UHGV virus genome: UHGV-0130837
DNA: 10,219 nucleotides
Reading direction: 5' to 3' (one strand)
Source of the DNA: a virus
Under the pieces are notes generated by a model. It was not told where the DNA came from. It saw only the letters and a list, made by a program, of their open reading frames with translations, and ran no database searches. Each line of letters starts with the position of its first letter. The stretch's first letter is position 1. The translations under genes and the position numbers were made by a program. Shown here piece by piece: positions 1 through 10,219 of this stretch.

Positions 1-73
1 GCTGACCACTCGGTGTTCGCGTAGCAATAAAATTTCGGATGGTGATCCGATGCCGCATTGGTCCAATTTTCAT
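1..73 (-). CDS. Head-tail adaptor / head closure protein, N-terminal fragment (gene continues beyond left edge)
   Basis: Minus-strand reading from ATG at 71-73 gives MKIGPMRHRITIRNFIATRTPSGQ..., open to position 1. GGAGGGG Shine-Dalgarno lies 5 nt upstream. It sits immediately downstream of the connector gene, as expected for gene order. Family call is from memory of the RHRITI-type N-terminus; partial. Confidence 0.45.
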   Translation of the reverse strand, partial: MKIGPMRHRITIRNFIATRTPSGQ

Positions 74-85
74 CATCCCCTCCGG

Positions 86-424
86 CTAAACACCCATTTG
101 AATTCGCCAGGGATTCAGCAACCAGCGTGCGGGTCCTGGGATATCAGGACTCAGATCATCCCCGCGGTTTTCATACAACCAGCCCACTATAAGAAGAACC
201 GCGCTCTGAATGGAGGGCGTGATGATAAGCGGACGATCGCCGGCACTTTCATTCTCAACAGCACTATCCAGAGCAGCCTGGTCAGCAAAAAAGCGTCGGT
301 TAAGAAACTGCATAGCAGCATCCTCCGCAGCGGCAAGATACCCCTCCACCATCGTTTTATCGATTTCATCATCCAGTCTGAGATGTTCCATGGCTGTTTC
401 AGTGTTGATTACCGTCATAACCAT
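86..424 (-). CDS. Head-tail connector protein (gp6-like, phage DNA-packaging/head-tail connector family)
   Basis: 112 aa; N-terminus ...TAMEHLRLDDEIDKTMVEGYLAAAEDAAMQFLNRR is characteristic of gp6-like connectors. Start ATG (422-424) overlaps the upstream stop by 1 nt (TAATG). Confidence 0.7.
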   Translation of the reverse strand: MVMTVINTETAMEHLRLDDEIDKTMVEGYLAAAEDAAMQFLNRRFFADQAALDSAVENESAGDRPLIITPSIQSAVLLIVGWLYENRGDDLSPDIPGPARWLLNPWRIQMGV

Positions 425-678
425 TACCCTTTGGTTTCGGGGGCGCGGTTCATTTTGTTATCAGGGACTTCACCAACTATCGTCACCAACCCGTTACCTT
501 TGAGCTCGGCAGCACGTAAGCGAGAGACATGAAAAGGATCATCGGCGGGCGTCCTGAAAATATCGCCATCCATAAAACGCCGGACAGGCTGAACCTGAAT
601 AGTCCCGGCTTCAGTGGGTTCTGGCGCCACATTTTTACCGTCGGATACAGACGGTTCAGCCACATTTTTTCTGGCCAT
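424..678 (-). CDS. Hypothetical small head-module protein (84 aa from ATG; ORF track starts 1 codon earlier at GTG 679-681)
   Basis: GAGGAG Shine-Dalgarno 6 nt upstream of ATG 676-678. Translationally coupled to the connector gene. Pro/Glu-rich N-terminal half. No family recognised. Confidence 0.5.
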   Translation of the reverse strand: MARKNVAEPSVSDGKNVAPEPTEAGTIQVQPVRRFMDGDIFRTPADDPFHVSRLRAAELKGNGLVTIVGEVPDNKMNRAPETKG

Positions 679-690
679 CACAATCTCCTC

Positions 691-716
691 AGAAAGAGAG
701 GGCCGCTAAGCGGCCC
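691..716 (-). terminator. Putative intrinsic terminator after the major capsid gene
   Basis: Perfect 7-bp stem GGGCCGC/GCGGCCC (700-706 with 710-716) and 3-nt loop. On the minus strand it is followed by TCTCTTTCT. It lies 8 nt after the capsid stop. Confidence 0.35.
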
Positions 717-723
717 TGAATTG

Positions 724-1944
724 TCAGCCGCCAGAAGCGGTTACATTACCGGTGATAAATGCTTCCGGACGATAAACTGCTAATGCCAGACGCTCTTCCG
801 CACGGATGGTGACCATATTTTTAATAAAGTCATCTTCGTTCTCAGTGGAGAGCAGCACTTCGATATCCATGCGATCGAAGATTTGCGCAGCCATGTTGAA
901 GGCTCCAGTCAGGAAGTTGTTCTGCGCCATAGCCTGAGTTTCCACAACAGGAAGACCCCAGATACGTGGAACACCACCATTGACCGGCTGCGCAATGATG
1001 TAGCGGCCTTCGTTATCTTTGGTCAACTCGATGCCGGCCCAGTCAATCGGGTTCAGTACAAAACCAGACGCCGGATATTCTGCAAGAACGGCCTGCAGAA
1101 CAGCCAGGCGAAGACGGTCGATCGGCGTGGCGTTGGACAGGGTAAGCGCTGGAGCAAATTCTGTTGCCTGCGGCAGAATACCGAGGATATTCGCGCCGGT
1201 GCCATCGCCGCTCAGCAACTGCTGCTCCTCTTTAAAGCGAAGACCATACTGAGCACGGCCATCGATATAACTGGCCAGACCGGGCGCATCGTCCAGGATC
1301 TGACGGGACGCTTTAAAATAATGCGCAATGGTACGTACCGGCGCACTTTTCAGCTCAAACTTAATTTCTGATTTTGGCTTCAGGACACCTTCCGCCACAG
1401 CTGCAGCATTATTGGTAAATCCCGTTTCCTGAACGAATTCAATACCGTTGGATGCAGTATTACCGGGGATCAGCAGGTTACGGATGGTCAGAGTGCGTTC
1501 CGGCGGGGCGATAATGCCCTGAACACGATCGGATACAACCAGACTGTTTGTTGCGCTCACGCCAGTGCCCGTAGTCGCCGGCACGTTCATAATATCTTTC
1601 TGTTCCAGCTTGACGCGGATGCTCTTACGGGCCGAACTGTCCATGCCTTTGAACTCTTCACTTTCGACCACCAGCTCACCGAGTGATTTTCGCTGTGCAG
1701 GTGCATCGTTCGGGCGGCGTTCACCTTTTTGCTCCAGCTCAGTGAGACGTTCTTTCAGCTCGTTCATCTGATTAATGCTTTCGTCCGTTCTTTGTTTCAG
1801 TTCCAGCGAAACGGTTTCTCCTGCCTCCATTTTTCTCTTCACGTCTTCGCCGAAGTTTTTGACCTGATCAATCACCATGGTGAGCTGGGAGGAGATTTCG
1901 CCAATACTTTGTGGCTGATCGTCAGCCGATTTTTTCTGGTACAT
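724..1944 (-). CDS. Major capsid protein, HK97 fold, with N-terminal delta (scaffolding) domain
   Basis: 406 aa. The N-terminal ~100 aa are charged and coiled-coil-like (ELKQRTDESINQMNELKERLTELEQK). The remainder matches HK97-family capsid proteins (…NPIDWAGIELTKDNEGRYI…). AAGGGA Shine-Dalgarno 5 nt upstream. Directly follows the protease gene. Confidence 0.93.
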   Translation of the reverse strand: MYQKKSADDQPQSIGEISSQLTMVIDQVKNFGEDVKRKMEAGETVSLELKQRTDESINQMNELKERLTELEQKGERRPNDAPAQRKSLGELVVESEEFKGMDSSARKSIRVKLEQKDIMNVPATTGTGVSATNSLVVSDRVQGIIAPPERTLTIRNLLIPGNTASNGIEFVQETGFTNNAAAVAEGVLKPKSEIKFELKSAPVRTIAHYFKASRQILDDAPGLASYIDGRAQYGLRFKEEQQLLSGDGTGANILGILPQATEFAPALTLSNATPIDRLRLAVLQAVLAEYPASGFVLNPIDWAGIELTKDNEGRYIIAQPVNGGVPRIWGLPVVETQAMAQNNFLTGAFNMAAQIFDRMDIEVLLSTENEDDFIKNMVTIRAEERLALAVYRPEAFITGNVTASGG

Positions 1945-1953
1945 ATAAATCCC

Positions 1954-2661
1954 TTAGAGAATTTTTGGGAGAGAAAACTGGCTCAGTTGCTGGCGCATCG
2001 CCGCAATAGCCGCTTTGGTTTCGCCGTCTTCGCCCCCGGACTCACTCCGGTCAAGCAGATAGGACAGTCCGCGGGAGGCGACCGCGGCGGACTGACTTTT
2101 CGAGAAACCTGCCTCTCGCAGGAACTTCTCAAATTCAGGTAAGGAAGGAAGATCACCGTGTGACAGCTTCGACTTAATGACGTCAATACGCGCATCATCA
2201 TTGGCCGGCACGGTAACAATGGAGATTTCAACCAGGTCGAGCTTCGTTAAGGTGCGGATCCGGGTTTTCTCATCGTAATTTGACTCACGGACGTAATAGC
2301 CAATGGAAAGGCCTGTAATGGCACGGGTTTTCATGCCCCGCCAGGCGGTTTTCGCGTAGGCCGCGTCTTCAAGCCACAGGGCCCCTTCACCAAAAAGCCC
2401 ATGTTTATCTTCTTTCAGGGTCGAGATGTCCCAGTTCCCGATGGGTTCGCCGGTGCGATGCTGCCAGAGAACCGGGAACGTTCTCCCCTTCGCCCGTGTT
2501 TCCTCGAGGCTTTCGAGGAACGCACCCGGCGCCACGACTTCGTTGTAACTATCGACAACATCGAATACAGAACCGTATCCAGAAAAAAGGCCGTCATCGT
2601 TGACAGCCTTAATATCGAAGTCGAATGCCTTTACTTTCATGGCTGCGTTTTTCCGGTACAT
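1954..2661 (-). CDS. Prohead maturation protease, HK97 family (peptidase S78/U35-like)
   Basis: 235 aa, placed between portal and capsid. AGGAGA Shine-Dalgarno 8 nt upstream of ATG 2659-2661. An alternative start at 2638-2640 overlaps the portal stop in ATGA fashion. Confidence 0.88.
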   Translation of the reverse strand: MYRKNAAMKVKAFDFDIKAVNDDGLFSGYGSVFDVVDSYNEVVAPGAFLESLEETRAKGRTFPVLWQHRTGEPIGNWDISTLKEDKHGLFGEGALWLEDAAYAKTAWRGMKTRAITGLSIGYYVRESNYDEKTRIRTLTKLDLVEISIVTVPANDDARIDVIKSKLSHGDLPSLPEFEKFLREAGFSKSQSAAVASRGLSYLLDRSESGGEDGETKAAIAAMRQQLSQFSLPKIL

Positions 2662-3956
2662 TCCGGCGTCTCCTCTGATTTAATGCCAAGCCATTCCCGC
2701 AGTGCGTTTTTGGCTGACTCACTGCCGCCGGACTTGCCAAGCTGATCTATCGGCAGCAAGTTGGATTGAACGGTTAGTTGGTCAGCGCCAGGTTTTGGCT
2801 GAAGGTTTTCTTTTTGCCGTGCTTCATTGCGGGTCATCAGACCGTTCTGGGTCATCGTTGAGTAAAAAGCGGCACGGGCGGCGCTGTCGGCACGTAAGAG
2901 ACCTTCGATGGAAAACTCCGCGAAGTACTTATTTCTTTCTCCCGGAGCCAGGAGACTTTTACGAATCGCCTGCTCAATACGGGTCAGCCATGGACGAAGT
3001 GAAAACGTTAAAAAGCCAATCAGCATCTGTTCAACGCCACTTCCCCACATCGTCTGCCCCTGGGCGCTATGTCCAATCAACCCCGGCCATACTCTGAACC
3101 ACCGACAAATCTCTTCGATATTGAATGCTCTGGACTGCAACATCTGGGCGTCTTCCGGGTTGAGGTCAACAGGATGAAACTTCATTCCTGCTTCAAGAAC
3201 CATCATTTTCCCGGTATTCATGGATCCAGAAAATTGTTCAACCATGCTTTCACGTACTTCATTGCGCTGCTCTTTTTTCAGGATCTGATCCATTGAGAGA
3301 ACGCCGCTGGGCCGCATACCGTTTTTAAAAACTTTGGCGCTGGCTTCATCTGTTGCCATTGCCAGACCAAGTGTCTGCCGGGCATAACTGACAGGTGACA
3401 GGCCCATGACACCATTGGTGCTGAACGCACGGATGTGCATGATGTCCCGTTCATTAATGTTTCGGGATGTACCTGAAGGCCAGTCACGGTAGGTATAAAT
3501 AGGATCTCCGCTGCTACTTAAATCAACCTTCATCCTTTCTGGCCTGAGCGGTACAAGCGAGGTAATACGCTTTCCGGTACGGTCGATTTCCGCGTAAGCA
3601 TTCCCCCATAAAAGCAGGCTGGCCATGATCATTTCCCAGAACTCCACAGCGGTCATGTCAGCATTCGGCTGATTATGGAGGAGCTCATAAAGCGGGTGAT
3701 CATTTGCACTCTGGCGACCATCAGCCGTTTTTTCGTAAAAACCTACAGGCAAAGTCGCGATGGTTTCGGATAACAGCCTTACACATGACCACACTGCCGA
3801 TAACTGCAGGGCTTTATCAACCGTAACGGATTTGCCTGCTGCGGACTGCCCACCAGCATAAGCAGCCCATAATTCACCGTCGGTAAGTGAGATGGGTACG
3901 CCGAGCCACCGGCGAACGGCGCTTTTTATCCGGCCTGGCTTCTTCTCTTTATTCAT
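2637..3956 (-). CDS. Portal protein, HK97 family
   Basis: 439 aa, size and position (between terL and protease) typical of HK97-type portals; 2-nt gap to the terL stop. Confidence 0.9.
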   Translation of the reverse strand: MNKEKKPGRIKSAVRRWLGVPISLTDGELWAAYAGGQSAAGKSVTVDKALQLSAVWSCVRLLSETIATLPVGFYEKTADGRQSANDHPLYELLHNQPNADMTAVEFWEMIMASLLLWGNAYAEIDRTGKRITSLVPLRPERMKVDLSSSGDPIYTYRDWPSGTSRNINERDIMHIRAFSTNGVMGLSPVSYARQTLGLAMATDEASAKVFKNGMRPSGVLSMDQILKKEQRNEVRESMVEQFSGSMNTGKMMVLEAGMKFHPVDLNPEDAQMLQSRAFNIEEICRWFRVWPGLIGHSAQGQTMWGSGVEQMLIGFLTFSLRPWLTRIEQAIRKSLLAPGERNKYFAEFSIEGLLRADSAARAAFYSTMTQNGLMTRNEARQKENLQPKPGADQLTVQSNLLPIDQLGKSGGSESAKNALREWLGIKSEETPECTGKTQP

Positions 3957-3962
3957 GGTGAC

Positions 3963-5699
3963 TCACACAATGATGGGATTACTGAAAAAGTCGTCGATAT
4001 CGCCAGAATCATCCTCATAGCCTTCGGAGGCACCGATTGCCATAGCGCCCGCTACAATGCCGTCGATACGCCCGGTACTTTTTTTCTTGGCAAAAATTCG
4101 GTTTTCTTTCTGATCAGCCTCCGTCACTGCTGAAGCCGCATTCCAGCGAAGACAAGGGTTCGTCCTGATGATAATGACACTGTCATCAAGCAACTCTTCA
4201 AACAATTCGATGGAGTGAGGCATCCACAGCCCGGAATCTTTCGCTTTGTAATACCCTTGCCCATGAGGGATTAACGGAACAGAAACAGATGCTTCCTCAA
4301 GCTCCGGCTCAAGATATTTAATGCGATACTGGTCGAAGGCGATGGCCTTGATATCAAACTTCTGAGTCAGATCTGCAATGCGCTGGGCAACAAAGCCGTA
4401 TTTCACTGCTTTGCCAGGTGTGGTGTGGATGTGACCATCTCGCTCCCAGGCGTCATAAGGTACCCGGTCCGTTTTGGCCCGTTCCAGTAACGTATCTTTC
4501 GGGGTCCAGAACTCCACCAGCAACTTACGTTGTTTTGGAAAAAACAACGCCAGTGCCGTCAAATCACGCGATCCGGACAGGTCTAAACCGCCATAGCATT
4601 CCTCACCTTCCAGTTCATCTGGATCAAAGCTCTCCTCACAACCCATCCAGACATCACTGCTCATCCACGGATTAGCCGCGTCAACCCACTGACAGAAGTT
4701 AAGACGTCTGACGATGCTCTCTTTCGATGGCATCCCGCGGGCCTGAGTCACCTGCTCACGAAGATAGCTTTCTTCAAAGGTGTGACCCAGCGAAGGGTTA
4801 GCTTTCTTCCAGCAGGACTCATCCTTGAAAGGATCGTCTCCTTCATCCAGAGAACAAATGAAGGCAAAAAAGCTGTCATCTTCTATCGAACCGGCAGAAA
4901 CCTTTCGGCCGTATTCGTGATAGTCATAGCAGACACTCGTTTTATCGTGCCCACTGTTGGTGATCATGAAAATCAGCGCCTGCCGACGACCTTTGGTACC
5001 GGCACGCATCATTTCAACAACCTGATTGCTTTTATGCTCGTGAACTTCATCAATAAGAGCACAATGCGGTCGCGGGCCGGACTGCCCGTCATCTGAACTG
5101 ATTGGACGAAAGAAGGAACCAGACTGAAGAAAAGCCAGGTTCCATTCCTTCCCGGCACCACCTGATTTCTGAATACGTGCGGAAAGAGCTGGAGACTGAT
5201 CGACCATCGCCACCGCATCACGGAAAAGGACCATTGCCTGGTCTTTCTTCGTGGCAGCGGCATAAACTTCAGCGCGTGCTTCTTTATCCGCAGTGAGACA
5301 GTAAAGCCCTATACCCGCAGACAGAGGGGATTTACCGGATCCCTTCCCGGACTCCACATAGACCATTCGGAACCGGCGAAAACCTCTGGCGTTTTTCCAG
5401 CCAAAAATCGAACCGACGATGAAGCACTGCCATGGCAGCAACACGAAAGGCTCGCCTTCGAAATCACCACCATTGAGCTTCAGAACTTTCGCAAAATAGT
5501 CAATCGAGCGTTGCGCCGCCTCAACATCCCAGTGCAGACCACGGGCATGACATGACTGCAGATCGTTGAGGTGGCGCTGGCATGAGTTACGTATGTCAGG
5601 ACCAGCCAGTTCTTTGCCCGAGGTTACATCCATCGCATATTGGGTTGCTGGATCAACCGAAGAACTTATCGAGCGTGTCCTCTTCGGGGTCTTCGCCAT
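3963..5699 (-). CDS. terL: Terminase large subunit (ATPase plus nuclease)
   Basis: 578 aa. Walker A-like VESGKGSGKS and Asp/Glu-rich C-terminal nuclease region. AGGTG Shine-Dalgarno upstream of ATG 5697-5699. The 5' end overlaps terS by 47 nt. Confidence 0.93.
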   Translation of the reverse strand: MAKTPKRTRSISSSVDPATQYAMDVTSGKELAGPDIRNSCQRHLNDLQSCHARGLHWDVEAAQRSIDYFAKVLKLNGGDFEGEPFVLLPWQCFIVGSIFGWKNARGFRRFRMVYVESGKGSGKSPLSAGIGLYCLTADKEARAEVYAAATKKDQAMVLFRDAVAMVDQSPALSARIQKSGGAGKEWNLAFLQSGSFFRPISSDDGQSGPRPHCALIDEVHEHKSNQVVEMMRAGTKGRRQALIFMITNSGHDKTSVCYDYHEYGRKVSAGSIEDDSFFAFICSLDEGDDPFKDESCWKKANPSLGHTFEESYLREQVTQARGMPSKESIVRRLNFCQWVDAANPWMSSDVWMGCEESFDPDELEGEECYGGLDLSGSRDLTALALFFPKQRKLLVEFWTPKDTLLERAKTDRVPYDAWERDGHIHTTPGKAVKYGFVAQRIADLTQKFDIKAIAFDQYRIKYLEPELEEASVSVPLIPHGQGYYKAKDSGLWMPHSIELFEELLDDSVIIIRTNPCLRWNAASAVTEADQKENRIFAKKKSTGRIDGIVAGAMAIGASEGYEDDSGDIDDFFSNPIIV

Positions 5700-6117
5700 T
5701 CACTTTCACCTTCGTCCTTGCCGCTGGCGTCAGACCGAATTCAACCAGGTAACTTTTAAAACGGCGGTCGGCATCGGCCAGCATCGAAACGGCCGGGTTA
5801 GCTTTGATAAGAAAACCACCCTCGGTCTGGACGGTATAGGTTCTTCCCTCTACTGCGATAGTGTCGCGCAACTGAAGAATATCAGCGTAAATATCGCATA
5901 GCCGTTCAAGGGCTAAGGTGTCGGCAACCGTTAAAACCCCCATCCCGTCAAGGAGAACAGTCAACCTTCCCCAGGCGACCTTTCCCCAGTCGGTCAGGTG
6001 CGCCGGCGGGCTTGGAATTTCTCGCGCCGGAGTCGGTTCTTTATCGTTGAGTTTACGTTTGCCCGGGTTGCCGGAGACCACTTTGAGGTGGGTCGGTTTC
6101 GGGCGTCGTCCTGCCAT
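5653..6117 (-). CDS. terS: Terminase small subunit, P27 family
   Basis: 154 aa. N-terminus MAGRRPKPTHLKVVSGNPGKRK is characteristic of P27-family small terminases. GGGAGG Shine-Dalgarno 5 nt upstream. Immediately upstream of terL. Confidence 0.85.
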   Translation of the reverse strand: MAGRRPKPTHLKVVSGNPGKRKLNDKEPTPAREIPSPPAHLTDWGKVAWGRLTVLLDGMGVLTVADTLALERLCDIYADILQLRDTIAVEGRTYTVQTEGGFLIKANPAVSMLADADRRFKSYLVEFGLTPAARTKVKVNGEDPEEDTLDKFFG

Positions 6118-6234
6118 CGGAACCTCCCGGAAAAAAACTTTTCATTTCGCGGTTGTGCACAAAAAGGAGGGGCGGCGGTCATTTCGGGTCAGACTTCTGA
6201 ACTTTTGACCCGCCCCTCCCCTATGGAATTGACG
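6118..6234. promoter_or_regulatory. Structured HNH-terS intergenic region; candidate cos / packaging-initiation site and/or terminator
   Basis: 10-bp perfect inverted repeat GGAGGGGCGG (6166-6175) / CCGCCCCTCC (6210-6219) encloses a second inverted repeat GGGTCA (6186-6191) / TGACCC (6206-6211) that shares 2 nt with the outer stem. An A5 run lies on the plus side (T5 on the minus strand after the stem). The region sits where cos lies in HK97-like genomes. Confidence 0.3.
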
Positions 6235-6576
6235 TCATCTGAACCAGTGAGAATTTGGATCAAGCGGAATACCGTTTTCATCGCAGCCGATTACGGTGCC
6301 GCGCTTCTCCATTCGCTGCTTCGTTGAGTCATGGTGCTGCTTACACAGCCCTTGCCAGTTCTTCCGGCTCCAGAAAAGCTTTTGCGCTTTCGCTATTGCC
6401 TGGCTGTCACCAGAGCGCAGAGCCTCTTTCAGTTTGTGCGGGATGATGTGGTCAACCACAGTGGCCGCTGTCACCCTGCCTTGCTCCTGGCACATGACGC
6501 ATAAGGGGTGCGCACGAAGGAATATAAGGCGCTCACGGTCCCATTTGCTGCCGTATATGCGCGGTTCTTTGTTCAT
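6235..6576 (-). CDS. HNH endonuclease (packaging-associated)
   Basis: 113 aa with CVMCQEQGR…VDHIIPH…WQGLCKQHH motif (Cys pairs and His typical of the HNH fold). Located directly upstream of terS, as in HK97-like phages. Confidence 0.88.
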   Translation of the reverse strand: MNKEPRIYGSKWDRERLIFLRAHPLCVMCQEQGRVTAATVVDHIIPHKLKEALRSGDSQAIAKAQKLFWSRKNWQGLCKQHHDSTKQRMEKRGTVIGCDENGIPLDPNSHWFR

Positions 6577-6631
6577 GTTATCGCCCCTTGAGCATTATCA
6601 CAGGCACTCAGTGAATGCCTGCTGTAATGCC

Positions 6632-6877
6632 TTAGCTGGACTGTTCAGCGCTAGTATCGAATAGCGGCAGCGCTTCAGTTGCTTCCTGCACTGCTTTCAT
6701 CGTCTTTGCCACCACTTCAGTCTCTGATGTGACACGGCTGTATTGCTGGATGAATAACTGATACTTGAGCGTACTATCCTGAACAAATTCTACAGCGACC
6801 TTTGCAGCGGCAGTGTCTTAGTTCAGGGTGGAAAGTAGGTTAAGACGAATCTGCTGGGCGTCGGTGATTTCGACCAT
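6632..6877 (-). pseudogene. Small ORF interrupted by an in-frame TAA (19 codons, stop, then 61 more codons in the same frame)
   Basis: ATG 6875-6877 with GAGGT Shine-Dalgarno 5 nt upstream gives MVEITDAQQIRLNLLSTLN, then TAA at 6818-6820. The same frame continues DTAAAKVAVEFVQDSTLKYQLFIQQYSRVTSETEVVAKTMKAVQEATEALPLFDTSAEQSS to TAA at 6632-6634. Verified by hand reverse-complementing. Confidence 0.3.
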
Positions 6878-6942
6878 GTCGTACCTCTATGCGATGTGGG
6901 GAGCATTATCGAAGCCATTCGGCAGAATGGCTCCTGTAATGC

Positions 6943-7143
6943 CTACTGTCGTTCCAGGTGTTCGTAACGTGAAATTGTCTTGCCGTTTGCGTTCATCACG
7001 TAGGCAATCTCTCCCTGCTTCAGGAATACGTTCTGGTCCATTCCAGACACCGCGATACTCTGCTGGTTGGGGTTGAAACCAACGCTCAGGCCACAATGGA
7101 TTTCTTCGCCACCATCTGGTGACATCACTTTTACTGTTAACAT
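6943..7143 (-). CDS. Hypothetical small protein (66 aa)
   Basis: Strong Shine-Dalgarno CAGGAG 7 nt upstream of ATG 7141-7143. The translation is protein-like (MLTVKVMSPDGGEEIHCGLSVGFNPNQQ…). No family recognised. Confidence 0.55.
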   Translation of the reverse strand: MLTVKVMSPDGGEEIHCGLSVGFNPNQQSIAVSGMDQNVFLKQGEIAYVMNANGKTISRYEHLERQ

Positions 7144-7163
7144 GCTTCTTCTCCTGCTTCTGG

Positions 7164-7190
7164 TAATAAAAAGCCCCGCTATTGCGAGGC
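7164..7190 (-). terminator. Putative intrinsic terminator (minus strand), 20 nt upstream of the 66-aa gene
   Basis: Minus-strand hairpin GCCTCGC-AATA-GCGGGGC (7 bp, one G-U pair) followed by TTTTTATT. Confidence 0.35.
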
Positions 7191-7278
7191 ATCACGATTA
7201 AAGGCTTCTACAGGGTGGCGGACAACATTTCTCCTCTATACTGTTAAATCGTCGAACTCAACAGAACAGGTAGAAAAT

Positions 7279-7563
7279 ATGATCGATCATTACTACGTAA
7301 CTCACGCTCAAATCCTGGCGCTGAGAAACGTTGTTGCTTTTATCGTGCAAACGATGCCCGAAGAACAAAAAGAAAATGTCCTTCAGGTTTTGAGAAAATT
7401 TGCTGAAATAGAATTAATGGATGGTATCGACACGCCGCCTACGAGTGATATCACCCCGAAAACAGTTGAAAAGTTAAATAAAGCCTACAAGGCAGTCTTC
7501 AATGACATTATCGATCTTTCAACGCCTGGCAGGGAATCTGCTTCAGCAAGCTACCTGCAATAG
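7279..7563 (+). CDS. Hypothetical protein (94 aa), moron-like cargo gene on the opposite strand
   Basis: ATG 7279-7281 with AGGT 7 nt upstream. Candidate -10 TATACT at 7237-7242. Followed by a hairpin terminator. Hand-counted GC of sampled 60-nt lines is about 40%, against about 57% in a capsid line. Mildly acidic, predicted helical, no signal peptide. No family recognised. Confidence 0.6.
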   Translation: MIDHYYVTHAQILALRNVVAFIVQTMPEEQKENVLQVLRKFAEIELMDGIDTPPTSDITPKTVEKLNKAYKAVFNDIIDLSTPGRESASASYLQ

Positions 7564-7585
7564 TTCTCGACCTTATCTCCATGAT

Positions 7586-7617
7586 GGCCAGAACGTTCTT
7601 GTCTGGCCCTTTCTCAA
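7586..7617 (+). terminator. Putative intrinsic terminator for the 7279..7563 gene
   Basis: Stem GGCCAGA (7586-7592) / TCTGGCC (7602-7608), 9-nt loop, followed by CTTTCTCAAGTTTG on the plus strand; no U-tract on the minus side. Confidence 0.4.
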
Positions 7618-7653
7618 GTTTGCTCAGTCGAAATTCAATATTCTTTGCCTTGA

Positions 7654-7884
7654 TCATCGCGTAACCCTGCCGGTTGGTTGCGGGCAGTTAGCCTGCACTG
7701 ATTTGTTGTGCGCCAGAATGTCGCGCTTCGTCTGCTTATCCAGCACATCGATATCGTGGTCAGTAAGGTAGATGATCCGCACCCAGCTGCACGCGGTATC
7801 AACCACCACCGGGGCGGGTAAACTTTTCGCGCAGCTCGCGATCAACATCGTCATCGCCCATACGCTTAACGCTCTCTTCAACAT
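7654..7884 (-). CDS. Outer-membrane spanin lipoprotein (o-spanin, Rz1-like), overlapped architecture
   Basis: Begins at Met54 of the 129-aa ORF: MLKRALSVWAMTMLIASC… is a lipoprotein signal peptide with lipobox IASC. The mature part is short, Pro-containing, with extra Cys. AAAGGGG Shine-Dalgarno 6 nt upstream. Starts inside the i-spanin gene in another frame and extends beyond it. Confidence 0.6.
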   Translation of the reverse strand: MLKRALSVWAMTMLIASCAKSLPAPVVVDTACSWVRIIYLTDHDIDVLDKQTKRDILAHNKSVQANCPQPTGRVTR

Positions 7885-8080
7885 CGCTGGCCCCTTTCGT
7901 GGCTTCTGCTTTACGTTCTGCCGCGGCGACGCTGGCGGCCGCCTTCTCTTCGGTGCGCTGCCGGCTGGCTTTCGCTTCTGCTTTACTGGTGCCTCGCGCA
8001 TGGCCAATGCCGAACGCGCCAGCAATAGCGCCCAGAATGACAACCACCAGCCCCGCGATAGCTTCTATTCCCATGATCAT
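7799..8080 (-). CDS. Inner-membrane spanin (i-spanin, Rz-like)
   Basis: 93 aa. N-terminal TM helix (IEAIAGLVVVILGAIAGAFGIG) followed by an Ala/Glu/Lys-rich helical region. Start overlaps the endolysin stop (ATGA). Caveats: shorter than typical Rz, and the charge distribution around the TM is atypical. Confidence 0.5.
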   Translation of the reverse strand: MIMGIEAIAGLVVVILGAIAGAFGIGHARGTSKAEAKASRQRTEEKAAASVAAAERKAEATKGASDVEESVKRMGDDDVDRELREKFTRPGGG

Positions 8081-8706
8081 CCCACCAGTACCGATTTTGC
8101 TTTCAGGAATCGGGCGCGTCGGTCATCAATGCCGTTCTGCCCGCCGTTGATAATCTGGGTCACGCGCACTAAATCTCCGTGGTATTTCAAACATCCGTTT
8201 GAGGTGTAAAACCAGGCTGCGCTGCGGGCCGCATTAATATATTTCTCCAACAACTCAGGGTTGCTGACTAAATCCAGTTTCAGTGCATTACCGCACTTCA
8301 TATAATTTTCGAGGAAGGTGATCCCGATAATTCCACGCCCGCGGTATTTCCAGCCATCGCCCGCAGCCTTATTGCCAAAACGATTGTTGTAGACGAGATT
8401 AGCGATCGCTCGTTGACGTTCGATCGGTAAAACCTTTTCGTAAGTTTTACGCCCCAGGGTGTTCGCCTGGTCCTGCGTGATGCGCTTTGCCTTCACAAAA
8501 CCAGCCAGGCCGGCAACGCTATAGTTAAAACTTTCGACCATCTGGGTAAATGACGTGCTTTCGTGTCCACACTGCGCTATGAACATCGCCTGATCGAGTG
8601 GAGCTGTAATGCCGAATTCTTTCATCGCAGCATCAATATGCGGAAACCAGCGCGCAGCTAACCCGGCGCTGATACCAGCCGCCCTTTGAAATTGTGATTG
8701 GTTCAT
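8077..8706 (-). CDS. Endolysin, glycoside hydrolase family 19 (chitinase-like) type
   Basis: 209 aa; sequence …FIAQCGHESTSFTQMVESFNYS…NNRFGNKAAGDGWKYRGRGIIGITFLENY… matches GH19-type phage lysins. No signal peptide. Start overlaps the upstream membrane-protein stop (TGATG). Confidence 0.88.
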   Translation of the reverse strand: MNQSQFQRAAGISAGLAARWFPHIDAAMKEFGITAPLDQAMFIAQCGHESTSFTQMVESFNYSVAGLAGFVKAKRITQDQANTLGRKTYEKVLPIERQRAIANLVYNNRFGNKAAGDGWKYRGRGIIGITFLENYMKCGNALKLDLVSNPELLEKYINAARSAAWFYTSNGCLKYHGDLVRVTQIINGGQNGIDDRRARFLKAKSVLVG

Positions 8707-8984
8707 CAGTGCCTCAGTGCATCAACCAGTCGCGCCACATTCCCCCTGAACCAGAGAACCGCGCCGCAGATAAGAATGTTAGCCAGCACCACCAGCCAGT
8801 GGGATGACTCGTACAGGCCAAACAGGAAACGGAAAGGGATGCTGGCATAAACCAGCACCATGAGATAAGCCAGAACGGATATGCCCGGACGGTGTCTCGC
8901 ACTACCTCGTTGGTAGAACATCAATGCCAGCACAATGACGGCGCAAATGACTGCATTGGCCAGCGCTGAAGGATCATTTACCAC
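8706..8984 (-). CDS. Holin/antiholin-like small membrane protein (about 3 TM segments)
   Basis: 92 aa, three hydrophobic segments, immediately upstream of and translationally coupled to the endolysin. Confidence 0.6.
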   Translation of the reverse strand: MVNDPSALANAVICAVIVLALMFYQRGSARHRPGISVLAYLMVLVYASIPFRFLFGLYESSHWLVVLANILICGAVLWFRGNVARLVDALRH

Positions 8985-9363
8985 TTGAACCTCCTCCCCG
9001 GAACCGGGTCAGCATATTGAACAAGCTATTTAGATCCTGGCTGTTGAGAAACGTCAGAACTTTGATGATAAGCGCTGATATTAATACGGCTCCCAACGCA
9101 TCAAGCGGACGGTCGCTGTAGCCAGTCCAGCTTGAAAGCTTGGAACCCACCAGACCGGCGCCCAGAACACCAACAATGAATGACGTCATAAAGTATGCCA
9201 CCAGCTTACCGCGCGATATGTTAGCTGCCGTGGCCACGTAAAAAACCGCCCCGGCGAACGCACCAAATACCACGCCGTAATCTATTCCGGTAGCCAGACC
9301 GAACATGCTAGCCCCCATCAGGCCGCCGGCCGCAACTGAAGTACCAGAGACAGGATCGGACAT
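8974..9363 (-). CDS. Putative holin (multi-TM small membrane protein with charged C-terminus)
   Basis: 129 aa with several Gly/Ala-rich hydrophobic helices and a basic C-terminal tail. First gene of the lysis cassette. AGAGGGGG Shine-Dalgarno upstream. Confidence 0.6.
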   Translation of the reverse strand: MSDPVSGTSVAAGGLMGASMFGLATGIDYGVVFGAFAGAVFYVATAANISRGKLVAYFMTSFIVGVLGAGLVGSKLSSWTGYSDRPLDALGAVLISALIIKVLTFLNSQDLNSLFNMLTRFRGGGSSGK

Positions 9364-9408
9364 TTAGCCCCCTCTATTGCTGTGGATCCTCTCAGAACGA
9401 GGGGAAAA

Positions 9409-9422
9409 TAGGATGGCCGCCA
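9409..9422 (+). repeat. 14-bp direct repeat copy 1 (TAGGATGGCCGCCA)
   Basis: Identical 14-mer at 9409-9422 and 10022-10035; the pair brackets the plus-strand gene 9606..10016 and its upstream region. Confidence 0.5.
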
Positions 9423-9605
9423 TGTGACAGCCACCAAAAATCACTGTAAAAATATCAGGATTCACCACCCTCTCAGACGGATTTATTCTTCTTGTTCAGT
9501 CTCGTCCGCGTACGAAGCCAAGGATGTATCCAAGACCAAAACAAGAAAAACCGAATCCCACCACGGGTAATACTGAATAAATAAAATCAGGCATAGGGAA
9601 ATCTC

Positions 9606-10016
9606 ATGGAAATTATTTCAGTAATCGGAGTGATACTGACACTGCTAGGGCTCTTTATTCCGTCACTAATCAGTAACCATTCGTCACGTAAGGCAGAGTT
9701 CAGGAAGCATTCCGCACCACTGCTGGGAAAGTTGCTAAGCGAAATTGAGGCTATTGAAGGAGGCTCTTATCCATTCAGGCTTATCAGCGATGCTGATTTC
9801 AACCAGTTGCTACCTTACGCCCCGAGGCGCAGGAAAAACGCTCTCCTTGATGCTTACACCAGTTATCTCGACGCTCATACGATGGCCACCACGAAGCACT
9901 GGCACGATGAACATCCATCCGATGGAATGCTATTTTTCCCGACGGGTTTCTCAGTCACTAATTCAGATGAGGTACTGAAGAAAATGCAACCTCTGAAAAA
10001 AGAACTCAGCAGATAG
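9606..10016 (+). CDS. Hypothetical membrane-anchored protein (136 aa), moron-like cargo gene
   Basis: ATG 9606-9608 with AGGGA 6 nt upstream. N-terminal TM helix (IISVIGVILTLLGLFIPSLI) followed by a basic stretch and a soluble domain of about 110 aa. Opposite strand to the late operon. Hand-counted GC of sampled lines is about 38-50%. Candidate -10 TAATACT at 9568-9574. Confidence 0.6.
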   Translation: MEIISVIGVILTLLGLFIPSLISNHSSRKAEFRKHSAPLLGKLLSEIEAIEGGSYPFRLISDADFNQLLPYAPRRRKNALLDAYTSYLDAHTMATTKHWHDEHPSDGMLFFPTGFSVTNSDEVLKKMQPLKKELSR

Positions 10017-10021
10017 TCCTT

Positions 10022-10035
10022 TAGGATGGCCGCCA
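10022..10035 (+). repeat. 14-bp direct repeat copy 2 (TAGGATGGCCGCCA)
   Basis: See copy 1; located 6 nt after the stop of the 9606..10016 gene. Confidence 0.5.
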
Positions 10036-10084
10036 GATGGATTAACGACAAAGCACAGAGTGAATGATGCTCTGGTGGCACAAA

Positions 10085-10109
10085 TAAAAAAGCCATGCAA
10101 ATGCATGGC
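10085..10109 (-). terminator. Intrinsic terminator (strong on minus strand; possibly bidirectional)
   Basis: Stem GCCATGC (10092-10098) / GCATGGC (10103-10109), loop AAAT. On the minus strand it is followed by TTTTTTATTTG; on the plus strand by a weaker CTTGTGGTTTG. Confidence 0.5.
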
Positions 10110-10219
10110 CTTGTGGTTTGAATCCGTTATTTACAAAATGTATTCGAGACAGTATCTTTCGACTTCCGGACAAAAAAACATATACCGGGACAAAATCTAA
10201 ATGTAACTGCCTTGCCTGC

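Follow-up and report, generated by a model that had tools for sequence, protein, structure and literature searches.

A probable HK97-type 3′ cos site between the HNH endonuclease gene and terS of an HK97-like temperate phage

The cos site of phage lambda (cosQ-cosN-cosB) comprises an upstream element on the right-end side, a nick site, and a small-terminase binding region beside the small terminase gene, and has partial two-fold symmetry centred on the nicks. The small terminase (TerS) of lambda is, to our knowledge, unrelated to the TerS encoded at the locus described here, and we know of no HNH protein in lambda. For phage HK97, a 10-nt 3′ overhang has been reported (PMC11331095; PMC9410871; PMC5557969), with PhageTerm termini at 2047 and 2036 (PMC5557969). 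Cleavage of HK97 cos needs TerS gp1, the large terminase (TerL) gp2, and the HNH protein gp74 (role of gp74: PMC13595911; PMC9410871; PMC11331095), and the minimal site of HK97 TerS spans +15 to +29, with a T/A tract included (PMC11331095). More generally, the HNH–terS gene arrangement is typical of cos phages (PMC13595911). In the linear HK97 record, the overhang corresponds to the final 10 nt, CGCCGCCAAA, which follow ...ATGAC, while 319 nt separate gp74 (HNH) from the right end and gp1 (terS) begins at nt 50, in agreement with a preliminary description of the present locus, which had placed the cos of HK97-like phages between the HNH gene and terS.

The DNA analysed here (the window) is a stretch of 10,219 nt from UHGV virus genome UHGV-0130837, in which holin, endolysin, Rz/Rz1, HNH, the gap under study, terS, terL, portal, protease, and capsid genes follow one another in this order, all on the minus strand. 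Two holin genes (8974–9363 and 8706–8984) are followed by a GH19 endolysin gene (8077–8706) and the Rz/Rz1 spanin genes (7654–8043, with the embedded frame at 7799–8080), and genes for portal, S78 protease, and HK97-fold capsid lie downstream of terL. The 117-nt gap (6118–6234) is bounded by the stop codon of the minus-strand ORF 6235–6576 and the ATG of the minus-strand ORF 5653–6117. The former encodes an HNH endonuclease, a packaging accessory nuclease of the HK97 gp74 type (phrog_2323, E 1.9e-52), with 74% identity to gp74 and a Pfam HNH score of 21.2 bits, just short of the 21.4 cut-off. The latter is terS, encoding a P27-family small terminase (Pfam PF05119 Terminase_4, E 1.5e-24; phrog_83), and its ribosome-binding site was read from the sequence as GGGAGG at 6123–6128 on the minus strand. 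The terL gene (3963–5699, minus strand) encodes an HK97-type large terminase (PF20441 and PF03354), 30% identical to HK97 gp2 (E 5e-66) and with Pfam domains in common. Its longest ORF, starting at 5699, overlaps terS by 47 nt; because TerL of Pantoea phage AH07 can be aligned to the window TerL only from residue 23 (MDVTSG...), the real terL start is probably 5633, 20 nt past the terS stop codon.

An alignment with the cos sites of characterised HK97-like phages had been proposed in the preliminary description, and in such an alignment (MAFFT) the joined ends of HK97 were collinear with the gap from the G-rich box through AAATGACCGCCGCC. In both phages the cos position has the HNH gene on one side and terS on the other (in the window, within the gap flanked by 6235–6576 and 5653–6117), and G-box, spacer, and AAATGACCGCCGCC run collinearly as far as the cut. 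The right end of HK97 reads ...GGGCAGGGGGGGGGATCAAATCTTCA...CCCCAAATGACCGCCGCCAAA, followed by the left end with terS at nt 50, and its counterpart in the window reads GGGGAGGGGCGGGTCAAAAGTTCA...CCCGAAATGACCGCCGCCCCTCC, with terS 50 nt further on. Written across the junction, the joined HK97 ends are ...GGGCAGGGGGGGGGATCAAATCTTCAAAACCTTTGCCCCAAATGAC, CGCCGCCAAA, and, beyond the cut, GTTTGAATTT..., and the minus strand of the window is GGGGAGGGGCGGGTCAAAAGTTCAGAAGTCTGACCCGAAATGAC, CGCCGCCCCT, and CCTTTTTGTGCACAACCGCGAAATGAAAAGTTTTTTTCCGGGAGGTTCCGATG. The start of terS thus falls ~50 nt from the left end in HK97 and ~50 nt from the predicted left end in the window, whereas the distance from the stop codon of the HNH gene to the genome end is 319 nt in HK97 and ~57 nt in the window. 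The last three to four bases of the overhang also differ, being CCCT in the window and CAAA in HK97, and HK97, unlike the window, has neither a perfect inverted repeat nor a T5 run.

On the left-end side of the cut, the sequences of HK97 and the window differ, in line with their differing TerS proteins: that of the window belongs to the P27/Terminase_4 family, whereas HK97 gp1 has no Pfam match and showed no detectable similarity to the window TerS by BLASTP. A PDB sequence search with the window TerS returned chance matches only (E ~1), so the structure of HK97 TerS with DNA is not transferable by homology. Neither a gp1-type TerS nor its recognition site CTAACCCGATTTTTT at +15 to +29 was found in the window, where a different invariant block, CGCGAAATGAA, occupies +17 to +27 in place of CTAACCCGATTTTTT; it belongs to a strongly conserved element with a T7 tract at ~+15 to +38, to be compared with the HK97 TerS site at +15 to +29 (PMC11331095). 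Homology between the window block and the HK97 TerS site (AACCCGA against AACCGCGA) was considered and dropped, the TerS proteins being unrelated, and only the equal distance from the cut was kept. Since the window TerS is unrelated to gp1 while HNH, TerL, and the cut side are HK97-like, the module reads as a mosaic with its joint at the cut, the HNH/G-box/cut side appearing HK97-like and the other side belonging to a P27-type TerS.

The position of the cut can be tied to genome ends in two phages with closely related terminases. Pantoea phage AH07 (MZ501270), which is 89.6%, 78%, and 72% identical to the window in TerS, TerL, and HNH, respectively, is known from virion sequencing, with termini assigned by PAUSE and PhageTerm (PMC8567787). 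The AH07 record begins CCTTTTTATGCACAACCGCG..., places terS at nt 51, and ends ...GACCTCCTGAC; position 1 aligns by BLAST to window position 6167. In prophage L134 (Pantoea), otherwise identical to AH07, exactly 10 nt, CGCCCGCCCC, stand between the two end sequences of AH07. Because end repair strips 3′ overhangs, such that a 3′-cos phage assembles without its cohesive sequence (PMC5557969), the 10 nt missing from AH07 relative to L134 are best read as a 10-nt 3′ overhang starting right after GAC, as in HK97. In Serratia phage vB_SspS_OS31 (MT843276), whose TerS is 87% identical to that of the window, the reads obtained from induced particles set in at nt 19,032 and become fewer downstream, and this position was taken by its authors as the packaging start (PMC7556043). 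This nucleotide, the first C of CCTTTCTGTGCAC / CCTTTCTGTGCACAACCGCG, also aligns to window position 6167. The same authors reported an apparent packaging defect in OS31, with tail-less particles, and suspected premature termination of packaging (PMC7556043).

AH07 and OS31 are like the window in TerS family (87–90% identity), in the invariant block, in the G-box, and in the left-end sequence CCTTT(T/C)T(G/A)TGCACAACCGCG. The cohesive end is CGCCCGCCCC in AH07, CTATCACCGT by alignment in OS31, and CGCCGCCCCT as predicted in the window. OS31 differs by an insertion of ~85 nt before terS and by having almost no inverted repeat, and AH07 has a 9/10 repeat in a shifted register. A more distant case is Proteus phage Pm34 (TerS ~44% identical to the window TerS), whose linear record is cut between ...CCTAGGAC and CGCCCCCTTACCTC..., that is, after GAC and before CGCCCCCTTA, with a window-like G-box ~30 nt upstream.

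Some further observations concern the records themselves. In Pm34 (L170/L171 ends), the first 700 nt beside the GAC/CGCCCCCTTA end carry no annotated HNH gene; the adjacent genes code for a 65-aa protein and a holin, and the block downstream of the cut differs, reading GGTTAGAAAACTTTTTTT. Klebsiella phage P7641 (PQ133623.1) was dropped as end evidence, its record looking trimmed at gene borders: this ‘complete genome’ runs from the stop codon of the HNH gene to the start codon of terS and omits the cos gap entirely. The circular record of Providencia phage PSTRCR_117lys, which lacks ~39 nt relative to Pm34 at the junction, was set aside as unreliable, and viral contig L149, which starts 41 nt before terS and 9 nt inside the predicted end, was uninformative on ends.

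Taken with the collinearity with HK97, the ends of AH07 and OS31, both at 6167, give strong support to the placement of cos in the HNH–terS gap that the preliminary description had put forward, and the gap is very probably the cos site of an HK97-like temperate phage. The class is a known one, an ordinary HK97-type 3′-cos site coupled to a P27-family TerS. By homology, the 10-nt 3′ cohesive end (the cosN equivalent) is predicted at 6168–6177, with the sequence CGCCGCCCCT (minus strand) or AGGGGCGGCG (plus strand). This would make 6167 the left end of the genome, with putative nicks at 6167/6168 on the minus strand and 6177/6178 on the plus strand, and this homology-based position could be off by 1–2 nt. 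A conserved ATGAC (6178–6182, minus strand) lies directly on the right-end side of the cut, and the G-box block GGGGAGGGGCGGGTCAAAAGTTCA, a conserved cos subsite (6198–6221, minus strand), lies 21–44 bp from the cut on the same side. On the left-end side, a near-invariant block, GTGCACAACCGCGAAATGAAAAGTTTTTTTC (6130–6160, minus strand), spans +8 to +38 from the predicted left end, and its invariant core CGCGAAATGAA (6141–6151, minus strand) spans +17 to +27. This block is the probable TerS recognition site (cosB equivalent), by analogy with the position of the HK97 site; since the window TerS has no detectable similarity to gp1, the HK97 TerS result transfers by analogy of position only. By eye, TCAAAAGTTCA in the spacer matches an IHF site (WATCAANNNNTTR) in part; this match was not used.

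For the conservation analysis, 160 loci with relatives of the window TerS were collected from genomes and viral contigs, giving 146 distinct 200-nt upstream stretches. Filtering by the CGCGAAATGAA motif left 98 distinct 115-nt regions, which together with the window made up 99 aligned rows from many genera. The core CGCGAAATGAA never varies in the 99 rows, 98 of which had been selected by this motif, and the block GTGCACAACCGCGAAATGAAAAGTTTTTTTC (6160–6130) that flanks it is invariant or at least 90% conserved in the same rows. Within the G-box, three G are invariant, four G are at least 90% conserved, and AAAAGTTCA is at least 90% conserved (99 rows); the same level is reached by GACC at the cut and CCTTT at the left end (99 rows). 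The cohesive-end sequence itself varies between relatives. An AT-rich insertion of ~80–90 nt was found between the cos block and the terS ribosome-binding site in OS31 (L167, 770–860), in locus L017, and in three insect-symbiont prophages (L044, L046, L047). In all of these, the distance of the cos block from the cut is unchanged despite the insertion displacing terS, and the 6130–6160 block therefore appears to belong to cos and not to the translation signals of terS.

The three-part layout, including TCGCGAAATGAAAA, recurs in Firmicutes prophages (Lachnospiraceae, Blautia, Mogibacterium), and a Dorea prophage (L048) has the same layout with the variant core GTCGCAAAATGAAAAG. Loci from Mogibacterium, Pseudomonas, and Proteus have the HNH gene immediately upstream. 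The G-box was seen in HK97, Pm34, and Firmicutes prophages, and it accompanies the HNH–terS arrangement in Proteobacteria and Firmicutes (the adjacent stretch examined in Pm34 has no annotated HNH gene). In the Firmicutes loci L048, L052, L053, and L080, a G-box and a GACCGGCGCCCCC-type cut region were found ~120 nt upstream of terS, with TerS only 42–45% identical to that of the window; across phyla, as judged from these Firmicutes prophages, conservation is higher in the non-coding cos DNA than in the TerS protein.

From HK97 and the relatives above, the following mechanism is proposed. Along the minus strand, cos would consist of the G-rich box with the attached AAAAGTTCA motif (6221–6198), the cleavage site ATGAC^CGCCGCCCCT^CC (6182–6166), and the TerS recognition block (6160–6130), which ends 6 nt before the terS ribosome-binding site (6128–6123). 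The P27-family TerS would bind the invariant CGCGAAATGAA block, 17–27 bp inside the left end, and TerL, with help from HNH, would introduce nicks staggered by 10 nt, leaving 3′ overhangs over 6168–6177. Starting at 6167, packaging would proceed in the direction of falling window coordinates, taking in terS, terL, and then the portal gene. Last to enter the head would be the G-box, which lies at the place of lambda cosQ and may, speculatively, aid recognition or termination at the next cos. The three-part logic is common to lambda and the window, whereas the overhang differs, being a 12-nt 5′ one in lambda (PMC5557969) and a predicted 10-nt 3′ one in the window.

The gap had drawn attention through its symmetry. 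A perfect 10-bp inverted repeat was found exactly as first described, with its left arm GGAGGGGCGG (plus strand) at 6166–6175, overlapping the predicted cohesive end, its right arm CCGCCCCTCC (plus strand) at 6210–6219, within the G-box, and 34 nt separating the arms. The second repeat reported inside it, GGGTCA/TGACCC, is real and extends to 7 bp (CGGGTCA 6185–6191 / TGACCCG 6206–6212), but it is not enclosed as had been stated: it shares 3 nt (6210–6212) of its right arm with the outer right arm, so the two pairings partly exclude each other, and the inner repeat is an alternative pairing, not a strictly nested one. In the predicted fold, the outer stem is lengthened by GUCA/UGAC (4 bp) past a 2-nt bulge, and a 4-bp mini-hairpin forms within the loop. 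The T5 run said to follow the outer stem on the minus strand was also found, TTTTT at 6165–6161, directly 3′ of the stem and part of the conserved left-end CCTTTTT. This is the sole perfect 10-bp inverted repeat with a loop of at most 60 nt in the 10.2-kb window, and dinucleotide shuffles of the whole window gave a mean of 0.66 such repeats (loop ≤60 nt), whereas only 236 of 20,000 shuffles of the 117-nt gap (~1.2%) held a perfect 10-bp inverted repeat; the repeat is unremarkable at the scale of the window and unusual for a gap of 117 nt. Folding of the segment that runs from G-box to T-run gave −31.1 kcal/mol (z = −3.65).

In the preliminary description, such symmetry had been taken as a mark of binding sites for terminase and accessory factors, a reading against which the comparative data speak: the stem shows no covariation, the predicted cut falls inside one arm, and the candidate TerS site (6130–6160) lies outside the repeat. 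For the 14-bp stem together with the mini-hairpin in its loop, 67.4% of cells pair in the 99 rows, against 67.9% in shuffles that keep column composition, and no covariation or compensatory change in the stem was found among these rows. Stem pairs 15–63, 19–59, and 18–60 are broken in 79, 57, and 44 of the 99 sequences, respectively, the perfect 10 pairs occur in only 2 of 99, and for the inner repeat 53.5% of cells pair (99 rows). Most close relatives have CCGCCCATCC or CCGCCAGTCC where the window has CCGCCCCTCC; judged from these sequences, a single base makes the match perfect, namely 6169 on the minus strand, which is C in the window and A in most close relatives. The predicted cohesive end falls within the left arm (6166–6175), and the centre of symmetry of the repeat, at ~6192–6193, lies ~20 bp from the predicted overhang, whereas in lambda it lies at the nicks.

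A function for the complementarity in DNA, for example a cruciform or snap-back hairpin that presents the cut site to HNH and TerL, was weighed against these data. Such a role could be imagined from the hairpin between G-box and cut that is predicted in many lineages (Pantoea, Pseudomonas, Franconibacter, Mogibacterium), in some of them in shifted registers, and from the G-box accompanying the HK97-type cut site across phyla. However, although a hairpin from G-box to cut comes up often in folding predictions (median −24 kcal/mol; z-score median −1.7, with 39% below −2), this frequency is expected, because a G-rich box faces a C-rich box, and a G-run and a C-run are complementary through composition alone. 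When the G-box of each phage was scored in any register against its own cut segment and against those of other phages, the mean score was 5.70 for matched pairs and 5.81 for mismatched ones, and 4691 of 5000 permutations reached the observed mean, so that matched pairs are no more complementary than mismatched ones; the share of paired stem cells likewise equals the shuffle expectation. Complementarity is only weak in HK97 and OS31, and the natural variants CCGCCCATCC and CCGCCAGTCC hint that cos cleavage tolerates a broken repeat. A function of the complementarity in DNA is thus very unlikely. The related proposal that the G-box (GGGGAGGGGCGGGT-AAAAGTTCA) is a cos subsite absent from the literature consulted, whose complementarity is used mechanically, as a hairpin or cruciform for HNH, or which acts as a cosQ-like stop signal, is somewhat less improbable but still unlikely. 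The perfect repeat is regarded as largely incidental, a conserved G-box facing a C-rich cohesive end, and we conclude from the aligned sequences that its arms are, in all likelihood, independently conserved elements whose pairing is not what selection appears to maintain.

The hairpin could instead be mainly an intrinsic (Rho-independent) terminator on the minus strand, downstream of HNH, insulating terS and terL from all but antiterminated RNA polymerase arriving from upstream. In the mRNA sense, a G+C-rich stem of 13 bp with a 4-bp extension is followed directly by UUUUUG, the predicted fold from G-box to T-run is stable (energy and z-score above), and the T-run is kept in most close relatives. 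Yet the 23-nt loop, which holds a mini-hairpin, departs from the compact short-loop form of a terminator, and the hairpin was missed by a scan for loops of 3–8 nt; the stem shows no covariation, and one to three of its positions are broken in most relatives; HK97 has no T-run at the homologous place, and Proteus, Providencia, and some Serratia relatives have CATTTGTG in place of the T5 run. The site also lies midway in a co-oriented late gene block in which read-through is required for the terminase and head genes, and the T-run and C-rich arm are already accounted for as conserved left-end and cohesive-end sequence. A promoter and terminator consensus scan of 5500–7500 found no promoter and left the hairpin uncalled, its loop exceeding 8 nt, and an Rfam scan of 5900–6500 on both strands (E up to 1) gave no match. 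Termination as the main role is accordingly considered unlikely, while in this phage the hairpin with its U5, which has the look of a strong though oversized terminator, may have a secondary role in terminating transcripts that are not antiterminated. Headful (pac) packaging, with the repeat unrelated to packaging, is improbable in the extreme: TerL is HK97-type, the ends of close relatives are fixed at the corresponding place, and the HNH–terS arrangement is typical of cos phages (PMC13595911).

With the gap read as an HK97-type cos site, the packaging origin of the prophage is placed in its annotation, with a predicted left end (6167), cohesive end (6168–6177), and packaging direction, which may be of use in judging whether the prophage is intact and which flanking DNA could be mobilised. 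For comparative work, the locus offers a mosaic joint that appears to lie exactly at the cut, and a three-part layout that extends from enterobacterial to Firmicutes prophages. No new principle is involved, HK97-type cos packaging and the role of HNH being already established; mildly new is only how widely conserved the G-box and the TerS block are, two elements to which roles are here assigned by inference.

The minus strand also carries small genes of unknown function, situated between the spanin genes and the HNH gene. Just upstream of the HNH gene, an 82-codon ORF (6632–6877, minus strand) is broken by an in-frame TAA at 6820–6818; its downstream part corresponds to a gene annotated as DUF2560 family protein in E. 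coli relatives, and the break may be a nonsense mutation or the ORF a pseudogene. A compact terminator-like hairpin, GCCTCGCAATAGCGGGGC followed by TTTTTATTAC (7173–7190, minus strand), lies just upstream of the phrog_3909 gene at 6943–7143. Between this hairpin and the spanin genes, an opposite-strand gene (7279–7563, plus strand; phrog_19753, 94 aa) was found, which may be a moron insertion.

What the first reader, a model, noticed from the sequence alone, without database searches (positions are those of the whole stretch)
7196..7617. Self-contained lower-GC gene (promoter-like -10, ORF, terminator) on the opposite strand between lysis and packaging genes
The 94-aa ORF 7279..7563 runs opposite to the late operon. 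It has a TATACT -10 candidate and its own Shine-Dalgarno, is followed by a hairpin with a T-rich tail, and hand-counted GC is about 40% against about 55-57% in the structural genes. This is the bor-equivalent moron slot of lambdoid genomes (between Rz and cos). The protein is small, mildly acidic and helical, with no signal peptide and no family I can recognise. Small acidic prophage cargo proteins are often anti-defence or regulatory factors.
Basis: partly seen in the sequence, partly recalled or inferred. Interest (0 to 1): 0.55.

Follow-up and report, generated by a model that had tools for sequence, protein, structure and literature searches.

The report
Prophage cargo gene with overlapping antisense partner
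This is a real small accessory ("moron") gene of unknown function in a Klebsiella lambda-like prophage, and it travels with a previously unnoticed 49-codon gene that overlaps its end on the other strand; an ordinary kind of feature with one testable twist.

Summary
ORF 7279-7563 (+) is a real gene (dN/dS 0.15-0.3). Its GC is 42%, against 51-55% in the flanking genes. It runs opposite to the late operon, between the spanins and the HNH/terminase genes. It matches PHROG 19753 (unknown function) over its full length. It has no Pfam, NCBIfam, PADLOC, PDB or fold match beyond a generic three-helix bundle. Relatives occur only in Klebsiella, Raoultella, Phytobacter and a few E. coli prophages.

A TATACT -10-like element, an AGGT ribosome site and the downstream hairpin are all conserved across the family. 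No consensus -35 exists.

The gene is not self-contained. A basic 49-aa ORF (7508-7657, minus strand) is start-coupled to the o-spanin stop and overlaps the 3' end of ORF94 by 56 nt. It appears at the same position in almost every lineage, down to 33% identity. The pair has moved as a unit to three different sites in late operons, always with ORF49 in the late-gene direction and ORF94 opposite.

Best reading: a moron expressed in the lysogen and silenced by convergent late transcription. It may work as a defence plus self-immunity pair like Listeria TERi, but this is untested. Function is unproven. Interest is moderate to low.

The parts
7163..7190 (-). Intrinsic terminator on the late-operon strand (GCCUCGC-AAUA-GCGGGGC followed by UUUUUAUUAC), just beyond the ORF94 promoter region
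   Evidence: Terminator scan. Folds at -13.2 kcal/mol, z = -3.3. The same sequence is found in L003, L009, L100 and L104. Terminators of different sequence occupy the same position in L017 and L099.
7215..7242 (+). Promoter-like region: -35-like GTGGCG (7215-7220), 16-nt spacer, -10-like TATACT (7237-7242)
   Evidence: Read from the sequence. The TGGC and ATA cores are conserved in nearly all upstream variants (not in the deletion variant L074). L099 has TTGGCA and TAATAT at the same place. It is below the threshold of the consensus scan.
7268..7271 (+). Weak Shine-Dalgarno AGGT, 7 nt before the start codon
   Evidence: Sequence. CAGG is conserved in nearly all variants.
7279..7563 (+). ORF94: acidic 94-aa cytoplasmic three-helix-bundle protein of PHROG 19753, with a conserved LP(E/D)EQK motif and a disordered tail ending in [YFT][LM]Q
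   Evidence: E = 2e-61, full length; small family; alignment; AF2 pLDDT 80.6; dN/dS 0.15-0.31; GC 42%, pI 5.0.
7586..7622 (+). Conserved hairpin (7586-7592 / 7602-7608) with a pyrimidine-rich tail, 22 nt after the ORF94 stop; a probable weak terminator of the ORF94 transcript
   Evidence: Present in all 23 distinct downstream variants. L017 has two compensated pairs plus a G-U pair that is valid only on the plus-strand RNA. It is retained in the L013 clade, where ORF49 has decayed.
7508..7657 (-). ORF49: basic 49-aa helical-hairpin protein. Its ATG overlaps the o-spanin stop (ATGA at 7654-7657) and its 3' end overlaps ORF94 by 56 nt
   Evidence: same position, 48-49 aa, in lineages whose ORF94 is only 33-35% identical. 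(variable sites by codon position 11/10/20; only this minus-strand frame is open in every lineage that keeps ORF49; 7 stops in the L013 clade). (pN/pS 0.3-0.8). (AF2 pLDDT 86.8). (pI 10.1).
7654..7854 (-). Context: o-spanin (lipobox LIASC), the last gene of the lysis cassette. Its 3' end travels with the module in several loci
   Evidence: PHROG 1275 Rz-like spanin. ORF and translation. A remnant of the spanin 3' end sits next to the module in L003.

Best explanation
ORF94 is the cargo gene of a mobile moron cassette embedded in the late operon of a Klebsiella lambda-like prophage. I give three layers with separate probabilities; the overall confidence figure refers to the whole chain including layer 3.

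(1) Shown, about 0.85. It is a real protein-coding gene with its own conserved -10-like element, ribosome site and hairpin. It has foreign (low) GC, is present or absent among related prophages, and always points against the late genes.

(2) Inferred, about 0.5. It is transcribed from its weak promoter while the late operon is silent, that is, in the lysogen. After induction, Q-antiterminated late transcription runs antisense through the whole gene. This shuts ORF94 off by transcriptional interference and antisense pairing. The same transcription translates the overlapping, start-coupled ORF49, so the two products appear in opposite phases of the phage life cycle.

(3) Committed guess, about 0.25-0.3. 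ORF94 has no catalytic motif, an acidic three-helix bundle and a conserved C-terminal tail motif. It therefore probably acts by binding another protein. The most likely role is a lysogen-expressed inhibitor of a late step of competing phages. The basic ORF49 would then be the late-expressed antidote that spares the prophage's own lytic cycle. This is the logic shown experimentally for TerI and anti-TerI2 of Listeria phage phi10403S.
For: Gene reality:
- dN/dS is 0.15-0.31.
- Full-length conservation holds down to 33% identity.
- The AF2 model is confident.

Moron features:
- GC is 42% against 51-55% in the flanks.
- The cassette is absent from related phages and replaced by other cargo in the same slot.
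- The same cassette is found after the spanins (window, L001, L003, L009, L104), between Q/tR' and the holin (L099, L101), and between the tail-terminator and major-tail genes (L017).
- The lysis and terminase modules around it differ between loci.

Expression signals:
- The -10-like and TGGC cores are conserved.
- The hairpin is conserved, with compensatory changes, and is kept where ORF49 is dead.

Partner gene:
- ORF49 sits at the same position in every clade but one.
- It shows a third-codon-position excess of variable sites and a single open frame.
- Its start overlaps the o-spanin stop as ATGA.
- In L099 and L101 it follows a minus-strand terminator by about 15 nt. No room is left for a promoter of its own, so it can only be read by antiterminated late transcription.
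- Charges are complementary in all clades: ORF94 pI 4.2-5.6, ORF49 pI 9.5-10.8.

Precedent: in Listeria, terI is a 65-aa gene on the strand opposite a lytic module and is transcribed in lysogeny. It overlaps its complementary gene anti-terI2, whose product binds TerI, and there is an additional antisense silencing effect (bioRxiv 10.1101/2025.02.27.640495).
Against: - No transcript data are available.
- The promoter fails a consensus scan and has only a 3/6 -35.
- The hairpin has a weak U-tract and was not flagged as a terminator.
- The hairpin arms coincide with the conserved GPD and LA codons of ORF49. RNA-level and protein-level selection therefore cannot be separated, except in the L013 clade.
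- In the 55%-identity clade (L013-L016, L088-L098) ORF49 has decayed while ORF94 is intact. ORF49 is therefore not an obligatory antidote.
- The pN/pS signal for ORF49 is weak, at 0.3-0.8.
- There is no sequence or fold link to any defence, anti-defence or regulatory family.
- A heteromer prediction could not be run.
Confidence: 0.35

Rival explanations
1. Anti-defence cargo. ORF94, ORF49 or both inhibit a host immune system, for example as a sponge, a DNA mimic or a protein inhibitor, rather than excluding other phages.
For: ORF94 is small, acidic and non-enzymatic. In E. coli prophages with similar gene content, the slot coupled to the same o-spanin stop holds an Acb2/Tad1-domain protein or DUF7681.
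Against: ORF94 points against the late operon and lies far from the early genes, so it would be poorly expressed at the start of an infection, when anti-defence is needed. It shows no similarity to the Acb2/Tad1 protein of that slot or to any known family. Net charge in this window is only -4.
Confidence: 0.15
2. Host-directed lysogenic-conversion or regulatory factor. ORF94 binds a host protein and changes host physiology or fitness. ORF49 is an unrelated late-operon cargo gene that merely abuts it.
For: The position and orientation match lambda bor and other lysogen-expressed morons (established knowledge). Neighbouring slots in relatives carry host-directed cargo such as GnsAB, YnfU and TonB_C-like genes. 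ORF94 persists without ORF49 in one clade.
Against: The exact 56-nt overlap and co-transfer of the two ORFs to three different insertion sites, down to 33% identity, would be odd for unrelated genes. ORF94 is cytoplasmic with no envelope-targeting signal, unlike Bor, Lom or Cor.
Confidence: 0.2
3. ORF49 is not a gene. The region 7564-7657 is only the 3' UTR and terminator of ORF94, and the antisense reading frame is kept open by chance or by RNA-structure constraints.
For: The most conserved ORF49 codons (LEKGPD, LA) are exactly the hairpin arms and the tail. pN/pS is only 0.3-0.8. ORF49 matches no family.
Against: The ATG, the length (48-49 codons) and the stop position are kept in lineages with very low nucleotide identity. 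It is the only minus-strand frame open in all of them: the other two frames carry 3-8 stops in most lineages, although one of them is also nearly open in L099 and L101. The ORF49 frame collapses (7 stops, no ATG) in the one clade where it is lost, although the hairpin stays. Variable sites show a third-position excess of 11/10/20. It has an ATGA start-stop overlap here and a GAGGA ribosome site in L017. The AF2 helical hairpin is confident.
Confidence: 0.2
4. ORF94 is a spurious antisense ORF, or a conserved structural or assembly gene of the phage.
For: None beyond its location among late genes.
Against: Purifying selection. It runs opposite to every late gene, is absent from related phages, and has no structural-protein homology.
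Confidence: 0.03

Closest known systems
Morons of lambdoid phages (the concept of Juhala/Hendrix et al.; for example lambda bor between Rz and cos)
   Same: An extra gene in the lysis-to-packaging gap, on the strand opposite the late operon. It has deviating base composition and its own promoter-like and terminator-like elements, and it is present or absent among relatives.
   Different: It is not homologous to Bor: there is no lipobox and no Pfam hit. The product is cytoplasmic. The cassette carries a second, convergent, overlapping ORF plus a terminator on the late strand.
TERi system of Listeria phage phi10403S (TerI with anti-TerI1 and anti-TerI2; bioRxiv 10.1101/2025.02.27.640495)
   Same: A small protein gene on the strand opposite a lytic operon, overlapping a gene on the complementary strand that belongs to that operon. 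The locus is a variable hotspot. The opposite timing of expression would give defence plus self-immunity.
   Different: The host and phage lineage differ. No sequence relation was tested. The location is the late rather than the early module. The overlap is only 56 nt at the 3' ends. No functional data exist here. One clade lacks the partner ORF.
PHROG 19753 (unknown function)
   Same: Full-length match, E = 2e-61.
   Different: The family has no annotated function, so membership names the protein but does not explain it.
Acb2/Tad1-domain genes in the same slot of related E. coli prophages
   Same: They occupy the position coupled to the same o-spanin stop.
   Different: No sequence similarity to ORF94 or ORF49. 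They are single genes in the late orientation.

Membership tests
Moron (lambdoid accessory cassette) | Present in some and absent from other, otherwise related, phages at the same position | tested here: met
   Ten of 15 phage records match only the spanin side. E. coli relatives carry Acb2/Tad1 or DUF7681 in the slot. The cassette also occurs at two other late-operon sites.
Moron (lambdoid accessory cassette) | Base composition different from the surrounding phage genes | tested here: met
   GC 42.1% against 51-55% here. 36-42% against 46-52% in the other clades with at least 1.8 kb of flank available.
Moron (lambdoid accessory cassette) | Own promoter | tested here: inconclusive
   A conserved TATACT-type -10 and a TGGC core 16 nt upstream, but no site passes the consensus scan.
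Moron (lambdoid accessory cassette) | Own terminator | tested here: inconclusive
   The hairpin is conserved with compensatory changes and is kept where ORF49 is dead. The U-tract is weak and the scan did not flag it. Termination activity cannot be tested here.
Moron (lambdoid accessory cassette) | Expressed from the repressed prophage | not testable with these tools
   Needs RNA-seq or 5'-RACE of the lysogen.
PHROG 19753 | Significant full-length match to the family profile | tested here: met
   E = 2.1e-61, residues 1-94 against profile positions 1-94.
Lambda Bor lipoprotein family | Pfam Bor-family match and an N-terminal lipoprotein signal with a lipobox cysteine | tested here: not met
   No such Pfam hit at E <= 1. 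The N-terminus MIDHYYVTHAQ... has no basic n-region or lipobox, and it forms helix 1 of the bundle.
TERi-like defence plus self-immunity pair | Small gene on the strand opposite a lytic operon, overlapping a complementary-strand gene of that operon | tested here: met
   A 56-nt convergent overlap with ORF49, conserved across lineages.
TERi-like defence plus self-immunity pair | Lysogenic transcription, inhibition of phage virion production, and neutralisation by direct binding of the partner | not testable with these tools
   Functional assays are needed.
TERi-like defence plus self-immunity pair | Sequence homology to TerI or anti-TerI | not tested
   The Listeria sequences were not at hand. 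None of the libraries searched returned such a hit.
Acb2/Tad1 anti-defence sponges | Sequence similarity to the Acb2/Tad1 domain | tested here: not met
   BLASTP against the E. coli slot occupant gave E = 4.2 for ORF94 and no alignment for ORF49. No Pfam or NCBIfam hit.
Type II toxin-antitoxin module | Co-directional two-gene operon with a recognisable toxin or antitoxin domain | tested here: not met
   The genes are convergent, not co-directional. No toxin-antitoxin domain in Pfam, NCBIfam or PADLOC.

The most novel reading that the evidence does not exclude
ORF94 and ORF49 form a two-component, life-cycle-gated system of enterobacterial lambdoid prophages. An acidic protein made in the lysogen blocks a late step, such as packaging, lysis or late transcription, of superinfecting phages. 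A basic 49-aa antidote is encoded antisense to its 3' end and is made only from Q-antiterminated late transcripts. Convergent transcription gives a second, RNA-level off-switch. This would be a Gram-negative counterpart of Listeria TERi, built from unrelated proteins, and a portable cassette that inserts anywhere in a late operon.
Probability: 0.2. Interest if true: 0.7.

Novelty: new member of a known kind. Interest (0 to 1): 0.38.

Why it matters
As it stands, this is one more uncharacterised prophage cargo gene in a clinically important host (Klebsiella pneumoniae and its relatives).

Its value lies in the architecture. An acidic and a basic pair of small proteins sit on opposite strands with a fixed 56-nt overlap. 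They move together between three late-operon sites and are oriented so that lysogenic and lytic transcription would express them in alternation.

That gives a concrete, cheap experiment for finding a new prophage-encoded exclusion system with built-in self-immunity. If that fails, the gene is still a candidate anti-defence or host-modulating factor. The case also shows that the ends of small morons can hide unannotated genes: most records do not annotate ORF49.

Tried and rejected
Searches on ORF94 that gave nothing useful:
- Pfam, NCBIfam and PADLOC gave nothing above noise. DUF1376 at E = 0.064 and Csx11 at E = 0.07 are chance-level.
- The PDB profile search gave only a short LPxxxK-type match to an engineered uteroglobin, E = 0.002 over 25 residues, judged to be chance.
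- Foldseek against PDB and BFVD found no hit with E < 0.9.
- The afdb50 library was unavailable.
- Rfam found nothing in 6500-8100 except a sub-threshold STnc450 hit outside the feature.
- Three large protein searches on ORF94 found only 'hypothetical' relatives in a handful of Enterobacteriaceae.
- The species-representative genome scan found a single locus.
- Literature searches for the PHROG identifier and for Klebsiella lambdoid morons found nothing on this family.

Ideas considered from the sequence and dropped:
- A LexA box: the sequence is CTGT-N16-ACAG, not the required N8.
- A sigma-54 promoter: TGGC is present, but there is no GC at -12.
- An extended -10 TGnTAAATC: it lacks the -7 T.
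- An HTH DNA-binding fold for ORF94: the helices are about 20 residues long and form an up-down-up bundle.

Full report
**1. What the window is**

The minus strand carries a lambda-like late operon:
- two holin-type ORFs (8974-9363 and 8706-8984);
- a GH19 endolysin (8077-8706);
- an i-spanin (7799-8080) and an overlapping o-spanin (ending at 7654; lipobox LIASC);
- further on, a 66-aa ORF (6943-7143, PHROG 3909);
- an HNH endonuclease (6235-6576), TerS (5653-6117) and TerL (3963-5699);
- portal, protease and major capsid genes.

The region is 92-93% identical to Klebsiella pneumoniae prophages such as ST13-OXA48phi12.2 and KpF5. Those records annotate the ORF under study as a hypothetical protein on the opposite strand.

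**2. The observation**

ORF 7279-7563 (+) encodes 94 aa.

- *Composition.* GC is 42.1% (GC3 44%). The structural and lysis genes are 51-55%, the spanins 59-60%, and the window mean is 51.1%.
- *Promoter.* TATACT lies at 7237-7242. The best -35 is GTGGCG (3/6) with a 16-nt spacer. The consensus promoter scan finds nothing at its threshold.
- *Ribosome site.* AGGT (7268-7271) lies 7 nt before the ATG.
- *Hairpin.* GGCCAGA-N9-TCTGGCC (7586-7608) folds at -12.6 kcal/mol, z = -2.7, with 0 of 200 shuffles folding as well. It is followed by CUUUCUCAAGUUU. Its 9-nt loop and modest T content keep it below the terminator scan's criteria.

**3. It is a real gene**

- Pairwise Nei-Gojobori estimates against four diverged homologues give dN/dS of 0.15-0.31, with synonymous sites near saturation for the 71%-identity clade.
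- An exhaustive HMMER search of 1.8 billion representatives finds only 11 relatives, down to 33% identity.
- Word-seeded searches with the sequence and with a profile add only Klebsiella species, Raoultella, Phytobacter and one E. coli protein. All are 'hypothetical'.
- Only one of 185,579 species-representative genomes carries it. Eighty or more IMG/VR viral contigs do.
- The alignment shows a conserved LP(E/D)EQK motif and a variable tail that always ends in [YFT][LM]Q.
- AlphaFold2 gives a three-helix bundle (helices 4-24, 28-43 and 60-81; mean pLDDT 80.6) with a disordered tail at 86-94.
- The protein is acidic in every clade, with pI 4.2-5.6.

**4. What it is not**

- It matches PHROG 19753 (unknown function) end to end at E = 2e-61.
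- It has no significant Pfam, NCBIfam or PADLOC hit.
- It has no meaningful PDB sequence hit.
- It is not a Bor homologue and has no signal peptide or lipobox.
- Rfam finds nothing in the feature.

**5. The missed partner, ORF49**

On the minus strand, ORF 7508-7657 encodes 49 aa. It starts with an ATG that overlaps the o-spanin stop (ATGA at 7654-7657). It ends 56 nt inside ORF94.

An ORF of 48-49 codons, starting at +91 or +94 past the ORF94 stop, is found in the following lineages. It ends 52 nt inside ORF94 in L100/L104 and 55 nt inside it in all the others.

| Lineage | ORF94 identity to the window |
|---|---|
| 71% and 68% clades | 71%, 68% |
| 86% clade | 86% |
| L100 / L104 | 43-47% |
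| L017, L099 and E. coli L101 | 33-35% |

In the last group the protein reads MQK..(I/C/F)EKRL..IE.GP.... The N-terminal half is recognisably conserved and the nucleotides are largely different.

Evidence that ORF49 is coding:
- Variable sites in the non-overlapping 90 nt fall 11/10/20 by codon position.
- Its frame is the only minus-strand frame that stays open in every lineage that has it.
- In-frame pN/pS is 0.3-0.8, against about 1 in the other frames for the informative pairs.
- In the 55%-identity clade (L013-L016, L088-L098) the frame has lost its ATG and has 7 stops. This shows what happens without selection.
- AF2 predicts a helical hairpin with pLDDT 86.8.
- It is basic in every clade, with pI 9.5-10.8.

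I rate ORF49 as a real gene at about 0.75-0.8.

**6. The hairpin**

It is present about 22 nt after the ORF94 stop in all 23 distinct downstream variants. L017 has GGGTCAAG/CTTGGCCC. That is two doubly compensated pairs plus one G-U pair, which is a pair only on the plus-strand RNA. The L013 clade, which lacks a functional ORF49, keeps a hairpin at the same place (GGCCAGTAT/ATACCGGCC). This supports an RNA-level role on the ORF94 transcript, independent of ORF49 coding. Its weak U-tract makes it at best a modest intrinsic terminator.

**7. The cassette and its movements**

*Left boundary.* In the window this is a strong terminator on the late strand (7190-7173 plus a T-run). L017 and L099 carry terminators of unrelated sequence at the equivalent place.

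*Upstream region.* The TGGC core of the -35-like element, the ATA core of the -10-like element and a following GT..A.T motif are conserved in nearly all of the 36 distinct upstream sequences. L099 has TTGGCA and TAATAT.

*Insertion sites.* The cassette lies:
- after the spanins, in phages with different lysis and terminase modules;
- between Q/tR' and the holin in L099 and E. coli L101;
- between the tail-terminator and major-tail genes in L017.

In every case ORF49 runs with the late genes and ORF94 runs against them. In L099 and L101, ORF49 begins about 15 nt after a minus-strand terminator. It can therefore only be read by antiterminated late transcription.

*The slot in relatives.* E. coli prophages with similar gene content (P27-family TerS, TerL, HNH, DUF2560) and the same o-spanin 3' end carry an Acb2/Tad1-domain gene or a DUF7681 gene coupled to the o-spanin stop. 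The slot is therefore a variable cargo site. These proteins are unrelated to ORF94 and ORF49.

**8. How it most likely works**

*Shown.* A real, foreign-composition, mobile gene opposed to the late operon, with conserved promoter-like and hairpin elements and a conserved convergent partner ORF.

*Inferred.* ORF94 is expressed when the late operon is off, that is, in the lysogen. After induction, late transcription crosses it antisense and produces ORF49.

*Guess.* ORF94 has no catalytic motifs, a small acidic bundle and a conserved C-terminal tail motif. It probably acts by binding a protein. The opposite expression phases, complementary charges and co-mobility suggest an inhibitor plus antidote.

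*Precedent.* The experimentally characterised precedent is TERi of Listeria phage phi10403S. There, terI is a 65-aa gene on the strand opposite a lytic module and is transcribed in lysogeny. It overlaps anti-terI2 on the complementary strand. Anti-TerI2 binds TerI and restores packaging, and antisense silencing was also seen (bioRxiv 10.1101/2025.02.27.640495).

*Against an obligatory antidote.* One clade keeps ORF94 without ORF49.

*Rivals.* These are anti-defence cargo, a host-directed conversion factor, or a non-coding 3' region in place of ORF49. They are scored in the Rival explanations section.

**9. Novelty and verdict**

The feature is a typical moron whose protein family is already catalogued (PHROG 19753) but uncharacterised. 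It is a new member of a known kind.

The added value is the conserved overlapping partner and the cassette's portability, which give a specific, testable hypothesis. Interest is moderate to low, at 0.38. If the TERi-like reading were confirmed, which I put at about 0.2, interest would be about 0.7.

Noticed in passing
window 9606-10016 (+): A second opposite-strand ORF (136 aa) lies upstream of the holins. It has an N-terminal transmembrane helix and GC of 46.5%, in a local GC trough of 43-44% at 9401-9800. It has no Pfam, PHROG, NCBIfam or PADLOC family. It is probably another cargo gene, upstream of the holins where the Q-to-holin slot would be expected (Q itself is outside the window).
   Followed up: partly
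window 7163-7190 (-): A strong intrinsic terminator sits on the late-operon strand inside the late operon, between the cassette and orf66. Only antiterminated polymerase should pass it. Terminators of different sequence occupy the equivalent position in L017 and L099.
   Followed up: partly
L107 2220-2504 (-) and L109 2211-2504 (-) (E. coli prophages): In prophages with similar gene content, the slot coupled to the same o-spanin stop holds an Acb2/Tad1-domain protein (94 aa) or a DUF7681 protein, in the late orientation. This suggests a hotspot for anti-defence cargo.
   Followed up: partly
window 6577-6942: A 366-nt stretch between HNH and orf66 has no convincing ORF. There is a sub-threshold Rfam hit to sRNA STnc450 at 6606-6666 (-), 20.5 bits, E = 0.19.
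   Followed up: no
L074 (IMG/VR contig), upstream of the ORF94 homologue: A deletion joins the 5' end of the orf66 homologue to the ORF94 leader through TTTTACTGTT / TATACTGTT microhomology. It removes the -35 and -10 region, so this copy may be promoterless.
   Followed up: no
window 6943-7143 (-): A 66-aa ORF with a good ribosome site matches PHROG 3909 (unknown function). A 66-aa minus-strand ORF also sits next to the cassette in L100, but it belongs to a different family, PHROG 9518.
   Followed up: no
window 7552-7563 and family alignment A2: The disordered C-terminal tail of ORF94 varies freely but always ends in [YFT][LM]Q. The ORF49 residues encoded opposite it are not conserved, so selection acts on the ORF94 terminus. 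This may be a docking or degradation motif.
   Followed up: partly
L003 6230-6520 (-): In the 71% clade the cassette carries a remnant of the o-spanin 3' end fused in frame upstream of ORF49, which gene callers report as a 96-aa ORF. This shows that the recombination boundary lies inside the spanin gene.
   Followed up: partly

Follow-up and report, generated by a model that had tools for sequence, protein, structure and literature searches.

The late genes of a lambdoid, HK97-like prophage, from the capsid to the holins, all lie on the minus strand of the DNA analysed here, and directly upstream of the holins a gene of no recognised family runs in the opposite direction. The question raised by this locus is what that gene encodes, how it came to lie there and what it may do for the prophage. 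The stretch analysed, referred to as the window throughout, comprises 10,219 nt of the viral genome UHGV-0130837, and its closest sequenced relatives are Klebsiella prophage-derived phages. The listed genes, all minus, are the capsid gene (724-1944), followed by protease and portal, the large terminase (3963-5699), followed by small terminase and HNH endonuclease, and then the spanins, a GH19 endolysin (8077-8706), a Phage_holin_3_7 holin (8706-8984) and a Phage_holin_8 holin (8974-9363; Pfam E 6e-42, PHROG 198), the last being the first holin gene and the context of the left boundary discussed below. A tRNA scan of the window found none, and an Rfam scan of positions 9000-10219 returned sub-threshold chance matches on the terminator only.

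The antisense gene, ORF136, occupies positions 9606-10016 on the plus strand, and the ORF list, its homologs, an alignment and an AlphaFold2 model agree on a 136-aa protein in which an N-terminal TM helix is combined with a helical domain. The original prediction of a membrane-anchored protein with a basic stretch, encoded on the strand opposite to the late operon, was borne out, as the hydrophobic maximum falls on residues 4-22 and is followed by the basic stretch SNHSSRKAEFRKH. The predicted drop in GC content was also found but is modest, with ORF136 at 46.5% and the cassette that contains it at 44.7%, compared with 51.1% in the whole window and 53-55% in the holin genes. The structural model, which was computed from a 20-sequence alignment and reached a mean pLDDT of 86.8, consists of a single continuous helix at residues 2-51 (TM and stalk) and a small helical domain; the positive-inside rule predicts that this soluble domain is cytoplasmic. 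Two motifs are kept among the homologs, GGSYPF and HWHDEHPSDG. The latter is part of a His-rich loop, AH...KHWHDEHPSDG, at residues 91-106 (window 9876-9923; H91, H98, H100, D101 and H103), which is modelled with lower confidence and may be a metal site. The loop is retained in most of the ORF136 core family and is not found in members P0025 and P0027 or in the distant branch described below.

ORF136 is a genuine, rare, uncharacterised and conserved accessory prophage gene. Its 23 homologs (49-99% identity) are unnamed throughout and come from Enterobacterales without exception, and when 1.84 billion representative proteins were scanned in full with HMMER, just 27 family members were recovered. 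Among 185,579 species-level representative genomes the gene was present in four; Klebsiella michiganensis DSM 25444 has a copy that is 99% identical. A tblastn search of 50,697 GenBank phages with ORF136 and with the 32-aa peptide encoded next to it found none, as did a megablast search of complete E. coli genomes with the region and with the E. coli version of the cassette, and the core family is known from prophages and metagenomes only. That the protein would belong to no recognised family also held, as ORF136 had no match in Pfam, NCBIfam, PHROGs or PADLOC; in PADLOC-DB 2.0, the peptide and the P27 L13 protein were likewise without match, and the other relatives had only weak, chance-level matches. 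Searches of the PDB by sequence and by Foldseek returned nothing, the fold searches returned generic helical bundles only, and the structure points to no function. No similarity to known defence, exclusion, toxin or holin families was found.

Comparison with related loci showed that window positions 9436-10021 are a ~0.6-kb two-gene accessory module (a moron) of lambdoid Enterobacterales prophages. It was found in eight independent contexts, namely Klebsiella-type, E. coli, Salmonella, Mixta, Kosakonia and Leclercia prophages and two metagenomic lineages, and in 8/8 of them ORF136 lies between the gene of antiterminator Q and a holin, antisense to the late operon and followed by a terminator, which agrees with its original placement in a cargo hotspot. 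In the window, the gene was indeed found between the first holin gene and a terminator, the latter being a two-way intrinsic terminator at 10089-10112 (plus strand 10092-10109, minus strand 10112-10089) that is shared with Klebsiella phage KPP5665-2 and is predicted both to end the ORF136 transcript and to act as an internal terminator of the late operon. Non-homologous terminators lie 3' of ORF136 in loci L005, L007, L012 and L013. The neighbours of the cassette vary widely, including two Q families (PF03589 and PF06530), at least five holin families and two endolysin types. Its presence is sporadic: 29 IMG/VR viral contigs have the same late leader as the window, 16 of them with and 13 without the cassette, which is also missing from phages KPP5665-2, KO-TP1 and ST16-OXA48phi5.3. 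On the holin side, the cassette sits on the Q side of a terminator hairpin that precedes the holin leader.

Two further features of the interval between Q and the holins were observed outside the window. In the Leclercia locus (L014), a tRNA-Arg(TCT) gene (5414-5489, minus) directly adjoins the cassette, which resembles the Q-to-stx interval of Stx phages. An element GTGCCGGGTGCCTCCCGGTGA recurs in four otherwise different phages (L001 3411-3435, L002 5020-5044, L003 2908-2932 and L014 5703-5727), where it lies towards Q from the late leader.

The identical 14-mers that had been reported on either side of the gene are exact, with copies of TAGGATGGCCGCCA at 9409-9422 and 10022-10035. Three sites with at most two mismatches were found against a mean of 0.08 in shuffled sequences, and ~0.03 exact pairs within 700 bp would be expected. 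The base that follows the 14-mer is G in 17 related loci, which extends the repeat to 15 nt there, and the spacing of 613 bp is constant in 12 related loci. An exact repeat that brackets the unit at constant spacing is what would be expected of a site-specific single-gene cassette with the 14-mers as its boundary sites; however, the unit has two genes, and the double 14-mer is restricted to the Klebsiella lineage, being absent from the cassette flanks in the E. coli, Kosakonia, Leclercia, Salmonella, Mixta and Buttiauxella versions. The DNA block that is common to all lineages (9436/9444 to 10016/10023) lies inside the repeats. Moreover, both copies are parts of something else. The left 14-mer lies largely within a terminator-like hairpin before the holin leader (9412-9435, minus; 10 pairs in the terminator scan, -15.9 kcal/mol, z -2.7), of which it forms one arm. 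Since a homologous hairpin is found after the same holin_8 leader in the cassette-less phage ST16-OXA48phi5.3 and in the Buttiauxella version, the hairpin belongs to the holin-leader module and not to the cargo. The right 14-mer is the start of a conserved late-operon leader (ATGGCCGCCAGATGGATTAACGACAAAGCAC..., 10026-10088, minus) that was recognised from KO-TP1 and the 29 IMG/VR contigs and is also found without the cassette; in KO-TP1, it lies directly upstream of other holins. The right copy has GGCCGCCAGATGG in common with the Leclercia hairpin, lacks a complementary arm and shows no significant fold (z -0.6); it represents a truncated remnant of a similar terminator hairpin.

No recombinase was found in the window or the cassette, and a search for a precise empty site carrying one 14-mer was equally negative, as the context of the left copy always occurred together with the cassette. 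It had been proposed to check whether related prophages carry or lack the segment between the 14-mers as a unit; the cassette does come and go among them, but with no precise 14-mer junction: the predicted junction was present in none of the 13 cassette-less leaders. Of the two routes of acquisition proposed originally, short-homology recombination fits the data while site-specific recombination does not, and a cassette moved by way of the 14-mers is very improbable and largely refuted. As judged from these comparisons, the 14-mers are scars of mosaic recombination at terminator sequences, not att sites, and the simplest reading is that such recombination occurred repeatedly at terminator and leader sequences that are short and conserved. 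In Salmonella, direct repeats that contain terminators bracket the cassette, measuring 73 nt (81% identical) and 20 nt (95% identical). In Leclercia, a 24-nt terminator hairpin occurs on either side of the cassette, and its far copy is joined to a relic of a holin_8 leader; a flanking repeat is absent in four other lineages. Read in this way, the repeats point to terminator hairpins acting as recombination joints in lambdoid mosaicism. A target duplication of the transposon type was considered separately and ruled out, as there is no transposase, there are no inverted repeats, and the repeat is part of a pre-existing terminator and leader.

The second gene of the cassette, which had been overlooked when the unit was described as a single gene, is an unannotated gene on the minus strand (9594-9496) for a 32-aa single-TM peptide, MPDFIYSVLPVVGFGFSCFGLGYILGFVRGRD, recognised by its conserved translation and third-position bias. 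It is arranged head-to-head with ORF136, with 11 nt separating the two start codons, and is co-directional with the late and lysis operon. The peptide consists of one TM helix with a glycine-rich sequence, GFGFSCFGLGYILG, and a charged tail, and is conserved at the protein level in the E. coli, Leclercia, Buttiauxella, Salmonella and Mixta-type loci as well as in lineages P0024 and P0030, which are more distant. Between the window and locus L012, the gene differs at 11/3/23 first, second and third codon positions, and this excess at third positions argues that it is under coding selection. It is also the best-conserved DNA of the unit, with 87% identity between the window and Salmonella, where the identity of the ORF136 protein is only 49%. 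The peptide is annotated as a gene in L005 and L049, and an exact look-up in databases returned it as a hypothetical protein only. Searches with five variants found no Pfam, NCBIfam or PHROG match, and a full-text literature search for its motifs found no paper.

Relatives of the peptide were gathered from IMG/VR and by exact look-up. The peptide gene accompanies ORF136 in every lineage examined, if disrupted copies are included, and on 22 of the 28 peptide-bearing viral contigs ORF136 is adjacent and divergent; it lies 2 kb off on one contig and is absent from the remaining five. In these five loci, the peptide gene is an ordinary late gene inside or after the lysis cassette. For instance, it lies between endolysin and spanins in L083, beside a relic of ORF136 of ~25 codons, and just 3' of the spanins in L081, where it has a strong Shine-Dalgarno sequence and its own hairpin. 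Because the peptide occurs in five loci without ORF136, and because a repressor-linked branch of the ORF136 family has no peptide, the two genes may be neighbours by architecture and not partners.

Several cassettes carry alterations in or next to the peptide gene. In Kosakonia (L013, about 4900-4990), a 1-nt deletion causes a frameshift that inactivates the peptide gene while ORF136 is intact, and in Mixta mediterraneensis (L011 3098-4911), an insertion of the IS21 family cuts off the peptide gene, again with ORF136 intact. The Salmonella cassette (L007, about 4845-4930, plus) contains an additional 28-aa hydrophobic ORF, MSTFEKLAIVICFMAIAAALVFYKLHHL, which is convergent with the peptide gene and occupies the place of a promoter motif that is kept in other lineages.

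This motif belongs to a predicted sigma-70 promoter of ORF136 (TTCACC-17 nt-TATTCT, 9461-9489, plus), which I found by my own scan and which is conserved in position: promoter-like sequences of the form TTCAC(C/T)-17 nt-TAT(T/G/C)CT occur at the same place in five lineages (the window, L005, L013, L014 and L046). The site matches the consensus at 4/6 and 4/6 positions and was missed by a stricter tool; its predicted -10 element is at 9484-9489, and the site lies within the conserved motif AAATATCAGGNTTCAC. Transcription is predicted to start near 9496, which would give the ORF136 mRNA a leader of ~110 nt; this leader would be antisense to the peptide gene over its full length and to both ribosome-binding sites. 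For the peptide gene, my own PWM scan yielded a weak candidate -10 element (AATAAT after TG, 9612-9617, minus) within codons 3-4 of ORF136, which was not detected by the consensus scan and is of low confidence. The peptide gene points the same way as the late operon, and Q-modified polymerase would therefore be expected to transcribe it along with the holins and antisense to ORF136.

These predictions suggest how the two genes may be expressed. ORF136 would be made in the lysogen from its own sigma-70 promoter, its transcript would end at the two-way terminator, and its leader would hold the peptide off. Q-driven late transcription in the opposite direction would then express the peptide with the lysis genes and silence ORF136. 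The function of ORF136 in such an arrangement would most likely be directed against incoming phage, by exclusion or abortive infection. The reading that I favour, with a confidence that falls somewhat short of even, is thus that ORF136 is a lysogen-expressed inner-membrane exclusion or abortive-infection protein whose transcript silences the late peptide by antisense pairing.

The same predicted transcript, which spans the peptide gene and both ribosome-binding sites, would also fit a type I toxin-antitoxin-like pair, in which the peptide is a membrane-damaging toxin, the ORF136 leader a cis-antisense antitoxin and ORF136 possibly a membrane antidote; such a module would stabilise the prophage, or abort infection upon shut-off of host transcription. 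With its 32 residues, one TM, glycine-rich helix and charged tail, the peptide has the size and shape of such toxins, and the two genes are co-inherited and diverge in parallel. Similar to hok/sok, ibs/sib, ldr/rdl and tisB/istR, the locus combines a hydrophobic peptide of fewer than 40 aa with a predicted covering cis-antisense transcript; unlike in those loci, however, the antisense RNA here would be the leader of a protein-coding mRNA, and the peptide belongs to no toxin family, having no match to Hok, Ldr, Ibs, TisB or other toxin families of Pfam and NCBIfam. It also occurs in the five loci with neither ORF136 nor promoter, where it is an ordinary late gene preceded by a strong Shine-Dalgarno sequence, and there are relatives of ORF136 without any peptide. 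A toxin-antitoxin function is considered unlikely.

The constant company of lysis genes raises the further possibility that the peptide is an accessory of lysis control, which would tune holin triggering or envelope disruption late in infection, while ORF136 in antisense orientation would adjust or block it, for example against premature lysis. The peptide gene always adjoins lysis genes in the same direction, lying directly upstream of the holin in eight contexts and in or beside the lysis cassette in L083 (the endolysin-spanin gap) and L081 (past the spanins). Yet the module travels among at least five unrelated holin families and two endolysin types with no tie to a given lysis protein, and 13/29 related contigs lyse without it. 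ORF136, which is sporadic among relatives, had no holin or antiholin match; these profiles did not match the peptide either, while both adjoining holins matched strongly. Finally, the relatives of ORF136 are found in immunity regions and not in lysis cassettes, and a role in lysis control appears improbable.

These relatives also bear on the exclusion or abortive-infection reading. Profile searches extended the family to a distant branch (hmmsearch E 2e-8 to 9e-4), and the homology between ORF136 and this branch covers the full length (HHalign probability 99.2%, E 8.7e-20, 124 columns). The architecture of TM helix, basic juxtamembrane stretch and helical domain is common to both, and this sequence evidence places ORF136 in a so far uncharacterised superfamily of helical prophage proteins with a TM anchor. 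The distant branch is commoner than the core, with at least 127 IMG/VR matches, and its members match phrog_13469 (no known function) with E-values of 3e-6 to 2e-3; ORF136 itself did not match phrog_13469. The branch includes the C-terminal 142 aa of L13 of the Stx2e phage P27, which is probably also the protein behind a BFVD match at E 5.7e-4.

In 30 of 80 relative loci examined, the gene lies 21-244 nt downstream of a gene for a CI-type repressor (HTH_3 + Peptidase_S24) on the same strand, and in two further distant-branch contexts (2/2) it follows the Arc/Mnt-type repressor gene of an ant-arc-mnt module. These places are the slots of lambda rexAB, downstream of cI, and of P22 sieA, near mnt. 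The repressor linkage is good circumstantial evidence that members of the superfamily are expressed with the prophage repressor in lysogens, a profile that suits exclusion or abortive infection, and for ORF136 such a role is plausible. The predicted cytoplasmic domain of ORF136 is not obviously suited to blocking DNA entry.

As for individual members of the superfamily, L13 of phage P27 (L044 7104-7775, minus) is deposited with 223 aa, of which only the last 142 (from MGIIWSEF) align, and members are 127-144 aa long; the deposited N-terminus is probably over-extended. In L057 (3061-4411), the distant member P0035 is followed by a DUF4145 protein and faced by a DUF4760 protein, and the locus looks like a small accessory island beside mnt in a P22-like prophage.

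The favoured exclusion or abortive-infection reading can be extended, with considerable speculation, to a lysogeny/lysis switch of a new type. Here, the glycine-zipper peptide would be a toxin or lysis effector, the membrane-anchored protein its antidote or sensor within the membrane, and the leader an antisense silencer, the whole acting as an abortive-infection or exclusion device in the lysogen that is flipped by Q-driven transcription; the members of the cI-linked superfamily would then form a class of single-gene exclusion proteins in the rex slot that has gone unrecognised. I consider this extension doubtful.

Set against known systems, the cassette resembles the lambdoid morons (lambda bor and lom, HK97 gp15) as reportedly defined by Juhala and Hendrix in 2000. 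Like these, it is small and independent, has a predicted promoter and a terminator, lies between genes of an operon, is lower in GC and sporadic, and encodes a membrane protein; it is antisense to the late operon as is bor. It differs from them in its two head-to-head genes with a predicted antisense overlap and in its proteins, for which Pfam and PHROG searches found no similarity of the Bor, Lom or gp15 type. The cassette also occupies the same interval between Q and holin as the cargo of Stx phages (stx and tRNA genes; P27), but stx lies in the direction of late transcription, on which it depends, and ORF136 in the opposite one; the products are unrelated. P27 L13 (phrog_13469) is, like ORF136, the product of a prophage accessory gene and homologous to it over the full length; in contrast to ORF136, its branch has an RDKRKEFN motif, lacks HWHDEHPSDG, adjoins repressor genes of the cI or mnt type and is without a peptide partner. 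The relatives of ORF136 resemble lambda rexAB and P22 sieA in their repressor-linked slots, in being small membrane proteins and in their presumed synthesis in the lysogen, but there is no homology, and ORF136 itself lies outside that slot. P22 SieA was compared as a possible relative, since members of the superfamily lie near mnt, and was rejected as a multi-TM protein with no visible similarity. Csx28 (PDB 8gi1), the membrane-pore accessory protein of Cas13b, was also named among the nearest known systems.

The analysis brings to light two paired prophage membrane proteins that have not been studied and connects one of them, ORF136, with a wider superfamily, the other branch of which lies in classic exclusion-gene slots. 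If it is true that these proteins exclude phages or abort their infection, they would constitute a new and compact defence family that is easily tested. Regulation by antisense coupling to a late membrane peptide, as predicted here, would be unusual.

Two minor observations concern other parts of the late region. A second gene antisense to the late operon (7279-7563, plus; 94 aa, GC 42%) belongs to phrog_19753, which has no known function; it is sited between the spanins and the HNH and terminase genes, about where lambda has bor, and is kept in Klebsiella phage ST16-OXA48phi5.3. The neighbouring spanin pair (7654-8080, minus) appears to be overlapped. The ORF at 7799-8080 opens with a TM helix and is i-spanin-like, while in the ORF at 7654-8043 (minus) an internal start precedes a lipobox (MLKRALSVWAMTMLIASC) and only the last 70 residues match PHROG 1275, which is Rz-like, for which reasons the o-spanin is probably much shorter than the listed ORF.
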